Shown here one piece after another: positions 1 to 64,000 of a DNA stretch of 64,000 bases. The notes beneath the pieces were generated by a model. It had not been told where the DNA came from and made no database searches. It worked only from the letters and a program-made list of their open reading frames with translations. How positions within the stretch are numbered: the stretch's first letter is position 1; every line of letters starts with the position of its first letter. The stretch spans positions 1-64,000 of IMG/VR virus record IMGVR_UViG_3300037761_000271; one strand, written 5' to 3'. The DNA comes from a virus (taxonomy: Duplodnaviria; Caudoviricetes). The position numbers were made by a program, and so were the translations under genes.

Positions 1-87
1 GCGGAGGTCGCCGAGCCCGACCAGTTGCCCGGGCTGGGTGGTGAGGTGGCGGTAGGCGCACCGGATCCGGTCTTCGTAGGTCTTCAT
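1..87 (-). CDS. Partial hypothetical protein, runs off the window start
   Basis: ATG at 87 behind a GGAGAGAGGA RBS; reads MKTYEDRIRCAYRHLTTQPGQLVGLGDLR. Confidence 0.6.
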   Translation of the reverse strand, partial: MKTYEDRIRCAYRHLTTQPGQLVGLGDLR

Positions 88-573
88 GATCGTCCTCTCT
101 CCTGCGGTTGCGTGGCCGGCCGGTGTCGGCTCCCGCCCCCCGGTGGCCCCGTCAGACCTGGGGAACTCGGCGCGCCCCGCTGACGGGCGGGTGACCGGTG
201 ATCCGGTGTGCTCGGCACCCTCCCGGGTGCCTCTCTCGGCTGCCTGGCCTGCCGGCCGGCCGCGCAATCGCAGGTGTCCTGGTGCCACGGGGGGAGCCGT
301 CGGATGTGCCTCCCAGTGAGGCCGCCCAGCGGTGCTGGGTACGCCCAGGGTGGGAGCGCGGGGAAACGATCAGCTCCCCTCGTGGCACCAGGATTTCGAT
401 CTGTCTTTCGCTGACCCTGGCGTCTTGCTACGCGGTGGGGAGCTGATCTCGTTTTCCCCTGGGTCCCTCTCTGCTTTTGTGTCTTCAGTCTACCAAAGCC
501 ATTGCGCGACGGCTACCGCAAGCCTTCACCCTTTCGGGTGAACCTGACCGACGATCAGGCAGAGGCTTACGCA

Positions 574-855
574 ATGGCTACCGTCGTGTGCGACCATGGT
601 CGCGTGACCTACGACCGGACCAAGCTGCGCCAACTCGGCGAGGAACGCCGAGCGGCGCTGGCCGCGCTGGCACGCATCCGCCGCGAAGTAGCCGGTGAGC
701 TGCCGGCCGCCCGCAAGGCGCTGACCTGGCGGGAGATCAGCGCCGCCGCGACCTACACCGAGCAGCAGCTCCGCGCCATGATGCTGCCGTCGGCTGAGCG
801 GGCGCAGCGCGAGGAGCAGCGACGAAGGCGGCGCCGGAAGGAGACTCAGCCGTGA
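574..855 (+). CDS. Hypothetical, possible DNA-binding protein
   Basis: ORF 502..855, likely start at MATVV; basic C-terminus. Confidence 0.5.
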   Translation: MATVVCDHGRVTYDRTKLRQLGEERRAALAALARIRREVAGELPAARKALTWREISAAATYTEQQLRAMMLPSAERAQREEQRRRRRRKETQP

Positions 856-909
856 TGCCGGTGGAGGCCCTGCGCGCCGAGCGTCGCCGGTTGGCGACGG
901 GGGATAGCG

Positions 910-1086
910 GTGGCTGAACTCGTGAAGTGGCTACTGGTCGCCTTGCTGGTGGTCAATGCGGCAGGGGCCGTCCTCAGCGTCGGCAAGCCGCGGGAGCCGA
1001 TCACACCCGGTAGTGCCCTGAGGGTCGTGGTCGTCAACATGCTGGTCGTCGCAGCGGTTTTCGCGTTCTGGGGAGGCGGGTCGTGA
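910..1086 (+). CDS. Small membrane protein
   Basis: Hand-translated VAELVKWLLVALLVVNAAGAVLSVGKPREP...; two hydrophobic segments; GTGA overlap with next gene. Confidence 0.55.
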   Translation: MAELVKWLLVALLVVNAAGAVLSVGKPREPITPGSALRVVVVNMLVVAAVFAFWGGGS

Positions 1087-1304
1087 TCCGCGCGTCCGGG
1101 CAGCTCGGCGGCCGGCCGTTCATGCTGCTCGGCCTGTCCGGGGAGAACGTGGCCCGGCTGGCGGCCGGGGAGCCGATCGCCTTCGACGGCGACCAGCTCG
1201 GCTACGCCGGCAAGGTGATCGTGGTGTACGGGCGCACCGAGGCGGACATCACGGCGCAGCTCCGGGAGCACGGGCTGGTGCCGCCGGAGGGGGCTGAGGG
1301 CTGA
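1083..1304 (+). CDS. Hypothetical phage protein
   Basis: 73-aa ORF, coupled start, GC3-rich codons. Confidence 0.65.
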   Translation: MIRASGQLGGRPFMLLGLSGENVARLAAGEPIAFDGDQLGYAGKVIVVYGRTEADITAQLREHGLVPPEGAEG

Positions 1305-1320
1305 TGGAGGGTAGCGACCG

Positions 1321-1737
1321 ATGAGTGGGGATCAACGCCTGGTCGGGCTGGTCGCCCAACCCGGCGATCCGGACTTGGACTGCGACGTGTCCGGTCTGAC
1401 CGTCACCGCAGTGGTCGCCCAGGGCCGCGAGATCCTGGCCCGGTTGACCGGCGGTCACGGCCGCTGGACCGACCGCGACACCGGCGAGCAGGTATCGGGC
1501 GTGGTCCAGGTCGTGACCGAACTGCAGGCCAACTTCGCCGGGGACATGCCGGAGGATCTGTTCGCGGCGTTGATTGTCCGGCTGGAGCGGTGGCGGGATC
1601 GGGCGGTTCCGCTACGGATGTGCGCCGCGCCCGGTCGGGTGTCGCTGCTGGTGGCAGATGGTGGGGACTTCTTGCCCTGGCCGCGACGCTGGCCGCCACC
1701 GGAAAGCGAGCGGGAACCGTTGGCGACACCGTCGTAA
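1321..1737 (+). CDS. Hypothetical phage protein
   Basis: 138-aa ORF with upstream GGAGG. Confidence 0.6.
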   Translation: MSGDQRLVGLVAQPGDPDLDCDVSGLTVTAVVAQGREILARLTGGHGRWTDRDTGEQVSGVVQVVTELQANFAGDMPEDLFAALIVRLERWRDRAVPLRMCAAPGRVSLLVADGGDFLPWPRRWPPPESEREPLATPS

Positions 1738-1838
1738 CGGGCTACCTCGGCCGGGACACCCCGCGGTGTCGCGACACGGCCTTGTTCACCGTCGCCACTG
1801 TTACTCCCAGCAGCTCCGCCACCTCCGCCCACGTTGCC

Positions 1839-1899
1839 GCCCGGGTCAGGACCTGTCCTATAAGCAGGCTGTGGTCGGGTTCGATCCCCACCCGGCGCA
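1839..1899 (+). pseudogene. D-arm-less tRNA-like element, anticodon TAT (Ile-like)
   Basis: CCGGGT/ACCCGG stem; CCTGT-CCTATAA-GCAGG arm; GGTTCGATCC T-loop; no D arm. Confidence 0.45.
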
Positions 1900-1910
1900 C
1901 GCAAGATCAT

Positions 1911-1982
1911 GCCCGCGTAGCTCAACGGGAGAGCGCCGCTTTCACACGGCGGAGGCCGGTGGTTCGACACCACTCGCGGGTA
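1911..1982 (+). tRNA. tRNA-Val(CAC)
   Basis: GCCCGCG/CGCGGGT acceptor; GCTC/GAGC D stem; CCGCT-TTCACAC-GGCGG; GGTGG-TTCGACA-CCACT. Confidence 0.9.
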
Positions 1983-1984
1983 CT

Positions 1985-2048
1985 GTGCCTGTAGTTCAAC
2001 GGTAGAGCGCCGGACGCGGGAGATGCGGGTTCGAGCCCCGCACGCACC
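1985..2048 (+). pseudogene. tRNA-like element lacking the anticodon loop
   Basis: Normal D arm and T arm (GCGGG-TTCGAGC-CCCGC); anticodon arm reduced to 10 nt CCGGACGCGG; imperfect acceptor stem. Confidence 0.7.
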
Positions 2049-2057
2049 GATCGGCAT

Positions 2058-2130
2058 GGTGGCTGTAGCTCAACGGCAGAGCGCCCGGCTGTGACCCGGG
2101 AGCGAGCGGGGTCGGCACCCGCCAGTCACC
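2058..2130 (+). tRNA. tRNA-His(GTG), atypical T-loop
   Basis: G-1 and C73; CCCGG-CTGTGAC-CCGGG; T-loop GTCGGCA. Confidence 0.8.
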
Positions 2131-2135
2131 CCCAA

Positions 2136-2218
2136 GCGCGTCGTGGGCGGCGGCACGCCCAGCTGCCTGTAAAGCAGTCGCGGATTACGCAGACCTGGCT
2201 CGACACCAGGGGCGCGCA
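2136..2218 (+). tRNA. tRNA-Tyr(GTA)
   Basis: GCGCGTC/GGCGCGC acceptor; GCTGC-CTGTAAA-GCAGT; long variable arm; CCTGG-CTCGACA-CCAGG. Confidence 0.8.
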
Positions 2219-2219
2219 C

Positions 2220-3050
2220 TTAGCCCAAGTACATCGAGATGGCGTGAGAGCGCCGGGAGAGCATCCAGGGCCGGATGGCGCGCAACACGGCCGTCGCCTC
2301 TGTGCGAGCACCGACGTTCCACACAAAGGTCTCGTTGTGGTGGGGCTGCTGCGGGGAGCGCCGGTATACGCGACCAGTGCCAGCGGTGGTGGCGAGTCTG
2401 TCTATTACATCTCGATCGATTGAGGCCAGACTAACTCCTGTCCGCAGAATTGATCCCTCGCCTTCGATGAGGCCAGCTGTCCACGCAGCGCCAACTGGGT
2501 CGGCAATTGTGAGGTCCCATCGCCGGGCTGCGGGCATCGGTGGCGCGTCAACGAAGTTTGCAAGCAGTCGCGCTACTGCTGCCCGGCGACGCTGCCCTAG
2601 GTATGATGCGGTCTGCTGGACGAGCCAGGAGACGTAGGCGCGGCGCTGGACCCGCACTATCCAGGATGGCTTGTGGCGGGGGTTCTTGGGTTGGTACTCG
2701 TACCGCGCGGCAAAGGGAATGAGCGTGAGGATGCGATCGGTCACGTCACGGTCGGTCATCTGGACCCGGACGACGCCACCGCCGGACTTCCGGGCTACGA
2801 ATGTGCCCTCTCCCTCCAGGAGGCCGGCGAGCCAGCCAGCGTCAGCCCCGGTGAGCGTAGGTAGGTTGCCGACTGGGCCGTAGGTGCAGTCGCGGCATGC
2901 CTTAGCAACAGGCCGTTTCGGCCGGCCGCACGCGCAGGGATAGCGGACACGCGCTTTCTGATCGCGGCAGACGCCGCACTCACGGTGCCTGCTATTGGGC
3001 CGAAACGTCGACTTGCACGTAGAGCAGGTACGCGATTCCGGTGTTCGCAT
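2220..3050 (-). CDS. Free-standing two-motif LAGLIDADG homing endonuclease with N-terminal Cys-rich region
   Basis: WLAGLLEGEGTF and WTAGLIEGEGSI motifs; CxxC pairs; likely start MRTPESRTC at 3050. Confidence 0.85.
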   Translation of the reverse strand: MRTPESRTCSTCKSTFRPNSRHRECGVCRDQKARVRYPCACGRPKRPVAKACRDCTYGPVGNLPTLTGADAGWLAGLLEGEGTFVARKSGGGVVRVQMTDRDVTDRILTLIPFAARYEYQPKNPRHKPSWIVRVQRRAYVSWLVQQTASYLGQRRRAAVARLLANFVDAPPMPAARRWDLTIADPVGAAWTAGLIEGEGSILRTGVSLASIDRDVIDRLATTAGTGRVYRRSPQQPHHNETFVWNVGARTEATAVLRAIRPWMLSRRSHAISMYLG

Positions 3051-3105
3051 GCGGTTGACCGTACCTCGCAGGTACGACAGCGGGTTCCCTCTCGCTCCCA
3101 CCCAT

Positions 3106-3177
3106 GTCCCCGTGGCGCAACGGAAGCGCACGGCCCTCCGAAGGCCGAGGCTGCTGGTTCGAATCCAGTCGGGGACG
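3106..3177 (+). tRNA. tRNA-Arg(CCG)
   Basis: GTCCCCG/CGGGGAC acceptor; CGGCC-CTCCGAA-GGCCG; GCTGG-TTCGAAT-CCAGT. Confidence 0.92.
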
Positions 3178-3182
3178 CTCAC

Positions 3183-3253
3183 GGTCGGATGCCCGAGTGG
3201 TTAGGGAGCGGGCTGCAACCCCGTCTACCCGGGTTCGAATCCCGGTCCGGCCT
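3183..3253 (+). tRNA. tRNA-Cys(GCA)
   Basis: GGTCGGA/TCCGGCC acceptor; GCGGG-CTGCAAC-CCCGT; CCGGG-TTCGAAT-CCCGG; U73. Confidence 0.92.
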
Positions 3254-3277
3254 CGATGCCATCCGCTGCGGAGACTA

Positions 3278-3346
3278 CGCTGGTGGGTCGGCGCCCAGCC
3301 GGGACTCATAACCCCGGCACGCCCGGATCGACACCGGGATCAGCGA
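3278..3346 (+). tRNA. tRNA-Met/Ile2-like (CAT), degenerate
   Basis: CGCTGGT/ATCAGCG acceptor; CTCATAA loop; short D arm; T-loop ATCGACA. Confidence 0.6.
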
Positions 3347-3365
3347 CGACTGAAGGAGTGCTGCC

Positions 3366-4565
3366 GTGGCGTACATGACCCTGCCCGGGACCCGGGCCGA
3401 GGTGCGGGTGTGGACCGACCCGTGGACGATCGAGCCGCAGGCCCAGCAGCAGCTGCGAAACATCGGCAACCTTCCGTGGGTGGACGGTGTGGCGGTGATG
3501 CCCGACGTGCACTACGGCAAGGGCGCCACCGTCGGGTCCGTGATCGCGATGCGGCAGGCGTTGGCCCCGGCCGCGGTCGGAGTGGATGTTGGGTGTGGGA
3601 TGTCGGCTGTGCGTACCAACCTGGTCGAGGCGGACCTGCCTGACGACCTGGCCCGGCTGCGGTCGACGATCGAGGCCCGGATCCCGGTCGGGTTCTCCTC
3701 CCATGACAGCCCGGTCGACCCGCAGCGGATGCCTGGGCTGACCCAGCGTGGCTGGGACGGGTTTTGGTCCAGGTTTGGGCAGCTTCACCCTGGCGTGGGG
3801 AAGCTGGCCGGCCGCGCGGCATGTCAGATGGGCACGCTGGGTGGTGGCAACCACTTCATCGAGGTGTGCATCGAGCAGGGCGGGCCCGGCGCCGGCCGGG
3901 TGTGGCTGATGCTGCACTCCGGCTCCCGGAACATCGGCAAGGAGCTGGCCGAGCGGCACATCGCAATCGCCCGGAAGCTGCCGCACAACCAGGACCTGCC
4001 TGACCGGGACCTGGCCGTGTTCGTGGCCGGCACCCCGGAGATGGACGCCTACCGGTCGGACCTGGGCTGGGCGCAGGAGTACGCCGCCCGGAACCGGCAG
4101 GTCATGCTCGCGCTGCTGTGCGGTGTCCTCGCCCAGGCTGTGCCGCAGGTCCGCTATGACGAGCCGATCTCCGCCCACCACAACTACGTGGCGGAGGAGA
4201 CCTACGGCGGGGTGGAGCTGCTGGTGACCCGCAAGGGGGCGATCCGGGCCGGGGCGGGGGAGTTGGGGATCATCCCCGGCAGCATGGGCACCGGCTCATA
4301 CATTGTGCGCGGCCTGGGCAACGAGGCGGCGTACTGCTCGGCGTCGCATGGTGCCGGCCGGCGGATGTCCCGCGGCCAGGCCAAGCGGACCTTCACCGTG
4401 AAGGATCTGGCCGAGCAGACCGCGGGGGTGGAGTGCCGCAAGGACTCTGGGGTGGTCGACGAGATCCCCGGAGCGTACAAGGACTTGGGTCAGGTGATCG
4501 CCGAGCAGCGGGATCTGGTGGAGGTGGCACACCACCTCCGGCAGGTGGTGTGCGTCAAGGGCTGA
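3366..4565 (+). CDS. rtcB: RtcB-family RNA 3'-phosphate ligase
   Basis: MPDVH, VGVDVGCGM, GGGNHFIE, HSGSR, HHNY, RKGA, PGSMG, SHGAGR and DEIPGAYK motifs. Confidence 0.97.
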   Translation: MAYMTLPGTRAEVRVWTDPWTIEPQAQQQLRNIGNLPWVDGVAVMPDVHYGKGATVGSVIAMRQALAPAAVGVDVGCGMSAVRTNLVEADLPDDLARLRSTIEARIPVGFSSHDSPVDPQRMPGLTQRGWDGFWSRFGQLHPGVGKLAGRAACQMGTLGGGNHFIEVCIEQGGPGAGRVWLMLHSGSRNIGKELAERHIAIARKLPHNQDLPDRDLAVFVAGTPEMDAYRSDLGWAQEYAARNRQVMLALLCGVLAQAVPQVRYDEPISAHHNYVAEETYGGVELLVTRKGAIRAGAGELGIIPGSMGTGSYIVRGLGNEAAYCSASHGAGRRMSRGQAKRTFTVKDLAEQTAGVECRKDSGVVDEIPGAYKDLGQVIAEQRDLVEVAHHLRQVVCVKG

Positions 4566-4582
4566 GCTAGGAGTCGAGGGTT

Positions 4583-4807
4583 TTGCCTTGCGTCACCAGC
4601 GTGTTGCCATTACGCCAGCCGCGGCCGAAGCCAACCACCGAGCGGGTGGTGGATGCCTACGAGCGGATCGGCTCCATCCGGGGGGTGGAGGCCGAGTTGG
4701 GGGTCTCCGAGACCTATGTGCGTGCGCGCCTGCATGAGGCTGGTGTGATCGAGCGGCATCCCGACCAACGACCGCGCAAGTGGACCCGGCACCAGCCGCT
4801 GGCCTAG
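4583..4807 (+). CDS. Small HTH-like protein
   Basis: SIRGVEAELGVSETYVRARLHEAGV resembles an HTH. Confidence 0.5.
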   Translation: MPCVTSVLPLRQPRPKPTTERVVDAYERIGSIRGVEAELGVSETYVRARLHEAGVIERHPDQRPRKWTRHQPLA

Positions 4808-5152
4808 AGCCGGTCTCCGAGCGACGCCCGCCGTGCCGCCCGGCGGGCCCGTTCCTCGCCGGCGGAGCGGCCGAGGGGCCGGAGACGCGGAGTGCAAGGC
4901 CCCGCTGGGTGGCCTGTCCACCCCACCCCCAAGCCCGTGAGCGATAGGCGGCATCATCCAATCACCGCGATGGGATGATGCCAGGTTGGTCGGATTTCCC
5001 GTGGCTAGCCCCCTTACCGGCGGGTAGATCTTGCGCCATCGTGTCTGAGCGTGGTAGGCCAGTGACTTACCCCCCGGTGTCGTGGGGCAGCGGAGCAGCG
5101 TCCAGGGCGGATGCTGCACGGTGGCGGGGGCGGACGCGAGGGGGATGCCCAG

Positions 5153-5569
5153 ATGGCCACCGAAACAGAGCCCTGCGAACAGTCCGGGAGTCCCGGGTGG
5201 GGTCCGTACCTTCCGCTGATCGCCACCGCCGCGGGCACGGGCGTCCTGTTCGTCGTGCTGCTGCTGGTGTTCCTGCTGGGTAAGGCGCTGGGCTGGGCCG
5301 CCGCCGGGACCGAGCTGGTGGTGGTGACCATGACCGTGTGCGGGTGCTCAGCCGCGCTGGCGACCATCGCCACCATGGCCTGCCGGCTCATCAACGGCCA
5401 CACCGACCGGCAGGTGGGGGCGGCGCTGGGGGAGGTCCGGACCCTGGTCGCCCTGCTGGTCCAGCAGGCGGCACCGGGGGAGCGGGTCAACGGGTCCGCC
5501 CCGGCCGGTTTGGACGCTGAGGTGATCGCGCTGGCCCGTAAGATCGGCGACCGCATCCACGGCGGGTAG
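5153..5569 (+). CDS. Two-TM membrane protein
   Basis: Two hydrophobic helices; RBS before MATETEP. Confidence 0.6.
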   Translation: MATETEPCEQSGSPGWGPYLPLIATAAGTGVLFVVLLLVFLLGKALGWAAAGTELVVVTMTVCGCSAALATIATMACRLINGHTDRQVGAALGEVRTLVALLVQQAAPGERVNGSAPAGLDAEVIALARKIGDRIHGG

Positions 5570-5577
5570 CGGGCATC

Positions 5578-5650
5578 GACCGGGCTATGTTTCCCCTCAG
5601 CGATACCCCACTATCGTCGCAGTGACCTAACCGGCAACAGCCCGTCGGCT
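5578..5650. other. Candidate attP of the serine recombinase
   Basis: Short AT-richer intergenic region between convergent genes; imperfect inverted arms (CGGGCTatGTT / AACAGCCCG; CGATA/TATCG). Confidence 0.25.
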
Positions 5651-5652
5651 GG

Positions 5653-7113
5653 TCAAAGCCACTCGATGGGTTCGATCCGGTCCGCCTCGGGCTGCCGCCA
5701 GTAGGCGGCCGGGCGGACGACCACCCGCCGGATCAGCTGCCGCAGCACCCGGTTGCGCTGGTCGTGGTCCATCGCCGGCCAGGTGCCCAGCAGCGCCTGC
5801 GCGGCGGTTGCCGCTTGGTGGAGGTCGGGTTGCCGGTCGGCGTCGGCCAGGTCAGCCAGCCGCAGCCGCAGGCTGGCTGCTTCCTCCCGAAGTTCGGCCA
5901 CCGGTTGGTGGTACTCGTCGTCGTCGAGCTCTCCCAGCGCCCGCTCCTTCGACAGCCGGGCGATCGCGTCGGTCACCTGGGTGAGCCGGCGGCGCAGCAG
6001 CCGCGCGTCGGCCCGGGCGGTGTGCCGGCGGGCGAGCTGCGCGGCCCGGCCGGCGTCGTCGGTGCGCAGGAACGCGATGTAGATGCGTACCCGCCGCAGC
6101 ACCTCGGCCTCGACCGGGGCCAGCCGGGGGGTGCCGACCCCCCGGCACGCCCCGGCCACGCCGCGGGACGGCCCGCAGCCGCACACCAGCCGGTCGACCG
6201 GCTGCCCCCGGTAGCGGGTTGGCCGGCGTTGCAGCCGGTGCCCTTCGGGGCAGTAGAGCAGCCCGACCAGTGACCAGGTGACCTCCTTCACCCGCGGCGG
6301 GAGCCCGGCGTCCCGCACCAGCCGCAGCTGCGCCAGCTCGAAGGTCCGTTCGTCGACCAGCGGCGGGTGCGCGTCCCGGGTGATGATCTCGCCGGTCCGG
6401 GTGGTGACGTGGCCGAGGTACACCGGCCGGCGGAAGATTTTCTTCAGGTTGGCGGGGTGGACCGGCCGGCCGCGGGCGTCGGCCACCTCCTGGCAGATCT
6501 TGCCGATCTTCACCCCGGCGGCGAAGTCGGCCCAGGCTTTCGCGACCACCGGGCCGAGCAGCGGGTCCGGCACCAGCCGGCCCTCGCTGCGGGTGTAGCC
6601 GAGGGGCCGGCCGTGGTGCTGCCCCCGTTCGGCCCGGCGGGCGATCGCCGCCGCCCAGCCGCGTCCGATCTCCCGCGCCCGGTACTGCGCCACCGCCAGC
6701 ATGTTGACCAGCATCATCTCCCCGGCCGGGGTGGAGGTGTCGATGTGCTCGCAGGCGGAGACGATTGCCACCCCCCGGTCGTTGATCCACTTCAGGAACT
6801 GGAGCGACTCCAACACGTTGCGGCCCAGCCGGGACACGTCGTAGACGGCGATCGCGTCGATCCGCCCCGCCTCCACCAGGGCGCGGATCCGGTCGATGCC
6901 GTCGCGGGAGAAGTGGGTGCCGGTCTGGTCCAGGTCCTCGACCGGCTCGCCGACCTCCCGCAGCCCGGCCAGCGACGCTGCCCGGCGCATCGCCGAGAGC
7001 TGCACCGCCGGGGAGTGGAAGTCGTCGCCGGAGCGGCCCATGAGCGCGGACACGCGGACGTAGAGGGCGACCCTGCCGGGCCGGTCGGGGACGGCACGCA
7101 GCGGCCGGCTCAG
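5653..7113 (-). CDS. Large serine recombinase (integrase-like)
   Basis: VALYVRVS catalytic motif, VYDVSRLGRN, PLGY recombinase domain, zinc ribbon, coiled coil; start inferred at CTG 7113. Confidence 0.9.
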   Translation of the reverse strand: MSRPLRAVPDRPGRVALYVRVSALMGRSGDDFHSPAVQLSAMRRAASLAGLREVGEPVEDLDQTGTHFSRDGIDRIRALVEAGRIDAIAVYDVSRLGRNVLESLQFLKWINDRGVAIVSACEHIDTSTPAGEMMLVNMLAVAQYRAREIGRGWAAAIARRAERGQHHGRPLGYTRSEGRLVPDPLLGPVVAKAWADFAAGVKIGKICQEVADARGRPVHPANLKKIFRRPVYLGHVTTRTGEIITRDAHPPLVDERTFELAQLRLVRDAGLPPRVKEVTWSLVGLLYCPEGHRLQRRPTRYRGQPVDRLVCGCGPSRGVAGACRGVGTPRLAPVEAEVLRRVRIYIAFLRTDDAGRAAQLARRHTARADARLLRRRLTQVTDAIARLSKERALGELDDDEYHQPVAELREEAASLRLRLADLADADRQPDLHQAATAAQALLGTWPAMDHDQRNRVLRQLIRRVVVRPAAYWRQPEADRIEPIEWL

Positions 7114-7544
7114 CCGATGGCCTGCCGGTCGGGCGTCTGCGACACCGGGTCCTCGTCGACCTGTTCAACCCACAGGCGCATCTGGAGCCGCATCCGGCGT
7201 TTCGTCTCGGGGGGCACGTCCGGGTCGGCCATGATCGCCAGCCAGCGTCGGACCTCCGGCGGCAGCGGCTTGGTCGGCTCGCCGGCGGGCCTGTCCGACG
7301 GTGCCGGCTCGCCACCGGCCAGCACCGCCTGGACGCTGCCGGATCTCCACTGGAGCGCCTGCTCCAGCCGGCCGAGAATGTTGCCTCGGTAGCCGGCCTG
7401 AAGCGCGCCCTCGATCATCCGCATGGTGGCCACGGATGGTCCACCGGCGGCGTATACCTCACCTTGCGTGAGTCCCAGCTCGTTGCGGCGTCTGGCCACG
7501 TACTCGGCGAGCCGGCCCCAGTCGCTGGTCCCAGCCCCCTCCAT
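7110..7544 (-). CDS. Immunity repressor (XRE-type HTH)
   Basis: RLAEYVARRRNELGLTQGEVYAAGGPSVATMRMIEG; divergent from a Cro-like gene and upstream of the recombinase; start uncertain (7544-7619). Confidence 0.75.
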   Translation of the reverse strand: MEGAGTSDWGRLAEYVARRRNELGLTQGEVYAAGGPSVATMRMIEGALQAGYRGNILGRLEQALQWRSGSVQAVLAGGEPAPSDRPAGEPTKPLPPEVRRWLAIMADPDVPPETKRRMRLQMRLWVEQVDEDPVSQTPDRQAIG

Positions 7545-7559
7545 GAGGGCATTGTGCAT

Positions 7560-7720
7560 GACAGATCGCGACAGGTCTAGCCCTAGCCACAGGTGTTTAT
7601 GAATGGCCTGGCGCCCCACGGGAGACGGGTGCCCCGCATTTAGCGCTATCTGAGATTCATCCGAACGGCTGAGCTACATGACCTTGCTTCCTGTCCTGAT
7701 CTGTCGTTGAATAGCGCTAT
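7560..7720. promoter_or_regulatory. Lysis/lysogeny switch region with operator-like repeats
   Basis: GACAGATCnnGACAG at 7560-7574 (+) and 7691-7705 (-); TAGCGCTAT at 7641-7649 and 7712-7720. Confidence 0.6.
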
Positions 7721-8000
7721 GAACAGTCCGGCCAGCCCGATCCCACCCCAGGTGAGCCTCCGGGTGTTCCGCGAGGCGAAGGGGGTGACCCTCAGCCGGC
7801 TCGCCGAACTGATCCAGGAGCAGGGCGTTGAGGTCCACCCGGACACCCTGAGCAACATTGAGCTGGGCTACCGGCCGGCCAGCAAACCACTGATCCTCGC
7901 CTGGGCACGAGCGCTCGGGGTTGAGCCGATCCACATCCGGCAGGCACGCGAGCTGGCCGAGTGGCTGCGCGCGTATGGCGCCGAGCGGAGCCCGGCGTGA
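7719..8000 (+). CDS. Cro-like XRE HTH protein
   Basis: LRVFREAKGVTLSRLAELI...TLSNIELGYRPAS. Confidence 0.85.
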   Translation: MNSPASPIPPQVSLRVFREAKGVTLSRLAELIQEQGVEVHPDTLSNIELGYRPASKPLILAWARALGVEPIHIRQARELAEWLRAYGAERSPA

Positions 8001-8551
8001 GCACCGAGGCCCTGGCATATGGCGCCTGGGAGCTGACCCCGTTCACGAACCGCATGCTGGATCCTCCGTTCGTCAACTACGGCGTTCGGATCTCGCCTGT
8101 GCGGCTGAAGACCCGATACGGAGCAGCTCGCCGTGCCGGCTTGGTCCACGCCTTCGCAGCCGCCGCGAGCGTTCTGCGGGGATCATCGCTGCACTACGGC
8201 GCCCGGTGGCTCTGCGGTGGTCAGACCCATGATGCGGTGCTGATCGCACAGCCTTCCCCCGAGGACCGCATGTGCCCGATCTGCTCGGAAGCCGGCCCAG
8301 TTGTCTACCGCTACTTCGACACCTCCGGCCGCCTGCTCTACGTCGGTAGCACCGTGAACCTGGCGGGTCGCCGCAAGCATCACGCCCGAGCAGATTGGTG
8401 GTCGGACGTGCACCGCGAGAGCGTTACGCGCTGCCGGACCCGCGGAGAGGCAGCTGCCGCAGAGCTTCACGCCATCCATGGGGAGCGGCCGATCCACAAC
8501 CGGGCGCCGCGGTCGGTTGTCCGTAGTGACCCGGAGCGGAGCGCGGCGTGA
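7997..8551 (+). CDS. GIY-YIG nuclease-domain protein
   Basis: VYRYFDTSGRLLYVGST...R..H...AE..AI..E.P.HN. Confidence 0.8.
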   Translation: MSTEALAYGAWELTPFTNRMLDPPFVNYGVRISPVRLKTRYGAARRAGLVHAFAAAASVLRGSSLHYGARWLCGGQTHDAVLIAQPSPEDRMCPICSEAGPVVYRYFDTSGRLLYVGSTVNLAGRRKHHARADWWSDVHRESVTRCRTRGEAAAAELHAIHGERPIHNRAPRSVVRSDPERSAA

Positions 8552-8727
8552 GCGAGATCGTCACCCCGCTGGACCCGGACAGCCCGAAAGGCCGGGAGGT
8601 TGCCGAGCGGCTGACCCAGGTGCTCGCCGAGATCCGGCTGGAGTTGGCCCGCAAGGGCATCTCCGCGGCCAACGTCGAGCCGGTCGCTGCCCGGCTGGCC
8701 CGCAGGGGCGGGAGGGCCGCCGCATGA
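8548..8727 (+). CDS. Small hypothetical protein
   Basis: Hand-translated 59 aa with GTGA/ATGA overlaps at both ends. Confidence 0.6.
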   Translation: MSEIVTPLDPDSPKGREVAERLTQVLAEIRLELARKGISAANVEPVAARLARRGGRAAA

Positions 8728-9689
8728 GCACCAAGACCCGAAAGGACAGCATGGCCGAGGTTACCTGGAACGGCGAGTGGCATCCGTTCGCCGAGCGGTT
8801 CCCGATGCTCAGCGAGCGGGAGCTTCGGGACATGGCCGAGAGCATCAAGGAAACTGGCCAGCTTCACGCCTGCGTGATGAACCCGGACGGGCTCGGACTG
8901 GACGGGCGCAACCGGGTTGCTGCGTGCCGGATCGCCGGGGTGGAGCCGGCGTGGGTGGTGAACGGCGGCAACCCGATGAGCATCATCATCGCCGCGAACG
9001 TCCACCACCGGTTCCTGTCGACCGGGCAGCGCGCGATGGCGGTGGCGGTCGAGTTGGTGGACAAGGGGTTGCGCCAGAAGGGCCGATGGAAGCGTGGAAG
9101 CATACCCGACGCCCCCCCCGATAGTATGGGCTCCCATAATACGTGGCTTCAGGCAGTGTCCAATGCGGGCGTAGTACTGGACTGGTTGCCCGATCTCGCC
9201 GATGAGGTGCTAGGCGGAGATGTCGCACTCGATGCCGCCTTTACCCGTGCGAAGGATAAGCGGGACATCGAAACCGCCAATGCGGAGAAGCTCACCCGCC
9301 TGCCGGACGATCTGGCTGCCTTGGTCGATTCTGGCGTCCGCGACATCGACGGTGCACTGGCCGAGGTCCGCGACCGGGAGACGGTCGCCAGAATCGACAA
9401 GGCCCGCAACGCTGACGGTGCGCCAGCGCCGACCTTCGGGGATCGAGCCGAGGAGGGGTCGATCACCTGGAACGAGGCCGCCACGCTTGCCCGGCAGTGG
9501 CAGGAAGAGCGCACCGAGGCGATCTTTCGGAACCAGGACCGGCTGCGGCAGGTGATCAGCGGCTGGAGTGCTGTCCAGACCGTTGTCGCTAGCCCGGAGA
9601 ACCCGTACGTCCAGGCGATTGTGGACGGCCTCGGCGAGCGTGACCAGGAAGAACTGGACCTAATCATCAAGCAGATCGCGGGGGCGTGA
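8724..9689 (+). CDS. ParB/Srx-like N-terminal domain protein
   Basis: HPFAERFPML...LAESIKETGQL...LDGRNRVAAC...ANVHHRFLSTGQRAM. Confidence 0.8.
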   Translation: MSTKTRKDSMAEVTWNGEWHPFAERFPMLSERELRDMAESIKETGQLHACVMNPDGLGLDGRNRVAACRIAGVEPAWVVNGGNPMSIIIAANVHHRFLSTGQRAMAVAVELVDKGLRQKGRWKRGSIPDAPPDSMGSHNTWLQAVSNAGVVLDWLPDLADEVLGGDVALDAAFTRAKDKRDIETANAEKLTRLPDDLAALVDSGVRDIDGALAEVRDRETVARIDKARNADGAPAPTFGDRAEEGSITWNEAATLARQWQEERTEAIFRNQDRLRQVISGWSAVQTVVASPENPYVQAIVDGLGERDQEELDLIIKQIAGA

Positions 9690-10282
9690 CCATGCATGAC
9701 CCAGACTTCGTGCCGGAGGAGCCCGACGAGGTACAGCCCGACGAGGAGTCGCCAGGCGACAAGGAACTGAACCACCTGATCGACCAGTGGCTCGCGCAGC
9801 TCCGGCCCGAGCGATACGACCCAAACGACAAAGAGTGGATGGACGATGCGGTCCAGCGCGCACGGGACGCGCTGCTGGAACGCAACGACAACGCAGGGGT
9901 GATCGCCGACGCTGCCCGGCGTCGCGTGTACCAACGCGAAGGGCATGCAACGAAGCGCGCGAACAAGCTGCTGCGCAGCATCTACGAGACCGGCCGCCTC
10001 CCGCTCGGATGGGGTGAGGACGGCTGGCAGGTCGTGCTGTTCGATGATCTGCGGCTACCGCTGTCCATCGGCAAGACCAGTCGGGTCCGTATTGGAGCTG
10101 CGGGGCCGGAGGACTTCACTGAGTGGGAACTGGAGAGCGGGCGCGAGCAGGACAAGTGGGTTGAGGCCCGGATGAATGCCCGTCGCGGCGCTCAGCTCGT
10201 TGCCGCGTGGTTGCGCGAGCAGGGCGCGCGGCGTTTTGAAGACCTGCGACCGCCGACTCCCGCTGGGGCGGGAGGCGAGTAG
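9686..10282 (+). CDS. Hypothetical protein coupled to the ParB-like gene
   Basis: 198-aa ORF with GTGA overlap. Confidence 0.7.
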   Translation: MTMHDPDFVPEEPDEVQPDEESPGDKELNHLIDQWLAQLRPERYDPNDKEWMDDAVQRARDALLERNDNAGVIADAARRRVYQREGHATKRANKLLRSIYETGRLPLGWGEDGWQVVLFDDLRLPLSIGKTSRVRIGAAGPEDFTEWELESGREQDKWVEARMNARRGAQLVAAWLREQGARRFEDLRPPTPAGAGGE

Positions 10283-10394
10283 CTGTGCTCCGGACTCTGC
10301 GTGTGTGGATCACGTCGCCGCTGGCCGGGGACCTGCTGGCCGGGGTGTCCCGGGGGGTGCTGCCGGGACTGCTGCTGGCCGCGCTGGTGGCTGG

Positions 10395-11096
10395 GTGGTG
10401 GACGGTGTGACCCCGTACGGTGCGTGGCTGCTGGCCGTTGGTGGCGTGGCGGTGTCCGGCGGCTGGGTGCTGGCGCTGCTGGTGGTGGCACGGATGCTTC
10501 GCCACGGCCGACGCCCGGCCCGTCAACGGCCACGTCCGGCTGCCGCCGGCCGGCGTGGCCCGGTGGCAGCCCCGCGTGTCCGCGCCGACGGGGGCGGGGC
10601 TGCCACCACACTGCTTCCCCTGACGCCCGCCGCGGTGACCCCCGGCGGCGGGCACCGGGCCGGCTGGTCCCAACCCCCCGGGGCTGGCCGGCCCACAGAC
10701 CCCCGGCTTGACGGCGCGATGGGAGCCGCGCCGCGCCGGGTGATGGTGGCCGCCCCGAGTGGGTGTGCCGGGGCGGCCACCCAACCCATGCCGCCAGCGG
10801 AATGGCTTGGATCTTCCGACTATCGCCGTTCCGATGTCGCAAGCGGTACCGCCGGGCTGGCGGAATCCGGGGCCGGAGACGACCCGAACGCCTGCGGAGC
10901 TGGTGTAAGACCCTCCCCGAACCTTGGTTCGGGGGCGGCGGTCGGCGTTGAAACAGGAATCCGTATCCGCGAGGTGCGGGAATCCCCCGGATTCATCCGT
11001 GGGGAGGAAGTCAACGGGCATCGAGCTCGGGGAAGTCAAATCGGAGCCCACCAGATGTGGACGCGCCCCGCCGCAGGTGGTGCGGCAGGGCGCTAG
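10395..11096 (+). CDS. Membrane-anchored hypothetical protein reading through an IS remnant
   Basis: N-terminal TM segment; C-terminal part translates tnpB-like tail and right end. Confidence 0.35.
   Translation: MVDGVTPYGAWLLAVGGVAVSGGWVLALLVVARMLRHGRRPARQRPRPAAAGRRGPVAAPRVRADGGGAATTLLPLTPAAVTPGGGHRAGWSQPPGAGRPTDPRLDGAMGAAPRRVMVAAPSGCAGAATQPMPPAEWLGSSDYRRSDVASGTAGLAESGAGDDPNACGAGVRPSPNLGSGAAVGVETGIRIREVRESPGFIRGEEVNGHRARGSQIGAHQMWTRPAAGGAAGR
10845..11014 (+). mobile_element. IS200/IS605 remnant: tnpB 3' tail, omegaRNA and right end, no tnpB gene
   Basis: TAGLAES...NACGAGVRP tail; right end GGAATCCCCCGGATTCATCCGTGGGGAGGAAGTCAA. Confidence 0.75.
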
Positions 11097-11127
11097 GGAT
11101 CACCAACGTCGAAAGGAGCTGATCCCC

Positions 11128-11292
11128 GTGAGAGAGGTTAACCGATCCGGGACGGTGTATGCGTCCCGGGCGGCCGGCCGGGCGTTGACCCGCCGCCGGT
11201 TCAGCACGCTGGGCACCGCGGTGCTGGTGGTGCTGTTCGCCGCTGCGATCGTGGCGGTGGCGTGGCCGCCGGCGGTGGGGTGGCTGCGGTGA
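11128..11292 (+). CDS. Small membrane protein
   Basis: GAAAGGAG RBS; C-terminal TM segment. Confidence 0.6.
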   Translation: MREVNRSGTVYASRAAGRALTRRRFSTLGTAVLVVLFAAAIVAVAWPPAVGWLR

Positions 11293-11801
11293 GCGGGCCC
11301 CGGCGGCAGCAAGACCAGCGGAAGGGTCTCGATCTTCCGACCGACTGGCCACCGGAGCGGACCCCGGCACCGGCCTGGGAGCCCCGGCCGGTGCAGCCGG
11401 ACCCGCCGCCGGACCCGCCGCCGGACCCGCCGCCGGACCCGGACGACAGCCCCCGGCCGATGGTGCCGGACTCGTTCGCCGCCTGGTTCAAGCGGTACGG
11501 GGGTCCGATGAGCACTATCGCTGAGCGGGTAGCAGCGGGCATGACCTGGCTGGACGAGCACGAACCCGGCTGGCGCCAGCGGATCGACCGTGACCGACTC
11601 GACCTCCAAAACTGCACCCGGTGCATCGGCGGGCAGCTAGCCGGGGTGTACGCAGCCTTTCTGCGCCGGCATGGCCTGAGCTTCAGCGATGCGTTCTTGC
11701 TGGGGTTCAACCTGGGGATGGGCGGCGACTACGACCAGCTCACCGCCACGTGGCGGCGGCTGATCGCCACCGGCCGCGCCACCTCGGGCGGTGCGCCGTG
11801 A
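11289..11801 (+). CDS. Hypothetical protein with PDPP repeats
   Basis: Coupled GTG start; phage-like MSTIAERVAAGMTWLDEHEPGW segment. Confidence 0.6.
   Translation: MSGPRRQQDQRKGLDLPTDWPPERTPAPAWEPRPVQPDPPPDPPPDPPPDPDDSPRPMVPDSFAAWFKRYGGPMSTIAERVAAGMTWLDEHEPGWRQRIDRDRLDLQNCTRCIGGQLAGVYAAFLRRHGLSFSDAFLLGFNLGMGGDYDQLTATWRRLIATGRATSGGAP
11397..11441 (+). repeat. 12-bp tandem repeat CCGGACCCGCCG, about 3.75 copies
   Basis: Read directly; encodes PDPP. Confidence 0.9.
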
Positions 11802-12252
11802 GCCGCCGGTGGCCGGATGCGGACCTGGGCGGTGTCGCCCGGGCCGTCGGCTGGCGGCAGGTCAACCGGAACCCGCTGGACGACAAGACACGGTGGATGG
11901 GCTACCTGGCCGACCAGGCGCTGGCGCGCAGCCAGGCTGTGGCCGCGCGGGTGGCCGAACTGGGTGAGGGGGGTGATCGCCGTGGCCGTGGGTGACCGGG
12001 ACCTGGCACACACCGCCCTGGCGGGGGCGCTGCTGACCCCGGCCGGGTGGGACGGGCAGACGCTGCGGGTGTCCACCGCCAACCCGGCCACCGCCCGGGC
12101 GCTGCTACAGCGGCTCGACAGTGATGTGGAGACGCCAGGCGACGACGGGGGTCGGCGGGAGTGGGTGGGTCGGCTGCCGTGCGGGCTACCGCTGGTCGTG
12201 TCCACCCCGACGGACCTGCCACCACCCCGGCTCCCGGCGGGAGGTGACAGCG

Positions 12253-12948
12253 ATGGCGCCTGAGACCGACCGGATGCTGCTACCGACCGAGGTGGCCGCC
12301 TGGCTGCGCATCCAGGACTTCCTGCCCGTGCTCCGTACGTCCGAGTCCTTTCCGTTGAGGGTCTTCTCGTACGTGGAGGTCACCGTCGGTTGCTGGCTCT
12401 GGCGGGGAACCCTTGACGGCGCGGGCTATGGCGTCATCGGACGAGGACGACGCGGGTCGGGCAACATGCCCGCACATCGGGCGGTGTGGGAGCTGCTGGT
12501 AGGGCCGATCCCTGACGGCATGGAGTACGACCATCTGTGCAGGATTCACGCGTGCGTGAACCCGGATGACGCCGAGATAGTCACGCCCGAGGAGAACAAG
12601 CGCCGTGGCTACGGCATTGCCCGATTGCACGCCATGCGTACGCACTGCCCAGACGGTCACCCGTTTGACGGCGTGCTGGGTCGCCGGGGCGGGAAGCAGC
12701 GACGCCGTTACTGCAAAACCTGCGCCAGGCAACGCCAGGCGATGAGGTACATACCGCACCCGCGAGACCCGGCGACCCATTGCCAACGCGGGCATCCGTT
12801 CACGCCTGAGAACTCATACACCCCTCCCGGCGGGTCGCGGGAGTGCCGTGCCTGCAAGGCAGATCGCCAACGAGCGGCGCGTGCGGAACAGCGGCGAGCA
12901 CGTCGTCTTGTGCTTGCCGACGGAAGAGTGGGGGACCTGCATGGCTAG
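12253..12948 (+). CDS. HNH homing endonuclease
   Basis: CWLWRG...AHRAVWELLVGPIPDGMEYDHLCRIHACVNPD; two THCxxGHPF modules. Confidence 0.9.
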   Translation: MAPETDRMLLPTEVAAWLRIQDFLPVLRTSESFPLRVFSYVEVTVGCWLWRGTLDGAGYGVIGRGRRGSGNMPAHRAVWELLVGPIPDGMEYDHLCRIHACVNPDDAEIVTPEENKRRGYGIARLHAMRTHCPDGHPFDGVLGRRGGKQRRRYCKTCARQRQAMRYIPHPRDPATHCQRGHPFTPENSYTPPGGSRECRACKADRQRAARAEQRRARRLVLADGRVGDLHG

Positions 12949-13165
12949 CGAGGGACGGGCTCTGGCCGATGATCTCCTGGACGGTCGGGAGCGGCTGCTG
13001 ACACCGGGACAACTCGCCGCCCTTTTTGGCGTCGATCCGAAAACTGTGACCCGCTGGGTGGCGGCAGGCCGCATCGGCAGCCTGAAAACCCCGGGTGGCC
13101 ACCACCGGTTCCGCGAGTCCGAGGTGTACATGCTGCTGGAAGGCGGTGTGAGCGATGCCGGCTGA
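12941..13165 (+). CDS. BldC-like / excisionase-type MerR HTH protein
   Basis: LLTPGQLAALFGVDPKTVTRWVAAGRIGSLKTPGGHHRFRESEV closely resembles BldC. Confidence 0.85.
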   Translation: MASEGRALADDLLDGRERLLTPGQLAALFGVDPKTVTRWVAAGRIGSLKTPGGHHRFRESEVYMLLEGGVSDAG

Positions 13166-14317
13166 GACCGCGAGCGGCCTGCGGTGGGCGGAGAGGCCCG
13201 TGGCCACCTACGTGTACGACCCGGCCCACGGGCGGCGGTGTGTCGCGTATGCCCGCCGCCGGCCCTCCGACCTGGTTTGGGAGGTCAAGCAGTGCGGCCC
13301 GGGCCGCACCGTGTTCGAGTTACCGGACCGGGAAGCCGCGCATGTGAAGCTGCGGGAGCTGGTCGGGCTGCCGCCCGGTGGTGGGTCATGACCGCCCGGG
13401 TAGGTCCGCTGCGGTTGTGCGAGTGCGGGGAGTGGACCTACGCCCCCGTTTGCGGCCCGTGCCGCCGCCCGGCCTGCCGCCGGTGCATGCTCCCCGCCGG
13501 ATCTCCGGAGTGCTGCACGGCGGCCACGCTGGCCGGCCTGGTGCGCACCCGGCAGTGCGGCCACCGAGTCGAGCAGCGGTGCGGATGCGACCGGTGGCGG
13601 CCCGATGTGGGACAGCGTGCCGGCTACCGAGACGGGGTGCGGGTGTTCATCCCCGTCATCGTGCCGGAGCTGGTCGTCGGCACCGCCACCTACGGCGGGA
13701 GGTGGCGGTCGTGAAGCTTCACGTTCCCCACCCGCGCCGGGCTGCTGAGCAGCGCCGCCTGGTCCGGCAGCAGCGGGCCGCCCGGGTGCGTCGCGCGGTG
13801 CGGCAGGCGCACCTGGCCGACCGGACCGCGGTCTACGACTGGGAGGCGGAGCTGGAGATGCGCAGGCGGGGGCGGTCGCGGTGAGCCCGGTGGAGCGGCA
13901 GGTGGCCCGGGAGCTGGTGGTGCTGCGGTGCGAGCTGCGGCACGGACGCCGGCGGCGGGTGGGACGGCTGCGGGTGGCGATGGCTGCCCGGCTGAGGGCA
14001 ATCCCCGCGCGGGGGAGGTGGGTGCGGTGACTCGGGAGGAGCTGTTGGCCCGACACCCTGCACCGCTGGTGCGCTGCCCTGCCGACCTGGACCCGATGGA
14101 GCGGCTCGGTGCCGAGTGCGTCGAGTGGGGAGCGACAGTGCACCTGCGGGTGTCGCGGTGGCCGGAGCCCGGGTGGGTGGGGGCGTGCGGGGTGCTGCTG
14201 GCCGAGTTTCCGGTGGCGGTGGGGGATGTGCCGGCGCGGGGCAGTGCGCTGTGCCACCGGTGCTGGCCTGATGTGACTTCCGCCGGCATGGTGCCGGCGG
14301 GTGAGCTGACCGAGTAG
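13155..14317 (+). CDS. Run of small coupled hypothetical genes (13155-13391, 13388-13714, 13711-13884, 14027-14317)
   Basis: Overlapping start/stop codons; Cys-rich members. Confidence 0.55.
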
Positions 14318-14434
14318 GCCTGGCCGCCAGCTACGGGGGTGTTGGCGGCCGGGGCCGAGCGGCCGGACCGAGCAGAAAGGGACACGACGGTGTGGAAGAC
14401 GGCGATGCCGGGGAGCCCGGCAGGCGGCCCGGTC

Positions 14435-14611
14435 ATGGGCTGGCGGCGGTCGAGGGGATGCGACTCCAACGCCTGCGTGGAGGCGTCGGCTGGTAGCCGG
14501 ACGGTGATGCTGCGGGACTCGACCCAGCCGTTCGGCGGGGTGCTGGTGATCGCCCATGCTGGCTGGCGGCAGCTGCTGGCCGGGATCCGGGCGGGCAGGT
14601 GGGACCGGTGA
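14435..14611 (+). CDS. DUF397 domain protein
   Basis: WRRSRGCDSNACVEAS...VMLRDSTQPFGGVL...W. Confidence 0.85.
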   Translation: MGWRRSRGCDSNACVEASAGSRTVMLRDSTQPFGGVLVIAHAGWRQLLAGIRAGRWDR

Positions 14612-17600
14612 CCGCCTGGCAGGTCGTGGCCGTGCTGTACGCGGCGGCGCTGACGCTGGCTGCGGTGGCGGGGTTTGTGGGCGGGTTGCTGGAAGGGCGC
14701 CGTGCCACCGGCCTCAGCCGCGCCGAGCGGCGAGCGGACAGGGCGCGGGTGCGTGCGGAGGTGGCCGACTGGCTGGCCTTCGAGGGCATCACCGCTGCGA
14801 TGCCGGAGGTGGCCGAGCGGGGCCGGCGGATCGTCGCCGCCGGCCCGCAGATGATCCCACATCAGCGACAGGACGAGGAGGAGTGACGTGGTGCCGTGGT
14901 GGTATCTGGCCGCTGCTGTGCTGGCGGTGATGGGTGTGTCGCTGGTCGTGGGGTGGTTGTCCGGCCGTGGTCCGAGCCGCGTCGACCGGATGCTGCTGAA
15001 AGACGTGGAGGCCAGGTTGGGCCGGCTGGAGGGTCGGGACCACGCCCGGGTGGCGGGAGTCCAGGGCCGGGTGCGGGTGGCGCAAGAGACCGCACCGGCG
15101 GCGACCCGGGCGCTTCCGGTGGTGGAGGTGGCCGGATCGGACCTGCCGCCCCGTGGGGTATCCGACGTGACCGTCGTGCCGCCCCGCTTGCCGGCGCTGA
15201 CCGCGGAGGCTGCGGAAGAGGTGAACCGGGAAACCCGGGAGCTGCTGGCCACAGTCTGGGGCGACACGGTGTCGACACTGCCCGTGGTGGACCTGTCCGA
15301 CGTGGAGCCGGCCCCGGAGGTCGAGCCGGGAGACGACCTGGACCCGCCGCAGCGGCCAGACCGTAGTGGAGGCGGCCCGCCGCCGGACCCGCAGGGTGAG
15401 AGCCAGGACCCGCAGGTGGTGTCGCGTTACTCGTGGCCGGGCACCCCGCGCGGTCTGCCCGCCGGGTACGCGGTGCTGCCTCCGGCCCAGGTGCCGGCCG
15501 TCCAGGTCGGCCGGCCGTGGTGGAGCCGGCTTCGGGAGGAGGTGGCGGCCTGGTGGGAGTCGGCCCGGCCGGACACGTCGGCGTGCTGGGCCGCCGGGGA
15601 TCTGGACGGTGATGACGAGGACCGGCGGTGCCCGTGCGCCGGCCGGCACTGCCCGGGTTGTGAGGAGCCGGCCCGGGTGATGGCGGTGCGGGGTCCTCAC
15701 ACGGCGCGGCATGACTGGGAGGAGGTGCCGCCGTCGATGCGCCGGCTGGCCGAGATGCTGCCGGTGACGCTGCGGTGCACGGTGGTCGCCCGGGCGGTGT
15801 CCCCACCCGGCTGGCGGCCCAGGCCGACCAGCCGGGCCGGGCTGGAGATGTGGGCTGACAGGGTGGCGCGCCGCAACGGCCGGCTGCCGCTGCTGGCCCC
15901 GTGTGGCCCGGTCGGGGTTCTCCCGTGAGCCGCTGGGGGTGGATGTCCGGCTGGGCCGACCGGGCCGCCGGGCGGGCTGACCGGCTCGCCAGGGCCAGGC
16001 AGCGGGCGACCGCCGCCGAAGCCCGAGTGGACCGTCTCACTGGCCATCTGGTGGAGACCCGCGCCGCCGCCCGGGCAGCCGGTAAGGCCAGAGATGCGGC
16101 GCAGGCCCGGGCCGCCGCGGCGCAGACCGCCGCCGAGCACGTCGGCCGGCAGGCCAGCGACGCGCAGGCACGGCTGCGGCGGATCGCCGACGTGCTCGCC
16201 GACCAGCGGCTGGCCACGGTGGACTGCCCGGCGTGTAACCGGGCGCGGCAGGTGCTGATGGAAGACGCCGCCGGTCATCCGGTGCCTGAGCGGCGGGAGG
16301 TTGACGGTGGCAGCTGAGGTGTGGGCTGCGGTGGCCGTGTCCGGGCTGGTGGCCGGTGTGGTCTTGCTGGCGGTCGGGCTGGGGGCAATCTGGGTGCACC
16401 GCCACCAGCCGGATGCGGGCGAACCGCCGTTGATCATCGCCGATCAGACGGTGGAGCTGCCGGTGGTGCGGTACCGGGGGCGGCGGCGGCGACCCGGTGT
16501 CTGGGTCAGGCACGCCACCCCGCGGCGGGAGAGGAGCCGGCGTGGCTGAGGCGCAGGAGTTCGAGACCCGCGACCAGGTTGTGACCCGGCTCGCCGGGGT
16601 GGTCGCCGACGCGATGCGCATGGCCCGGCCGGGGCGGCTGGAGCACGAGGCGGCAGCCGGGGTGCTGGTGGCCCTGGCTGGTGGGCAGCCGCCGCCGGAA
16701 GGGTTGGACGCCCGGCCGGTGCTGCGGTGGACAGTGCACTGTTCACACTGCGGCGGCCCGTACCGGGAGCCGGAGTACGACCAGGTCGCCGTCTGGCCAA
16801 CACACTGCCTGCCGACCCTCGCCGACTTCGGGCTGGGCGATCAGGACTGGCGGGTCAACGAGTTCCCCGGGATGCCGGTGGTGTGCCCGGCCTGCGCCTG
16901 TGTCGCCTGGTGTGAGAAGTGCCGGGAGCAGATCCGGGTCTGGGAGCCCCACTGGTCGGAGCTGTCGGCCTTCTACCACACCCGGTGCGTGTCCGAACCC
17001 GACTCGGTGGAGGTGGACCGTGGCTGAGGTCTACACGGACATGGTGATCGCCTGCGTGGACCTGGTGGGCCGGGCCGGGGCGAAGGAGTCGGAGATCGGG
17101 TGGGACTGCCCGCATGTCCCGGACGTGTCCGATGACCACAACTGCGCGCAGGTGGCTTGGCACGCCACAGCAACCTACCGGGGTGCGCGGATCATGGTGG
17201 ATCGGCACCGGTCTCCGTCGGCTGCGGCGTTGGCGCTGGCGGAGCGGCTGCTGTCCGGTGCGACGTGCCGCTGCCGGCGGCCGGTGTCCCTGTCCGATCA
17301 GCGGGACGGCTGCCGGTGGCGGCTGGTGGGGCAGCGCTGGGAGCCGGGCTGTAGCGCCCCGCCGATCACCGTCGCCGATGGGGAGCGCGGGGACATGGCC
17401 GCGATGCAGGCCGCGTTGCACCGGCCGGCGAACCGGGCCGAACGGCGCGCGGAGGAACGGGCAGCGCGGAGGCGGGGTGGCTCCGATGGGTGAGCGGTAC
17501 ACCCTGACCCAGGCTGATGTGGAGGGCTGCCGGAAGATCCTGGCCCGGCTGGAGGAGCTGGACGCGCTGACCGGCGGGTACCGAGTCGGCTCTGTCCAGG

Positions 17601-17890
17601 GGCACACGGGCTCGGCTACGGCGACAGTGCACTACGCCAGCAGGCCCGGGCCGCAGGTCACCGCAGAGGCGATCAGCCACGCCCTGGAGTCGGTGGCGAC
17701 GCTCGGCCAACTGTGCAAGAAGGTGATCGCCCACTACGAGACCAACATGGTCCACGGCTGGGGCGAGTGTGCGGGCTGCGGCTGGGTGTGGCCGCTGACC
17801 GCGGACGGGACGGTGCGCGAGCACGACACCGCCGACGGGGGATGTTTCGGCGCCGGGGAGTACCCGCGCCGGGAGGTGAACCATGGCTGA
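14608..17890 (+). CDS. Coupled hypothetical genes (14608-14886, 14888-15928, 15925-16317, 16301-16549, 16542-17027, 17020-17493, 17486-17890)
   Basis: Continuous overlapping ORFs with RBSs; several have N-terminal TM segments or CxxC motifs. Confidence 0.6.
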
Positions 17891-18395
17891 GCTGGTGGAG
17901 GAGCTGCCCATCGAGATCGAGCAGCCGAACGGCCTCGCCGAGCACGACATGCTCGGGCTGCTCGAAGCCCGCTACAGCGCGGTCAACCCGGGCAACGGCC
18001 CCCGGTACGTGTGCGCCCGGCACGTCCGGTCACATGCCGGCTTCTCCGCCCGCCGCACCGCCGACTTCGTAGCCCTGGATACCTGGGAGAGCAAGCTGGC
18101 GCTGCACGGCCACGAGGTGAAGGTGTCCCGCTCCGACTGGCTGGCCGAGCTGAAGCAGCCGGAGAAGGCGGCTGAGTTTATCCCGTGGATGCACTACTGG
18201 TGGCTGGTTGTCAGCTACCGCAGCATCGTCCGCGACAGCGAGCTGCCGGACGGGTGGGGGCTGATGGTGCCACGCGGCGGCGGGCTTGTCGTAGTCCGCC
18301 CGGCCCGGCGGAACCACCAGGTCCGGCCGCTGCCGCTGACTCGGCTGGCGGCGTTCGCGCGGGCCGTCGTCCGGGGTGGTGGTTCCGGTGGCTGA
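17883..18395 (+). CDS. MmcB-like PD-(D/E)xK nuclease
   Basis: RTADFVALD...GHEVKVSRSDWLAELKQPEK...YWWLV. Confidence 0.75.
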   Translation: MAELVEELPIEIEQPNGLAEHDMLGLLEARYSAVNPGNGPRYVCARHVRSHAGFSARRTADFVALDTWESKLALHGHEVKVSRSDWLAELKQPEKAAEFIPWMHYWWLVVSYRSIVRDSELPDGWGLMVPRGGGLVVVRPARRNHQVRPLPLTRLAAFARAVVRGGGSGG

Positions 18396-18796
18396 GCGGG
18401 CCCACGCTGAGGATCTGGTGGTGGAGCTGGCAACGATGCTGGCCGCGATCGAGGCCAACTGGCAGGCGGAGGGTTCCGGCCCGGGTTCCCGGTTCGCCGG
18501 CCAGCGGCTGGAAGTGGTGCAGGCCAGGGCTGTAGTGCGGCGGGTCCGTGAGGCGGTGGCCGCGGACATCGCAGCCCACGCGGCCCGGCACGCCCCGGCC
18601 GGTGGGTCCGGTGGTGTGCGCCTGGGGTGCCCACCCGGGCACCGCCGACCGTGCCCGGCGGGTGCTGGGGCTGCTGCACAACCGGCAGATCCGGCCGCTG
18701 TGCCTGGGCGCCACCCGGGGCGGGCACCCGCGGCACCCGCTGTACGTGCCCAACGCCACAGCCGCCGTCGACTTCGAGGGGATCCCGGATGCCTGA
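18388..18796 (+). pseudogene. Frameshifted gene with DUF1643-like C-terminus
   Basis: VVCAWGAH...LCLGATRGGHPRHPLYV lies in a shifted frame after about 18607. Confidence 0.6.
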
Positions 18797-19220
18797 CACC
18801 ACCGCCACGTTCGCCGCTGTCGCTGTCACCCTGTACGCCGGTCACCAGCTAGCGGACCACGTGCTCGGGCAGACCGACCGGCAGGCACGGGACAAGACGC
18901 TGCCGGGCTGGCCCGGCTGGCGGGCGTGCCTTGAGCACGTCGCCCAGTACCACCTGGTGCTGACGGTGATGCTCGGCGTCGTGTGGATGGTGCTGGACCT
19001 GCCGCTGTCGCCGCTCGGGATGCTGGCCGGGTTGTGGTGGTCCGGGATCACGCACGCCATCCTGGACCGGCGATGGCCGGTGCAGTGGATCTCCCGGCAC
19101 ACCGGCAGCCCGGAGTTCGTCAAGCCTGGGCACCCGCTGCCGGGGGCGTACTTGGTTGATCAAGCCACGCACCTTGGCTGTCTATGGATCTCATCCCTAT
19201 TGGTGGTGCTGCTCTCATGA
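18789..19220 (+). CDS. DUF3307 membrane protein
   Basis: GHQLADHVLGQTD...HVAQYH...THAILDRRWPV...DQATH. Confidence 0.85.
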   Translation: MPDTTATFAAVAVTLYAGHQLADHVLGQTDRQARDKTLPGWPGWRACLEHVAQYHLVLTVMLGVVWMVLDLPLSPLGMLAGLWWSGITHAILDRRWPVQWISRHTGSPEFVKPGHPLPGAYLVDQATHLGCLWISSLLVVLLS

Positions 19221-19876
19221 CCGTTCGCATTCCCCTGACGCGCGGAAAGTTCGCGCTGGTCGACGAGGACGATGCCGCACTCGTCGGGCAGTTCAAATGG
19301 AACGCTCGCCCCAACCGGAACGGCATGGTGTGGTACGCCGCCCGGACGGTTTGGATTCCTGATGGGCAGCGCTTCATTACGCAGCGGATGCACTCGCTCA
19401 TCACCGGCTTCGCCCAAACGGACCACATCAATGGTGATGGGTTGGACAACCGGCGCTCCAACCTGCGAGAAGCCACCCGCGCCGAGAACCAGCGCAACCA
19501 GTGGAAGACGCACGGAACCTCCCGATACAAGGGCGTGTCGCTTAACGCCGGCAAGGGGAAACCGTGGCATGCCCAGCTGAGGATAGGCGGTCGCACGCTC
19601 CATCTAGGGCTGTTCGAGTCAGAGGCGGACGCGGCCCTGGCCTACGACGCGACGGCGCGCCGCCTGTTCGGTAGGTTTGCCGCGCTGAACGTCCCATACA
19701 CGGGAGAGCGCTCAGCCCTAAAGCCTGAGATCAGATCCCCGGAGGACTTGAGCGGAACTAGGCTATTAGCCCGCCCTGAACCGGGAGAGAGGTCAGTCCT
19801 CGGGGAGGTGGCCCAGGCGACCCATATCGCTTGCCTGTGGGTGGCTGCGCTGATCATGGTGGGGGTGGGGTCCTGA
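19217..19876 (+). CDS. HNH-AP2 homing endonuclease
   Basis: IPLTRGKFALVDED; MHSLI...TDHINGDGLDNRRSNLR; SRYKGVS...HLGLF...AALAYD. Confidence 0.92.
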   Translation: MTVRIPLTRGKFALVDEDDAALVGQFKWNARPNRNGMVWYAARTVWIPDGQRFITQRMHSLITGFAQTDHINGDGLDNRRSNLREATRAENQRNQWKTHGTSRYKGVSLNAGKGKPWHAQLRIGGRTLHLGLFESEADAALAYDATARRLFGRFAALNVPYTGERSALKPEIRSPEDLSGTRLLARPEPGERSVLGEVAQATHIACLWVAALIMVGVGS

Positions 19877-20343
19877 TGGTGGCGAGGATTCCGGTCGGGC
19901 CTTCTGGCGCTACGGCGATCGTGGACGACGACGACTTCGCGTGGTTAAGCGTGTATCGCTGGTCCGTTTACGAGTACGCCGTCCGCCAGCAATGGAGCCA
20001 TGGCCGACCCAAGACCATCTATATGCATCGCGAGATCGTAGCGGCACCAGACGGCGTTCAGGTCGATCACATCAACGGAGACAAGCTCGATAACCGCCGC
20101 GCGAACCTTCGCCTGGTGACCCGCAACCAGAACGCGCAGAACCTACGTGGGGCACGAGCAGACTCGCGCATCGGTCTCCGTGGTGTGGAGCGGACGCACA
20201 GCGGGAGATTCCGCGCCCGAGTCTGGGTCAGGGGCCGGGCGGTACACGCCGGGACCTTCGACACTGCCGAGGAAGCCGGCAGGGCTGCGGCTGCTGCTCG
20301 GCACCAACTGATGACGCATTCGTCAGAGTGCGGGGTGGGCTGA
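19876..20343 (+). CDS. HNH-AP2 homing endonuclease
   Basis: YMHREI...VDHINGDKLDNRRANLR; RGV...RARV...GTFDTAEEA. Confidence 0.92.
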   Translation: MVARIPVGPSGATAIVDDDDFAWLSVYRWSVYEYAVRQQWSHGRPKTIYMHREIVAAPDGVQVDHINGDKLDNRRANLRLVTRNQNAQNLRGARADSRIGLRGVERTHSGRFRARVWVRGRAVHAGTFDTAEEAGRAAAAARHQLMTHSSECGVG

Positions 20344-20344
20344 G

Positions 20345-20518
20345 ATGGCCACCCGGACCGGGACCCAGCAGCCGCAGCCGCAGTACATGACGCGGGCACA
20401 GCGGGAAGCGAACCGGCGGCGGGCGACCGCCCGGCAGCGCGCCCTTTCCCGGCTGGCCCGGGAGCACGCGCCCCGGTACCGGCAGCTCTACCGCGAAGAG
20501 CTGGGAGGGTTGTCGTGA
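20345..20518 (+). CDS. Small basic hypothetical protein
   Basis: Hand-translated MATRTGTQQPQPQYMTRAQREANRRR... Confidence 0.55.
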   Translation: MATRTGTQQPQPQYMTRAQREANRRRATARQRALSRLAREHAPRYRQLYREELGGLS

Positions 20519-20688
20519 TCCTTCCGACCCGCCAGCAGCTCCTCGTACCACGGGTAGGGGATGACCGCCGCCACCGGCTGGCCGTGGCGGGTGACCACGG
20601 TCGGCGTGCGGTGAACCAGGGCGTTGTCGATCACGGTCCGGAAGTTGTCCCGGGCCTCCTGGATGCCCAACTCTGCCCGTTCGGCCAT
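20488..20688 (-). CDS. Phd/YefM-type antitoxin, no adjacent toxin seen
   Basis: LGIQEARDNFRTVIDNA...TVVTRHGQPVAAVIP. Confidence 0.85.
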   Translation of the reverse strand: MAERAELGIQEARDNFRTVIDNALVHRTPTVVTRHGQPVAAVIPYPWYEELLAGRKDHDNPPSSSR

Positions 20689-20758
20689 CTGCGTAGCTTA
20701 CAGCCCTTCTTGACTCTGGAAGGTCTGGAAGGTACTGTAAGGGCTGTAAGCTACGCAG
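20689..20758. promoter_or_regulatory. 20-bp perfect inverted repeat enclosing a -35/-10 promoter
   Basis: CTGCGTAGCTTACAGCCCTT at 20689-20708 and its reverse complement at 20739-20758; TTGACT-N17-TACTGT in the loop; TCTGGAAGG twice. Confidence 0.75.
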
Positions 20759-20775
20759 TTTGGGAGGCGAGGCCA

Positions 20776-21829
20776 GTGACCAGCACCGAGACCGGCATCT
20801 GCCCGGTGATGTGGCCCGTACGCCAGGCCGTCTACGCCGCCGGCTGGGTCGCCCGCCGCTGCGACATCCCACCCGAGCTGTGGGCGCTGGCGCGGGCGCT
20901 GGCCGACCCGGGCCGCCTCGGTGGCGGCGCGCTAATCCGCCATGCGCTGCAAACCGCGGTCCGGTCCGAGCTGTCCGAGCGGACGGAGGCGCACTGATGA
21001 CCGAGCCAGCGGAAGGGCTTCGATCTTCCGACTGCCAGCATCCCGGATGCGGCGTACCGATCGAGGAGATGCCGCCGACGTTCCCCGGTGGTGCGCCGTT
21101 CTGGATGCACGTCGAGCCGGTGCCGGACGGATTCCCCAAGCACCCAGCTACCCCGGTTGAGCAGCAGGAGCCGGTGCGGGTCCGCTGCCCCGGGCTGGGC
21201 TGCGGCGGGCCGGCATGGCGGATGCCCGACGGGGCGGTGTACTGCCCGCAGACCCGGCAGATCGTGCCGGAGCCGTCCGAGCTGGTGCCCGGCTCGCCCT
21301 ACTGCTGGGACTGCAAGGGTGAGCTGTCGTTCCAGCCCGACCACGCCCCATGCGGCGCGACCGGCTGCCAGTGCTGGTGCCAAGCACCGGTGCGGCCGTG
21401 GCACATCGCCGCCATGGCCGAGCGGCTGTGTGATGCCGTCCGTGAGCGTTCCGATGCTGTCCGCCTCGGCATGGGCAGCCCGAAGTACCGGTTGGCGGTC
21501 CGGGCGCAAGGCCGTCGCCGGAAGGCGCTGGAACGGCTGGCTGAGGCGCTGGCCCGGCAGCCGGGAGGTGCGCGGTGACCGCAGGGGTGGAGCTGTCCCG
21601 GGCGCAGCGGGAGGCGCTGGAGTGGCTGGCCACCGGCCGCTATGGACCGGCACCCCACCGGCAGACCGTGGACTCCCTGGAGCGGCTGGGGGCGGTGAAG
21701 CGGCTGGGCGGGTGGCCGGTGCTGACCGGCTCCGGGCGCGCCGAGCTGCCGCCAGCCCGGGAGCTGACCTCGGAGGAGCAGCAGGCATGCGCAGACGAGG
21801 CGGCGTGGAAGCGCCGCCAAGACCACTAG
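20776..21829 (+). CDS. Three hypothetical genes (20776-20997, 20997-21578, 21575-21829)
   Basis: Coupled ORFs. Confidence 0.6.
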
Positions 21830-21842
21830 CAACGAGAGGCAG

Positions 21843-22379
21843 ATGATGAGCGAGAGCCCGTTCAGGCCAGCGGCCAAGGAAGCCGCGGTCCGGGTTCCGC
21901 TTGCCGGTGGCCTGATTGCGCTCGTTGATCCGCAGGACGCCTCGCGTGTCGGCCGGTACAAGTGGAAGCCATTGCGAGAGCACCACGGCTCCATCTACGC
22001 CACCCGGTCCACCTACGGCGACGGCCGGGTGACGACGGTACTGATGCACCGGTTCGTCGTGGGCGCCCCGGCTGGAGTGGGAGTGGACCACAGGAACCGA
22101 GACACCCTGGACAACCGACGGGCCAACTTGCGCCTGGCAACCATGAGCCAGAACCAGGCGAACACGGTGTCGCGTGGAGGTACGTCGCGATTCAAGGGCG
22201 TGAGCTGGGATCGCCGTAGGCGCCTATGGAAGGCACAACTCGCGCATAGGACGGTTGGTCGATTCGGCGATGAGACCGAGGCCGCCGTCGCTTACGACGT
22301 CGCCGCCTTTGAGCGCTGGGGCACATTCGCTTTGCTGAACTTTCCGGCTGTTGACGCTGAGGAGACGCATAATGACTGA
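21843..22379 (+). CDS. HNH-AP2 homing endonuclease
   Basis: LMHRFVV...VDHRNRDTLDNRRANLR; SRFKGVSW...AAVAYD. Confidence 0.92.
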   Translation: MMSESPFRPAAKEAAVRVPLAGGLIALVDPQDASRVGRYKWKPLREHHGSIYATRSTYGDGRVTTVLMHRFVVGAPAGVGVDHRNRDTLDNRRANLRLATMSQNQANTVSRGGTSRFKGVSWDRRRRLWKAQLAHRTVGRFGDETEAAVAYDVAAFERWGTFALLNFPAVDAEETHND

Positions 22380-23265
22380 GAGCCCGTTCCGGCCGGCCGC
22401 GAAGGAGGCCGTGAAGGCCAGGATCGCCCTCACCGGACCATCCGGCAGCGGCAAGTCCTTCACCGCGCTGACCATACTTACCCACCTTGCGGACAGGGTG
22501 GCGGCCATCGACACCGAGCGGGGCCGGCTGAGGGAGCACGCCCGCCGGTTCAAGTTCGACCACTTCGCACCCGAGCGGTACGACCCCCGGGATCTGATCA
22601 AGCTTCTCGGGCAGGCCGGCGCGGCCGGCTACGACGGGGTGCTGGTCGACTCGCTGTCGCACTACTGGTTCGGCAGCGGCGGCGCCCTTGAGTTCGTCGA
22701 CACCCACACCAAGCCGGGCGGTAGCAAGTTCTCCAGCGGCTGGAACGAGTTCCGCCCGATCGAGAACGCGATGCTCGAAGCGCTGCTGTCCTACCCCGGC
22801 CACGTCATCGTCACCATGCGCGTCAAGACCGCGTACGTGGTCGAGACCCTCCCCAATGGGAAGCAGAAGCCGACCAAGGTCGGGCTTAAGCCCGAGCAGC
22901 GTGAAGGCATCGAGCACGAGTTTTCGATCATCGGAGACCTGTCCCGTGACCACGTCATGACGGTCACCAAGTCGACATGCGAGGACCTGATGGACGCGGA
23001 GATCACCAAGCCTGGCACGGAAACCGCGGCGATCATCGCCGAGTGGTGCTCAGACGGCACACCGACGCCGGACGCGATCGAGTACCGCGACCGGGCGCTG
23101 GAGGCGCACATGACCCAGCAGCAGCTGCGGGGCCTGTACGACGAGGCGAAGGGTCGCAAGATGCTCGGCGCGGCGATCGTGGACGAGCACGGCGACGACA
23201 CCACCCTCGGCGCGATGATTGTCCGGCTCGGTCGCGAGCGGCGACCTGTGGCGGTGGCGGCATGA
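22372..23265 (+). CDS. AAA_24/Sak4-like ATPase (recombination)
   Basis: IALTGPSGSGKS Walker A; IDTE; LVDSLSH. Confidence 0.85.
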   Translation: MTESPFRPAAKEAVKARIALTGPSGSGKSFTALTILTHLADRVAAIDTERGRLREHARRFKFDHFAPERYDPRDLIKLLGQAGAAGYDGVLVDSLSHYWFGSGGALEFVDTHTKPGGSKFSSGWNEFRPIENAMLEALLSYPGHVIVTMRVKTAYVVETLPNGKQKPTKVGLKPEQREGIEHEFSIIGDLSRDHVMTVTKSTCEDLMDAEITKPGTETAAIIAEWCSDGTPTPDAIEYRDRALEAHMTQQQLRGLYDEAKGRKMLGAAIVDEHGDDTTLGAMIVRLGRERRPVAVAA

Positions 23266-23780
23266 CGGACATCCGCAGCGCGACCCGCCTGGTGATGGCG
23301 ACCCGGCTGATCGGTGACGTGGTGAAGGACGAGACCGACGCGGCGAAGGTCCTGTCCCGTGAGCTGATGCAGCAGACCGGCATAGAGCGGGTGCGGGTCA
23401 ATGACGAAGCCGGGAACAGCCTCGGAACCGTCTCCCTGACCGTCGGCCGGGTGTCGGCCCGGGTCACCGACGAGGCGGCGTTCACCGCCTGGGTGCAGCG
23501 CAATCATCCCGACGAGACGGTGACGGTGGTGCGGGACTCGTTCCGGAAGAAGGTGCTCGACTCGGCCACCGGCAAGGCGGAGCACGGGGACCCGACGGCA
23601 GTCGGCCCGGATGGGGAGGTGCTGCCCGGGGTGGAGGTGGTGCACGGGCTGCCGTACATCATGGTCCGGCCGACTGTGGAGGCGCGGGACCGGATGCGGA
23701 CCATGCTCGCCAACTCCGGGCTGCTGGCTCTGGCTTCCGGTGCGACGCCGGCGGAGGAGGTGCCCGGCGATGCGGCGTAG
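23262..23780 (+). CDS. Hypothetical protein of the recombination module
   Basis: Coupled start; VTDEAAFTAWV segment. Confidence 0.7.
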   Translation: MTDIRSATRLVMATRLIGDVVKDETDAAKVLSRELMQQTGIERVRVNDEAGNSLGTVSLTVGRVSARVTDEAAFTAWVQRNHPDETVTVVRDSFRKKVLDSATGKAEHGDPTAVGPDGEVLPGVEVVHGLPYIMVRPTVEARDRMRTMLANSGLLALASGATPAEEVPGDAA

Positions 23781-24297
23781 CGCGATGCCGCGCGGCACCA
23801 AGCCGCTGCGGACCCTCACCCCGCTGATCCGTCGCATCGGGCTGGTGCAGGTCGGGCGCAAGCGGCAGGCCGAGGCGGAGGCGGCCGGGAAGCCGGTCAA
23901 GCCGGCCCTGACCACCCGCCCGCGCGCGACGGTTCCGGCGGACAAGCGGGCAGCGCTGGCCAAGCGCTCCGGCGGGGTGTGCGAGATCCAGTTGCCGGGC
24001 CTGCCGGGCCGCCCGGGCTGCACCTGGTGGGCCACCGACGCGTGCCACCGGCGCACCCAGGGCATGGGCGGCCGGTTCGGCGAAGCCAAGGAGGAGATCG
24101 ACCAGCTTTCCGACGTGCTCGCCGGGTGCCGCACCTGCCACCGACACACGCACGATCAGCCGGCCGAGGCGATGGACGACGGGCTCCGGCTCAAGGACTG
24201 CATGGACCCGTTGGCCGAGCCGGTCCTGTACCGGGGAGAGCTGTCCTACCTGACCGACGACGGTCGGGTCCTGAGCTACGAGGAAGTGGGAGCCTGA
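23770..24297 (+). CDS. HNH-like nuclease
   Basis: RSGGVCE...C...CHRR...CRTCH. Confidence 0.65.
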   Translation: MRRSAMPRGTKPLRTLTPLIRRIGLVQVGRKRQAEAEAAGKPVKPALTTRPRATVPADKRAALAKRSGGVCEIQLPGLPGRPGCTWWATDACHRRTQGMGGRFGEAKEEIDQLSDVLAGCRTCHRHTHDQPAEAMDDGLRLKDCMDPLAEPVLYRGELSYLTDDGRVLSYEEVGA

Positions 24298-26657
24298 TGG
24301 AGATCACTGTCAATGTCGACACGACGGGTATCGACCTGTCGACCCCGATCGGGCAACGGTACGGCGACGACGGGCAGGAGCCGCGCACTGTCGGGGACGA
24401 GGTTGTGCGCCAGCTTGTCGCCTCGATCACCCGGTCGGACGGCTACTCGGGGATTCCCGCGCGGCTGCGGGAGCTGCGCGACCAGGAGATCCGCGAGCAG
24501 ATCCGTCCCGTCATCGCTTCGGCGGTCGCGGAGCCGTTGCAGCGCACCAACGAATACGGCCGGCCGGTTGGCGACTCCAAGCCGCTGGCCGAGCTGATCG
24601 TCGATGAGGTCCGGTCCTACCTGACCCGCCGCGCCGACACCTACGACCGTAGCGGCCGGAGCGTGGTCCAGAAGCTGATCGCCGACGAAATTGATCGGGT
24701 GATCACCGGCGAGCTGAAAAGGGCGATCGCCGACGAGAAGGCCAAGGTCGTCGCTGCGGTGCGGGCGAAGGCTGCCGACCTGATCGCCCAGGCGGTCAAG
24801 GAAGGCGTGGGCCGCTGATGGGCCAGCCGACGATCACCTGGGGTCCCGGCGACCTGCGCCCGGACTCCCCGGAGGATCTGGCCTACCGGGACGGTGAGGC
24901 GCAGCGGCAGGCGGAGGTGGTCGAGTGCGCAGACGACCGCGGCCACGCCTGGTGGCTGGAGCTGGAACACCCCGAAGACGGCTCCGGTATCAGCCTCTCG
25001 TGCGAGCACTGCCCGGCAGGGTTCGACGACCTGTACCCGGATGGGGTGGACGCGGTGAACGCCGACGTGGCCGGGGTGGAGATCGCCGCCGGCTGCCACA
25101 ACTCGCCGGTGCCGCTGCTGATCCCCGTCGACTGCGAGGTGCGCACCACCCACATCTCCAACCCGATCGTCGGTGAGGACTGGGATGTGGAGTTCACCGT
25201 CGCGGCGCGTGGTCCGGCCCGGCCGGTGATTTGGCCGCCCAACCAGAGCAACGACAACAGCCAGGAGGGCTGACATGGCAGCGAAGACCAGGCCCATGCG
25301 GGTGATCCATTTCGCGGAGATCGAGCAGCGGTTCCGGCTGGTGCCGCTGATCATGGGGAAGGTTCACCCGGCGGTGGGCAAGGACGAGCGGGGCGAGGGC
25401 TACTTCGCCCGGGTCCTGGTGTCATCCATCCCGGGCACTTACGGCGGTTCGCTTGACCGGTACACGTACTTCCGGTTCGACAACGACGGCACCATCGCCG
25501 AGGCACCACGCGGGTTTGCGAAGGACTACCGGCCGGGCCGGGTTCCGGTGGAGGAGCTGGACGCGGCCGTGGCCAAGTACGCGAAAGCGGTGGTCCGGTG
25601 AGTCGGCGGGCTCAGGCCGCCGTTGTCGTGGCGGCGTTGCTGGTCAGCCTGACCGGGTGCAATCAGAAGCCGGCCGGCGATCCGGGCGGCCCGAAGGGGT
25701 CGTTCAGGGTGGCGACCGTGGACGTGGATGGCCGGCAGGTGGTGTGCATCACCTGGGCCGATTCCTACAAGGGCGGTATCTCGTGTGACTGGGAGGGGGC
25801 ACGCTGATGGCCAGGGTGGAGAGCGCCACCTTCCCCGCGTCGGTGCCGACCGTGGAGCCGGTGCCGTGCCCGGCCGGTGACAACTGCCTGGGCCACCCGG
25901 CACTACCCGAGGGCTGGACTTCCTGGCAGGAAGCGCTGCACCGGGACGACAACTTCGCCACCTGGTCTACATGGCACCGGACCGAGCCGCTGGTGCGGGC
26001 GGAGTCGCTTGGCCACCAGGTGGAGTGGGACCCGCCGGCCGCGCTGACCACCGGCCGCCGCTGGACATGCAAAACGTGCGGCGAAGCGGTGCTGATCTAT
26101 CACAACAACATCTACGGCGGGGCCATGGAGCGGACCTGCCAGGAGTCGCTGGAGTTACGGAGGGAGCGCCGTGGCTGAGTGGGAGCGCCGGGAGCAGCAC
26201 CTGGTGACCGTCACCGGCCCGGCGGTGGCCGACGCGGACGACGTGATCCGGGAGCTGCACGCCGCGATGTCGGAGTACCGGCAGATCGCCGCTGAACCAC
26301 CGAACACGCAGGTGCCGCCTGGTGCAGTCACCCTGTCCGCTGCCGGTGGGGTGATCACCGTACGGGTGGATCACGTGGAGTCGGCAGATGTGCCGGACGT
26401 GGAGGAGCCGCCGGAGTTGCGGCCGGGGGTGCCCGGTGGGTAGGCGGCTCGTCCTGGACACCGGCGCCGGGGCGCTGGTGATCGAGGCTGGGGAGCGGCC
26501 GGGGGAGCTGCTGGTGTGGCTGGGCCCGGACGACGGCCGGCGGGTGGCGCTCGCCCCAGGGCTGGTGCTGGAGCTGTGCGGCTGGCTGGAGCGGGAGCAG
26601 GTGCTGGCGCAGGCCCGGGAGGCGTTCCAGGGCAGCTTCCACGGCGGTGCGGCGTGA
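24297..26657 (+). CDS. Coupled hypothetical genes (24297-24818, 24818-25273, 25275-25601, 25598-25807 lipoprotein, 25807-26178, 26171-26443, 26436-26657)
   Basis: Overlapping starts/stops; lipobox LTGC in 25598-25807. Confidence 0.6.
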
Positions 26658-27040
26658 ACGGTGTGGTGGTGTGGCCGGTGCGGATGCGCCGCTGGTCCCC
26701 GACCGCCGGCTGGGTGTGGGCGCTGTGGGCGTGGACCGGCCGGGATCCGCTGGCCGTGACGGTGGAAGTGGCGCTCGGCTCGGAGTGGACGCTGGCCCGT
26801 GCGCTGCTGCGGCAGGGGCTGAGCAGGCCGGCGGGGCTGGGTGCGGTGCAGGTGTTCCCGCACCGGGGCGCCGTCGCCGTCGGGCTGTACGGGCCGGGTG
26901 TGCTGACCCTGTACACCGCCCGCCGGCGGGACCTGGGCGGGTTCCTCGCCGCCACCTACCTGGTGGTGCCGGACGGGGAGGAGCGGGTGGATGTGGACGC
27001 GGCCATCGCCCGCGTGCTGGGGGAGGTGACCCGTGGTTAA
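26654..27040 (+). CDS. SsgA-like (SALP) protein
   Basis: DPLAV...WTLARALLRQGL..PAGLGAVQVFP...FLAATYLVVPDGEE. Confidence 0.85.
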   Translation: MNGVVVWPVRMRRWSPTAGWVWALWAWTGRDPLAVTVEVALGSEWTLARALLRQGLSRPAGLGAVQVFPHRGAVAVGLYGPGVLTLYTARRRDLGGFLAATYLVVPDGEERVDVDAAIARVLGEVTRG

Positions 27041-27473
27041 GGAGTGGCGGATCGCTGCCCTATGCCAGTACACCGATCCGGAGATTTTCTTCGTCGATAA
27101 AGGTGGCTCGGTCCAGCCGGCCCTGCGGGTCTGCGGCCGGTGCGAGGGCTGGGTGCGGCAGGCGTGCCTGGCCGACGCGCTCGGGGTGGAGGCCCGGGTC
27201 GGGGGGAAGCCGTACGGCGTCCGGGGTGGGAAGACCGCCCTGCAGCGGGAAGCCCTACTGAAGGAGCGGCGTAGCCAGCCGGTGCCGGAGTCGCCGACGG
27301 TGGCGCGGGTGCGCCGGCTGGCGGCGGCGGGGATGCGGGACCACGAGATCGCCCGGCGGACCGGCAAGTCGCCGAAGGCGATCAACACGCTCCGTCGCCG
27401 CAAGCACATCCCAGCTGGCCAGCCGACCGGCGGCGGGCGGCTGCGGGACACCGTACGGGCGGGTGTGCTGTGA
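27033..27473 (+). CDS. whiB: WhiB-family regulator with C-terminal HTH
   Basis: AALCQYTDPEIFF...CGRC...CLADAL...GVRGG. Confidence 0.88.
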   Translation: MVKEWRIAALCQYTDPEIFFVDKGGSVQPALRVCGRCEGWVRQACLADALGVEARVGGKPYGVRGGKTALQREALLKERRSQPVPESPTVARVRRLAAAGMRDHEIARRTGKSPKAINTLRRRKHIPAGQPTGGGRLRDTVRAGVL

Positions 27474-27835
27474 CTGGGCTGCCGATGAGCGAGGACGAGC
27501 TGGTGACCAGCGTGTGTGACCTGGCCGCGACGGTCGGTCTGCGGGTGGCCCACTTCCGGCCGGCCCGCACCAACCGCGGCTGGCGCACACCGTTGCAGGG
27601 CAACGGTGGGGCCGGGTTCCCGGACACGGTGATCTGGGGGCCGGGCGGGCTGCTGCTGCGGGAGCTGAAACAGGACCGGGCCTACCCGTCGCAGGTGCAG
27701 CGGCAGCGGGCTGACGAGTTGCGGGCCGCCGGCGCCGACGTGGGCGTGTGGAAGCCACGTGACTGGCACTCGGGGCGCATCCATGACGAGCTGCGGGCGA
27801 TCAGCCGCTACGCGGACAGGGGGAAACGTGTCTGA
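27470..27835 (+). CDS. VRR-NUC nuclease
   Basis: GFPDTV...RELK...Q...ELRAAG...VW. Confidence 0.85.
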   Translation: MTGLPMSEDELVTSVCDLAATVGLRVAHFRPARTNRGWRTPLQGNGGAGFPDTVIWGPGGLLLRELKQDRAYPSQVQRQRADELRAAGADVGVWKPRDWHSGRIHDELRAISRYADRGKRV

Positions 27836-27995
27836 GACGACCGAGCAGGCCGAGCCCGTGGTCCGGTTCACCCTGGCCCCCACCAGCGGGGAGAGCGGCC
27901 GGACCGGTCCGCTGCTGGTGGTGCCGCTGCCCACGGACGCCCGGCTGGTCACCGCGGTGATGCTGGCCGCCTCCGGCTGGTGGGAGCACCGCTAC

Positions 27996-29289
27996 GGCCG
28001 GGCAAGCGAGCCCTGGAGGTGCCATGCTGACCGGTCGTAGGTACCTGCTCGCGTTGACACCTGAGCAGGAGCAGTACGCCGAGCAGGTCGCCGGGATCTG
28101 TCGGGCGGTGTGGAACACCGGCCTGGAGCAACGCCGCGTCTACCGTCGGCGAGGTGCGTTTGTCGGCTACGCGCAGCAGTGCCGCGAGTTGGCGGGGGCG
28201 AAGCGGGAGCCGGGTTTGGAGTGGTTGGCCGACGCGCCGAGCCACTGCCTTCAGCAAACGTTGCGGGATCTCGACCGGGCGTGCCGGACCCATGGTACGT
28301 GGAAGGTGCGGTGGCGGTCGAAGTCTCGCACGGCACCGTCGTTCCGGTTTCCCGAAGGACCCGAGATCATCGTTGAGCGCGTGAATCGCCGCTGGGGTCG
28401 GGTTAAGTTGCGGAGATTCGGTTGGGTGCGGTTCCGCTGGACCCGCACGCTCGGCGGCCAGATCCGCAACGCGACTGTGCTGAGGGACGGTGGCCGCTGG
28501 TGCATCTCGTTCTGCATCGAGGACGGTGTCGAGCCGGCCACGCCGAACGGGCATCCGCCGGTGGGTGTCGACCGGGGTGTGGTTGTGGCGGTGGCCACGT
28601 CCGACGGCCAGCTGCGGGACCGCGAGGTGGCCACATCCGGCGAGGCGATGCGGCTGCGGCGGTTGCACCAGCAGCTTGCCCGGTCGCGGCGGGTGCATGG
28701 CCGTAACCGTGCCTCCCGGCGACGGGACGCGACCCGACGGAAGCTGGCCGCGCTGCATTCCCACATCCGGGCGCGTCGCACCGACTTCAACGCCTGCACG
28801 GCTCACCGCCTGACCCGAGACCACGGCCTGATCGTCGTCGAGGACCTGCGGGTTAGGAACATGACCCGATCCGCCAAGGGCACCATCGAGGCGCCCGGCA
28901 CCAATGTTCGGCAGAAGGCCAGCCTGAACCGATCGGTCTTGTCGAAGGGATGGGGGCAGCTAGTCGCCCGGCTGGAGCACAAGGCCCGGTACCACGGCTC
29001 GACCGTGGTCAAGGTCAACCCTGCATACACGTCGCAGCGTTGCTCCGCCTGTGGGCATGTGGACCCGAAGTCCCGCGAGAGCCAAGCGGTCTTCCGGTGC
29101 ACAGCCTGCGGGTATACGGACAACGCGGACGTGAACGCGGCTAAGAACATCCTTGCCGCAGGGCTTGCGGTGACAGGGCGTGGAGACCTCGCCGTTGGGC
29201 GGTCCGCGAAGCGCCAACTACCCAGAGGGAGCACGGCATTGAACCGTAACCCTGGGAACCCTTTGCCTTCAGGCGGGGGTGGACGTCAA
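27996..29289 (+). mobile_element. IS200/IS605-family tnpB-only element 1 (left boundary approximate)
   Basis: Right end GCCTTCAGGCGGGGGTGGACGTCAA; no tnpA. Confidence 0.8.
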
Positions 29290-29451
29290 GAGCAGCTGTT
29301 CAGGGAGCAGGCAGCGGCAACCTCCAACGAAACGCCGGTTTCGTTGGAGGTTGAGCCCGAACGTGCAACAGACATTGGGGGTGGGGACAGGCACTCCGCC
29401 GTGGAGGACCAGCCGCCGCTCCCAGACCAGACGGGAGCCGATCGTGGCTGA
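28024..29451 (+). CDS. tnpB: TnpB nuclease, reads through the right end
   Basis: RuvC VGVDRG / VEDL / ADVNAA; CSACG..CTACG zinc finger. Confidence 0.95.
   Translation: MLTGRRYLLALTPEQEQYAEQVAGICRAVWNTGLEQRRVYRRRGAFVGYAQQCRELAGAKREPGLEWLADAPSHCLQQTLRDLDRACRTHGTWKVRWRSKSRTAPSFRFPEGPEIIVERVNRRWGRVKLRRFGWVRFRWTRTLGGQIRNATVLRDGGRWCISFCIEDGVEPATPNGHPPVGVDRGVVVAVATSDGQLRDREVATSGEAMRLRRLHQQLARSRRVHGRNRASRRRDATRRKLAALHSHIRARRTDFNACTAHRLTRDHGLIVVEDLRVRNMTRSAKGTIEAPGTNVRQKASLNRSVLSKGWGQLVARLEHKARYHGSTVVKVNPAYTSQRCSACGHVDPKSRESQAVFRCTACGYTDNADVNAAKNILAAGLAVTGRGDLAVGRSAKRQLPRGSTALNRNPGNPLPSGGGGRQEQLFREQAAATSNETPVSLEVEPERATDIGGGDRHSAVEDQPPLPDQTGADRG
29319..29352. repeat. Perfect 15-bp-stem palindrome within coding sequence
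   Basis: AACCTCCAACGAAAC-GCCG-GTTTCGTTGGAGGTT. Confidence 0.9.
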
Positions 29452-30502
29452 GCACAGCAGCATCGAGTGGACGGAAGCGACCCTCAACGTCGTCACCGGC
29501 TGCACGAAGGTCAGCGATGGGTGCATCCACTGTTACATCGAGCGGACCCCACCGTTCCGCAAGGATGGGCGCCGGTTCGACAAGCCGGGAATTGGCGGCT
29601 CGACTGGGCTGGTGTTCCACCCGGAGCGGCTGGTGCTGCCGATGCGGTGGCGAAAGCCCAGGCGGATCTTCGTAAACAGCCTCAGCGACTTGTGGCATGA
29701 CGATGTGCCGGACGGGCTGATCGCCGCCTTGTGGTTCATGATGGGCCAGTCGGCCGGGATGATCCCGGAGCGGTACCGCGGCCACACCTTCCAGATCCTC
29801 ACGAAGCGGCCGGCCCGGATGCGGGCGTGGCTGCGCAGGTGGGCCGACACCGGTGACCCGGCGATCCAGCCGATGGACCCGGCGGCCAGCCGTTGCGGCC
29901 GGGCCGAGCTGGTTGAGGCGGCGGCGGAGTATCTGGGCGGGCCGACCGCCTACGACTGGATGGATGGCCCCCGGTACTGGCCCACCGCCCTACCTGGTGT
30001 GTGGCTCGGCGTATCGGCCGAGGACCAGCGGTCGGCCGACAACCGGATTCCGATCCTGAATGAATGCCCGGCGGTGGTGCGGTTTGTGTCCGCCGAGCCG
30101 CTGCTGGGGCCGGTCGACCTGACTCACCACCTGTCGTTCGGTCACTGCCCCGAGCATGACTTTCCGGGCGGGTTTTGCGTGCAGCGCCAGCATCCCGGCG
30201 TGCATCACCTGAACTGGGTGATCGCCGGCGGGGAGAGCGGTCCGGGGGCGCGGCCGGCCCACCCGGACTGGTTCCAGTCACTGCGTGATCAGTGCCGGCA
30301 GGCGGGCGTGGCGTTCCACTTCAAGCAGTGGGGGGAGTGGGTCTACCGCAACCAAATGCCGGAGGAAACGTACGTCCAGCTCGACCAGGCGATCAACCTA
30401 GCCCAGGCCCACCCCGAACCGTTCCGAGTGGGGAAGAAACGCGCTGGCCGGCTGCTGGACGGGCGCACCTGGGATGAGTACCCGGAGGTGTCCCATGCCT
30501 GA
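29444..30502 (+). CDS. DUF5131 (phage Gp37/Gp68) protein
   Basis: SSIEWTEATLNVVTGCTKVSDGCIHCY; FVNSLSDLWH; ILTKRP; SAEPLLG; WVIAGGESG. Confidence 0.93.
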   Translation: MAEHSSIEWTEATLNVVTGCTKVSDGCIHCYIERTPPFRKDGRRFDKPGIGGSTGLVFHPERLVLPMRWRKPRRIFVNSLSDLWHDDVPDGLIAALWFMMGQSAGMIPERYRGHTFQILTKRPARMRAWLRRWADTGDPAIQPMDPAASRCGRAELVEAAAEYLGGPTAYDWMDGPRYWPTALPGVWLGVSAEDQRSADNRIPILNECPAVVRFVSAEPLLGPVDLTHHLSFGHCPEHDFPGGFCVQRQHPGVHHLNWVIAGGESGPGARPAHPDWFQSLRDQCRQAGVAFHFKQWGEWVYRNQMPEETYVQLDQAINLAQAHPEPFRVGKKRAGRLLDGRTWDEYPEVSHA

Positions 30503-30509
30503 CCGGGAT

Positions 30510-31795
30510 GTAGCGCGCAGGCTCCTGGCCTTCAGGCCGGTGATAGCGCACCCATTCCGTGATGACAGGACCACGTGCTATTCTGTCAACCATGTCGGGT
30601 CGGGTGGTGAGGCGGGCGTACAAGTACCGCTTCTACCCCACCCCCGCGCAGGCCGAGCAGCTGGCCAAAACGTTCGGGTGCGTCCGCTATGTCTACAACC
30701 GGGCATTGGCGGAGCGGTCGAGGGCATGGACGCAAGAGCAGCGGCGGGTCACGCATGCCGAGTCCGACCGGTGGCTAACCGCATGGAAACGGGACCCGGA
30801 TACCGGGTGGCTCACCGAGCCGTCGAAGGGGCCGTTGCAGGCCACGCTGCGGCACCTGCAAACCGCGTACGTGAACTTCTGGCAGAAGCGAGCCAGGTAC
30901 CCGACGTTCAAACGGAAGGGCAGGACACACGACTCGGCCACCTACTTCCGCGGCTGCTTCACCTACCGGGACGACAAGGTCACACTGGCGAAGCAGGACC
31001 GGCCGCTGGACATCGTGTGGTCCCGCCCGCTGCCGGAGGGTGCGGTCCCGTCGCAGGTCACGGTGTCGCGGAACTCACGCGGCCAGTACCACATCTCGAT
31101 CCTGGTCGAGACCACCGTTACGCCGCTGCCGACGACGGGTTCAACGGTGGGCGTGGACGTGGGGATCACCAGCCTGGTCACTCTGTCGAGCGGGGAGAAG
31201 GTCACCAACCCGCGCCACGAGAAGTGGGACCGGGCCAAGCTGCGACGCGCCCAGCGGGCGCTAGCACGGAAGCAGAAGGGATCGGCGAACCGGGCGAAAG
31301 CCAAGCTCCGGGTCGCCCGCATCCACGGACGGATCGCCGACCGCAGGCGGGACGCCCTGCACAAGCTCACCACGAGACTGGTACGCCAGCACGACGCGAT
31401 CACTATCGAGGATCTGTCGGTGCGGAACATGGTGCGCAACCACAGCCTGGCCCGAGCGATTTCGGACGCATCGTGGTCGGAGCTGCGGCGGATGTTGGAG
31501 TACAAGGCCGACTGGTACGGCCGGAAGGTGATAGCGATCGACCGCTGGTACCCGTCCAGCAAGACCTGCTCGGCGTGCGGCGTGATCGTGGAGAATCTGC
31601 CGCTGGGGGTGCGGGAGTGGACGTGCCGCTGCGGCGCGGTCCACGATCGAGACGTGAACGCGGCCAAGGTCATACACGCGGCGGGGCTCGCCGTGTCTGC
31701 CTGCGGAGGCTGAGTGAGACCGCCCCGCACTTAGTGCGGGGAGGCGTTGGCCGATGAACCAGGAATCTCCCTGCCTTCAGGCGGGAGAGCGTCAC
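30510..31795 (+). mobile_element. IS200/IS605-family tnpB-only element 2
   Basis: Left hairpin TGGCC-TTCA-GGCCG; right end GAATCTCCCTGCCTTCAGGCGGGAGAGCGTCAC. Confidence 0.85.
30592..31713 (+). CDS. tnpB: TnpB nuclease
   Basis: AYKYRFYPT HTH; VGVDVG / IEDL / DRDVNAA; zinc finger; TATTCT -10 just upstream. Confidence 0.96.
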   Translation: MSGRVVRRAYKYRFYPTPAQAEQLAKTFGCVRYVYNRALAERSRAWTQEQRRVTHAESDRWLTAWKRDPDTGWLTEPSKGPLQATLRHLQTAYVNFWQKRARYPTFKRKGRTHDSATYFRGCFTYRDDKVTLAKQDRPLDIVWSRPLPEGAVPSQVTVSRNSRGQYHISILVETTVTPLPTTGSTVGVDVGITSLVTLSSGEKVTNPRHEKWDRAKLRRAQRALARKQKGSANRAKAKLRVARIHGRIADRRRDALHKLTTRLVRQHDAITIEDLSVRNMVRNHSLARAISDASWSELRRMLEYKADWYGRKVIAIDRWYPSSKTCSACGVIVENLPLGVREWTCRCGAVHDRDVNAAKVIHAAGLAVSACGG

Positions 31796-32031
31796 CAGCA
31801 TCACGTGTCGACGGACTGGTTTCGCCGCCGCGGCGGCTGGGCGTGGTGGTGTTCCTGTCTGACCGACGGTGAGGGGGTGTACCCGGACGGGGACGGTGCC
31901 CGCCGGTCCGGGGCCCGGCATCAGGCCGAGCGGGTGGCTGAGGCGTTGGCCCACGGCGCACCCCAGGTTGCAGCCGCTGCCGGGCTTGTAGGTGCGTGGG
32001 ATGCCGGTAGCCCACAAGGCGGTGACGGGAA

Positions 32032-32538
32032 GTGAGCGGAGTCACCACGTTGGAGCGGCCAGCGGCGGTGGAGCCGGGTCATCTGGAGCGGATGCCGGCG
32101 ATCACCGTTCACCAGCCGTACGCGACCGCGATCGCCCGGCACGGCAAGCGCACCGAGAACAGGGGATGGCCGGCGCCGCTCAGCATGGTCGGGCAACGGC
32201 TCGCCATCCACGCCAGCCAGCGGTGGGTGGCCGGAGAGGACATCTACCCGGAGGCGACGCTGCCGCAGTACGACCCGGTGGTCTACCCGGCCGGGGTAGT
32301 GCTCGCGGTGGCCCGGTTGGCGTGGTGCTGCGCGGCCGGGATCGCAGGGGACCCGTGGTGCGAGTGCGACGTGTGGGCGCGGGACGACCTGTACCACTGG
32401 GGCCTGGCCGACGTGGTGGCGCTACCGGAGCCGGTGCCCTGCCGGGGACACCAGCGGATCTGGTACCTGCCACTGGACGTGGCCGCGGAGGTGGCCGCCC
32501 AGCTTGACCAGATCAGCCAACGGGAGGGACGGGGATGA
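32032..32538 (+). CDS. ASCH/PUA-like domain protein
   Basis: ITVHQPYATAI..GKRTENRGW...LAIHAS...PVPCRGHQRIW. Confidence 0.85.
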   Translation: MSGVTTLERPAAVEPGHLERMPAITVHQPYATAIARHGKRTENRGWPAPLSMVGQRLAIHASQRWVAGEDIYPEATLPQYDPVVYPAGVVLAVARLAWCCAAGIAGDPWCECDVWARDDLYHWGLADVVALPEPVPCRGHQRIWYLPLDVAAEVAAQLDQISQREGRG

Positions 32539-32586
32539 TCCCGATTCTTGCGCTTGTCACGATCCTAGCCAGGGAGGAGGACGGGG

Positions 32587-33012
32587 ATGCTGCGATTGGT
32601 GGTGACCGGCTCCCGGACGTGGGACGAAATCTCGTATGTGTGGGACCTGCTCGACGCCTTGCTGGAGGAGCATGGCGCGGTTGCCCTGTACCACGGGTAC
32701 TGCGGGCGTGGGCTGGACGCGATCGCCGACTTGTGGGCTCGCCAGCGCCGCGACGAAGTAGGCCCACTGGTGGAACTGCACCGGGTGCCGGTAGACCGCC
32801 GAGTGGACGGGACATGGCCGGCCGCCGGGCCGAGGCGCAACGCCCGCATGGTCGCGAGGTTCGTCGCCGAGTTGGTGCCGGGTGAGCCGTTCGCCTGCCA
32901 GGCGTTCAACCGCAACGACAGCCCGGGCACGAAAGGCTGCGCCGGGCTAGCTAAGCGTGCCGGTATTCCGACCACGGTCCACCGGTACGAGGAGGTGGTC
33001 ACTGGTGGCTGA
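32587..33012 (+). CDS. SLOG-family DUF2493 protein
   Basis: LVVTGSRTW...HG...GLDAIA...AGPRRNARM. Confidence 0.85.
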   Translation: MLRLVVTGSRTWDEISYVWDLLDALLEEHGAVALYHGYCGRGLDAIADLWARQRRDEVGPLVELHRVPVDRRVDGTWPAAGPRRNARMVARFVAELVPGEPFACQAFNRNDSPGTKGCAGLAKRAGIPTTVHRYEEVVTGG

Positions 33013-33376
33013 GGCGCAGCGGCCGGCGGTGACGGTCGAGCCGAGTGTCCGTTTCGGTTACCCGCACATGCGTGGGGTGCCCACGGACGCGATCGCCGGG
33101 ATGGTGTGGGCCGGGGAGACCCCGGGGGTCGTGGCCGACGAGTTCGGCCTGCCGGGCCGGATGTGGGTGCTGGTGGCCTGCTGGTATGAGGCGCGGCACG
33201 GCCAGCCGCGGACGGCCTACCGGCGGGCGTGGAAGCAGTGGGCGGAGCGGGCCGGGAAGGCGATGTGGGCCAGCAGTGTCAACTACGCGGCGATCCCGGA
33301 CCCGCCGAGCAGAGACAAGATCAACCAGAGGGAGACGGCCACTACAACACCAACCACCCCGACGTGGTGGAGGTGA
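33005..33376 (+). CDS. DUF433 domain protein
   Basis: VEPSVRFGYPHMRGVPTDAI...GE...VADEFGL. Confidence 0.75.
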   Translation: MAEAQRPAVTVEPSVRFGYPHMRGVPTDAIAGMVWAGETPGVVADEFGLPGRMWVLVACWYEARHGQPRTAYRRAWKQWAERAGKAMWASSVNYAAIPDPPSRDKINQRETATTTPTTPTWWR

Positions 33377-33382
33377 CCCCGG

Positions 33383-33877
33383 ATGGCCGGCTCTACGTCG
33401 CAGCCTGAGACCCGGCAGCAGCGGGCCGAACGGCTCGCCCCCCTGGCCGTGGAGTGGGCCGCCCGGCTACGCGACGAGCAGGTGGACACGCTGGCGGGCG
33501 AGCTGCTGGACCCGCTGCCCCGGCGGGACCTGTACGGGCTGATCGGGCTGCTGGGCGGCGCGGCGGATGTGGGTGTGTCGCCGGACCTGTGGTGGCGTTG
33601 GGTGCGGCTGCGGGACCTGCCCGCGCTCGCGGCGCCGGTGCGGGAGCCGGAGGAGGCCCTGGTCGAGGACACGGCCCCTCCTCCGGTGCGCGACCCGGGC
33701 GGCCAGCCCTCCGCTGCGGAGGAGGCGGCCGTGGGTGAGCTGCTGGTGTCGATGCTGGAGCAGTGGTACCCGGATGCGGAGATCGCCGCAGCGACCGGGC
33801 TGTCGACCAACGCGGTGAAGAAGCGGCGGCATCGGCTGGGCGTGTTCCGCCGGCCGGCCCGGGCGGGGGTGGGCTGA
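33383..33877 (+). CDS. Hypothetical protein with C-terminal HTH
   Basis: DAEIAAATGLSTNAVKKRRHRLG. Confidence 0.65.
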   Translation: MAGSTSQPETRQQRAERLAPLAVEWAARLRDEQVDTLAGELLDPLPRRDLYGLIGLLGGAADVGVSPDLWWRWVRLRDLPALAAPVREPEEALVEDTAPPPVRDPGGQPSAAEEAAVGELLVSMLEQWYPDAEIAAATGLSTNAVKKRRHRLGVFRRPARAGVG

Positions 33878-33884
33878 GGTGCGG

Positions 33885-34199
33885 TCAGGACTTTCGCCGA
33901 GGCTTCTTCGGCGTATCCGCGCGTCGTTGGTGCTCCCGCTTGACCGGCCCGCGCCACTCGCCCGGCAACGGTGCGTCCGGGTTCTTGACCCGCCACTCGA
34001 TGTAGGCCCGGACATCAGCAGCGCGGCCGCCGTCGCCTACCACGTCGGCGTATGCATCCCACAGCGCCCTGTCCACTCGGATGCGCCGCTCGTCTCCTTG
34101 GCCGAGTGCCACAAGCCGAGGGTACGAGTCGGACCCTTCCGAGGGCAACAGCGAGGACCACAAGTCTGGGGGTTTGGTGCGGTGTTTGCCAGCGTCCAT
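33885..34199 (-). CDS. Small RHH-like DNA-binding protein, antisense
   Basis: RRIRVDRALWDAY...RAADVRAYIEW; TATCAT -10 and CGGGACCCT repeats upstream. Confidence 0.65.
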   Translation of the reverse strand: MDAGKHRTKPPDLWSSLLPSEGSDSYPRLVALGQGDERRIRVDRALWDAYADVVGDGGRAADVRAYIEWRVKNPDAPLPGEWRGPVKREHQRRADTPKKPRRKS

Positions 34200-34329
34200 G
34201 GTTCCGATGATAGCGTAAGCGGGACCCTGATCGGGACCCTATACGACTGCCCGCCGTGAATAGCCCTCCTAGATCACGGGGGAGCAACGAAAGTGGATCA
34301 AGTGCACAGGAGGGACACGTGGACCGCGG

Positions 34330-35607
34330 ATGGGGGTGAAGCTGATGGTCGAGGTGCTCGACCACGCGCCTGGCGCCTGGACGCCGCCTGAACGCCTGCT
34401 TGTCGTAGCGATCGCGGAGCAGGCGAACGACGTAACGCGGCAAGCTTTTTGCGGTCCCGAGCTGATCGCGCACCGTGCTGGCCTGGCGGATGTCAAGAGC
34501 GTCGCCAGGTCGCTTCGCCGGATAGCCGAGAAGGGCTACGAGCTGCGGGTTCCCGCTGGTGCCGACGCAGCCGGCCGGGCGCTCTTCGCCTACCGCGGGC
34601 ATCGGACGGTCTACGAGATCCCTCGCCTGTGCCCAAGTCCCGTTCACGACACCCACGCGTGCATCGAGCGGCATGCGGCCGGGCAGTCCGTCCCTGACCA
34701 CCCCACCCGAGAAAGGGTGGCAGCAGGTGCCACCCAAACGGAGGGAAAGGGTGGCCGATTGAGCCACCCTAAGGCAGGCGTCCCACCCGAGAAAGGGTGG
34801 CAGCAGGTGCCACCCAAACCTGAGGGATTCGGGGAGAAAGGGTGGCAGCCAGACACCGAAAGGGTGGCAGTACGCGACGCAAAGGGTGGCACTAGCAGCC
34901 ACCCCTCCCCTCAATCCCCTCAATCCCCTCAGGGGGGTGTGGGGGGGCAGACCCCCAAGCCGCCGTCGCTACCCGCCACCGCTGGCGCAAGCCGCCAGTC
35001 GGCACTGTTCCCCGTCGGCGACCTGAAGCTGCCCGAGTCGGTGCAGATCGTCTTCGACTGGGGCCGCTGGAACGGCTACGAGGACACAACCCCCGATCAG
35101 GCCCGGGCGGTGCTGCAAGCGTTTCGCAAGCGGTACGGGTCCAAGCCGGTCGGCTACATCCGGAAAGTCGCCGGGCTGGACGGCGGCGGTTTCGATGACC
35201 TGTTCCGCGAGGTCCGGGACCGGAGTGCCGCAGCGGCCAAGGTGGCGATCGAGGTCCTGGAGCGGACCGAGCCGGACTGCGAGCATGGCACCCGCGCTGG
35301 GCGGGCCACGCACCCGGCCACGGGAGCCCTGCTCTGCCCGATGTGCCGGGCCGGCGTGAACATCGTCGCAGCCAACGGCGCGACGACGGACGCGCCGGTT
35401 GCCGCGGTCGTGGATGCCTACCGGCTCGCCTACCGCGCCACGCTCAACGCCGCCCCCCGCTCGTCGCTGCTGATCGATATCACCCAGCAGGCCGCTGCGC
35501 TGCTCAGCCGGGGCGCTGACCCTGGCCTGCTCGTTGACCTGGCCCGCCGTGCTGGCGCACGCGGCGAAGGGCTCATTACCGCCGCCACCCGAGGAGGGCA
35601 AGCATGA
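34330..35607 (+). CDS. Replication initiator (HTH) protein
   Basis: N-terminal HTH region (ERLLVVAIAEQAND); internal iterons; directly upstream of DnaB. Confidence 0.8.
   Translation: MGVKLMVEVLDHAPGAWTPPERLLVVAIAEQANDVTRQAFCGPELIAHRAGLADVKSVARSLRRIAEKGYELRVPAGADAAGRALFAYRGHRTVYEIPRLCPSPVHDTHACIERHAAGQSVPDHPTRERVAAGATQTEGKGGRLSHPKAGVPPEKGWQQVPPKPEGFGEKGWQPDTERVAVRDAKGGTSSHPSPQSPQSPQGGVGGQTPKPPSLPATAGASRQSALFPVGDLKLPESVQIVFDWGRWNGYEDTTPDQARAVLQAFRKRYGSKPVGYIRKVAGLDGGGFDDLFREVRDRSAAAAKVAIEVLERTEPDCEHGTRAGRATHPATGALLCPMCRAGVNIVAANGATTDAPVAAVVDAYRLAYRATLNAAPRSSLLIDITQQAAALLSRGADPGLLVDLARRAGARGEGLITAATRGGQA
34702..34931 (+). repeat. Iteron cluster, candidate replication origin
   Basis: AAAGGGTGGC at 34712, 34746, 34792, 34837, 34859, 34881; 38-bp repeat 34702-34739 = 34782-34819; inverted GCCACCC copies. 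Confidence 0.85.
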
Positions 35608-36947
35608 CCATCACCGGCACGCCAATCGCCGACGCGCTGGCCGCGGAGCAGGCACCGACATACGACCTCGGGGCGGAGCGGACCCTGCTGGGCATCCTGA
35701 TGGCGGACCCGGCGAAGGTCGGGGAGGTGTTGGACCTCGACCCGGAGCTGTTCTACAAGTCGCAGCACGGTGAGGTCTTCGCCGCGATCCTGAAGCTGCA
35801 CGCCGAGGGCAAGCCGACCGAGCCGCAGTCGGTGACCGCGTATCTCGCCGACGAGGGTTCGATCAGCCGGCTCGGCGGTGCGGAGTACCTGGCTGAGTGC
35901 TACGAGTCGGTGCCGGTGACGGCCATGCTGGGGCACTACGTGGACCGGCTGGTCGTCACCGGAGAGCGGCGCAACTACCAGGCCGCCGGCATCCGCATCA
36001 CCGACGCTGCCACCAGGCCTGGCCAGGACCCGGCCGGGCTTGCCGCGCTCGCACAGGAGCTGATCGCCAAGGCCCGGATCGGGCGCCGCGAGTTGGAGTT
36101 GCACCAGCTCGGAGCCCTGATCAACCCGTGCCTGGACGACATCGAGGTCCGGCAGCACAAGCCGAAGGGCATCAAGTGCGGCTTCATCGACCTGGACAGG
36201 GTGATCGGCGGCATGTCGCCGAAGCAGCTCATCACCGTGGCTGGGCCTACCGGCTCGGGGAAGAGCGTGTTCGTGACGGACATCGCCCGGCATGTGGCAA
36301 TCCGGGGGCGGTTGACGGTGGCGTTCTTTTCGCTCGAAATGTCCAAGGAGGAAATCTTCGATCGGGTGATCGCCGCGGAGGCGGGCGTGCCGCACATGGC
36401 CGTTCGTGACGGCACCCTCAGCGAGCGGGACTGGTCGAAGGTGACCGCGAAGATTGGGCCGATGTCGCACGCGCCGCTGTTCATGGCCGACGACGGGACC
36501 TTGACGGTGGCGCAGATTAAGCACCGGTGCAAGCGGCTGAGGGATGCCAGGGGATTGGACCTGATCGTGGTTGATCATATGCACCTGCTGGCACCGAGCG
36601 CGCGATGCCGGGATGAGCGGGAGCGGATCGAGGACGTGAGCCGGGGACTGAAGGAGCTGGCGATGGGGATGGACATTCCGGTGATGGCGGCGGCGCATAT
36701 GAACCGGAACCCGGCGCTGCGTGCGGACAAGAAGCCGCAGCTACCAGACCTCAAAGGGGCGTCGGGGATCGAGCAGAACAGCAACGTGGTGCTGATGCTG
36801 CACCGTGAGGACTACTACGACCCGTCCTCGCCGCGCCGGGGTGAGCTGGACGTGGTGGTGGCGAAGAACCGCAGCGGCGAGATGCGGTCGGTGGTGCTGG
36901 CTGCGCAGCTAGATAAGAGCCGGTTCGTCGATATGGCAGTCGTGTAG
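35604..36947 (+). CDS. dnaB: DnaB-like replicative helicase
   Basis: AGPTGSGKS; FFSLEM; IVVDHMHL; LKGASGIEQNSNVVLMLHR; VAKNRSG. Confidence 0.96.
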   Translation: MTITGTPIADALAAEQAPTYDLGAERTLLGILMADPAKVGEVLDLDPELFYKSQHGEVFAAILKLHAEGKPTEPQSVTAYLADEGSISRLGGAEYLAECYESVPVTAMLGHYVDRLVVTGERRNYQAAGIRITDAATRPGQDPAGLAALAQELIAKARIGRRELELHQLGALINPCLDDIEVRQHKPKGIKCGFIDLDRVIGGMSPKQLITVAGPTGSGKSVFVTDIARHVAIRGRLTVAFFSLEMSKEEIFDRVIAAEAGVPHMAVRDGTLSERDWSKVTAKIGPMSHAPLFMADDGTLTVAQIKHRCKRLRDARGLDLIVVDHMHLLAPSARCRDERERIEDVSRGLKELAMGMDIPVMAAAHMNRNPALRADKKPQLPDLKGASGIEQNSNVVLMLHREDYYDPSSPRRGELDVVVAKNRSGEMRSVVLAAQLDKSRFVDMAVV

Positions 36948-36963
36948 GACGGGGAGGTACGGC

Positions 36964-37816
36964 ATGATCAGGCATATCGCCTGGGTGTTCGATGAGTTTC
37001 TGATGGAGCACAGCTTCGTCATCACCGACCCGGGTCCAGGCCAGCGGCGGACGGCTGTCCGCGGCGACCTGTCGTATGAGATCGGACCGCGCTGCCGCTG
37101 CGACTACTGCCCAGAGTCGCAGCACCCGAACTACCGCTGCATCGCGGGCGTGGCCTCGTGACGGTGGATAGGGTGCCGATCCGGCTCGGTCCGGGCATGG
37201 GCGGCGGGCTGGACGGGCCGCCGTGCCTGCAGCGGGACACCCTGGCGCAGGGCACCCCGGCGGGGATGCTGCCCTGCGGGGCGATGTGCCGCCGCTGCGG
37301 GCGGGTGACCGCCCGGCGGGACCCGGACGGGCGGGCGTGGTGCGGCGGACAGCTACCGGCACCGGCGGGGGAGAGGAGCAGGCGGTGAGCTGGGTGTGGT
37401 TCTGGACACCGTGCTGGTACTGGCACGGATGGCGGACGCTGCTGCCGGTGCAGCGCGGCGGTGACGAGTACGGCCGGCGGACGCTGATCTTCGGCTGGAC
37501 CGTCACCGGCAGGGTAATCGTGGCGATATCCCGCCCGGGTCGGCTGTACCGACCGGAGTGGTGGCAGCACCGCGACATGCTGACCGACACGGTCGTGTGG
37601 GCGTCGATCTACCCCTACGGCGGCGGAGAGCAGGAGCACGGCATCCAGCTCACCGTGGCGTCTGCTGAGAGCCGGTGGCAGGCGCTGGCCGTGGTGCGTC
37701 TCCCGCAAGAGGCGGTGCGGGGGTTGGCCGAGCTGATCGACGCGTCCCGGTCGCTGGTGTGGCACGACCCGCGCGACGCCGACGATCCGTTCTGGAACCC
37801 GCAGGAGGAGCGATGA
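36964..37816 (+). CDS. Small hypothetical genes (36964-37161, 37158-37388, 37385-37816)
   Basis: Coupled ORFs. Confidence 0.55.
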
Positions 37817-39561
37817 CGACCAGCATCAGTCTCGGCGCCGGGCTTGTGCTTCCGGACGAGGCGGTCACGGAGACATTCGCGGTGCTCGGTAAGCGCGGGT
37901 CCGGGAAGACCACGCTGGCGCGGGTGCTGTGCGAGGAGCTGCTGACCGCGCAGCTTCCGGTCGCGGTGATCGACCCGACCGGGGTGTGGTGGGGGCTGCG
38001 CACGTCGGCGTCGGGCAAGTCGGACGGGTTCCCGGTGGTGATCTTCGGCGGAGACCATGCGGACGTGCCGCTGTCGGACACCGCCGGGACGGTGATTGCT
38101 GACGTGATCGTTCAGCAGCGGGTGCCGGCGGTGCTGGACTTGTCGCTGCTGACCAAGACCGCGGCGCGTCGGTTCTGCACGGACTTTCTGGAGCGGCTGT
38201 ACCACCGCAACCGGGACCCGCTCCACTTGGTGGTGGACGAGGCGGACCTGCTGGCGCCGCAGCGTATACCACCCGGGGCGGAGCGGCTACTCGGCGCGAT
38301 GGACGACGTGGTGCGCCGCGGCCGGGTGCGGGGGCTGGGGGTCACGCTGATCACCCAGCGGCCGGCGGTGTTGAACAAGGACGTGCTCGGTCAGGCGGAG
38401 GTGCTGGTGGCGCTGCGGATGACTGGTCCGCGGGACGTGCAGGCCATCGACGAGTGGGTGCGGCTGCACGCCGATGAGGATGAGGCCCGGGAGCTGAAGG
38501 GCAGCCTGCCGTCGCTGCCGGTGGGCACGGCCTGGTTCTGGTCGCCCGGCTGGCTCGGGCTGCTGCGCCGGATCGAGGTACGCCGGCCACGCACCTACGA
38601 CTCTTCAGCGACGCCGAAGCCGGGCCAGACCCGGCTGCCGGTGAAGCGGATGGCCACGGTGGACCTGCGCGTCCTGGGGGAGCAGATCGCCGCCACCGTG
38701 GAGCGGGCCAAGGCCGAGGACCCGAAGGTGCTGCGGGTGCGGATCGCCGAGCTTGAGCGCGCCCTGGCCGCGGCCAGGGCGGACCTGCCCGAGCCGGAGC
38801 GGGTGGAGGTGTCGGTGCTCACCGACACGAACCTGGCCGATCTGCGGGCCGCCGGCGGGCAGCTGACCGCGGTACGGGACCAGCTGGACCTGGCGGCGCG
38901 GGAGGCGCACGAGCAGATCAGCGCCGCGCTGGAGCGGCTGGCCCCGACCGTGGACGCGATCACCGCCGCCGGCCGTACCCCGGCAGCCGTACCGCCGCCG
39001 GCCCGGCCCGTCTCACCGGTACCACCGGTGCCGCCCGCTTGCCCGCCGCCGAGCCGGCAGCCGCAGGCCGGCGGCGGGGCAGGGGTGGCACTGCCGAAGG
39101 CGCAGCGGGCCGTCCTGACCGTGCTGGCGCAGCACGGCACCCGCACCGTCGTGCAGGTGGCGCTGCTGGCTCGCTACTCGCACAGCTCCGGCGGCTACCG
39201 CAACGCCCTGTCCGCGCTGCGCACGGCGGGGTACATCGAGGGCCGGGGTGAGATCACCGCCACCCCGGAAGGGCTGGAAGCGCTGGGCGACTGGGAGCCG
39301 CTGCCGTCCGGCCGGGCGTTGGTCGACTGGTGGAAGCAGCATCACCTGGGGAAGGCGGAGCGGGCCATCCTCGACGTGCTGGTGGACCGGTACCCGGCTT
39401 CGGTGCCGGTGCAGGACATCGCCGAGTCCACCGGCTACTCCGCAGGTTCGGGCGGGTTCCGCAACTCCTTGTCGCGGCTGCGGTCGCTGGAGTTGGCCTC
39501 CGGTCGGGGTGAGCTGTCGGTCAACCCGACGCTGATGGAGGAGGGCGCAGGTGTGCCATGA
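37813..39561 (+). CDS. HerA/DUF87-like ATPase with C-terminal wHTH-like repeats
   Basis: LGKRGSGKT; IDPTG; VVDEAD; ITQRP. Confidence 0.85.
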   Translation: MTTSISLGAGLVLPDEAVTETFAVLGKRGSGKTTLARVLCEELLTAQLPVAVIDPTGVWWGLRTSASGKSDGFPVVIFGGDHADVPLSDTAGTVIADVIVQQRVPAVLDLSLLTKTAARRFCTDFLERLYHRNRDPLHLVVDEADLLAPQRIPPGAERLLGAMDDVVRRGRVRGLGVTLITQRPAVLNKDVLGQAEVLVALRMTGPRDVQAIDEWVRLHADEDEARELKGSLPSLPVGTAWFWSPGWLGLLRRIEVRRPRTYDSSATPKPGQTRLPVKRMATVDLRVLGEQIAATVERAKAEDPKVLRVRIAELERALAAARADLPEPERVEVSVLTDTNLADLRAAGGQLTAVRDQLDLAAREAHEQISAALERLAPTVDAITAAGRTPAAVPPPARPVSPVPPVPPACPPPSRQPQAGGGAGVALPKAQRAVLTVLAQHGTRTVVQVALLARYSHSSGGYRNALSALRTAGYIEGRGEITATPEGLEALGDWEPLPSGRALVDWWKQHHLGKAERAILDVLVDRYPASVPVQDIAESTGYSAGSGGFRNSLSRLRSLELASGRGELSVNPTLMEEGAGVP

Positions 39562-39797
39562 CCACCGAGCCGACCGTGCGCTGCAACCGCTGCCGCAGAG
39601 TGCTCTCCGACCCGCGGTGGTGCGCTGTCGGGTTGGGCCGGGTGTGCGCGGCCCGGCTGGGGCTGGTGCTGCGCTCCGAGCTGCGGCGCCGGATACGGGT
39701 GCGGGCCGGTGGGGGAGTGGGGGAGCCGGTGCTGGACGGGCTCGCGGAGCTGATGGAAGAGATCGACGAGAGCGAGGGGACATGGGTGGGAAGGTGA
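39558..39797 (+). CDS. DUF6011-like zinc-finger protein
   Basis: CNRCRRVLSDPRWCAVGLGRVC. Confidence 0.75.
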   Translation: MTTEPTVRCNRCRRVLSDPRWCAVGLGRVCAARLGLVLRSELRRRIRVRAGGGVGEPVLDGLAELMEEIDESEGTWVGR

Positions 39798-39798
39798 G

Positions 39799-41952
39799 GT
39801 GGCAGGCCCGCCGGGGGGCGCTCGCCAGCTGGCTGGCGTGGGTTGGGCTGTGGACATTGCTCGGCTGGGCCGCGCTCGGCTGGCTGGTCGCCCTGGTGCT
39901 GCTGGGCCTCGGTGCCGTGGACGCCGGCCTTGGGGCGTTCGGGGTATGGATTGTCGCGGTGCTGCTGCTGATGGCGGTGGTGTTCAGCCATGACTGACCT
40001 ACGTGAGCCGGGCCGGGTCCGGCTGATCACACTGGCCGTCGATCATGTGGCGCTGGCGTGCGTCCGGTGCGGGGAGTCGCTGGGGTGGGCGTCGGCCCGG
40101 CCGCCGTACCGGGTGCTGGAGTTCGGCCTGGTGGAGCTGGCCGCGATGCTGGCCGGCCACCGGTGCGCCGGCGGGGTGGTCGAGTGGTGAGCACCTTGAC
40201 CGCCCCACCTGCCGAGCTGTGCACCTGGGAATGGGGCGGCATCACCTGGTGCCCGGAACGCGCCTACCACCGTTGCACCCGGCCAGCCAGTCACCTCACC
40301 CCGCACCGCTGCGGGTGCGGCACTACCGCCAGACGAGAGGACGCGAGCTGATGGCCTGGAGCATCACACCCAACCCGGACGGCACCTGGTCATGGTCCGC
40401 GTTCCAGTCCGCGTACGGCGCGGCGTCCGGCACCGCGCCCACCTTCGCCGCGGCGAAGGTGGAGCTGGCGATCGCCGAGGCCGCGATCTGCGGGACCCCG
40501 TACCCGCCGTCGGTCGAGCGGGCGATGCGCGTAGACCCGGCCTGGTTCGCCGCCGACTTCCCGGACCCCACCACCACCACCACCCGAGAGGACACGCCTG
40601 AGCATGGCAACCCGCGACGAACTGGTCGCCGCTGCGACCGAGATCCACGACCGTGAGGGCTGCGCCTGTGACCGCCGGTACCTGATGAGCTGCACACGGC
40701 TGGCCGCCGCGGTCCTGCGAGCCGGTGCCGAGATGCGCGACCGGGAGGCGATCGACCGATGACCGCCACCGACCAGTCGCCGGCCGGGAGGGCCCGCCCG
40801 GACGCACGGGCTGGTTTCCGCAGCGATCCGAGCTATGGGAGAGGACCGAGGATGACCACCCACAAGCCGCCACCACCACCACCGAGCAAGCCGCCGGACC
40901 AGCCCAAGCCGCAGCCGACCACGGCATCCCATGGTGTCGGCGCCGTCTTCCCGCACGTCGCCGGCCGTTGCCCTGCCTGCCGGGGCAGCTCGCTGTTCCG
41001 GGGCGAGGCCGGGCATGTCACCTGCTCACGGCTGGACTGCCCGGACCCGTGCGCGGCCGATGACCTGCTACACGCCGACCGGCCGGAGCTGCTGGTGGAC
41101 CCGGCCGCCGCCCAGGTGCTGGCCGCGGCGCGGGCGTGGTGGGATTCCCTGAGCCCTGACGGCCGGGAGCACCTGAGGCACGCCAGCGCCGACGGGGCGC
41201 TCAAAGCGCTCGCGGCCGCCATGGACGCGCTCGGGGACACCACCGAGGCCGAGCATGACCGCCGCATGGCCGCGGGCGAGCCGGTGCTGGTGGTCGGCAC
41301 CCCGCCGCCGTGGCGGGTGGAGGCCGCACCGCCGCCGACGGCCGGCACACCGTCGGAGCCGGCCGGGCGTGACCACCACTGGATTGAGCCCGAGCAGGCG
41401 GTGGGCTCGACACCGCCGTGGCGCAAGGAGCCGGTCGCTACGGCCAATTTGGCCGTAGCTAGCCACGGATTGGCCGAGGTGCTCATGCGGCTGCGGGTTG
41501 CTCTGGACGCCGGCCAGGACGTGCCCGACGCGGACCTGGTGCCCCTGGCCGGCACCCACCGGGAGGCGCTGGCCCGCGCCGTCCGGGCCAACGAGGAGCA
41601 GACCGCTGAGGCGGAGCGGCTACGGGCCGAGCTGGCCAGGGTGCGGCGGGAGCTGGCCGAGGTGCAGGGCCGGGTGGAGGATTACCGCCGCGATGCCTGG
41701 GACCGGACGGCAGCGGTCGACGCCCTCCGCGCCGAGCTGGCCACCGCCCGCCGGGACGCCGAGCTGTGGGAGCGGGCCGCCGGGGACATGGAGGCCCGGG
41801 ACCGGCACGCCGCCGCCGACACGCTCGACTGGGCCGCCGGAGAGTGGCACCGTACGGCAGTCGGCACCAACGAGTGGCCCACCCGGGATCAGCTCCACCA
41901 GTGGGCCACCGAGATCCGCGCCGGCACCCGCAGCATTGGAGATGTCAGGTGA
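39799..41952 (+). CDS. Coupled hypothetical genes (including 39990-40190, 40187-40351, 40351-40656, 40604-40762, 40759-41952)
   Basis: Overlapping starts/stops. Confidence 0.5.
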
Positions 41953-42695
41953 CGGCCGTGCGAATCCCACTGCATCATGGTCTGTTTCTGCTAGTCGATG
42001 ATGCCGATGCGGAAGCTGTCTCCCAGTTCAGGTGGCGTCCTGTGACGAAGCGGGAAACCTACTACGCACGACGACGCTTCCTGGAACCTGATGGGGATTC
42101 CGTGCGAGAGCGAGGTCAGTTCGTGCACACCTTCTTGACCCGATGGCCGATGGTTGACCACATCAACGGCAACGGCCTGGACAACCGGCGCTGCAACTTA
42201 CGACCTGCGACTGAATCACAGAACCAAGCCAATCGCAAAAAGACCAGGGGAACATCTCGCTACAAGGGCGTTGTTTGGGACACGTCGAGGCTTAGGTGGC
42301 TAGCGAGGATTTACCCGCAGGGGAAGCAGATCAAGCTTGGCCGCTTCATGTCGGAGGAGGATGCAGCGCTCGCCTACGACGATGCAGCGCGCCGCTACTT
42401 CGGTGACTACGCTGCCCTGAACTTTCCGCGTCCTGGCGAGCAGTCGGCCCTTGACAGGGTGGCGCCGGTAGCCAGGGGGCTTCCCTTGGTCGGCCGTGGG
42501 ATCAGGGGTCACCGCCTTGTACGCGTCGCCGCCAAGGAATATCAATGCTCCTGCGGATGCCCACTTGTCTTCGCCCCGCACGGAAAGAGTCAGACTCGCG
42601 CTAGGGAAGCAATGAAGGCACACTGCCAAGACCTCCTCAAGGTCCGCCCCGTCCCCGGCAGCCAGCAGCCGGACGGAGGTGGCGACGATGGGTGA
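41949..42695 (+). CDS. HNH-AP2 homing endonuclease
   Basis: VDHINGNGLDNRRCNLR; SRYKGV...LGRF...AALAYD; lower GC than neighbours. Confidence 0.92.
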   Translation: MTAVRIPLHHGLFLLVDDADAEAVSQFRWRPVTKRETYYARRRFLEPDGDSVRERGQFVHTFLTRWPMVDHINGNGLDNRRCNLRPATESQNQANRKKTRGTSRYKGVVWDTSRLRWLARIYPQGKQIKLGRFMSEEDAALAYDDAARRYFGDYAALNFPRPGEQSALDRVAPVARGLPLVGRGIRGHRLVRVAAKEYQCSCGCPLVFAPHGKSQTRAREAMKAHCQDLLKVRPVPGSQQPDGGGDDG

Positions 42696-43005
42696 ACCGG
42701 CCTGCGACCTGATCTCGTACACCGAGCTGGCCGACCTGCTTGAGCAGCTTCCGCTGCTGGTCCGCGAGGCTCGCCGCGCCCGCCGGCTGACCATGCACCA
42801 GGCCGCCGAGCAGATCGGGGTGGCCGCGTCCACGGTGATGCGGCTGGAGCACGGCGAGGGTGGCGACCGGGCGGTTGCGGTGCTGGTGCTGCGCTGGCTG
42901 GACAGGTCCGGCAGCCCGGAGCCGGCCCCGGACCAGCCCGAGCAGTGGATCACCACCGACCGGGTGCGTAACCCCCGGCTACCGAGACGGGAGGCCGAAC
43001 GATGA
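42688..43005 (+). CDS. XRE HTH protein
   Basis: VREARRARRLTMHQAAEQIGVAASTVMRLEHG. Confidence 0.8.
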   Translation: MGEPACDLISYTELADLLEQLPLLVREARRARRLTMHQAAEQIGVAASTVMRLEHGEGGDRAVAVLVLRWLDRSGSPEPAPDQPEQWITTDRVRNPRLPRREAER

Positions 43006-45683
43006 TCACGCTGCTGAGCATCTGGGGATGGCTGCTGATCGGCGCCGTCATCGGCCGGGTGGCGTTCGTGCGGATCTTGGGCGACCAGCCACGCCGCGGT
43101 TTGGTCGATCGGAAGGATGATTGCGGCAGGCGGTACACGGCAGAGATTGGGTGGACGGACGCCTTCGGTCGCGCCCTGTGGGCTGGCATCGCCTGCGTCG
43201 TCGCCTGGCCGCTGGCGCTGCCGCTGCTGCTGATGCTCGCCCACACCGGCGCCGAGAAGCTGCGCGCCAAGCGTGAGCGGCTGGCCGCCGAGGTGGCTCG
43301 GTTGGAGCGGGAGGCCGACGACGATGTCGGCTGACCGCTACGATCCCGCCACCGTGAGGCTGGTGGCCGAGGTGCTGCACCAGGAAGGATGCGAGGACCC
43401 GTGTCCAGGCAACTGTGCGAGCGACGCCGTGGCGGTGCTGAACGCACTCACCGCCGCCGGCAAGCTCCGCCGCAGCCCGTACGCCGCCGATGGTGAGCCG
43501 CGCTGCGGTGAGCCATACCCGGGTGACGGCCCGCCGTGCCAGCTCCGCCCCGGCCACGACGCCCACGCCCGGCCGGCATCGGGCGGGTTCGACGCCTGGA
43601 GGCGCGAAGATGCCTGAGCAGCCGTTCACCGACGCCGATCTGGACGCCGTGAAGGTGCTGATCGCCCACCAGCGCCTTGACATCGGCAGTTGCATATGCG
43701 GCTGGGGTGTCGATACGGGCGACCTGGGCCGTGACCACTCGCTGCACATCTGGCGGGAGCTGCAACGCGTGGCGCTACCTGCCTACGATGCCCGGGTCCG
43801 GGCCCGGGCCGGGGAGGATGCCGCTCGGGGGGAGCGGTGGCGTGTCGGCACCTCCCCGGGCACCCACGGCCGCACCATCTACCGGCACATGCCGGACGGT
43901 CCGGAGCGGGGGAAGCTGATCGGGCTGATGGACACCAGAGAAGATGCCGCGCTGGCGGTAGAGGCGGTCAACCACCAGCTCCACGCCACCGGCTGGCGGT
44001 GGGAGTACGGAGTGGAGATGGTGTGGCCAGACGGGCGGAGTCACGTGGACCTGCGTGGCAGCCGGGAGGCGGCCGAGGGTGTGCTGGCTGCGCAGGCGGA
44101 GATCACGGGCAACGTGGTGACCTCCCGGCTGGTCCGCCGGCTGCTTACCTTCGGCCTGGTGGAGGAGGTGCCTGACGGTGACTGAGGTCGGACTGCCACC
44201 GGCCCAGATGGGGGAAGCCTGCCGCAACTGTGGACGGGCAATCCGGGCCGGGAACACCTCGACTGGTTGGACCCACGTCGGCGGCTGGCAGGGTGTGCGG
44301 TGCCCGGGGGATCTGTGTGGGGCGGCGCCCCGGCGCAGCCCGGAGGATGTGCTGGAGCGGGTGGACGCTGCGGTGGAGGGCCGCTGCCCCTGTGGCGCGG
44401 ACCCGCGGCCAGGGTCGGCGTGGTGCTCACCTGATTGCGAGCCGACCCACCGTGGCCCGGATACCGACGCGTGGGGTTCGGGGCCTCCGACCGCCGCCCG
44501 CTGGCGGCCGGACCTGGTGACCGTCTTCGACGACACCGGCCTGACCCTGCTGGACTCCACCCACCGGGACGACACGGGCCTGGACTACCGGGTCTACACC
44601 GACTCGGAGTCTGTCCGGGCGTTCCTGCGGGTGGATGACGGGCACCGGTTCGTCGGGTTGGAGGTGCCGTGGTCGGAGCTGGAGGCGTCGGGTCCGTCCG
44701 GGTCGTTCCGCCGGTTGGAGCGGGAGCTGGGCGACCGGCGCAGGCTCGACCCCGAGCCCAGCCTGCCGCCTGCCCCGCTGCCGGTCGGGCAGACGACCGA
44801 GGAGTTCGCGGCGGCGGCAACAGCTTGGCATCGGTTACTATGGATACCAAACCCTCCGGCCGACCCTGACGCGCCAACTCCGGCAGAGCTAGCTGGCGGC
44901 GTGGACCTGACGCCCAATGTGGCGGCCGTGTACCGGGAGCGGGTTCCTCGCTACTCCCCGGCAGGCCAGTCTTCGACCGGCATGTGGGTGGATGAGGCCC
45001 GTCGGCTATTCGGGATCCCGGTGGTGGTTAGCCCGAACGTGCCACCCGACCAGGTGCTGGTGGTGGGCGAGGGCGGTCAGCGGACGATCCTGACTGCCGA
45101 CCCGGACCGGCTCGGCCGGGCGGTGGCCGGGACGTTGCGCACCCGCCGCCGCTGGCGTGAGGCGGTCGTGTGGTTCACGGCCTGGCTGATCGCTACTCCG
45201 CTGTGGGCCTGGCTGATGATGGTGGTTGCCGGTGCCGGGCTGGGCGACCGTCACCCGTACTGGGCCTGGCTGCTGCTGGCCGGTGTGGTCCCACCGGCCT
45301 GTGAGGCGATCAGCCGACTGTGGCGACTCGGGAAGGTCCGCTGGCGCCGCCGCCGGCCGCGGGTCAACCTGCGGGTGGACACTAGCCAGTACGAGGAGGG
45401 CATGGCCCAGGCGTCGGAAGCGTTCCGCCGGGCGGGTGAGCAGATCGCCACGGCCGGCCCGCCGATCCGCGCCGTCGGTGCAGCCGCCGCCGGGCTCGGT
45501 CGGGCGGTCGCCGCGGCGGTGCAGGCCGAGTCGGACCGGGTGGCGCTGCGGGCGGTCTGCTCCGATGAGGCGATGTACGAGCGGGCGCTAGTCGCAGCCG
45601 AGGAGCGCGGTGTGTCGGTGCAGCAGATGTTCTGCGCGGTGGCCGAGGGCCGGTACACCGACAGCGGGTGGTCCGAGTCGTGA
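43002..45683 (+). CDS. Coupled hypothetical genes (43002-43334, 43324-43617, 43610-44185, 44178-45683)
   Basis: Overlapping ORFs; TM segments in the first and last. Confidence 0.55.
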
Positions 45684-46225
45684 ACCGGCACCAGCGTACG
45701 GCGATCGACCGGCACTGCCGCCTGTCGATCGAGACGATGCACCCACGCTTCGGCCGGGCGCTGCCCAACGGGCTGTCGGTCGTATTGACGGTCAACTCGG
45801 GGTACGAATGACTGGAGGCGTTGGCGCCTGGTCAGGCGCATCCGGAGCGAACCGACGCTCATGGCTTCGGCCGTCAGGTGTCCGGTCCGCCTGTCGGCGT
45901 CCTGGCCCCTGGGCCGGTCTGGCACGCGAGCGTGGCGACCCGGCAGCCGATCCCGATCCCGGCGATGCTGGAGCGGGAGGCCGTACGGCAGCTACAGGGC
46001 GTCGGCGATCCGTCCCTCGGCGAGTGGCGGGAGTGGTCGGGCCGGGCGTTCCACCTCCGGCGGCGGCTGTCGGCTCGCGAGCAGCGGACGGTGGGGCCGG
46101 TGGTTGACGTGCGCGGCACACCTGAGGCGGCCCGGCGGGCGGAGGTGCTGGGGGATCTGCTGCGGCACGCGCCACCCGAGGTGCTGGTCGACGAGCTAGG
46201 CCCGGAACTAGCTGATAACGGCTGA
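45680..46225 (+). pseudogene. Phage gene with in-frame TGA at 45809-45811
   Basis: VNRHQ...NSGYE*LEALAPG...WHASV...GVGD...GEW is one continuous frame. Confidence 0.6.
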
Positions 46226-46315
46226 AACCTGCGCAGGTTGAGCGATGGTCGGATCGGCCGCGGGAATGAGGGTCCCGGTAGGCTGGCGTGATTCACGATG
46301 TACGTGGGTAGCGAC

Positions 46316-47299
46316 TCACCTTCCGAACATGTCCAGGGCGATGATGAATGACGGGTGCCGGGCCGGGTCGAATCCGGACCGGTTGTACAGGCTGGTGGTG
46401 CGTGCGTCCTCATGGCCGGCTGCGTCCTTGAGGTCGGCGAGTGGGATGCCCAGTTCGTGCCCGCGGGTGATGTAGGCGTGCCGCAGCGTGTGAGGTCCGA
46501 TGGGCGACTCAATACCTGCCCGCTGACCCAGCCGGCGGAGGGTCTTCCACGCGGCCTTCCGATCGAGTCGGCGCCCGCTCTCCGTAGCCAGCAGCGGACC
46601 CCCCTTGCGCCCCTCCACCATCGGCTGCACCCGCTGCCAGGCCGGCGGAGACAGCGGCACGTCCTCTTCCTTGTCGCCTTTGCGGGTGACGTGCACGAAC
46701 CGGACGCCCTTGCGGGGTGGGGTGATGTCCTCAACGTTGGCGCCCAGCGCTTCGGAGACCCGCAGGCAGGCCATCACCAGCAGCGCGACCAGCGCGGCCG
46801 TGCGGGGGCTGTCAGCGTCGGCTGCCGCGACCAGCGCCCGGACCTCGGCAGGTTCGAGGTAGGGCTGACGGGATGTGCGCTTGGCCTTCGGCCGGTCCTG
46901 CGGCGGCACTGGGTTGCGGTCGGTCTTCTGGTCGGAGATGGCCCGGCGGTAGTAGCTGGAGATCGCGGCCATGTGCCGGGCGACGGACCGGCGGGCCAGC
47001 GGCCGGGGTTTGCGGGAGGCCGGGTTGCCGACCGTCTCCAGCGCGGTGGTGTATGCCTCAAGGTCGGACCGTTGGGCGTCGAACGGCGGTACCCCGGTGG
47101 CCACGCACCACAGACGCCAAGATCGCCACACGGCGGCGTACTGCGCTTTGGTGTCTGGCGCGAACCGGGGGCTGCGCAGCCACACGCCGGCCTGCGCGTC
47201 GGCCCGGGTCCACGGGTCGTCGCCGTTGAGCGCGTCCTGCTCGGCCTGACGGGCTGCGGCAAGGCTGCCGACGACGACCGGAAGGTTGCTCTCCACCAT
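46316..47299 (-). CDS. Tyrosine recombinase/integrase
   Basis: CLRVSEAL; KGDK; HTLRHAY; AGHED..TTSLY. Confidence 0.93.
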   Translation of the reverse strand: MVESNLPVVVGSLAAARQAEQDALNGDDPWTRADAQAGVWLRSPRFAPDTKAQYAAVWRSWRLWCVATGVPPFDAQRSDLEAYTTALETVGNPASRKPRPLARRSVARHMAAISSYYRRAISDQKTDRNPVPPQDRPKAKRTSRQPYLEPAEVRALVAAADADSPRTAALVALLVMACLRVSEALGANVEDITPPRKGVRFVHVTRKGDKEEDVPLSPPAWQRVQPMVEGRKGGPLLATESGRRLDRKAAWKTLRRLGQRAGIESPIGPHTLRHAYITRGHELGIPLADLKDAAGHEDARTTSLYNRSGFDPARHPSFIIALDMFGR

Positions 47300-47347
47300 G
47301 GTCCAGACCGTACCACTAAATCAGAGTTTCGTGGTATCGTCGTACGC

Positions 47348-47968
47348 GTGTCGAGTATCCATGAGGACATGGCCGAGGCCATGCATCGCGAGTTCATGAG
47401 CACCCGGGACGGCGCGACGGCGCTTCAGGTTTACGTTCAAGGACTCACCGAGGGCCGATGGGACGACAGCTACCTAGAGCAGGTGGGCCAACAGCACCGC
47501 GGTATCAGATCGCGGTGGTCGATCCAGGAGATCGCCGCATTCGCCCACCTCCACAGCGCACTCATGGCCGGCAATATGTTCGAGGTAGAGATTAGCGCCC
47601 GTGGCGAGCCCGGACCGGACTCCGACCGCGAGGGGAACGCGGCGAAAATCGGTCAACTGCCGGGACCCTTCGTGGCCACCGTCAGCCGGAGCCAGAGGAA
47701 CGCTGACCAGGACGGTTGGCTCTACTGGGACGAGCCGATCAAGATGGAGAAGTCGGTCAACGTCCCTTACACCGACGGCGTGCATGGCACCCAGCCGATC
47801 AGGTGCGTGGTCGACGTTCCGCCGGGCCGGGTGCCACTGGAGATCGGCACAACCAAGCCAAGCCGTACTCTCCTCCATTGCCGGATGGACGGTGGCGTGG
47901 CCCGCTGGCCGTACGGCCACAACCGGCTCATCCTGTTCATGTCCGCCATGCAGCTACCTACCGGGTAG
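47348..47968 (+). CDS. Hypothetical moron-like protein
   Basis: Lower-GC ORF divergent from the tyrosine recombinase; TATCGT -10 just upstream. Confidence 0.55.
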   Translation: MSSIHEDMAEAMHREFMSTRDGATALQVYVQGLTEGRWDDSYLEQVGQQHRGIRSRWSIQEIAAFAHLHSALMAGNMFEVEISARGEPGPDSDREGNAAKIGQLPGPFVATVSRSQRNADQDGWLYWDEPIKMEKSVNVPYTDGVHGTQPIRCVVDVPPGRVPLEIGTTKPSRTLLHCRMDGGVARWPYGHNRLILFMSAMQLPTG

Positions 47969-48086
47969 GCTGCGGGTGGACGGCGGCGGCCCGGGTGTGC
48001 ATCCCGGGCCGCCAGCGTATCCCCCGCCACTCCCCCGTGGTCGGCTGTCGACCAGCCTACCGCCAGATGTGAACGGGGACCCGCCG

Positions 48087-49022
48087 ATGCATCCTGCTGC
48101 TGCGTCTTCACGCTTTGCCGACGAACCGCGTGGCGGCTCGTGCCCGGCCTGCCGCCGGCGGGACCCGAAGATGGGGCTGGTGTGCGACCCGTGCTGGGAC
48201 TGGCTGCCTACCGCCCTGTCCGGGGTCGGGAGCCGTTACCGGCAGCTTCCCGCCTACCTGGTGCCATCGGACCAGGTAGGCGAGCGGGTGTCCGGCACCC
48301 CGGACCCGGCGGCTCCGCTGAACTTGGACGTGGAGGACCTGCTGACCCGGGTGGTGCGCCTGGGTGGGCAGCCGGTCGACGGGGTGACCGTGGCGCTGGC
48401 CCCGGCCACCGAGCTGGAGTTGGCACGTAAGCGGATGGCCACCTTCGACCCGCAGTCCGCCGAGCACACCTGGTGGTGGGTGGAGGCGTACGAGCGGCGG
48501 CCGGTGCTTGGCCTGGACGGTCAGCCGGTGCTCCGCCCGATCGCCGACCAGGTGGGCTACCTGCCGGTGGCGCAGGTGCTCGACTCGTGGGCCAGGGAGT
48601 GGGTGGAGATGCGTGGTATGCGGGAACATCACCCGTCCCCGACGGTGGCGGTGCTGGTCGACTGGCTGGCCGCCCGGCTGGACTGGGCCTGCCGCCGCTT
48701 CGGTGCGGTCGGCGACTTCGCCGAGAGCATGCGTACCCTCCGCGGGCAGCTCATGTCGGTGCTGGGCGAGTTCGACCCGCCGCCGCAGCCGTGCGACGGG
48801 GTGCAGTGCAAACGCTGCGATCGGCGGGAGCTGTTCGTGGTCCCGGATGGCTCCGGCGACAGAGCCTGCGCCAACGAATCGTGCATGCGTGTCTATCGGG
48901 AGGAGGAGTTTCACGACTGGGTGCGGCACCTAGCCGGGTATGAGCGGTCCCGCCGCACTGCGGAGGAGATCCGGGAGCTGCTGCACCCCTCATACCGCCG
49001 ACCCGACCCGGATACGGCCTGA
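48087..49022 (+). CDS. Zinc-finger protein, putative late regulator
   Basis: CPAC..CDPC at the N-terminus; CKRC..CANESC at the C-terminus. Confidence 0.65.
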   Translation: MHPAAASSRFADEPRGGSCPACRRRDPKMGLVCDPCWDWLPTALSGVGSRYRQLPAYLVPSDQVGERVSGTPDPAAPLNLDVEDLLTRVVRLGGQPVDGVTVALAPATELELARKRMATFDPQSAEHTWWWVEAYERRPVLGLDGQPVLRPIADQVGYLPVAQVLDSWAREWVEMRGMREHHPSPTVAVLVDWLAARLDWACRRFGAVGDFAESMRTLRGQLMSVLGEFDPPPQPCDGVQCKRCDRRELFVVPDGSGDRACANESCMRVYREEEFHDWVRHLAGYERSRRTAEEIRELLHPSYRRPDPDTA

Positions 49023-49153
49023 CCAGCGTGTCGGCCCCACCCCACTTGCCCATTCGCGATCACGGGCGTTACTCTGCGGGTGGATTCCTGTGCCCACTTC
49101 CGCCCCGACTCCTGCTGGTCGGGGTGTTGTCGTGCCCGCCGCCGGGGGTGTTC

Positions 49154-49456
49154 ATGCCCCAGGCCGGCCCCGACACGGGGGTTCCTCGCGCGTTCGCCGC
49201 CGCCCGGCTTGGCGTGTCCCCGCACACGGTGAGCATGTGGGCGGCCCGCGGCTATGTTGCCCGGTGGACCGACGACGCTGGCGTGGAGCACACCGAGCAC
49301 CGGCCGGTGCGCACGGTCGGCTGGTGGCGTGGCCACCGGCTCTACCGGTGGGGTGACCTGGTCGAGGCCGAGCACCACACCCGCAACACCGTCCTGTCGG
49401 CGCGCCACCAGGACCGCTCCCCCGCCACCGGCTCCCATGTCGGTGCCCAGGCCTAG
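49154..49456 (+). CDS. MerR-like HTH protein
   Basis: AAARLGVSPHTVSMWAARG...LYRWGDL. Confidence 0.65.
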   Translation: MPQAGPDTGVPRAFAAARLGVSPHTVSMWAARGYVARWTDDAGVEHTEHRPVRTVGWWRGHRLYRWGDLVEAEHHTRNTVLSARHQDRSPATGSHVGAQA

Positions 49457-49617
49457 ACTCATCCCACGGCCCCGACCAACCCAGTTCGGGCGGCCCCCGA
49501 CCCTTCCCCGCTGACCCCCCGCTCACGCAAGAGGGGTCGCCGAGGGCCGCCCACAACTTCCCCACCTTCTCGCGGCCCAGTCAGCCCGAACCAAACCAAA
49601 CCCCGGCGTGATGCCGG

Positions 49618-50901
49618 TTGACGTCCTCCACGCCCAAAAGGCGTCGGATTCCAACCTAGGCTGCGAGCAGCTCGGGTTGAGGTTCGCGGTTCACGGGCTC
49701 GCCCAGCGGCGAGCCTCCCCGCGCAGTCACGGCGCGCCCCGCCGCGATGTCCCTGATGTTGCAGGCCGCGTTCACGTCGGCGTTGGCCACGTGCCCGCAG
49801 GCGAGGCACCGGAACACCGCTTGGCTCTCGCGGTTCTCGGCTGCGCAGTGCCCGCAGGCGTTGCAGGTCAACGACGTGAACGCAGGCTTAACTTTGGCGA
49901 TGCGGCCAGGCGCCTTACCTTCCAGGCGCTCGACCAGTAGCCCCCAGCCAGCGGACAGAATCGCCTTGTTGAGGCCGGTCTTTTGCCTAATGTTCCGGCC
50001 CGGCGCCTCGACAGTGCCTCTGGCCGACCGGGTCATGCTGGCGATCTTCAGGTCCTCTACCGCGATCAGGTCGAACCGGCGGGCCAGGTCGGTGGTGGTC
50101 TTCTCCACCCAGTCCTTCCGCCGGTCCGTCTCGCGCGTCCTCAGCCTGGAGATTGCCAACTTGGTTCTGCTGCGCCGGGTGGACCCTCGTTTGGCGCGAA
50201 CCAGCTTTCGCCGGAGGCTGAGCAGCCGACGCCGCTCAGCTGGCCGAAGGGTCGGCACGGTCGACAGCTCACCGGTGGACAGCGCGACCGCCGCGACCAC
50301 GCCCCGGTCCACACCCACCTCTGCCCCGTTGCCCGGCCCCGGGATCGGCTCCGGGATCGTGGCGAACGCGACATGCCACCGCCCCGCTCGGTCACGGGTG
50401 ACCCGGTACGACTTCACCCCGTCGGGCACCGGTCGGGACCAGCGGAAACTTATCCAGCCGATCTTCGGCACCTTGACCTGACCGACGTTGCGCGACAGCC
50501 GACGAACATCCCAATGGGTGCCGACCCCAGTACCTCGCTGGCCAACGACACGGAATCCTTCGTCCCTGCCTGCCTTCCGCCACTTCGGCAGTCGGTGGCT
50601 GCCTTCGTAGAAGAGCGCCATCGCGGCAGCGAAGTCCCGCAGTGCCTGCTGCTGGACGGTCACGGAGCCGCCGCGCAGCCACTCGTGCTCGGCCCGGGCC
50701 GCGGTCAGCTGCCGACACTGTTCGGCGAACCTAGGTGCCGGACCGCGTTGCCGGCTCCACCAGGAGTGCTGCTCAACGGCCAGGTTCCAGACGAACCGGG
50801 CGTGTGCGCAGTGCTCCAGCAGCGCCGCCTCCTGGGCGGCCGTGGGCTGAAGACGGTAGCGCGACACAACGGCACCATACGACACAGGTGTGACAACAGC
50901 T
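49618..50901 (-). mobile_element. IS200/IS605-family tnpB-only element 3, flanked by a 16-17 bp direct repeat
   Basis: Right end (minus strand) GGAATCCGACGCCTTTTGGGCGTGGAGGACGTCAA; CCCGGCGTGATGCCGGT at 49602 and 50902. Confidence 0.85.
49656..50885 (-). CDS. tnpB: TnpB nuclease
   Basis: VGVDRG / VEDL / ADVNAA; CNACG..CLACG; start may be 50867. Confidence 0.95.
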   Translation of the reverse strand: MSYGAVVSRYRLQPTAAQEAALLEHCAHARFVWNLAVEQHSWWSRQRGPAPRFAEQCRQLTAARAEHEWLRGGSVTVQQQALRDFAAAMALFYEGSHRLPKWRKAGRDEGFRVVGQRGTGVGTHWDVRRLSRNVGQVKVPKIGWISFRWSRPVPDGVKSYRVTRDRAGRWHVAFATIPEPIPGPGNGAEVGVDRGVVAAVALSTGELSTVPTLRPAERRRLLSLRRKLVRAKRGSTRRSRTKLAISRLRTRETDRRKDWVEKTTTDLARRFDLIAVEDLKIASMTRSARGTVEAPGRNIRQKTGLNKAILSAGWGLLVERLEGKAPGRIAKVKPAFTSLTCNACGHCAAENRESQAVFRCLACGHVANADVNAACNIRDIAAGRAVTARGGSPLGEPVNREPQPELLAA

Positions 50902-50993
50902 CCCGGCGTGATGCCGGTGAGAGCCCCGAGACCACCGGTCCGGGGCTTCTCTGCCGCCCCGTGACGGGGCTATCCGTGAAGGAGCAACCACCC

Positions 50994-51704
50994 ATGCCCA
51001 AGGAGAGCGTCTACTGCGTCGCCGACCGGCAGTACCGGGTCGATGTCGGCTGGAGCCGGGACCGCGACCACGTGGAGATCGGCACCGACACCAACACGGC
51101 CGTGGGCATCCACAACCTGGTCCAGCACCTCCCGGACTCGGAGACACCCGGCGTCCGCTACGAGGGTCCGATCGCCTGGAACGGTCTGCACTGCCAGCTC
51201 GACCGCCGCGCGGTCAACGACCTGATCTATCTGCTGCGTAGGGCGCGGGACCAGGCGTTCGGCAAGGACGCATAACCCGCACCACTTCGACCGGGGCCGG
51301 CCCCGTGTCCCGGGATGTGCCCGGGGCCGGCCCTGCAAACATCCCGCCGCATCCCGAACCCTGGAGTACCCATGTCCGACCCGGTGATCACCGGCACGGC
51401 TGATGTGCGTCACCTGCCGGTGGCCGAGTTTCGCCAAACCGGCTTCCTGCAAGAGGTGAACCGGCAGTTTCTGCACCCGCTGGGCCTGGCCCTGTCGGTC
51501 GAGCTGGCCCCGGACGGGTCGGAGCGGCTGGGCGCGATCTGGGACTGCCGGGACGACCCGGAGGGTATCCGGTTCGTGCCGTCTGCGGTCGACCCGGACA
51601 AGGCGCGGCGGGTGGCCGAGCAGCGGGAGCGCCTGGCAGGTTCGCGGCAGGCCCGGCTGGGGTACGTGGTGCAGCCGGCCCCTGATGCTGGGGCGCCGGC
51701 ATGA
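50994..51704 (+). CDS. Two hypothetical genes (50994-51275, 51372-51704)
   Basis: GAAGGAG and GGAG RBSs; phage-like sequences. Confidence 0.65.
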
Positions 51705-51948
51705 CGTGGCAGGCGTTCGTCGTGCCCGACTACCTCAGCATGGGCCGTGGCGTACACATCTACCTCGGACTAAAGCGCCCGGATGGCTCCATGACGGCGA
51801 CGTGGCCCATGCTCTGCTCGATGCGCTCGCAGCGCACTACGGCGGCACGTCGGATCTTCGGCGGCTGCGGGCCGACTACGACGCCGAGCGGCGCCGGGTG
51901 GACAAGATGATTGACCGGTTGACGCTGCCCGAGCGGCCCGCTCGGTGA
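51701..51948 (+). pseudogene. Frameshifted or internally deleted phage gene
   Basis: MTWQAFV...KRPDGS and ...ALLDALAAHYGG...AERRRVDKMID lie in different frames. Confidence 0.45.
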
Positions 51949-52481
51949 CGGTCATCGTCGGGCTGGTCCACAACGGTGTGGTGCACCTGGGTGGTGACTC
52001 GGCCGGCATCTCCGGCTGGGATCTGACTGTCCGCGCCGACCCGAAGGTGTTCACTGTCGGCCCTTACGCGATCGGGTACACCACCAGCTTCCGCATGGGC
52101 CAACTGCTGCGCTGGTCGTTCGACCCGCCCAAACCGGACACGGCCAAGCTGGACCGGTTCATGACGACCACGTTCGTCGACGCCGCCCGGGCCGCGTTCA
52201 AGGCTGGCGGCTGGGCGAAGAAGGACAGCGAGCAGGAGGAAGGCGGCCAGTGGCTGGTGGGCGTGGCGGGCCGGCTGTTCGAGGTCGGCGGCGACTACCA
52301 GGTGGGTGAGCCGGCCGGCGGGTACGCGGCGATCGGCTGCGGCGGCCAGGCTGCCCACGGTGCCCTGTACGCCACCCCGACCCTGGCACCACGGCGGCGG
52401 TTGCAGCTGGCGCTGGAGGCCGCGCAGCATCACAGCGCCGGGGTCCGCGGACCCTTCACCTACGTGAGGAGCCGGGCGTGA
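51945..52481 (+). CDS. Ntn-hydrolase (HslV/proteasome-beta-like) peptidase
   Basis: N-terminal (M)T nucleophile; GGDS; PKVF; AIGCGG..A.GAL. Confidence 0.75.
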   Translation: MTVIVGLVHNGVVHLGGDSAGISGWDLTVRADPKVFTVGPYAIGYTTSFRMGQLLRWSFDPPKPDTAKLDRFMTTTFVDAARAAFKAGGWAKKDSEQEEGGQWLVGVAGRLFEVGGDYQVGEPAGGYAAIGCGGQAAHGALYATPTLAPRRRLQLALEAAQHHSAGVRGPFTYVRSRA

Positions 52482-52715
52482 GCGGCCTGGAGGGCATCGT
52501 CGAGGAGCTGGTGATCCGGCCCGGTGACACGCTGGTGGTGCGGGTCCAGGCTGCCATCTCACCTCAGCAGGTCGACGAGCTTAAGCGGGAGCTGAGCGAG
52601 CGCCTGCCGGGCGTTAAGGCGCTGGTCGTTGCCGCCGAGCAGATTGCCGTTTACCGCCCGGCACCCGGCTGGCGGAGGTGTGCAGCCCAACCTGGCGCTG
52701 GTAGCGTGTGACGGG

Positions 52716-52886
52716 ATGAGCAGCACAGACACCACCACCAGGTCAGGTCGCCGCACCGTCTCGGTGAAACTCTCGTGGGCTGGTGTGGCCGAGTTGGACC
52801 GGCTGGCCGCCGCTGAGGGTGTGGACCGGTCGGAGTTGATCCGCCGGCTGCTGCGGGAGGCCATCCAGGCGAGGCGGACACGATGA
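52716..52886 (+). CDS. CopG/RHH DNA-binding protein
   Basis: TVSVKLS...ELDRLAAAEGVDRSELIRRLLREAI. Confidence 0.85.
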   Translation: MSSTDTTTRSGRRTVSVKLSWAGVAELDRLAAAEGVDRSELIRRLLREAIQARRTR

Positions 52887-54076
52887 GACTGCCACGGTGG
52901 GTGCACCGGTTGTACGCTGCGGCGGGCGGCTGGTTCTGGCTGCCGTGCCCGGCATGCGGCGAGCACTTCGGCGGGCATGAGGCCGGCAACTGCTCCCGCG
53001 GTACCCGCACGGTGTGCCGCCGCTGCTCGGCCAGCCTCCGCTGCTGTGGTGGCGTGACGGTCAACGGCGAGCGGTTGCACCTGTCGTACGCCGGCCAGCC
53101 GGCAGGAGTAGCAGCTGTGACGCGGCTGGTCTGCTGGCTACGCGGGCATCAGCCGGTGAAGGTCATCGAGCGGGTCAAGCTGGACTCTGTCACACCGTGG
53201 GGAGCGGTCTGGGGCATAGTTGCTGCTCGGCTGGAATGCAGGCGGTGTGGTAGGACCGTAATCGGGGTCCCGCCGCGCCGCAGGGGTGAGCTGCCCGGCG
53301 GGTGGGTCGTGCCGTGACTGACCCGACCCCCGACTATCCCACGCAGTGGATCACCACCGATGCGGTTCGCAACAGCAGGCCGCCAGCAGGTCAGGCCCGG
53401 ACCTACCGTCAGCCGGCGTACACGGTCGGCTGGGTATGCGCGGTCGGCTCGTTGGCGCTGGCCCGTCTGATCGACCCGGACTGGCTGGCCGCTGTGACCG
53501 TGCTGGTCGCCTACCTGGCCGGTGGCTGGTGGATGCGTACCACCTACCGGCAGGCGAGGCCGGACCCGGTGCTCGTGTACGACCGCTGGCTTGCCCACCG
53601 CCGCCGCTGGACACCTGCCGACGTGGCCGCCTGGCTGGTCTACCGGTCGGGCCGCCTGGCCTGCCGGCTGCTGCGACGCCACAACGTGAGCTGTCGCGGC
53701 CGCCTGGACCATGTACGTCCCGACGGGACCGTGATCGAGGCGGGCAGCCGTGGCTGACCCGGCTTTGCCCAACCGGGTCGAGGTTGAGGCGTGGCTGGCA
53801 TCCCGCGCCCACCCCACCGGCTGGGCCACCACCTTGACGGGCCTGCCGTGGGAGATCATCCACCCGGTGTGCCGCATCGCCGCCGCCAGCCGTGTCCACC
53901 CGGCCGTAGTGCTCGGGGCGGCTGCGGCGTACACCGGCGACCGGGGCGACCGGGGCGTCCGGCAGGCCATCACCCAGCAGCTGACCCACCACGGCCACAC
54001 CCCACCCCCAGGCACCGGACCCAACCGCGCCACCCGCCGCGCCCAGACCAGGAACAGCCGCCGCGCTGCGAGGTGA
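52883..54076 (+). CDS. Hypothetical genes (52883-53317, 53314-53757, 53750-54076)
   Basis: Coupled ORFs. Confidence 0.55.
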
Positions 54077-54082
54077 GCCACG

Positions 54083-54385
54083 ATGGCCCGCCACAACCAC
54101 CAGCCCACCACCACCCAACGCGGCCTGGGCCACCCCCACCAGCGGCTCCGCGCCCGGCTGCTACCCCAGGCGTACGGCCACCCCTGCCCCTACTGCGGAC
54201 GACCGATGCTGGAAGGTCAAGACCTGGACCTCGACCACCCGCTGCCCCGCGCCCTGGGCGGGAAGCCTGGTGAGGGTCGCATGGCACACCGACACTGCAA
54301 CCGCTCACGTGGATCGAAGCTAGGCAATGCCTTACGCGCAGCTCGACGGCAGCCGCCACGCCGCGTCACATCACGACGATGGTGA
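54083..54385 (+). CDS. Packaging-associated HNH endonuclease
   Basis: CPYCG...DLDH..PRALGG...AHRHCNRSRG; directly upstream of terS. Confidence 0.85.
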   Translation: MARHNHQPTTTQRGLGHPHQRLRARLLPQAYGHPCPYCGRPMLEGQDLDLDHPLPRALGGKPGEGRMAHRHCNRSRGSKLGNALRAARRQPPRRVTSRRW

Positions 54386-54389
54386 ATGC

Positions 54390-54490
54390 ACAGGGGCACC
54401 CGGGGGGGCGGGTCCCGACGCATTTCGGACAATCCCTGACCCGCTTCCGAGCCAGGTGATTTTTACACACGGCGTTTTTCCGTTTCGTGT
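54390..54490. other. Candidate cos/packaging region
   Basis: G-run, GACCCGC and T-runs between HNH and terS, the usual position in HNH-terS-terL phages. Confidence 0.4.
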
Positions 54491-54616
54491 AGGGCCCGGC
54501 CCGGCCCTGACCTGCACGTATAAACGTTATTCTATGTCCGCCTCCTGACGTGGACTAGTGTCGATATCTCGCGTAAGCCCCTTGTGCCAACTCCGCCTTG
54601 TCGGTGACGGCTGTCG

Positions 54617-54943
54617 ATGTTTCGGAGCGGGGAGGTCCGGCTCGTGGCAGCTCGAACAAGGCGGCTCCGTGCGGTAGGGCCAGGTGAGTCCGCGCAGGGA
54701 AGGAAGCCACCGCGTGTGACGGTAGCGGCCCAGAGCGGCAGCCACAGGGATCTGCTGGTCGCTCTGCGGTCCAGGATTGCCCAGGCAGTCGAGGACCCGA
54801 ACACGCCACCCCGGGATCTGGCGTCACTGTCGCGGCGGCTGCTGGAGATCGCTAAGGAGATCGAGGCGATCGATGCCGACGACCAGGGGGACGAAGTTGG
54901 TGCGGCAGCCGCGACGCCGGACGAACCGTGGGCTGCTACCTGA
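54617..54943 (+). CDS. terS: Terminase small subunit (start uncertain)
   Basis: DLLVALRSRIAQAV...PRDLASLSRRLLEI; position. Confidence 0.7.
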   Translation: MFRSGEVRLVAARTRRLRAVGPGESAQGRKPPRVTVAAQSGSHRDLLVALRSRIAQAVEDPNTPPRDLASLSRRLLEIAKEIEAIDADDQGDEVGAAAATPDEPWAAT

Positions 54944-56387
54944 GGCCCGTCACCTGATCTTGCCGAAGGGGATCCGGTCGTCCGGGTTCCCTTCGGTGCG
55001 GGAGACGTGCCGACGTGTCGGTATCGAGTTCGACCGGTGGCAGCAGGATCTGAACAGGTGCCTGCTGGCCAAGGACGCGGCCGGGTTGTACGCGGCCGAC
55101 ACCGCGGTGCTGTCGATCGCGCGCCAGGTGGGTAAGACCTTCGACGTGGGTGCGGTGGCGTTCGCGTTGTGTATCGCCACGCCGGGTCTGACGGTGGTGT
55201 GGACGGCGCACCGGTTCAAGGTGTCGCGCGAGTCATTCAACGAGATGCGGGCATGGGCGAAACGGCGCCAGCTCGCCGCGCACATCGACTACGACGAGAT
55301 CACCACTGGGGCGGGGAACGAGCAGATCCCGTTCCGCAATGATGCCCGGATCGTGTTCGCGGCCCGGGAGCGTGGGGCGATCCGCGGGTTCACCAAGGTC
55401 GGGGTGCTGGTGCTGGACGAGGCGCAGATCCTGACCGAGGCGGCGCTGTCGGACCTGGTGCCGACGACCAACCAGGCGCCGAACCCGCTGGTGATCCTGA
55501 TGGGCACACCGCCGAAGCCGACCGACCCGAGTGAGGTTTTTGTCCGGCTGCGGCAGGAGGCGCTGGACGGCGAGTCGGATGATGTGCTGTACGTCGAGCT
55601 GTCCGCCGACGCGAACGCCGACCCGAACGACCGTAGGCAGTGGCGCAAGGCGAACCTGTCGTACCCGGCCCGCACGTCGGAGCGGGCGATCCTGCGGCTG
55701 AAGAAGCTGCTGTCGGCCGAGGATTTCCTGCGGGAGGGGCTGGGGGTCTGGCCGGAGGGCGGCCTACCGAAGTGGCAGGTAATCAGCGAGGCGGCGTGGC
55801 TGGCCCGGCAGAAGACCACCCGCGCGCAGCTTCGGCTGGTCGACCCGGTGACGCTGGGGGTGGATGTCACCCCGGACCGGACCTGGTCGGCGGTCGCCGC
55901 CGCCGGTGACCGGGTCGGTGGCGGCCGGGCGGTGGAGGTCACCGCCGACCCGCAGGCGGCCGAGCTGCGGGACCGGGTGGACTACCGGCCGGGCACCGGC
56001 TGGGTGATACCCCGGCTGAAGACGCTGGTGGAACGCAACCGGCCGTGTGTGATCGTGATATCGGACCGGGCGCTGTTCGAGGAGGCCGAGGCGGCTGGGC
56101 TGCCGGCCTACCGGGCCAGCACCGGCGACCTGGCGTCGGCGGCGGCGAAGCTGTACGACGGGATCGCCGGCACCACCCCGGACGTGTGGCACTCACCCGA
56201 CCCGGACCTGGCCGATGCGGCGGCGGGGGCGACGAAGCGTCCGCTCGGCGATGGGTGGGCGTGGGACCGCCGCTCGGTCAGCGTCAACATCTGCACCCTG
56301 GTCGCCACCAGCCTGGCGTTGTGGGGGGCGGCAACACCTCGCATCCACGTTGCCCGGTTGACCCCGTTCGCCCTCGTCGGCAGCTAG
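54897..56387 (+). CDS. terL: Terminase large subunit
   Basis: ARQVGKT; WTAHR; RGF...LDEAQ; GTPP; LGVDV nuclease motif. Confidence 0.93.
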   Translation: MVRQPRRRTNRGLLPEARHLILPKGIRSSGFPSVRETCRRVGIEFDRWQQDLNRCLLAKDAAGLYAADTAVLSIARQVGKTFDVGAVAFALCIATPGLTVVWTAHRFKVSRESFNEMRAWAKRRQLAAHIDYDEITTGAGNEQIPFRNDARIVFAARERGAIRGFTKVGVLVLDEAQILTEAALSDLVPTTNQAPNPLVILMGTPPKPTDPSEVFVRLRQEALDGESDDVLYVELSADANADPNDRRQWRKANLSYPARTSERAILRLKKLLSAEDFLREGLGVWPEGGLPKWQVISEAAWLARQKTTRAQLRLVDPVTLGVDVTPDRTWSAVAAAGDRVGGGRAVEVTADPQAAELRDRVDYRPGTGWVIPRLKTLVERNRPCVIVISDRALFEEAEAAGLPAYRASTGDLASAAAKLYDGIAGTTPDVWHSPDPDLADAAAGATKRPLGDGWAWDRRSVSVNICTLVATSLALWGAATPRIHVARLTPFALVGS

Positions 56388-56390
56388 ATA

Positions 56391-56485
56391 CCCTCGCCTT
56401 GCCCCGCCTGGCCAAGCCAGGCCCGGCCTTGCCGCACCTAGCCATGCCCGGACTCGCCGTACCCAGCCGTGCCCCGCCAGGCCAC
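56391..56485 (-). ncRNA. GGY-NN pentamer array A (18 units), putative guide RNA
   Basis: Plus-strand units gcctt gcccc gcctg gccaa ... gccac in exact 5-nt register; 2 GGT and 1 GTC variants. Confidence 0.85.
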
Positions 56486-56486
56486 G

Positions 56487-57026
56487 CTAACTTTCTCCTC
56501 GCTCCAGCCGCTCCAGCCGAGCCTTGAGTTCCGCGATCTCCTCCTCGGACCGCTCGTGACGCTGGTCCATCGACGACAGGGACTCCTCCAGCCGTTTCTG
56601 TCGGATGTCCATCCGCCGGTTGAAGTCCATCTGTGCGGCGAATGCCCGCGCAACCAGCTCGAATGCCTGCCGGGTGTCCGGGTCCATGCCCGAGAAGTCG
56701 ACGTGGACCACCTTCGAATGACCGGAGCGTAGCGCCCGGTTCGACTTCCGCTGCTGCTGGCGGGCAAGCTGCATGTGCTCGGGTGGCCTCACCACCCGAT
56801 AGCCCTGGTTGGGGACCGCCTCGACCGCCCGCTTGTCGATCAGCTCATGTTCGCGGGCGGCCCGCCGCATCGCCATCTGTAGCTGGTGCCGGTCCCGGAC
56901 AGGATGCAGGCCGAGGGCGTCACCCATCTGCTGGTAGGTGAGGGTGTGGGCGGTCTCGGTGGCCCGGAGCAGGTCGTAGACGATCCGCCACCGGGGTTGC
57001 TCGCCGAGTGGCTGGAATGGTGCCAT
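56487..57026 (-). CDS. Accessory protein of the cassette, possible wHTH plus coiled coil
   Basis: ATG overlaps the upstream TGA; TLTYQQMGDALG...PNQGYRVV. Confidence 0.8.
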   Translation of the reverse strand: MAPFQPLGEQPRWRIVYDLLRATETAHTLTYQQMGDALGLHPVRDRHQLQMAMRRAAREHELIDKRAVEAVPNQGYRVVRPPEHMQLARQQQRKSNRALRSGHSKVVHVDFSGMDPDTRQAFELVARAFAAQMDFNRRMDIRQKRLEESLSSMDQRHERSEEEIAELKARLERLERGES

Positions 57027-57598
57027 CACGCGGTCTCGACCTTGGCGATGAACCGGCCGTAACGGGGGCGCCAGTCGCCCAGCCCGATCAGTTGTCCGGC
57101 GGTTTCGGCGATCGCCTCGACCTCGGCCAGGTCGATGACGTTGGTATCGATGTAGCCGAGGGCATCGGTGCGCCACTCGCGGAACATGGGCCGGCAGCGC
57201 ATGACCCGCTGCTGCCCGACCTTGGCGGACGCCAGCAGTCGGAAGTTCTCATCGGCCCACAGTCCGGCCGCGTCGCGTGGCCCGCGGTAGGCGAGCGGGT
57301 TCAGGTCGGACTTGATGAACACGCCTTCCTTGACCTTCGGCCCGCGCTTGGACTTCTTCGCCGCGTCGTAAAGGGCGCGCCAGATGTTCTCACCGGGGAT
57401 GAATGGGCCGATCTCCGAGTCGATGTAGAGCGACCCGGCGTGCTCCAGCCGGGCGATCTGTTCGTGGTCATCGTCGGTCTTGTTGCGCTTCCCGGTGATC
57501 CGCTTCATGGCCTTTGCGGCTGGGTCGAGCGGGTTGGACAGCCTGCCGCTGTGCATGAGCAGGCTGGTTGTGCCTTCGATGGTGATGCGGAAGTCCAT
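57026..57598 (-). CDS. RAMP/Cas7-like protein (Vipr-like effector)
   Basis: ITIEGTTSLLMH strand; PFIPGENIWRAL resembles the RAMP P.IPGS.KG motif; Gly-rich GLGDWRPRYGRF loop; GAGGAG RBS. Confidence 0.8.
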   Translation of the reverse strand: MDFRITIEGTTSLLMHSGRLSNPLDPAAKAMKRITGKRNKTDDDHEQIARLEHAGSLYIDSEIGPFIPGENIWRALYDAAKKSKRGPKVKEGVFIKSDLNPLAYRGPRDAAGLWADENFRLLASAKVGQQRVMRCRPMFREWRTDALGYIDTNVIDLAEVEAIAETAGQLIGLGDWRPRYGRFIAKVETA

Positions 57599-57624
57599 TT
57601 CCCCGTGCTCCTCGTGTTGGTAGT

Positions 57625-57699
57625 TCCCTGCCGCGCCCAGCCGTGCCTCGCCGAGCCCAACCTAGCCAGGCCGCGCCGGGCCCGGCCCCGCCCCGCCTT
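57625..57699 (-). ncRNA. GGY-NN pentamer array B (14 units), putative guide RNA
   Basis: Exact 5-nt register from 57630 to 57699. Confidence 0.85.
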
Positions 57700-57702
57700 G
57701 CG

Positions 57703-57744
57703 TGCGGTGGTCGGGAGTCGAACCCGACTGATGACCATCACCGC
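57703..57744 (-). ncRNA. tRNA-like acceptor/T-arm minihelix between arrays
   Basis: GCGGTG-atggtcatca-GTCGGG-TTCGACT-CCCGAC-CACCGC-A. Confidence 0.75.
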
Positions 57745-57746
57745 GC

Positions 57747-57816
57747 CCCATGCCCCGCCTCGACAAGCCGTGCCAAACCAAGACTCGCCACGCCCAGCCT
57801 CGCCTGGCCAAGCCGT
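57747..57816 (-). ncRNA. GGY-NN pentamer array C (13-14 units), putative guide RNA
   Basis: Exact 5-nt register from 57752 to 57816. Confidence 0.85.
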
Positions 57817-57819
57817 GCA

Positions 57820-57870
57820 CCCGCAATATACCACGCTTTACGGGATACATACCACGTCTATACCGTGATA
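57820..57870 (-). promoter_or_regulatory. Cassette promoter with repeated operator-like boxes
   Basis: Extended -10 TGgTATATT (minus strand, 57825-57833); ATACCACG at 57828 and 57849; ATACCGTG at 57860. Confidence 0.6.
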
Positions 57871-57883
57871 GAGGGGATGCTGT

Positions 57884-59272
57884 GTGAGCTGGTGGCGGAG
57901 GCTGCTGGGGCTCCAGCGGGCCACCAGCACCGAGTTGCAGAAACGGTCGGCCCTGTCCTGGCAGGATTATGTTGATCTTTTCAGTTTTGGTGGCTCCAGC
58001 TATCCGCTGCTGAACACCACCATGGCCTCGATGAACGAGGAGGCCATCGGGTCGACCCTGTCGCAGGTGGCCAAGTCCAACGGGCCGGTATTCGCGCTGC
58101 TGCTCGCCCGGCTACAGGTGTTCTCCCAGGCCCGGTTCCAGTGGACCCGCTTCGACCGGGGGGCGCCCGCCGACCTGTTCGGCACGGACGAGCTGGCTGT
58201 GCTGGAGCGGCCGTGGCCGGGTGGAACCACCGCGGACCTGCTCGCCCGGATGGAGATCCAGGTCACCACTGCCGGGAACGCCTATGTGCGCCGGGTCGGC
58301 CGGGGCGAGAAGTCCCGGCTGATCTGCCTGCGGCCGGAGTGGATGTACATCGTCCTCGGGTCGCAGACCGACGCCGACCACCCGGCCGAAGCCGCCGACG
58401 TGGAGCTGCTCGGCTACGTCTACAAGCCACCCAACGCGAAGATGGTCACGTTCCTGCCCGAGGAGATCGCTCACTACGCGCCGATCCCGGACCCGGACGC
58501 CACCTACCTGGGCATGTCCTGGATCACCGCCGCCCTGCGGGACATCTCCGGCGACAACCTGATGACCGACCACAAGCGCGCCTTCCTCCGCAACGCGGCC
58601 ACCCCCAACATGGTGATCAAGTTCGACCCCAGCATCACGCTTGCGGCGGTCAAGGAGTTCAAAGAGGTCTTCGAGGCCGAGCACCAGGGCGCGCTGAACG
58701 CATACAAGACGGTGTACCTGGGCGGCGGCGCCGACGCGACCGTGGTCGGCAAAGACTTCCAGCAGTTGGAGTTCGCGGTCACCCAGGGCAAGGCCGAGTC
58801 GCGGCTGGCATCCTGCGCCGGGGTCCCCCCGTCCTGGGTCGGATTCTCCGAAGGGCTCCAGGGTTCGTCGCTCAACGCGGGCAACTTCACCGCCGCCAGG
58901 CGCCGCTTCGGCGACGGAACCATGCAGCACATGTGGATGAACGTCGCCGCCAGCCTGGAGATCCTGGTCCGCCGACCCAGCGTCGGCGTGTACCTGTGGT
59001 TCGCCACGAAGGGCATCCCGTTCCTGCACATGGACGCGAAGGACGCGGCCGAGGTGCAGGCCACCGAGGCGCAGACCATCACCGCGCTGGTGCGGGACGG
59101 GTTCACCGCCCAGTCGGCGATCCTCGCGGTCCAGAACCACGACTGGTCCCGCCTGGTGCACACCGGGAGGGTTTCTGTCCAGCTCCAGACCCCCGGTGAG
59201 GCGGACGCGGCGCAGGTCAACGGCAACGGCGCCCGGCGCGGAGAGCTGATCGTCGGTGCCCTGCGGCCATGA
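57884..59272 (+). CDS. Portal protein
   Basis: Position after terL; TTAGNAYV; LRPEWM; F..NAATPN; GVPP. Confidence 0.9.
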   Translation: MSWWRRLLGLQRATSTELQKRSALSWQDYVDLFSFGGSSYPLLNTTMASMNEEAIGSTLSQVAKSNGPVFALLLARLQVFSQARFQWTRFDRGAPADLFGTDELAVLERPWPGGTTADLLARMEIQVTTAGNAYVRRVGRGEKSRLICLRPEWMYIVLGSQTDADHPAEAADVELLGYVYKPPNAKMVTFLPEEIAHYAPIPDPDATYLGMSWITAALRDISGDNLMTDHKRAFLRNAATPNMVIKFDPSITLAAVKEFKEVFEAEHQGALNAYKTVYLGGGADATVVGKDFQQLEFAVTQGKAESRLASCAGVPPSWVGFSEGLQGSSLNAGNFTAARRRFGDGTMQHMWMNVAASLEILVRRPSVGVYLWFATKGIPFLHMDAKDAAEVQATEAQTITALVRDGFTAQSAILAVQNHDWSRLVHTGRVSVQLQTPGEADAAQVNGNGARRGELIVGALRP

Positions 59273-59294
59273 CAACTCCAGGACGGAGACGGAT

Positions 59295-61802
59295 GTGACC
59301 ACCACAACGGTGACCGGTGTGGACCTGCGGTCCGCGCTGCGGCTGTGCTACCGGTCGGTGGAGTTCCGCGCCACCGGGCCGGTCGGCGACGGGCGCACCC
59401 TGGAAGGCTACGCCGCGGTCTTCGACACCCCCACGATCATCGAGTCGTTCGCCGGGGACTTCGAGGAGGTTGTCAAGCGGGGCGCGTTCCGCAAGACGCT
59501 GCGGGACCGCATGCCGGTGATGCAGTTCGACCACGGCAACGACAAGCGCACCGGCAGTGTGCCGATCGCCTCGATCGAGGATCTGCGGGAGGACGACGAA
59601 GGTCTGTTCGTCAACGCGCGGCTGTTCGCCAACGACGTGGTGGAACCGATCCGGCAGGCAGTCGCAGGCAAAGCCATCCGCGGCATGTCGTTCAAGTTCC
59701 GGGTGATCCGGGACCAGTGGGTCGACCGTGACGGGAAGAAGATCCCCGCCGACGACCTGGCCGGCCTGCTTGAGAACCCGGGCGACCGCGGGCCGATCCG
59801 CCGGGAGATCCAAGAGGTCGAACTGTTCGAACTGGGCCCGGTGGTGTTCCCGGCCTACACGCAGACCAGTGTCGGCGTACGTGGCTCCCGGTTCGACTCT
59901 AACGCCGTGGCGGTGCGGGGTGTGCTGGGCCAGTTCGGGCTGGATGAGCGTTGCGTGCAGCGGCACCTGGCCGGGTTCGACCCGCAGGAGCGGCAGGTCC
60001 TCGCCGAAGAGGTGGTGGCCGCGTTCCCGGAGCTGGCCGACCTGCTGACCGCGCGGGCCACCCCACCGGCCGACCCGGCGCCGGCTGCCGAGCCCGAGCC
60101 TGAGCCGACCCCACCCGCACCAGTACCCACCCCGCCCCCGGCGCCTTCCCCGGCCCCGCCGGGCGGTGCCCAGAGCTCCCCGCAGCCGGCCGCGGCCACT
60201 GCGGGACCCACCACCACCGAGCCGGCCCCCAGCCACTCGGCGTCCAAGCCGGAGCCGCGTAAGCACTCCAAGGCACCCAAGCCGCCGGTAGCCAGCCGTG
60301 CGGCGACCAAGCCAGCCACAACTAGCCAGAGGAGTGACAACGTGCAGCCCACGATGACCGTGGACGAACGGCGGGAGCGGCAGGAGGAGATCCGCGCCCG
60401 CCTCACCGAGATCGACAACGAGTACATGGGTGCCGCCCTGCCGGATGAGACCCGGGAGGAGTGGGGCCGGCTGTCCGAGGAGCACCAGACCCACCAGGTG
60501 GCCATCGACGACGCGGAGCGGCGCCGGGTCAACCTGGAGAGCCTGTTCGCCCAGGGCCGCGGCGTGGAGGGTGGCGCCGGGATCACCACGGTGACCACCC
60601 CGGGTCTGCTGGCCAAGCGCACCGACTCGGACCTGTACGACCTGCGGGAGATCCGCCGGTCGGCATCCTCGGAGGATGACCTGCGCCGGCTGTACCGGGA
60701 GCGGGCCTACGAGGCGGTGGAGCGGGCCAAGTTCCCCGGGCAGAAGAACAAGGAGCGGGCGCAGGCCCGGGCGCTGGAGCTGCTGGACACGGTCGACGAC
60801 GAGTCGGCGACCCTGGCCCGGCGGATGCTGGCCACCGGATCCCCGCTGTACGACCGCGCGTTCGGTAAGGCGGTGCTGGCCCGGTCCACCTCCGGGCTGA
60901 CCGCGGAGGAGGCCCGGGCGCTGTCCGTGGGCTCCGACTCCGACGGCGGGTTCGCCGTCCCGTTCCAGCTCGACCCGACGATCATCCTCACGTCGGACGG
61001 GTCCAGCAACCCGCTGCGGCAGATCAGCCGGGTGGAGACGATCGTCGGCAAGGAATGGCAGGGTGTCACCTCCGCCGGGATCACGGTCACCCGCACCCCG
61101 GAGGTGCAGGAGGCCACCGACGACGCGCCCGAGGTGGACCAGCCGGTCGTTCGGCCCAGCGCGGTGCACGCGTTCGTTCCGTTCTCCATGGACGTGGAGC
61201 AGGACTGGACGCGGCTGCGGGCCGAGATGACCCGGCTGCTGAACAACGCCAAGGACGACGAAGAGGCCGAGTCGTTCGTCAACGGCGACGGGTCCCTGAT
61301 CAGTGGCGGCGGGCACACCCCGGACGGCATCGCCGCCGGGCTGGCCGCGGCCAGCGAGGTACCCGGCGGCGCGTCGTTCACCTCCCAGGACCTGTACGAC
61401 CTGGAGGCCGGCGACAACGGGCTGGGTGAGCGGTTCCTCGCCCGGGCCGTCTGGCTGGCCAACCGCAGCATCTACAACCTGGTGCGGCAGTTCGACACCT
61501 CCGGTGGTGCCGACCTGTGGGTGCGGCTCGGCGCGGGTCAGCCACCTGAGCTGATCGGCTACTCGGCCTTCCGCGCCTCGGCGATGCCGTCCAGCCCCAC
61601 CGGCCGGTACCTGATCCTGGGCGACTTCAACGAGTTCCTGGTTGTGGACCGTGTCGGCATGTCGGTCGAGCTTGTGCCTCATTTGTTCGGTGCGGCCCGG
61701 CGGTTCCCGACCGGGCAGCGGGGCATCTACGCCCGGTGGCGGAACACCACCAAGATCCTGGTGGACAACGCGTTCCGAGTCCTGACGGACGACGAGTCCT
61801 GA
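59295..61802 (+). CDS. HK97-type prohead protease-major capsid fusion
   Basis: LEGYAAVF..GAF..FDHG..ED..GL protease domain; Pro-rich linker; GGFAVPFQLD capsid domain; internal RBS+GTG at 60342. Confidence 0.9.
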   Translation: MTTTTVTGVDLRSALRLCYRSVEFRATGPVGDGRTLEGYAAVFDTPTIIESFAGDFEEVVKRGAFRKTLRDRMPVMQFDHGNDKRTGSVPIASIEDLREDDEGLFVNARLFANDVVEPIRQAVAGKAIRGMSFKFRVIRDQWVDRDGKKIPADDLAGLLENPGDRGPIRREIQEVELFELGPVVFPAYTQTSVGVRGSRFDSNAVAVRGVLGQFGLDERCVQRHLAGFDPQERQVLAEEVVAAFPELADLLTARATPPADPAPAAEPEPEPTPPAPVPTPPPAPSPAPPGGAQSSPQPAAATAGPTTTEPAPSHSASKPEPRKHSKAPKPPVASRAATKPATTSQRSDNVQPTMTVDERRERQEEIRARLTEIDNEYMGAALPDETREEWGRLSEEHQTHQVAIDDAERRRVNLESLFAQGRGVEGGAGITTVTTPGLLAKRTDSDLYDLREIRRSASSEDDLRRLYRERAYEAVERAKFPGQKNKERAQARALELLDTVDDESATLARRMLATGSPLYDRAFGKAVLARSTSGLTAEEARALSVGSDSDGGFAVPFQLDPTIILTSDGSSNPLRQISRVETIVGKEWQGVTSAGITVTRTPEVQEATDDAPEVDQPVVRPSAVHAFVPFSMDVEQDWTRLRAEMTRLLNNAKDDEEAESFVNGDGSLISGGGHTPDGIAAGLAAASEVPGGASFTSQDLYDLEAGDNGLGERFLARAVWLANRSIYNLVRQFDTSGGADLWVRLGAGQPPELIGYSAFRASAMPSSPTGRYLILGDFNEFLVVDRVGMSVELVPHLFGAARRFPTGQRGIYARWRNTTKILVDNAFRVLTDDES

Positions 61803-61873
61803 CCCCGACCATGATGATCCGCCGGCCGGGGCTGTGGTTCCGGCCGGCGGATCTCACCCAAGGAGACGACGAC

Positions 61874-62308
61874 GTGAGTGATCTGTTCGTGGCGCGGCAG
61901 TCCGGCACGGTGATGCTGGATGGCCGGCGGCACGCGATCCGCCGCGGGGTGACCGTGGCGAGGGCGGGATCCGAGATGCTGGCGAGGCATCCCCGGCTGT
62001 TCGAGCCGATGAAGGTGCACTACGACGCGCCAGCGAAGGGGCGTCGTAGTGCGGCGCCGGTGGAGCAGGCCACAGCCGTACCGGGTGAACGGCGGGCGGT
62101 CCGACTGCCCGAGCCGGAGCCTGAGCCCGACCCGGGCCCGGAGCCGAAGCAGGCTGTCCCGCAGCGCCCACCCACGTCCGGTGCCGGGTCCTCGGCTCCG
62201 GTGTGGCGGGAGTACGCGGCGGCGGTCCTCGGGGCACCGGCCGAGACGTACGCGACGCTGGGCCGGGACGAGATCATCGCCCTGCTGAATGCCCAGCCGG
62301 TGGGCTGA
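61874..62308 (+). CDS. Virion-associated hypothetical protein
   Basis: AGGAG RBS; small C-terminal helical motif. Confidence 0.65.
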   Translation: MSDLFVARQSGTVMLDGRRHAIRRGVTVARAGSEMLARHPRLFEPMKVHYDAPAKGRRSAAPVEQATAVPGERRAVRLPEPEPEPDPGPEPKQAVPQRPPTSGAGSSAPVWREYAAAVLGAPAETYATLGRDEIIALLNAQPVG

Positions 62309-63113
62309 GATCCCCGCCAGCCGCATCACCGTCTCGGTGCCGTACTGGCATGCGGCCGGCACGGTCCGCCGGACCGTCGAGTCGGTGCTCGCCCAGACGT
62401 GGCGGGACCTTACTGTCGTCGTGATCAACGACGGTGACGATGTGCGCCAGCTGCACGCCGCGCTGCGTGGCATCCGCGACGACCGGTTGGTCGTCCACAG
62501 TCTGCCGGCCAACCACGGCATGTACTTCGCCACCGCGGTGGTATTGGGTGGCACCGGCGACCGGCTGTGGTCGCAGGTCGACGCCGACGACTGGATCGAG
62601 CCGCACCGGTTGGAGAAACTGGCCGCCGGGCTGGGCGACGCTGACGCGGTGTTCACCCCATGGACGAACCACAACCTGGACGGCACCACCCACATCCGTG
62701 GCATCCAAACCCCGGAGTACCAGGCCGAGCAGGGCTGGACACTGCGGGCTGTCGCCCACATGTGCAACCTGTGGACCACGGGGTTCGCCCGGCAGATAGT
62801 TCACCCGGGGTGCCGGCTGGCGTGGGACCAGATGATGACCCAGCTCGCCTGGCGGTTCGGAACCATCACTGTGGTCGACGATCCGAGCCACCACCGGCAG
62901 ATGACCGCCGGGTCGCTGATGGCCTCGGCCCGCACCGGCCGAGGCAGCCCAGCTCGCCGCCGGGACCGGCGGCATCACAAAAGGTTGTGGCCGCAGCTGA
63001 CCGCCTGCGCGGACGTGGCGCAGGCGAGCAGGTTGCTCCGCCGCGACAGCGGCCGGCCGGTCGTGAACGAGCTGAAGGCGGAGGTATGGCGGATGAGGCA
63101 GGCACTCGCATGA
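62289..63113 (+). CDS. GT2-family glycosyltransferase
   Basis: VPYW..VESVLAQT...VVINDG; N.G; VDADD. Confidence 0.88.
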   Translation: MPSRWAEIPASRITVSVPYWHAAGTVRRTVESVLAQTWRDLTVVVINDGDDVRQLHAALRGIRDDRLVVHSLPANHGMYFATAVVLGGTGDRLWSQVDADDWIEPHRLEKLAAGLGDADAVFTPWTNHNLDGTTHIRGIQTPEYQAEQGWTLRAVAHMCNLWTTGFARQIVHPGCRLAWDQMMTQLAWRFGTITVVDDPSHHRQMTAGSLMASARTGRGSPARRRDRRHHKRLWPQLTACADVAQASRLLRRDSGRPVVNELKAEVWRMRQALA

Positions 63114-64000
63114 TCGTCGGGGTGACCGGCGGTGCCGGGTTCATCGGCGGGTATGTCTGCGAGGAGCTTCAACGGCGCGGGCACGAGCCGGTCGTGTTCG
63201 ATCACCTGGGCCGCGGCGACGGTAGCGTGATGCTCGGCGACGTACGCGACGCCACGGCGATGACGGAGCTGGCCGCGCACGTGGACGGGATCATCCACCT
63301 GGCCGCCTGTCTGGGCACCCAGGAGACGATCCGCAACCCGCGACCGGCGGCCGAGACGAACATCCAGGGCGGGCTGAACTTCCTGGAGGCGATCGCCCAG
63401 TACGGCATACCCGGCTGCTACATCGGCGTCGGGAACCACTGGATGGACAACACGTACTCGATCTCCAAGACGGCTGTGGAGCGGTTCGTCCGCATGTTCA
63501 ACCGGGAGCGGCGGACCCGCTGCAACGTGGTGCGGCTGGTCAACGCCTACGGACCCCGGCAGTCGGTGGCACCACCGTTCGGACCCGCCAAGGTACGCAA
63601 GATCACCCCTGCGTTCGTGTGCCGCGCCCTGACCGGGCAGCCGATCGAGGTGTACGGCGACGGGCAGCAGGTCTCCGACATGGTGTGGGTTGGTGACGGA
63701 GCCCGGGCACTGGTCGCCGCGCTGGAGGGCGCCGATCGGGGTGCCGTACACGACCGGGTGGTCGAATGCGGGCCGGCGCAGCACACCACGGTGGAGCGGG
63801 TGGCCGAGCTGGTGCGGCGTCACGTCGCCAGGCTCGGGTACGAGCCACAGGGGGTAGTCCACCTGCCGATGCGCCCCGGGGAGGTCCCCGGGGCGAAGGT
63901 GATCGCCGACTACGAGACGCTGCGGCTGGTCGGCATCGACCCGGAGACCCTGAAACCACTGGACGAAGGGATCGCCGAGACAGTCCGCTGGTACGCGGAG
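63110..64000 (+). CDS. NAD-dependent epimerase/dehydratase, runs off the window end
   Basis: Hand-translated: VTGGAGFIG, IIHLAA, YSISK, NAYGPRQ. Confidence 0.92.
   Translation, partial: MIVGVTGGAGFIGGYVCEELQRRGHEPVVFDHLGRGDGSVMLGDVRDATAMTELAAHVDGIIHLAACLGTQETIRNPRPAAETNIQGGLNFLEAIAQYGIPGCYIGVGNHWMDNTYSISKTAVERFVRMFNRERRTRCNVVRLVNAYGPRQSVAPPFGPAKVRKITPAFVCRALTGQPIEVYGDGQQVSDMVWVGDGARALVAALEGADRGAVHDRVVECGPAQHTTVERVAELVRRHVARLGYEPQGVVHLPMRPGEVPGAKVIADYETLRLVGIDPETLKPLDEGIAETVRWYAE

Follow-up and report, generated by a model that had tools for sequence, protein, structure and literature searches.

[quoted passage not shown] The published mechanism assigns one protomer to each repeat and skips one base, resulting in gapped pairing. 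Vipr proteins are minimal single-RRM RAMPs, and vrRNAs co-purify with them and direct binding that represses transcription. A VIPR array is a tandem YNNGG run of at least 4 units, typically 9-16, that flanks vipr on its strand and is followed by a conserved structured tail; GGY is constant and NN hypervariable between related loci. Targets follow an NNx register in which one target base is skipped per unit, and natural targets, which lie in competing mobile elements, are called at an NN match of at least 80% (published). The closest described system is that of Escherichia phage SUSP1, a type II VIPR composed of vipr, vap1, and four vrRNAs (PDB 36pp), and in type II systems the vap product binds DNA and is no nuclease. 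In SUSP1 Vipr, GGY and the skipped target base are held by residues that contact RNA and DNA, namely H17, K33, E71, R138, D177, W178 and R179 (10.64898/2026.04.26.720927). According to the published work, every SUSP1 vrRNA has a tail, R-loop formation starts at the 3' third of the guide, and targeting is in codon register, with a self-match lower than the match to the competitor.

The window, which is the whole 64,000-nucleotide stretch of DNA that was analysed, is part of the 86,485-bp genome of an uncultured, high-GC, actinobacterial phage from sediment. It carries a cassette of ~1.45 kb on the minus strand, antisense in the terL-portal intergenic region, and the features of the cassette are listed below in minus-strand order, followed by the genes on either side.

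57825..57833, minus strand: predicted promoter of the extended -10 type (TGG-TATATT), lying 7-8 nt upstream of array C
57748..57817, minus strand: vrRNA array C, 14 YNNGG units, 12 of them perfect and the 2 imperfect units ending in GT; NN: AC TT CA GA TG GT GA TT TT AC TT GA GG AT
57704..57744, minus strand: tRNA-like minihelix of 41 nt, with an acceptor-like stem of 6 bp (GCGGTG/CACCGC), a 10-nt linker (ATGGTCATCA), a 6-bp T-stem and a TTCGACT loop, then ACG
57626..57700, minus strand: vrRNA array B, 15/15 perfect YNNGG units; NN: AA GG GG CG CC GC CT TA TG TC GA AC TG GC AG
57026..57598, minus strand: vipr, predicted minimal RAMP protein of 190 aa, with a ribosome-binding site (GAGGAG) at 57613..57608
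56487..57026, minus strand: vap (vap1-like), 179 aa, with a start that overlaps the vipr stop codon (ATGA)
56392..56486, minus strand: vrRNA array A, 19 YNNGG units (18 perfect), the first of them one base past the vap stop codon; NN: GT CT GG AC TG AC GA CG AT TA GC AA CG CT TT CA GG AA GA
54777..56387, plus strand: large terminase gene (phrog_9, E 2e-43), convergent with the cassette; 4 nt separate its stop codon from array A
57884..59272, plus strand: portal gene (PF04860, E 4.8e-31), divergent from the cassette promoter
57956..57996, plus strand: own portal codons 25-38, with a 20/28 (71%) one-base-skip match to vrRNA C

This layout agrees with the first-pass annotation, which had placed the cassette antisense between terL and the portal gene and had read it as promoter, array C, minihelix, array B, RAMP-like gene, accessory gene and array A: the minus strand of 56388-57870 reads in that order, and the flanking terminase and portal genes are both on the plus strand. 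The start given there for the locus, 56388, is the first base past the terL stop codon, whereas array A ends at 56392. The locus had also been judged not to be CRISPR and to lack other cas genes, and this holds: no CRISPR-type repeat-spacer array is present in 55500-59000, where the pentamer arrays matching one another are the sole direct-repeat family, neither cassette protein has a PADLOC or Pfam cas match, and the neighbours are terL and the portal gene.

In a PDB sequence search, Vipr matches 36pp_D, 'SUSP1 Vipr protein', over residues 4-187 with 33% identity (E 9.8e-31), and it belongs to phrog_4652 (E 9e-55), a PHROG family common to SUSP1 Vipr. Neither Pfam, RAMP models included, nor PADLOC returned a match. 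An AlphaFold2 model of Vipr has a pLDDT of 97.3, and its top Foldseek matches are all Csm3/Cas7 (E 4e-6, TM 0.45-0.55), so that the modelled protein is a Cas7/Csm3-like RAMP fold; the gene had been described as RAMP/Cas7-like, with structure prediction against Cas7 proposed as the check, and both the SUSP1 match and the model bear this out. All seven SUSP1 contact residues are identical in the aligned window protein (H16, K32, E70, R136, D175, W176 and R177), and R136 and R177 are invariant across 57 homologues.

The second gene, vap, is translationally coupled to vipr through the ATGA stop/start overlap and is kept beside it in twelve related loci (L001-L011 and L020). Vap belongs to phrog_5926 (E 6e-8), the family to which SUSP1 Vap1 scores E 1e-75. 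Its AlphaFold2 model (pLDDT 79) shows a helix-strand-helix-helix-wing topology, then a helix at 116-175, and the protein is predicted to combine a winged-helix-like domain at the N terminus with a long coiled coil at the C terminus. Foldseek gave nothing for Vap at E 0.001 or better, its weak matches being all winged-helix proteins, and Pfam returned only noise. PDB sequence matches of Vap were to designed TPR and coiled-coil proteins only and were taken as noise.

Judged by this homology, the locus is a genuine VIPR system; VIPR has already been published in 2026 preprints, so the system is not new. It is type II-like, a label assigned by homology to the type II reference pair and not by the authors' phylogeny. 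The first-pass annotation had called the cassette VIPR-like, a view upheld by the homology of Vipr and Vap to the SUSP1 pair, the kept contact residues and the GGY/NN arrays. Its picture of a filament in which each subunit takes one GGY and presents NN for gapped pairing is the published VIPR mechanism, and its suggestion of silencing without a nuclease fits type II VIPR, whose vap product binds DNA. Like the SUSP1 system, the cassette is phage-borne and lacks a nuclease, and it has vipr followed by vap with GGY/NN arrays upstream and downstream on the same strand. It differs from SUSP1 in its host, a high-GC actinobacterium, in its location inside the structural module, in the long extra coiled coil of Vap, and in its longer arrays (14, 15 and 19 units, against 7-16 in SUSP1 by scan in the present analysis). 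With the Cas7 proteins of class 1 CRISPR systems (Csm3/Cmr4) it would share the RRM-based RAMP fold with G-loop and thumb, one subunit per guide repeat unit and bases that are flipped out periodically; unlike those systems, it has no repeat-spacer array, other cas genes or adaptation module, and it repeats every 5 nt along the guide and every 3 nt along the target, whereas both periods are 6 in Cas7.

Between arrays C and B lies the element that had been described from the sequence as a tRNA-like minihelix, and a covariance model substantiates that description. The model finds 16 instances in 8 loci, always between arrays; 89% of cells in the alignment are paired, compared with 63% in shuffles, 10/11 pairs covary, and the covariation score is 0.67, compared with 0.19 in shuffles. 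The T-arm half of the model also detects the T-arms of the phage's own tRNA genes. The inter-array element is a covarying mimic of an acceptor stem plus T-arm. Single-sequence folding of the three tail regions is not significant, and for the minihelix (z -1.5) it prefers a different inner pairing. A tRNA gene was considered and rejected for this element, which has only the acceptor-like stem and T-arm and no cloverleaf with an anticodon arm; ARAGORN detects no tRNA in the locus, 57704-57744 included, and Rfam at E up to 10 gives only a chance miRNA match and no hammerhead. By folding and covariance model, arrays B and A have no detectable structured tail, and only array C is followed by the minihelix.

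In tRNA-punctuated processing, as in mitochondrial transcripts, herpesvirus tRNA-miRNA units and engineered tRNA-gRNA arrays, RNase P and RNase Z are recruited by a tRNA-shaped element and cut a polycistronic precursor. The minihelix differs in being the top half of a tRNA only, in which a linker of 9-11 nt replaces the D and anticodon arms, and its processing is putative. Structured RNA between guides, presumed to release vrRNAs, is also found in the hammerhead-interspersed VIPR arrays of types I and V (fig. S19, 10.64898/2026.04.26.720920); there, however, the module is a self-cleaving ribozyme, whereas the tRNA mimic seen here would need enzymes of the host.

The minihelix could instead be a structural 3' tail of vrRNA C, retained on the guide as the counterpart of the SUSP1 pseudoknot and serving to nucleate and cap the filament, with the likeness to tRNA reduced to an incidental T-loop motif. 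This is a serious candidate, though in our judgement a somewhat improbable one. The minihelix starts directly past the last repeat, as the SUSP1 tail does, and its 5' part and the SUSP1 tails, which read GTGGATGGTAGTAGCCAC..., both contain GGATGGT; the SUSP1 tail, moreover, is required for complex formation and is resolved at the filament end. That tail is an H-type pseudoknot, whereas the window has an acceptor/T-arm minihelix on only one of its three guides. Against this reading, neither the array adjoining the vipr start codon nor the final array of an operon ever carries a minihelix in this clade, and the minihelix is therefore not obligatory for filament formation. Confinement to positions between guides is what a punctuation signal predicts, and stacked stems of 11-12 bp followed by a purine present the geometry read by tRNA-processing enzymes, which together favour a processing signal that separates the guides. 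The roles of processing signal and structural tail are mutually compatible.

Guide C appears, from its sequence match, to target the portal gene in sibling phages, a predicted target that differs from the satellite targeted by SUSP1. It matches portal codons 24-37 of three relatives (L012, L013 and L019) at 23/28 positions in codon register, which at 82% is only just above the published cut-off, and unit-order shuffles of the guide (n=400) have a maximum of 21 and never reach 23. The three contigs are mutually related and therefore count as one observation. Their portals are 89-96% identical to that of the window, and they lack the cassette, with a terL-portal gap of only about 70-210 nt. Of the five mismatches to these relatives, three are in the guide's 3' third. 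No target matched perfectly, either in IMG/VR, searched with the full guide C as an exact NNx pattern, or in JGI metagenome contigs, searched with a relaxed pattern.

The best match of guide C in its own genome is the phage's own portal gene, at 20/28 in codon register and against a shuffle maximum of 19, and self-regulation is a conceivable function, in which weak, tunable binding to the own portal would time or damp the phage's late operon, for instance in lysogeny or early in infection. Only about 140 nt separate this site from the cassette promoter in front of it, and own portal codons 28-36 hold 8/20 of the T-ending codons of the gene (P about 1e-10), a wobble-codon patch that shows some special constraint. 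Nevertheless, self-regulation is quite unlikely. The own match, at 71%, is below the 80% calling level, none of the three guides has a self-target in the own genome at 80%, and the published natural VIPR systems have no self-targets. Self-regulation also predicts the reverse of what is seen in the relatives without the cassette, which match better (23 vs 20). The cassette is absent from all seven sampled phages with the same portal family, and is therefore not a fixed part of their late-gene control. On the reading that sibling portals are targeted, the own allele has diverged at this site; 33 of the 73 nucleotide differences between the window's portal gene and that of L012 fall within the first 113 nt.

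When both strands of the complete 86,485-bp genome were scanned for at least 6 YNNGG units in tandem, exactly three runs were found, all on the minus strand, on which vipr lies, and all in the cassette. The initial reading of three arrays with a strict 5-nt period of GGY and NN is thus confirmed, at 14, 15 and 19 units, the last of which (array A) exceeds the typical VIPR range. Loci with 61-92% identical Vipr all carry such arrays, and their NN strings are unrelated, with none in common. Tandem Repeats Finder reports the arrays only at multiples of 5, with periods of 15 and 25. It is hardly credible that the arrays are not guides but a translated stretch of low complexity, simple repeats rich in G, or decayed remains beside an unrelated gene. 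Minus-strand ORFs of 109 and 62 codons do traverse arrays C and B, but a unit of 5 nt in which three positions are fixed and two are free is incompatible with codon constraint, as the first reading of the arrays as non-coding had held. Related loci vary freely in their number of units, the arrays occur solely beside vipr and on its strand in every related locus, and Vipr is intact with its GGY-binding residues kept.

Guides A and B have no target above background. Neither half of guide A and neither 10-unit half of guide B has a target in IMG/VR; the 3' half of guide B has none in JGI metagenome contigs, and guide B has none at up to 3 mismatches in 404 Actinomycetes genomes, including the three that carry relatives. 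Guide A matches its own genome best at 59487, in the protease-capsid gene (22/38), and this match is seen again at the equivalent site of relatives, but shuffles average 22 and it was set aside as background. A reading of guide B as a GRPxxYCSxxC motif was also discarded, as no gene of the genome or of the related loci examined encodes it. The guides of the relatives have no targets in the phage genome of the window, and their cross-matches at 20/24 are at chance level for the space searched.

Taken as a whole, a type II-like VIPR cassette, with guide C apparently directed against the portal gene of sibling phages, is very probably what the locus represents, and it would act in the following steps. 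The extended -10 promoter would drive a single minus-strand transcript comprising vrRNA C, the minihelix, vrRNA B, vipr, vap and vrRNA A. The minihelix, a stack of 11-12 bp, would separate guides C and B, with RNase P or RNase Z of the host as the most likely enzymes, and it may in addition cap guide C at its 3' end in the manner of the SUSP1 pseudoknot tail. By homology to the SUSP1 filament, one Vipr protomer would occupy each YNNGG, sequestering GGY with H16, R136, D175, W176 and R177 and leaving NN exposed, and filaments of 14, 15 and 19 subunits would read double-stranded DNA as NNx NNx and block transcription. Vap, with its winged helix and coiled coil, would assist silencing, no nuclease being present. 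Guide C would be aimed at sibling portal codons 24-37 such that the skipped base is the codon wobble position, and the carrier's own portal allele would have diverged at this site to fall below the published 80% threshold, making the cassette a putative weapon against closely related competitors.

A more far-reaching proposal is that, in actinobacterial phages, tRNA top-half mimics punctuate the arrays, whose guides host RNase P or RNase Z would mature, and that the own portal is protected from guide C because its allele has been recoded, mainly at the wobble positions that are skipped; this is tentative and, in our estimate, rather doubtful. If true, it would add a third array architecture beside tail-capped and ribozyme-spaced arrays, and would suggest that the skipped base or local duplex properties aid self/non-self discrimination, contrary to the current view that only NN matters. 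VIPR is months old and has been characterised almost entirely in two proteobacterial systems, and it is found here in a high-GC actinobacterial phage with its contact residues kept. The locus leaves the picture of what VIPR is unchanged; what goes beyond the main texts of the VIPR papers is the covarying minihelix, the portal match of guide C and the T-ending codons at the own site. Possible extensions are that guide maturation may borrow host tRNA-processing enzymes, that a natural guide may be directed against an essential structural gene of siblings and not a satellite or prophage regulator, and that the striking wobble recoding of the own allele, which coincides exactly with the guide footprint, could show what constrains the 'skipped' base.

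A generic promoter and terminator scan found nothing on the minus strand and gave no sigma-70 -35/-10 pair, and therefore the function of the extended -10 element as a promoter is inferred. Array-to-array joints in contigs from three sediment runs have sides of 21-32 nt with 85% likeness; they are probably repeat-derived and were not used. The element itself is conserved: the string TGGTATATTGC stands immediately 5' of the first array both in the window and in three related loci (L001, L002 and L003).

A whole-genome scan of the 86,485-bp single viral contig, which constitutes the whole genome and of which the window is the first 64 kb, identified exactly three tandem YNNGG runs of at least 6 units, all of which lie at the cassette on the same strand and consist of CNNGG/TNNGG pentamers. 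Together with a reading of the minus strand, the scan bears out the pentamer-array anatomy and element order proposed in the first-pass annotation, and a repeat search detected no CRISPR-type repeats at the locus, in agreement with its view that the arrays are not CRISPR.

Elements of the cassette in minus-strand order, followed by the flanking genes (method in brackets)
57870..56388, minus strand: span that, read 5' to 3', opens with a promoter-like AT-rich stretch (sequence reading)
57817..57748, minus strand: array C, 14 YNNGG units (tandem-run scan)
Between arrays C and B, minus strand: short hairpin region, rich in GC, whose loop reads TTCGACT (sequence reading)
57700..57626, minus strand: array B, 15 YNNGG units (tandem-run scan)
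After array B, minus strand: 190-codon ORF (vipr) with a GAGGAG ribosome-binding site (sequence reading)
ATG overlapping the TGA stop of the 190-codon ORF, minus strand: 179-codon ORF (vap) (sequence reading)
56486..56392, minus strand: array A, 19 YNNGG units, starting one base past the 179-codon ORF stop (tandem-run scan)
Flanking the cassette, plus strand: large terminase (terL) and portal genes (family matches)

The closing units of array A (56392-56418) and the opening units of array C (57788-57814) are 85% identical over 27 nt and have the NN units TT CA G(G/A) in common, which could reflect partial duplication or chance. In a second sediment metagenome (run X2), a 315-nt contig spans array C and the portal start (57748-58048) with 13 differences, showing that another sample contains a variant of this junction.

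VIPR systems combine the minimal RAMP protein called Vipr with the accessory gene vap and with vrRNAs, in which 9-16 YNNGG repeats are followed by a structured 3' tail; each repeat is bound by one Vipr protomer with its GGY bases hidden, and the exposed NN pair with double-stranded DNA, skipping one target base per unit, such that binding silences transcription (10.64898/2026.04.26.720920, 10.64898/2026.04.26.720927). The 190-aa protein matches Vipr from Escherichia phage SUSP1 (PDB 36pp_D) over its whole length (E 9.8e-31), shares phrog_4652 with it, and has homologues in 2,475 cluster representatives of a 50%-identity protein library (E <=0.001). For its AlphaFold2 model (57 homologues, pLDDT 97.3), every one of the best structural matches is a Csm3/Cas7 backbone subunit (E 4e-6, probability 1.0). 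SUSP1 residues H17, K33, E71, R138, D177, W178 and R179 hold G1, G2, Y3 and the skipped base (10.64898/2026.04.26.720927), and the aligned residues in the window, H16, K32, E70, R136, D175, W176 and R177, are identical. The 179-aa protein matches phrog_5926, to which SUSP1 Vap1 also belongs; in its AlphaFold2 model, a winged-helix-like domain precedes a 60-residue helix, and the weak Foldseek matches are all winged-helix DNA-binding proteins. Neither Pfam nor PADLOC holds a model for Vipr or Vap. Judged by homology, the cassette is a bona fide VIPR and, since both genes are homologous to the SUSP1 pair, it is type II-like, a kind already described; transcription of the arrays, their processing and RNA binding are predicted on the same basis. 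Among public runs, no RNA data set was identified that contains this DNA. The RAMP-like protein, its expected Cas7-like structure and the VIPR mechanism given in the first-pass annotation were all correct, and the novelty that it assumed is not there, VIPR having been published in 2026.

Relative loci were obtained from IMG/VR, with Viprs 61-92% identical, and from Planomonospora venezuelensis, Mycobacterium sp. E1747, and Streptantibioticus and Oscillochloris MAGs, with Viprs 44-71% identical. The vipr-vap pair is kept in L001-L011 and L020, and in these loci neither terL nor portal occurs within 4 kb. In 7/7 loci with a homologous portal, on the other hand, terL lies directly upstream and the cassette is absent; the terL-portal gap is about 70-210 nt in the cassette-free near relatives L012, L013 and L019 vs 1,496 nt in the window, and L013 has a recognisable counterpart of the portal-proximal flank (about 57841-57880). 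The uninterrupted terL-portal junction in these relatives, and the presence of vipr-vap elsewhere without terL or portal, indicate that the cassette is a mobile insertion of about 1.45 kb. Downstream of the portal, an 848-aa ORF (59256-61802, plus strand) contains a head-maturation protease domain (phrog_80, residues 32-212) and also matches major head protein phrog_10, and looks like a protease-capsid fusion.

In every fetched vipr locus except L005, the YNNGG arrays share the strand of vipr, and the NN strings are completely different. In L005, the region upstream of vipr contains two arrays oriented opposite to the gene (16 and 11 units; L005:3564-3743 on the minus strand of the locus), both with a hairpin tail. 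The Streptantibioticus MAG contig carries the densest guide set among the loci (L020:751-3007), with at least 9 arrays, several of them between vipr and vap, and six minihelices.

Guides were scored on both genome strands under the published rule, in which guide GGYNN reads target NNx. Guides A and B scored at the level of shuffled controls in their own genome; exact half-pattern scans of IMG/VR found no target for either, nor did one metagenome-contig scan and a mismatch-tolerant scan of 404 actinomycete genomes for guide B. Guide C scores 20/28 in its own genome (shuffles max 19) at 57956-57996, an in-frame match to codons 25-38 of the neighbouring portal gene that puts the skipped base at the wobble position; its best match across the fetched loci is always the homologous portal site. 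On the portals of L012, L013 and L019, which are 89-96% identical to the window portal, guide C scores 23/28, a borderline match (82%) on contigs that are not independent, with 3/5 mismatches in the 3' third of the guide; 0/400 unit-order shuffles reached 23 in the same 132 kb (max 21). The guide spells T-[FL]-Q-[DE]-[WC]-V-[DE]-[FL]-[FL]-T-[FL]-[DE]-G-[IM], and at its site relatives read PFQDWVDLFSFGGT, whereas the carrier's own gene reads SWQDYVDLFSFGGS. The window and L012 portals (1,389 nt) have 73 differences, 33 of which fall in the first 113 nt and 14 in the 41-nt site. Only 20/462 portal codons (4.3%) end in T, and codons 28-36 (57965-57991, plus strand) hold 8/20 of these (P about 1e-10), a patch that coincides exactly with the partial guide C match, where wobble positions are not read by the guide. 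On the sibling scores and the codon-usage patch, the target of guide C is most likely the portal gene of sibling phages without the cassette, and the carrier allele has diverged at this site. No perfect guide C target was found in IMG/VR or in JGI metagenome contigs. L012 and L001, whose Vipr is 92% identical, derive from the same metagenome (3300037499), and so phages with the predicted target and phages with VIPR co-occur in one sample. A probable guide against a sibling portal and a wobble-recoded self site are features worth specialist attention.

The hairpin region between arrays C and B resembles a tRNA minihelix, and reads, in order, GCGGTG, ATGGTCATCA, GTCGGG, TTCGACT, CCCGAC, CACCGC and ACG. 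Minihelices of this kind also lie between arrays in L002, L003, L004, L009, L010, L011 and L020. In them, the acceptor-like stem (4-7 bp) is joined by a linker of 9-11 nt, in which a GG is conserved, to a T-stem (5-7 bp) with a TTCRANY loop; the 3' strand stacks directly and leads into a purine and CG(C), and the stems total 11-12 bp. A covariance model trained on 15 instances recovered one untrained minihelix (L004:3843-3893) and a single instance in the window; its T-arm half weakly matches the T-arm of the window tRNA-Cys. In the model-fitted alignment, which leans towards its own model, paired cells amount to 89% vs 63% in shuffles (0/500 as high), 10/11 pairs change on both sides, and the covariation score is 0.67 vs 0.19 for shuffles and 0.09-0.19 for slid partners. 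The T-stem was found independently by RNAalifold on a MAFFT alignment, with 5/6 pairs covarying. In the examined loci, a minihelix never follows the vipr-abutting array or the operon's last array, and folding revealed no significant structure after window arrays B or A. SUSP1 tails, in contrast, are pseudoknots, and only an opening GGATGGT is common to both. The four papers discussing VIPR make no mention of tRNA in connection with it. The favoured reading is that the minihelix would act as punctuation cut by tRNA-processing enzymes of the host and may also serve as a cap, and this tRNA-mimic spacer merits specialist attention. Elsewhere in the window, ARAGORN called five phage tRNA genes (Val, His, Tyr, Arg and Cys; 1911-3254, plus strand), and the T-arm half of the model weakly marked a T-arm-like site at 2023-2042, in the tRNA-Val to tRNA-His interval, a site without an ARAGORN call.

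Immediately 5' of the first array, TGGTATATTGC is conserved in the window and L001-L003 and is read as a predicted extended -10 promoter, with transcription starting at the first repeat. A short conserved motif, ACTAYCNAYCAC, follows the vipr-abutting array just before the ribosome-binding site in the window (57599-57625, minus strand) and at equivalent sites in L001-L003 and L011, and could represent either a minimal tail or a piece of the vipr 5' UTR. In the more distant relatives L005-L008, a second tail class replaces the tRNA-like minihelix 3' of arrays, in which a GC hairpin (GGGCC...GGCCC) is followed by a conserved YTTCGCCATG.

Follow-up and report, generated by a model that had tools for sequence, protein, structure and literature searches.

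A putative vrRNA guide array spelling a zinc-ribbon motif in the VIPR cassette of a high-GC phage

Introduction

VIPR is a CRISPR-like system that was described in 2026 in three preprints. Its guide RNA (vrRNA) consists of 9–16 YNNGG units, in which GGY is constant and the dinucleotide NN is hypervariable; the repeat tract is followed by an invariable structured 3' tail, and processing yields an RNA of about 100 nt that binds Vipr. The base skipped in natural targets is mostly the wobble position of a codon, and the published guides are typically in codon register on conserved coding motifs. The cut-off for a target is 80% of the NN positions, and self-targeting is absent. In Escherichia phage SUSP1, the upstream vrRNA was detected and works as a guide, and residue K33 in the helical bundle of the Vipr protein, a minimal RAMP with a single RRM, contacts the target backbone and is functionally required according to mutation data (for all of the above: bioRxiv 10.64898/2026.04.26.720920, 10.64898/2026.04.26.720927 and 10.64898/2026.10.15.759431).

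Here we report another member of VIPR, a system whose code and mechanism are already published, from an IMG/VR virus record of 86,485 bases that is about 91% complete. The window, which is the whole stretch of DNA presented here, comprises the first 64 kb of this record. The closest described relatives are the type II VIPR systems of SUSP1 and of a Pseudomonas fulva prophage, which consist of Vipr, vap1 and vrRNAs. As in these systems, the cassette is phage-borne, encodes a homologous Vipr protein and a small downstream partner with weak similarity to vap1, carries arrays of 13–18 YNNGG units on both sides of the genes, lacks a self-target, and has a guide that, read in codon register, spells a conserved protein motif. 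Unlike SUSP1, it belongs to a high-GC lineage of actinobacterial type and is located on the minus strand between terL and the portal gene. SUSP1 has a 3' pseudoknot tail, whereas this clade has a minihelix resembling the top half of a tRNA between the arrays, and the array described here (array B) is tail-less. A further difference to SUSP1 is that no natural target was found for array B.

The Cas7 filaments of Class 1 CRISPR systems (Csm3, Cmr4 and the Cas7 of type VII) resemble VIPR in the RAMP fold, in having one protomer per guide unit, and in periodic base flipping. Unlike these systems, the present locus has neither repeats and spacers nor other cas genes; VIPR has a period of 5 bases with 2 informative positions, whereas crRNA has a period of 6 with 5, and the VIPR target is double-stranded DNA that is read with a 1-base skip. 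A CRISPR-Cas locus was rejected because the DNA flanking vipr and vap contains only arrays with a 5-base period and the minihelix, and because the two cassette genes have no match to a Cas family in Pfam or PHROGs.

Results and discussion

The features of the cassette are listed in Table 1. Transcription would start at the presumed promoter and proceed on the minus strand through array C, the tRNA-like minihelix and array B into vipr and vap, and then into array A. The TGgTATATT box is the probable promoter of the cassette, and 'GGTATATTGC' also precedes the first array in two relatives (L002 and L003). We infer the promoter from this box, because a complete promoter with two hexamers was not detected by a simple sigma-70 scan; scanning for sigma-70 promoters and terminators together returned nothing. 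A megablast search of the locus against cultured phages yielded no match.

Table 1. Coordinates of the cassette components, in the order of the presumed transcript, and of the small terminase gene (positions in the window).
Feature	Position	Strand	Basis or remark
Extended -10-like box TGgTATATT	57825..57833	-	read from sequence; 8 bases upstream of the first array
Array C (upstream)	57747..57816	-	13 NN+GGY/GTC units, then terminal ATGGG
tRNA top-half minihelix and ACGC linker	57700..57744 (minihelix 57704-57744)	-	5' boundary of array B
Array B, variable part	57630..57699	-	14 NN+GGY units; putative vrRNA guide segment
Array B, terminal pentamer AGGGA	57625..57629	-	matches the clade-wide array terminator
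Leader from array B to vipr, with GGAG ribosome-binding site	57599..57624	-	sequence; layout as in relatives
vipr, 190-aa RAMP (Cas7-like) protein	57026..57598	-	homology and fold
vap-like partner gene, 179 aa	56487..57026	-	1-base overlap with vipr (TGATG)
Array A (downstream)	56391..56485	-	18 units, then terminal GAGGG
Small terminase (TerS), without zinc ribbon	54617..54943	+	phrog_1459 'terminase small subunit', E 3.8e-30

The 190-aa protein is 34% identical to gp039 of SUSP1 over 186 aa (BLASTP, E 2e-39), and a profile of 35 relatives (A1) matches the structure of the SUSP1 Vipr protein (PDB 36pp_D) with an E-value of 9e-45. Its AlphaFold model (pLDDT 90.9) has its best Foldseek matches among the Csm3/Cas7 backbone subunits (Csm3, E 6e-6). 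The gene belongs to phrog_4652; no Pfam family was found for it. Residue K32 aligns with the K33 of SUSP1 mentioned above and reaches a conservation of 90% or more in alignment A1. The partner gene (phrog_5926) shows weak local similarity to gp038 of SUSP1 and is 35% identical to gp77 of Gordonia phage MakoManhole, annotated as 'DNA binding protein', which follows the Vipr homologue of that phage. Judged by these similarities and by the array structure, the cassette is a VIPR system of the SUSP1 kind, in which array B would supply the guide segment of a vrRNA.

On the minus strand, positions 57625-57699 read AAGGC GGGGC GGGGC CGGGC CCGGC GCGGC CTGGC TAGGT TGGGC TCGGC GAGGC ACGGC TGGGC GCGGC AGGGA. 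Array B thus consists of 15 pentamers, namely 14 clean NN+GGY units (13 GGC, 1 GGT) and a 15th unit of AG+GGA. The dinucleotides of the 14 units are AA GG GG CG CC GC CT TA TG TC GA AC TG GC, and the string listed in the preliminary description, which continues with AG, was identical when the minus strand was re-read. Since the 15th unit (AGGGA) fits the terminator motif of the clade, A[AGT]GG[AG], the guide most likely has 14 units, and the final 'R' of the decoded peptide is dropped; AGGGA is probably a terminator that carries no guide information. Array B adjoins vipr on the upstream side and is followed only by this pentamer and the vipr leader, without a minihelix tail; since most other arrays of the clade have such a tail, its absence counts against the guide reading.

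The same anatomy was encountered in a family survey of 80 IMG/VR loci encoding Vipr relatives. These loci contain 167 arrays with at least seven good units (185 at a looser threshold), every one of them on the vipr strand, which is a bias far beyond chance. The dinucleotides are hypervariable and differ from locus to locus across the 80 loci. In most arrays of this clade, the variable units are followed by the terminator pentamer, and after most arrays a spacer of 50–60 bases that folds as the top half of a tRNA leads to the next array. Arrays that abut vipr end with the terminator pentamer and run straight into the vipr leader; those of L001, L002, L003, L006, L007 and L067 end with AGGGA or AAGGA.

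A scan of all 86,485 bases of the record revealed only three long arrays (57752-57816, 57630-57699 and 56396-56485), all on the minus strand and all flanking one pair of minus-strand genes, vipr and the vap-like gene. A functionless tract, whether GC-rich simple sequence, a piece of coding sequence, or an attP-type site beside a tRNA fragment, might be considered because the minihelix, like the core of an attP site, resembles a 3' tRNA half. We regard this as highly improbable in view of the 14 consecutive GGY in strict 5-base phase, the confinement of the long arrays to the surroundings of vipr, and the uniform strand of the arrays in the 80 related loci. Moreover, the minihelix recurs between arrays within single loci, and Pfam and PHROG scans detected no integrase family among the genes from HNH to portal (about 54.1–59.3 kb). 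The family-wide pattern of arrays contradicts a non-functional tract, and the readings as coding sequence, as an attP site and as repeats due to chance were rejected.

A 10-unit stretch with 8 NN+GGY units, located away from the cassette (53984-54033, minus strand) within coding-looking DNA, is probably due to chance in a sequence of 70% GC. In the whole genome, the sequence best matched by array C is the 5' end of the portal gene of this phage (57956-57993, plus strand; 20/26 positions, 77%). This match is below the published cut-off of 80%, and its level was reached by only 1 of 200 unit-order shuffles.

The minihelix, as read from the sequence, has an acceptor-like stem of 6 bp (GCGGTG/CACCGC) and a T arm (GTCGGG-TTCGACT-CCCGAC), and separates array C from array B. 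In the minimum free energy fold, the acceptor-like strands are paired and the inner hairpin is shorter than the T arm read by eye; folding of the 231-nt precursor was uninformative. The element was called neither by ARAGORN nor by Rfam. A minihelix with a GTTCGA loop and a ...CACGC end lies between the arrays of L002, L003, L005, L007, L017, L022, L036, L037 and L039, and is repeated between arrays inside single loci. The presence of a tRNA-like minihelix between arrays suggests that guides may be processed at this element by the RNase P or RNase Z of the host. Neither a tRNA nor such a minihelix element is mentioned in the main texts of the three VIPR preprints.

Near the beginning of the record, ARAGORN called five clustered tRNA genes (Val, His, Tyr, Arg, Cys; 1911-3254, plus strand). 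Rfam also gave five hits in this cluster, of which four are shared with ARAGORN; the Tyr gene is absent from the Rfam hits, and a borderline extra hit is located at 1985-2048.

In many relatives a tail-less array ends 20–40 bases before the start of vipr, and this position would suit a role of array B mainly in cis, as a leader on which Vipr polymerises and thereby tunes its own translation or mRNA stability, the dinucleotides being nearly irrelevant. We consider such a role improbable as the main function, because the dinucleotides vary as much in vipr-proximal arrays as in the others, as expected of guides, and because the upstream vrRNA of SUSP1 was detected and works as a guide. The roles in cis and as a guide are not mutually exclusive.

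Read as a guide, array B specifies the sequence AAxGGxGGxCGxCCxGCxCTxTAxTGxTCxGAxACxTGxGC (14 dinucleotides). The underlying code, in which every third base is skipped, had been proposed in the preliminary description and agrees with the published VIPR rule. In codon register, the 15 units decode to K/N G G R P A L Y C/W S D/E T C/W A R/S. The peptide given earlier is arithmetically right and, as a reading of the guide, holds for 14 of the 15 units, its last residue (R) probably stemming from the terminator and not from the guide. The earlier recognition of GRPxxYCSxxC as a protein motif was borne out by its common occurrence, in frame, in phage contigs and actinobacterial genomes. The motif is part of a module with a CxxC located 10–20 residues upstream and a basic CRxxAxR helix downstream. 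The seven fixed codons were found in at least 119 stretches of viral contigs, with about half of the matches listed being in frame, and the module also occurs in Mycobacteriaceae, Streptomyces, Nonomuraea, Spirillospora and others. Its members match phrog_16925, phrog_2308 and phrog_6975 and, weakly, Pfam DUF2116 ('probable treble clef'); one member matches zf-CGNR. The decoded peptide has the core G-R-P-x-x-Y-C-S-x-x-C, which is invariant in alignment A2 of zinc-ribbon small terminases and their relatives (phrog_16925, phrog_2308; weak DUF2116, zf-CGNR). These proteins are the proposed target; array B itself is not protein-coding, and the highest agreement of any member with the guide is 23/28 positions.

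Based on the unit frequencies of 185 arrays, the chance that a 15-unit guide spells the seven fixed residues is about 4e-9, and none of the 185 related arrays spells the motif. Even when thousands of equally recognisable motifs are allowed for, a likeness by chance is unlikely, with the proviso that the motif was recognised after the fact. The module is also present on HNH nucleases, response regulators and coiled-coil proteins. In Streptosporangiales (L264, L266, L272, L275 and others), a protein of 390–430 aa combines an N-terminal ribbon (RRSGRPALYCGDACRAAAHR) with a long coiled coil rich in Ala, Glu and Arg; it was found in at least 10 of 301 genomes, and a relative is named 'Chromosome segregation ATPase' by one source. 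Small ribbon proteins of Streptosporangiales adjoin genes of insertion sequences or group II introns, a context that gave no clue.

The absence of a matching gene from the window, which had been noted in the preliminary description, extends to the whole 86.5-kb genome, where a motif scan also found none. The best self-match of the guide in the whole genome was 19/28, which is level with shuffled guides and agrees with the published absence of self-targeting. The motif was likewise absent from the 80 vipr loci (motif scan), and 50 whole records of VIPR-bearing relatives contained no zinc-ribbon member. The public data searched yielded no convincing target.

The exact 11-unit core of the guide had no match in viral_contigs and genome_contigs (one genome for each of 185,579 species), and the exact 10-unit core had a single match in metagenome_contigs, which is out of frame and contains stop codons. 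Each 8-unit half of the guide, left and right, had one exact match, out of frame and attributable to chance. The motif GRPALYCSxxC was absent from viral contigs, and GRPxxYCSDTC had 6 viral and 37 genomic matches, the best of which in frame reached 24/30 and 22/30, respectively. The best in-frame match of all, with 23/28 positions or 82% (24/30), is on a contig of 55% GC (L209; KKRGRPRLYCSDTCKR); agreement at this level is to be expected from chance or from belonging to the family. The best match in frame in Mycolicibacterium reached 22/30 (RRGRPRRYCSDTCRR), a conserved coiled-coil protein of Streptosporangiales 20–22/30 (RRSGRPALYCGDACR), and the actinobacterial members of the module 20–22/30 guide positions. 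When the module profile (A2) was searched against 5.8 billion proteins and the 8000 candidates sharing most words were scored, the best candidate agreed in 11 of 14 residues. None of the target searches (viral, genome and metagenome collections; protein profile search) gave a match of 90% or more.

Nor were matches enriched over a control at the stringency used, enrichment being the criterion set in the preliminary description. When up to 3 mismatches were allowed, the 11-unit core matched 30 times in 301 Streptosporangiales genomes, versus about 34 for the reversed pattern that served as control (the latter counted by hand from the table). The single hint of a signal is that about half of the real core matches are in frame in this one module. 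The two 24/30 matches in 2.4 Gb of Streptosporangiales genomes are both out of frame. As the null we used a product model for each register, derived from 200 GC-rich ORFs, which predicts, for GC-rich coding DNA, about 1 match of at least 24/30 per Gb and 1e-4 per Gb at 27/30 or more; the out-of-frame 24/30 matches and the counts of 30 and about 34 fit this model. Matches of 80% arise by chance; for array B, a match would have to reach 90% or more to identify a target. In GC-rich DNA, the 80% cut-off of NN positions fails to distinguish targets from chance matches, and decoded motifs need a stricter test before they are called targets.

Since no convincing target was found, the target class is put forward as a hypothesis. 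The claim that the decoded peptide independently supports the code is not borne out as stated: with neither a target nor an enrichment, what support there is comes from how improbable it is a priori that a guide spells the motif (about 4e-9), judged after the fact. Array B may also be a real vrRNA guide whose likeness to the zinc ribbon is coincidental, its true target being non-coding, in another register, on the reverse complement (L-A-Q-V-S-D-Q-Y-R-A-G-R-P-P), or a sequence that has vanished. A coincidence would be consistent with the lack of targets of 90% or more in the collections searched, with the missing enrichment of the 11-unit core over the reversed control, with the chance origin of 80% matches, and with the selection of the motif after the fact. 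It is nevertheless the less likely reading, though a possible one, given the low chance of spelling seven fixed residues, the in-frame location of about half of the Streptosporangiales core matches in this one module, and the typical codon register of published VIPR guides on conserved coding motifs. We consider it probable, with moderate confidence, that array B is a vrRNA guide directed against a foreign zinc-ribbon gene, most plausibly the TerS gene of a rival phage.

By homology with SUSP1, whose system has been solved structurally, Vipr protomers would polymerise along the vrRNA, each burying one GGY and presenting the next NN; the dinucleotides would pair with a double-stranded DNA target in which every third base is flipped out, and binding would silence transcription. 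The target would be a foreign gene with a zinc-ribbon module, most plausibly encoding a zinc-ribbon small terminase or another gene of the packaging module of a rival phage. The present data show the anatomy, the homology and the existence of the motif family, and the binding rule and the silencing are taken from the literature; we infer that the arrays are expressed, that they are processed at the minihelix, and what their target is.

The terminase was proposed because of the position of the ribbon genes in other phages. In about 40 sampled viral loci, which represent two to three lineages, a ribbon gene is located 350–400 bases upstream of a TerL gene whose product is 36–45% identical to the TerL of this phage. 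The ribbon proteins upstream of TerL belong to phrog_16925 and consist of a zinc ribbon followed by a C-terminal domain, which in L131 also matches phrog_1459, a TerS family. The best near-match, L209, heads a TerL-portal module, and in L083 and L120 the ribbon is fused to TerL. The TerS of this phage aligns with the C-terminal part of the ribbon proteins of L131 and L124 and has no ribbon; an anti-ribbon guide would therefore spare its owner and could strike rivals whose packaging module is related. The variable positions of the guide are not matched well by any of the ribbon-bearing TerS examples, and since the module is promiscuous (HNH, response regulators, coiled coil), the terminase is only one candidate. 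The full proposal, in which array B of this cassette, itself inserted in the packaging module of the phage, silences the zinc-ribbon TerS (or ribbon-TerL fusion) of a rival, the owner is immune, and the guides are matured by RNase P or RNase Z on the minihelices, is speculative and, taken as a whole, unlikely. If true, it would add rival DNA packaging as a new class of VIPR targets, unmentioned in the main texts of the three preprints, and rival packaging genes would be silenced via a conserved zinc-binding motif from which synonymous changes offer no escape.

The TerS of this phage (phrog_1459) corresponds to the C-terminal half of the wider family phrog_16925, which bears the ribbon in phages with a related TerL (L131, L124, L081). 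An HNH endonuclease gene (54083-54385) is located just upstream of this TerS gene.

A search of a large protein collection with the 190-aa protein retrieved 678 relatives at an E-value of 0.001 or below. The locus extends the range of VIPR to a large conserved clade of high-GC phages of actinobacterial type with at least 678 protein clusters, which includes cultured Gordonia and Mycobacterium phages whose genes are annotated as 'hypothetical'. Examples of Vipr homologues annotated as 'hypothetical protein' in cultured actinophages are gp78 of MakoManhole (L283) and gp34 of Mycobacterium phage LittleE (NC_042322), with 57% and 49% identity, respectively; L041 is grouped with these. Such phages would make practical experimental models for the clade. 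Three sediment DNA runs gave contigs that were fragmentary and of no use for array B. The sediment sample that is the probable source of the record contains a diverged copy of vipr, with 57 differences in 426 bases over positions 57173-57598 (run X1), so that related VIPR phages seem to coexist in one sample.

Follow-up and report, generated by a model that had tools for sequence, protein, structure and literature searches.

A tRNA top-half mimic between the guide arrays of a phage VIPR locus is a candidate substrate for host tRNA-processing enzymes

How might an RNA-guided phage system with one RAMP protein and several guide arrays release its individual guides without a Cas6-type nuclease? 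The question is raised by a locus in an 86.5-kb virus record from a sediment metagenome (IMG/VR record IMGVR_UViG_3300037761_000271). We analyzed a stretch of 64,000 nucleotides from this record, which we will call the window. It contains a two-gene minus-strand cassette between the genes for the large terminase (54777-56387) and the portal protein (57884-59272). An earlier note on this DNA had described a RAMP protein with NN-GGY guides, had identified a tRNA minihelix between two of the guide arrays, and had proposed that host tRNA processing could release the guides.

The product of the first gene of the cassette matches the "SUSP1 Vipr protein" (PDB 36pp_D; E = 9.8e-31 over residues 4-187) and phrog_4652 (E = 9e-55). 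The product of the second gene is 35% identical to gp77 of Gordonia phage MakoManhole, which is annotated as a "DNA binding protein"; it has no match to any Pfam or PDB family. VIPR (Viral Interference Programmable Repeat) is a form of RNA-guided DNA silencing that is related to CRISPR and has been proposed to be older than CRISPR. VIPR systems comprise the Vipr RAMP protein, a vap gene, and vrRNAs made of GGY/NN units, which read DNA with a 1-nt skip (bioRxiv 10.64898/2026.04.26.720920). Given a Vipr homolog that matches 36pp_D and three NNGGY arrays on the gene strand, the locus is, as judged from its sequence, a VIPR system of the kind already described in 2026 preprints, and the "guides" are vrRNAs. 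This bears out the wider context that the earlier note had described.

We will call the three arrays A, B, and C (Table 1); the window has no other strong period-5 array. All of them consist of NNGGY units on the vipr strand. Array A begins 1-2 nt past the stop codon of vap, and its end lies in sequence antisense to the terminase gene. Array B leads directly into the ribosome-binding site of vipr (57599-57699 (-)), with no separator; as a speculation, Vipr could autoregulate its own translation by binding this leader. Two weak period-5 runs (53984-54033, and 83772-83811 beyond the window) resemble coding-sequence noise.

Almost every array, in this locus and in its relatives, is closed by a terminal NNGG+purine unit (ATGGG, AGGGA, and GAGGG here). 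This holds whether or not the array has a tail, and it includes five arrays of the Felix O1 type. Since the Y pocket of Vipr excludes purines, according to the Vipr structure paper, the terminal unit may be the 3' boundary of the Vipr filament.

Under the 1-nt-skip rule, we found no targets in the phage's own 86-kb genome at the VIPR paper's threshold (80% or above). The best genome match of array C is to the 5' region of the portal gene (57956-57996 (+)), with 20 of 28 NN letters. This is below the 80% cut-off; the maximum from 200 shuffles of the unit order was 19. For arrays B and A, no match in the 86-kb genome beat their shuffles.

A scan of 56300-57950 for terminators and for consensus sigma-70 promoters (requiring a -35 box) found nothing. 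By eye, we read an extended -10-like box, TGGTATATT, upstream of array C. Transcription from this box may start at about the first unit of array C, in which case the 5' end of guide C may need no processing.

Table 1. Features of the VIPR locus and of the element between arrays C and B (window coordinates)
Feature	Coordinates	Strand	Basis or remark
vap-like accessory gene, 180 aa	56487-57029	-	overlaps the vipr stop codon
vipr gene, 190 aa, RAMP protein	57026-57598	-	matches to PDB 36pp_D and phrog_4652
vrRNA array A: 18 units (56485-56396) and terminal GAGGG (56395-56391)	56391-56485	-	period-5 scan
vrRNA array B: 14 NNGGY units (57699-57630) and terminal AGGGA (57629-57625)	57625-57699	-	period-5 scan
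vrRNA array C: 13 NNGGY units (57816-57752) and terminal ATGGG (57751-57747)	57747-57816	-	period-5 scan
Extended -10-like box TGGTATATT	57825-57833	-	read by eye
Acceptor stem, 5' strand, GCGGTG	57739-57744	-	sequence reading and covariance model
10-nt linker ATGGTCATCA	57729-57738	-	contains conserved GG; resembles G18 G19 of the D-loop
T-arm: stem GTCGGG (57728-57723), loop TTCGACT (57722-57716), stem CCCGAC (57715-57710)	57710-57728	-	T54 and C56 invariant in the family
Acceptor stem, 3' strand, CACCGC, and discriminator A	57704-57709 and 57703	-	CCA not encoded
CGC trailer	57700-57702	-	conserved; immediately 5' of array B

The element between arrays C and B has 42 bases and mimics the top half of a tRNA: a 6-bp acceptor stem and a 6-bp T stem together give 12 bp, the T stem is closed by a G:C pair, and the discriminator is a purine. 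The features expected of a tRNA top-half substrate (a coaxial acceptor and T stem of about 12 bp, a T-loop, and G53:C61) are all found. The earlier note's 12-bp stem, TTCGACT loop, discriminator A, and 10-nt linker hold to the base when read on the minus strand, and its placement of the element between arrays C and B was correct (C ends at 57747 and B starts at 57699). Its term "minihelix" holds only in part. The element mimics an acceptor stem with a T-arm, but it is not a plain minihelix, because the GG-containing linker breaks the 5' strand and because most relatives have 11 bp. Nor is it a complete cloverleaf, as just 10 nt connect the acceptor strand to the T stem.

ARAGORN does not call the element in the window, and neither does Rfam at its gathering thresholds, or at E ≤ 10 over 57550-57900 (tRNA and tmRNA models included). 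Folded by itself, the element has an energy that does not stand out (z = -0.54). The minimum free energy structure is an alternative hairpin (-20.3 kcal/mol), which is more stable than the tRNA-like fold (-19.4 kcal/mol) by 0.9 kcal/mol. So, the support for the element comes from comparison with other loci and not from thermodynamics. We built a covariance model (R1) from 36 tails of other loci, leaving out the window copy. R1 scores the window copy at 34.4 bits (E = 3e-5), which is its top match in the 64-kb window; the second-best match is the T-arm of a real tRNA. Also, of all the occurrences of the motif GGTTCRANYCC in the 86-kb genome, which number five, four fall in the tRNA cluster (1.8-3.3 kb) and the fifth in the element.

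For the comparison, we collected 140 further non-redundant Vipr loci (141 with the window) from annotated phages, IMG/VR, genomes, and metagenomes. (Loci L018 and L021 are in the Planomonospora genome G001; a search with the Vipr protein of 401 genomes of its class found only the already-known one.) Across the 140 loci (574 kb, both strands), R1 has 106 matches at E ≤ 0.01, and all of them are on the vipr strand. The same module follows arrays in the Gordonia phages Trine and MakoManhole, the Mycobacterium phages LittleE and prophiBWHA-1, a Planomonospora prophage, and many uncultured viruses. From 5' to 3', the family has a terminal NNGGR unit, a spacer of 0-16 nt, an acceptor strand of 5-7 nt, a linker of 10-11 nt with GG, the T-arm, the other acceptor strand, and a purine discriminator. 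After the discriminator, 60 of 92 copies have CGC, and the next array mostly starts 4-5 nt past the stem (3-7 nt overall). The stack is 11 bp long in 59 of these 92 copies, 12 bp in 25 (including the window copy), and 13 bp in 8.

A pairing test that is free of selection gave the same picture. A single geometry, with its anchor 4 nt ahead of the following array, was applied to every inter-array gap that measured 35-90 nt (129 in all). At least 10 of the 11 pairs formed in 39 of the 129 gaps, as compared to 0.08% for shuffles and 0-2 gaps for shifted anchors. RNAalifold predicts the same fold de novo. In an alignment of 106 distinct copies, pairing holds in 99.3% of cells, and compensatory changes are seen at 10 of the 11 pairs; none of 500 shuffles reach the observed covariation score, and shuffled and slid controls are not close. 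In the T-loop, T54, C56, and R57 are present in all 106 copies, T55 in 97, and A58 in 98. G53:C61 is kept in 105 of the 106 copies, and the two positions of the linker GG are G in 100 and 104 of them. At the level of sequence, the T-loop, G53:C61, and the linker GG are the signature of a tRNA elbow, and by these alignments the minihelix is a conserved module rather than a chance feature.

This conservation bears on the idea that the element is a decayed tRNA gene, the remnant of an attachment site, or a functionless chance match. Fragments of tRNAs do occur at phage att sites, a tRNA cluster is present in this phage, and neither ARAGORN nor Rfam recognizes the element. But VIPR loci hold over 100 copies whose position and strand are constant and whose two stems both show compensatory changes, and no tRNA in this genome has the same 3' half. 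We consider this explanation to be extremely improbable. Specifically, we dropped an att-site or tRNA remnant as a candidate: the 3' half of the element is single-copy in the 86-kb genome, and the module is conserved with covariation elsewhere.

The module also departs from tRNA in one contact. In the commonest subclass (alignment A2), linker columns 14-15 covary with loop columns 29-28 (AU 16, GC 7, CG 6, UA 3). Canonical tRNAs lack such a pair between a linker and the T-loop; in the VIPR module, it is a tertiary or pseudoknot-like contact. In the window's own subclass, this contact possibly joins GGU of the linker to ACU of the loop.

Where the module sits suggests what it is for. Among the module-bearing loci, it is present on 61 of the 81 arrays that are followed by another array, as compared to 11 of the 82 that are followed by vipr or by nothing (Fisher test, 3e-16, with loci that are not fully independent). 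The window fits this pattern, with the module at the C/B junction and none on arrays B or A. Similarly, 28 of 29 vipr-proximal arrays of relatives lack it. In four loci (Trine, or L003, and L037, L122, and L154), a module follows a stop codon and precedes the first array, so that no guide lies upstream for it to tail. These positions favor punctuation over an obligatory guide handle.

The gain and loss of the module point the same way. Loci whose Vipr proteins are over 90% identical can have minihelices, plain GC hairpins, or uninterrupted long arrays. The module is gained or lost independently of the Vipr protein, which argues for a signal that is read by the host.

As an instance of uninterrupted arrays, locus L006 (Vipr 92% identical) has unbroken arrays of 22 and 27 units at L006:2364-2473 and L006:3617-3751, where its close relatives have two or three arrays that are split by minihelices. 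The reported length of vrRNAs is 9-16 units, so the L006 arrays are longer.

RNase Z and the CCA-adding enzyme act on acceptor/T-arm substrates, as RNase P does. RNase P measures the stack of the acceptor and T stems, and it needs the T-loop but not the D-loop (PMC4919913). The tRNA genes of this phage that we read (Val, Arg, and Cys) do not encode CCA, so the host must mature CCA-less 3' ends after the discriminator.

We think it rather likely that the element is a tRNA top-half mimic that punctuates the vrRNA arrays and is read by the host's RNase P and RNase Z. One minus-strand transcript, probably starting at the extended -10 box, would carry arrays C and B, vipr, vap, and array A. The host's tRNA-maturation enzymes would recognize the acceptor/T-arm stack and the elbow, with the linker GG standing in for the D-loop. 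A cut by RNase P at about 57744/57745 would set the 3' end of guide C, and an RNase Z-type cut at about 57703/57702, after the discriminator, would give guide B a 5' end that reads CGC-AAGGC. We infer the co-transcription, the identity of the enzymes, and the cut sites from the arrangement of these features. The earlier note's proposal, that host tRNA processing could release the guides without a Cas6, fits the elbow signature, the strand, the spacing (~4 nt), and the enrichment between arrays.

Several observations count against punctuation. Arrays B and A have no separator from the vipr and vap mRNA, which implies that there must be other ways of defining guide ends. In most copies, the stack has 11 or 13 bp instead of the 12 bp of tRNA, and the interruption of the 5' strand by a linker of 10-11 nt is unlike a classical minihelix substrate. 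The covarying pair between linker and T-loop, and the more stable alternative hairpin in single-sequence folding, also speak against it.

The main competing explanation comes from the type II VIPR systems of Escherichia phage SUSP1 and a Pseudomonas fulva prophage (bioRxiv 10.64898/2026.04.26.720920, 10.64898/2026.04.26.720927, and 10.64898/2026.10.15.759431). The window locus shares with these systems the Vipr RAMP protein, a small accessory gene of putative DNA-binding type, the location in a phage, GGY/NN pentamer guides that flank the genes on both sides, the terminal NNGGR unit, and a structured element after an array. In SUSP1, every vrRNA has a 3' pseudoknot tail that stays on the RNP and caps the filament. 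The module could be this clade's counterpart of that pseudoknot. It would then stay on guide C, cap or bound the Vipr filament, and protect the 3' end. The module would be parted from guide B by no more than one cut, made behind the discriminator, and the likeness to tRNA would reflect the re-use of a compact T-loop fold.

In favor of a retained tail, the module sits where the SUSP1-type tails do, behind an array and its terminal NNGGR unit and ahead of the next array, and the SUSP1 pseudoknot has been seen on the mature RNP. The covarying pair would be the pseudoknot-like element, and a single cut explains the positional statistics equally well. Nevertheless, we view a retained tail as fairly unlikely. 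It does not account for the scarcity of modules on last or vipr-adjacent arrays, for modules that follow stop codons, or for nearly identical Vipr proteins with and without the module. Also, T54, C56, G53:C61, and the GG are closer to invariant than a generic cap would require. Tails of the SUSP1 type are H-type pseudoknots and come after every array, whereas the window element is an acceptor/T-arm mimic that is found mainly between arrays.

The covariation between columns 14 and 29 had raised the narrower possibility that the element is itself a SUSP1 pseudoknot tail. We rejected this, as Felix O1-type tails differ from the element in both sequence and topology. In a Felix O1-type locus (L170), tails beginning with "atgggtagttagtctcatctac..." follow all five arrays.

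The cutting might instead be done by the phage. Vipr, which as a RAMP protein is kin to Cas6 and Cas7, or another phage factor could recognize the module and cut it in the manner of Cas6; or, the module could merely insulate the filaments while general RNases trim the unprotected RNA. The plain GC hairpins at the same place in close relatives make a structure-only function plausible. But the VIPR papers that we consulted report no nuclease activity for Vipr, and a structure-only role leaves the tRNA-specific loop and the conserved GG unexplained. We judge both of these ideas, taken together, to be improbable. Punctuation by host enzymes remains our preferred reading.

Some VIPR arrays of types I and V are separated by hammerhead ribozymes (fig. 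S19 of bioRxiv 10.64898/2026.04.26.720920). In those loci too, a processing element lies between adjacent guides of one transcript. Hammerheads cleave themselves, whereas the element would depend on host enzymes: we found no ribozyme family, hammerhead included, in the window or in a scan of 57550-57900 at E ≤ 10.

Compared to tRNA (RF00005), the module shares the acceptor stem, the canonical T-loop arm, G53:C61, and the purine discriminator, but it lacks the anticodon arm, the D stem, and an encoded CCA, and its acceptor and T stems are each 5-7 bp. A GG strand replaces the D-loop, as in the tRNA-like domain of tmRNA. Punctuation by tRNAs is also known from mitochondrial transcripts, from MALAT1/mascRNA, and from synthetic polycistronic tRNA-gRNA arrays; in these transcripts, RNase P and/or RNase Z is brought in by a tRNA or tRNA-like unit and frees a neighboring small RNA. 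The herpesvirus MHV68 likewise borrows host tRNA processing: its tRNA-like units and the host's tRNase Z release pre-miRNAs (PMC3534370). All of these rely on full or nearly full cloverleaves in eukaryotic systems, while the VIPR module is a top half of 40-45 nt, in bacterial viruses, and next to guides that target DNA.

Although the VIPR system is known, the tRNA-like separator is absent from the text of the VIPR papers that we consulted. The guide architectures described there are pseudoknot-tailed, staggered, hammerhead-interspersed, and single-guide only, and the word "tRNA" does not appear in their main text. A literature search found no paper with both "vrRNA" and "tRNA-like". Apart from the hammerhead arrays, the VIPR paper text leaves the excision of guides from longer transcripts unexplained. 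A mimic of the tRNA elbow would offer a concrete and testable route, via host tRNA enzymes, and it would explain how a one-protein system does without a Cas6-type nuclease.

More tentatively, a large and mostly high-GC (actinophage-type) clade of VIPR systems may mature its guides by natural tRNA punctuation, via RNase P and RNase Z; we consider this to be slightly less likely than not. If true, nature would have its own version of the engineered tRNA-gRNA arrays, and Cas6 and hammerhead ribozymes would be joined by a third way of freeing guides. Once cut out, the minihelix of 40-45 nt, possibly tailed with CCA, might have its own role. Also, the module would be a compact natural design for expressing multiple guides, at about 45 nt per separator. 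The culturable phages that carry it (LittleE, Trine, and MakoManhole) make the idea practical to test.

Two minor observations concern related sequences. Just upstream of tRNA-Val, at 1840-1903 (+) of the window, there is a further T-arm with an acceptor 3' end (GGTTCGATCCCC...CGGCGCA, then CGC), which neither ARAGORN nor Rfam calls. And in Trine, gene 40 (L003:3091-3894, annotated as "hypothetical protein") is unlikely to be a real gene, since it spans two vrRNA arrays as well as three minihelices.

Follow-up and report, generated by a model that had tools for sequence, protein, structure and literature searches.

The locus described here raises the question of why a phage that carries short RNA guides should hold, 140 nt away from one of them, a copy of its own portal gene that matches this guide closely and imperfectly. 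The window (the whole stretch of DNA that was analysed, 64,000 nucleotides) is phage DNA with a GC content of 70% and is part of an 86-kb contig. Between the gene of the terminase large subunit (terL) and the portal gene it contains a 1.5-kb cassette on the minus strand, in which an extended -10 box, array C, a hairpin, array B, a gene for a 190-aa protein, a gene for a 179-aa protein and array A follow one another in this order (Table 1). Each array pentamer consists of two variable bases followed by GGC or GGT, rarely by GTC, and a period-5 scan showed that A, B and C are the sole period-5 GCC arrays in the window. Two other period-5 tracts of the contig, at 53984-54033 and 83772-83811, were considered as guides and rejected, since they are G-rich coding sequence.

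Table 1. Features of the cassette and of the genes that flank it, with positions in the window.
Feature	Position	Strand	Description
Terminase large subunit gene	54777..56387	+	phrog_9 and phrog_2, E = 2e-43; convergent with the cassette
vrRNA array A	56396..56485	-	18 pentamers; begins directly after the vap stop codon
vap-like partner gene	56487..57026	-	179 aa (P0001); overlapping TGATG couples its translation to vipr
vipr	57026..57598	-	190-aa Cas7-like RAMP protein (P0002)
vrRNA array B	57630..57699	-	14 pentamers; continues into the vipr 5' leader
vrRNA C 3' tail	57700..57751	-	hairpin with a tRNA T-arm-like tip (TCGGG TTCGACT CCCGA), then CCACCGCACGC
vrRNA array C	57752..57816	-	13 NN-GGY pentamers (10 GGC, 1 GGT, 2 GTC); read directly
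Extended -10 box TGGTATATT	57825..57833	-	putative cassette promoter; about 8 nt before the first pentamer of array C
Portal gene	57884..59272	+	462 aa; Pfam Phage_portal, E = 5e-31
Hyper-diverged mosaic portal 5' end	57884..57995	+	contiguous with the cassette
Near-cognate own site	57956..57994	+	portal codons 25-37 (SWQDYVDLFSFGG); the plus strand is the guide-identical (non-target) strand

The element TGGTATATTGC is invariant in the window and in three related loci (L001-L003), and the DNA upstream of it is unrelated. A scan with the sigma-70 consensus found no full -35/-10 pair, so that the promoter of the cassette is only a putative one. The hairpin that follows array C has a minimum free energy of -23.4 kcal/mol (z = -0.46 with respect to shuffles), a folding energy no better than that of shuffled sequences. 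Tails resembling a T-loop were observed after at least 35 of 142 arrays in related loci, and no clear structured 3' tail was seen for arrays A and B. Searches with Rfam (at the gathering threshold and with E up to 1) and ARAGORN gave no match in the cassette. No CRISPR repeat-spacer array was found here, the tandem-repeat scan giving period-5 tracts only and the cassette consisting of two genes.

The AF2 model of the 190-aa protein (Vipr) had a pLDDT of 91, and its best Foldseek matches were Csm3/Cas7 (E = 4e-6), with VIA Z scores of 8-10.7 to Csm3, Cmr4, Cas7-11 and Csf2. BLASTP aligned it over its full length with ALH47200.1 of the Escherichia phage SUSP2 (34% identity, E = 2e-39), which is itself flanked by NNGGT arrays; moreover, it matches phrog_4652 and has more than 670 homologs. 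The partner protein, for which 159 homologs were found, was modelled as a winged helix (residues 12-78, pLDDT about 88) followed by a C-terminal helix of 60 residues, and gave weak Foldseek matches to winged-helix proteins of the MarR/GntR/OmpR type (E of 0.008 or higher). Pfam and PADLOC returned no family for either protein. Arrays of NNGGY were present at 65 of the 81 loci with a vipr homolog (80 IMG/VR loci and the window); all 145 of them (142 in the 80 IMG/VR loci and 3 in the window) share the strand of the genes, the opposite one having none, and among close relatives GGC/GGT is kept and the NN differ. The identity of Vipr to the SUSP2 protein, the Cas7-like fold and the anatomy of the arrays, taken together, establish that the cassette is a VIPR (Viral Interference Programmable Repeat) system.

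VIPR was described in 2026 (bioRxiv 10.64898/2026.04.26.720920, 10.64898/2026.04.26.720927 and 10.64898/2026.10.15.759431), so the system itself is already published and it is the presumably self-sparing arrangement that is the new detail. VIPR, as these preprints describe it, is composed of Vipr, a RAMP protein of about 20 kDa, a vap partner and vrRNAs in which a run of 9-16 YNNGG repeats is followed by a structured tail. Its NN dinucleotides pair with double-stranded DNA and leave out one target nucleotide each time, which is the wobble base of a codon; targeting is possible on either strand and requires no PAM. According to the cryo-EM, each GGY is held by a protomer and the skipped target base is flipped into a pocket. 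As a result, transcription in rival phages, satellites and prophages is repressed; in three VIPR groups the preprints found no self matches at 80% or more, and the natural targets are attributed to rival elements.

Array C, read on the minus strand from 57816 to 57752, is ACGGC TTGGC CAGGC GAGGC TGGGC GTGGC GAGTC TTGGT TTGGC ACGGC TTGTC GAGGC GGGGC. The NN string of guide C is therefore AC TT CA GA TG GT GA TT TT AC TT GA GG (10 T in 26 letters), identical to the one given in the original prediction. The alignment with the neighbouring portal gene that had been claimed for it was found again as described: from 57956, in frame with the portal ORF and 72-110 nt into the gene, 20 of 26 letters are identical, in 7 perfect pairs and 6 single mismatches. 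Guide C spells T-[F/L]-[Q/H]-[D/E]-[W/C]-V-[D/E]-[F/L]-[F/L]-T-[F/L]-[D/E]-G, of which T-[F/L]-Q-D-W-V-D-[F/L]-F-T-F-D-G is the natural-looking reading, and the own portal at the site reads SWQDYVDLFSFGG.

The score of 20 is the single maximum over 128,000 positions on both strands, followed by 17 (once) and 15 (nine times). When the 13 dinucleotides were permuted 15,000 times, only 0.05% of the permutations reached 20 or more anywhere in the window; the same percentage was obtained with single-letter shuffles, and on the whole 86-kb contig 2 of 1000 shuffles reached 20. The earlier estimate of 0.005 chance hits per window was right in considering the match rare, and by the shuffles it is somewhat rarer still (p about 5e-4); taking into account about nine tests (arrays by spacings), the corrected p is near 0.005. 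In the window no signal was obtained when the spacing was changed to 0 or 2 skipped bases, nor from arrays A and B at any spacing; the whole 86-kb contig likewise contained no match for these two arrays, and the best match of guide C in it corresponds to 77%. When the 142 arrays were compared with their own 6.5-kb loci, 7 had p<0.01 with one skipped base, as compared to 0 with no skipped base and 0 with two. That the guide skips the wobble base, as had been proposed, is hence upheld both in the window and among the 142 arrays: only the one-base skip gives a signal, the match is in frame with the portal, and this is the published VIPR rule, which the comparison of the 142 arrays recovers with no prior assumption of it.

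In most of the 81 related portal loci, the best match of guide C lies at the homologous portal site. The highest score, 23/26 (88%), was measured in a cassette-less locus (L081), whose site is AFQDWVDLFKFDG and has G or C at all third positions; twelve related loci, including L082 and L083, scored 22/26 (85%) and three scored 21/26. The best score of shuffled guides in a 1-Mb pool was 20, as compared to the observed 23. Since the relatives' sites scoring 22-23/26 are GC-rich at third positions, the match does not depend on the AT-rich patch that characterizes the own copy (see below). The 110 N-terminal residues of the portal are conserved across 185 homologs. At the five positions where the own protein differs, residues compatible with the guide were found in 9-58% of 120 homologs, and at two of these positions the majority state is the compatible one (F/L, where the own residue is W, and W, where it is Y). 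What guide C spells is therefore a naturally occurring version of a conserved portal motif, and sister phages that compete for the host are its probable targets.

The proposal that the guide is aimed at competitor portal alleles finds support in these scores, 85-88% in the relatives with respect to 77% in the own copy. By the 80% cut-off on NN identity used in the preprints, which is a bioinformatic convention and not a measured binding threshold, the relatives would count as targets and the own copy falls below. The search for a near-perfect target, on the other hand, gave none: exact guide C patterns of 11-13 units (13 units and QDWVDLFxFDG against IMG/VR; 12 units and FQDWVDLFxFDG against JGI metagenomes and GTDB genomes) are absent from these three collections, and no target better than 23/26 was found in the collections scanned. 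Exact 11-unit patterns of arrays A and B had no match in IMG/VR. The portal of sibling phages is the predicted target of guide C, a new detail whose support, drawn from sequence comparison, is circumstantial.

The nearest relative, L082, shares 95% identity with the window at the end of terL and again in the portal from 57885, and between the two it has 96 nt in place of the 1.5-kb cassette; its site (PFQDWVDLFSFGG) scores 22/26 and has one codon ending in T. Compared with this relative, the first 112 nt of the own portal carry 33 differences and the 94 nt that follow are identical, after which 43 differences are spread over the last 1,280 nt or so (about 3%); the dense tract of differences ends at 57995, one base past the target. 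Nucleotides 1-42 of the own portal are identical at 41 of 42 positions to those of L163, a cassette-less locus with a different portal lineage, and residues 38-120 are 99% identical to the L082 lineage. The patchwork of portal lineages at 57884-57995 means that the cassette is bounded by a mosaic flank which holds the poorly matching site. In L081, L082, L162 and L163 the portal starts 0-96 nt after terL and there is no cassette, and in a contig from a sister sediment metagenome 56385 and 57940 are separated by only 148 other letters, which is the empty-site form.

The two guide-relevant substitutions with respect to L082, F to W and W to Y, both lower the match, and the own allele is worse than its nearest kin by two of the 26 guide positions. 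Among the four changes at mismatched positions three are gains of mismatch, a proportion expected by chance with a probability of about 0.1, so the idea that the own allele is specifically more mismatched is weakly supported. Exact IMG/VR searches found no other carrier of the own patch (32 nt) or of array C (35 nt), and no donor lineage with both the cassette and the own portal 5' end was found. L162 and L163 were considered as donors because they share the first 42 nt, but were rejected, since their terL directly adjoins the portal and they have no cassette. The claim that the guide travels with an immune allele held as regards linkage, for which the empty site of L082 and the diverged mosaic flank ending at the target are circumstantial evidence; selection is unproven, the whole 112 nt being diverged. 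The linkage of the guide with an own allele below the cut-off is thus a new detail with circumstantial support, and the own portal copy, judging from its mismatches, is probably spared by guide C.

A further peculiarity of the own site concerns the third positions, which the guide skips. As originally noticed, 8 of its 13 codons end in T, as compared to 12 of the other 449 portal codons (binomial p = 3e-10); a count of 8 in any window of 13 codons was never obtained in 20,000 permutations, and the GC content of the patch (0.44) is in the lowest 0.06% of 39-nt windows. Within these 39 nt, 8 of the 13 third positions differ from L082 (seven with T, the eighth being TGG for TTC), as compared to 5 of the 26 positions read by the guide. 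The own copy had been called recoded; since the published code does not read third bases, such recoding cannot by itself be a device for escape. Whether skipped bases are enriched in A/T throughout was also considered, and this was rejected: of ten near-cognate sites in own loci, eight resemble the shuffled-guide controls, and only in the window and in L002 is A/T at skipped bases above these controls (each about 0.03). At the skipped bases of near-cognate sites T is not generally favoured over A, which weakens the idea of a strand-specific deamination. The sigma-70 consensus scan detected no promoter and, inside the patch, only one terminator-like site, at chance level. The patch might be due to an influence that the flipped base or local melting has on binding, or it might be the mutational trace of a weak self-binding.

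Matches to the own flank were also found elsewhere in the clade. For 6 of 142 arrays no other of the 80 loci scores as high as the own one, when fewer than 2 such arrays would be expected. The clearest cases are L074, with an own-locus match of 25/32 lying 190 nt away from the array, and L002, whose last guide matches, with 20/28, the final 11 codons and the stop codon of the convergent neighbour gene, four bases from the end of the array. For another guide of L002, a conserved motif in the terL of L083 and L099 scores 26/34. In the 1-Mb pool, 80% is within the reach of chance for arrays of 9-10 units, and for this reason the own-locus matches of L017, L018, L020, L059 and L065 were counted only by their shuffle p. 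The arrays that adjoin the portals of L096 and L097 had no own-locus match. From the matches to portal, terL and flanking genes, the guides of this clade seem, tentatively, to be directed in many cases against sibling genes for packaging and the head, and in some cases against the neighbour of the insert.

The first alternative to be weighed accepts the guide and its target in the portal family, and regards the state of the own site as incidental: ordinary mosaic recombination would have produced it, the mismatches and the T patch would be unselected, and a weak binding at the own site would be without consequence. It is in keeping with the divergence of the whole first 112 nt and not just of the 39-nt target, as an ordinary recombination joint would look alike, and with a flank made of two known portal lineages and a unique stretch. 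The own score of 20 is, in addition, within the upper quarter of the 81 relatives, and AT-rich skipped bases are not general at near-cognate self sites. The diverged tract stops, however, within one base of the end of the target, both F to W and W to Y lower the match with respect to the nearest kin, and near-cognate matches to flanking genes recur in other loci above the shuffle expectation. We consider this explanation unlikely.

The own portal might instead be the intended target, vrRNA C serving to dampen or time the transcription of the portal and head genes, for instance to keep late genes silent in the prophage, with the easy melting of the T-rich patch offsetting the mismatches. A site 72-110 nt into the first gene after the cassette would be well placed for a roadblock, the patch belongs to the 0.06% of the window richest in A and T, and the L002 guide that matches 20/28 in the final codons of the adjacent gene also faces AT-rich third bases. 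Against it stand the relatives, which match better (a dedicated self-regulator would be expected to fit its own site best), arrays A and B, which have no site in the own contig, and the three VIPR groups of the preprints, for which no self matches at 80% or more were found and the natural targets are rival elements. A dedicated self-regulation is accordingly quite improbable. Finally, a chance meeting between a T-rich guide (10/26 T) and an unusually T-rich patch, favoured by the post hoc choice of one of three arrays and one of several spacings, is close to refuted, because composition-preserving shuffles reach 20 in 0.05% only, the site scores 22-23 in its GC-rich versions from relatives, the match keeps the codon register and falls on a conserved motif, and the shuffled maxima in the 1-Mb pool were 20 against 23.

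The best explanation of the data as a whole, to which we assign a probability of about 0.62, is that VIPR guide C silences the portals of sibling phages and that the own, linked and poorly matching allele is probably spared. By analogy with the SUSP1 system, array C would be transcribed from its own promoter and Vipr protomers would polymerise along the vrRNA, each protomer holding one GGY and presenting the next NN. The 13 dinucleotides would then pair with the template strand of portal codons 25-37, with the complements of the wobble bases flipped out, and the resulting gapped R-loop would block transcription of the portal and of the head genes that follow. With the guide so closely linked to an allele that it matches poorly, recombination would be prevented from assembling a genome that silences itself. 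What the sequences show is the anatomy of the cassette, the fold of Vipr and its homology to the SUSP-type protein, the statistics of the match, the better matches in relatives, the relatives with an empty site and the mosaic flank; that the array is expressed, that filaments form, that the portal is repressed and that the own allele is immune are inferred from these.

A more general hypothesis, which we put forward tentatively as one possibility, is that the VIPR cassettes of this actinophage clade are selfish modules made of a guide and a resistant allele, aimed at the gene that flanks the insert in cassette-less siblings and carrying a diverged copy of this flank, so that silencing and recombination together would drive their spread. 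It is based on the excess of own-flank matches, which is seen at skip 1 only (7/142 vs. 0), on the six arrays for which the own locus is the strict best, and on the case of L002. If the cassettes behave in this manner, the T-ending patch could be the trace of a chronic weak self-binding or of selection on the flipped base.

VIPR, so far studied in coliphages and Pseudomonas prophages, is with this cassette found in high-GC actinophages, and its predicted target is an essential structural gene of sibling phages. The locus and its relatives also offer a natural graded series for mismatch tolerance and for the effect of the skipped base, from the own site (20/26, with T-rich third bases) through the kin (22/26) to L081 (23/26); measurements of such kind are not reported in the accessible parts of the VIPR preprints. 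If the guide and the spared allele are linked by selection, VIPR would be a gene-drive-like element as well as a weapon, and the linkage would bear on how a guide repertoire evolves in a system devoid of acquisition machinery.

Among the known systems, the cassette is closest to Type II VIPR, represented in the preprints by the Escherichia phages SUSP1 and SUSP2 and by a Pseudomonas fulva prophage. It shares with them a small RAMP protein with a single RRM, a gene for a DNA-binding-type partner directly downstream, and pentamer guides of GGY and NN on both sides of the genes and on the gene strand. It also shares the skipping of one base per dinucleotide, targets in codon register in genes of rival phages, and matches in the own contig that are all below 80%. 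It differs from the SUSP-type systems in belonging to an actinobacterial phage with 70% GC, and in the tail of array C, a tRNA-like T-arm hairpin and not the pseudoknot of SUSP1 (the first preprint does not use the word tRNA in its main text). With 18 units, one array is longer than the 9-16 that the preprints give. The targets reported there are a satellite recombinase, prophage regulators or vipr, whereas the one predicted here is a sibling portal, and a near-cognate copy (77%) lying 140 nt from the guide in a diverged flank is unlike the arrangements described in the same text.

The backbones of Class 1 CRISPR-Cas effectors (Csm3, Cmr4, the Cas7-11 domains and Csf2 of type IV) share with Vipr the RAMP fold, as shown by the Foldseek E of 4e-6 and by VIA Z scores up to 10.7. 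Common to both would be a filament of protein assembled on a guide RNA, in which a thumb interrupts the duplex at regular intervals. The period is 5 nt with 2 paired bases in VIPR and 6 nt with 5 paired bases in Class 1 CRISPR-Cas. Unlike the latter, the cassette contains neither a repeat-spacer array nor any other cas gene, and its guides are hard-wired and not acquired.

A different parallel is offered by the free-standing homing endonucleases of T-even phages (seg, mob), which are responsible for marker exclusion. Here too a selfish insert placed between conserved genes would attack the neighbour gene of relatives that lack it, and the own linked allele differs at the recognition site, so that flank and insert would be inherited together. 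In contrast with seg and mob, the cassette encodes no nuclease and recognition would be by RNA, and the published VIPRs of this type repress and do not cut. Considered as a selfish module, the cassette may by analogy represent an RNA-guided counterpart of homing-endonuclease marker exclusion.

The 5′ end of the portal gene (57884-57995) is a mosaic. Nucleotides 1-42 are identical at 41 of 42 positions to the lineage of L163, a related IMG/VR locus, and from nucleotide 113 on almost no differences separate it from the lineage of L082, the nearest relative, which lacks the VIPR cassette; for nucleotides 43-112, no similar sequence was found among the relatives.

The cassette region (55800-58500) was compared with contigs from public sequencing runs. 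A sister sediment metagenome (X4) yielded an empty-site contig, in which 56385 is linked to 57940 with 148 letters between them. The same metagenome also contains a 3.1-kb contig of high depth that carries a vipr-vap pair about 15% diverged, with different flanks. In a second run (X2), a 315-nt contig spanning array C and the portal 5′ end showed 13 differences.

Arrays were also observed beside other portals. Two related loci, L096 (2164-3635) and L097 (3217-4688), contain three long NNGGY arrays of their own on the minus strand, just downstream of the portal gene and on the strand opposite to it. Guide C, the NN string of array C, scored 22/26 against the portal loci of both, and their own arrays gave no match within their own loci.

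L002, a related locus whose vipr is 88% identical to that of the window, provided two further guide matches. Its last guide matches the convergent neighbour gene in codon register (20/28; L002:4395-4508), at a site that begins 4 nt past the array end and comprises the final 11 codons and the stop (DADYDILASFY*); third bases are A/T-rich here, as at the window's own portal site. The same arrangement, in weaker form, was found in L001 (4117-4300). The first guide of L002 (2882-2966) scored 26/34 in two distinct phages (L083:193 and L099:1435), as compared to a maximum of 23 with shuffled guides, on the conserved terminase motif TDPxA[IV]FxTECLCxRV; the terL of the window scored 20/34.

Elsewhere in the window, a single 848-aa ORF (59256-61802, plus strand) combines prohead protease and major capsid domains; in L162 and L163, these are on two separate genes (about 315 and 490 aa). 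Near the contig start, ARAGORN found five clustered tRNA genes (Val, His, Tyr, Arg and Cys; 1911-3254, plus strand), and Rfam gave a sixth, weak match at 1985-2048.

Domains, predicted fold and loci with tRNA-like tails
Feature	Location	Strand	Remark
Peptidase_S78 (prohead protease)	residues 37-213 of 848-aa ORF	+	
Phage_capsid (major capsid)	residues 564-844 of 848-aa ORF	+	
Array C tail hairpin with tRNA T-arm-like tip	57700-57751	minus	predicted fold of spacer after array C
tRNA-like array tails in related loci	L003, L005, L007, L017, L022, L039 and others		

The tip of the predicted array C tail hairpin reads TCGGG TTCGACT CCCGA, a tRNA T-arm-like motif, and is followed by an acceptor-like CCACCGCACGC. 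Tails with a GGTTCGA-type T-loop come after at least 35 of the 142 arrays counted in related loci. Pseudoknot tails and arrays separated by hammerheads are reported in the first VIPR preprint, whose main text makes no mention of tRNA.
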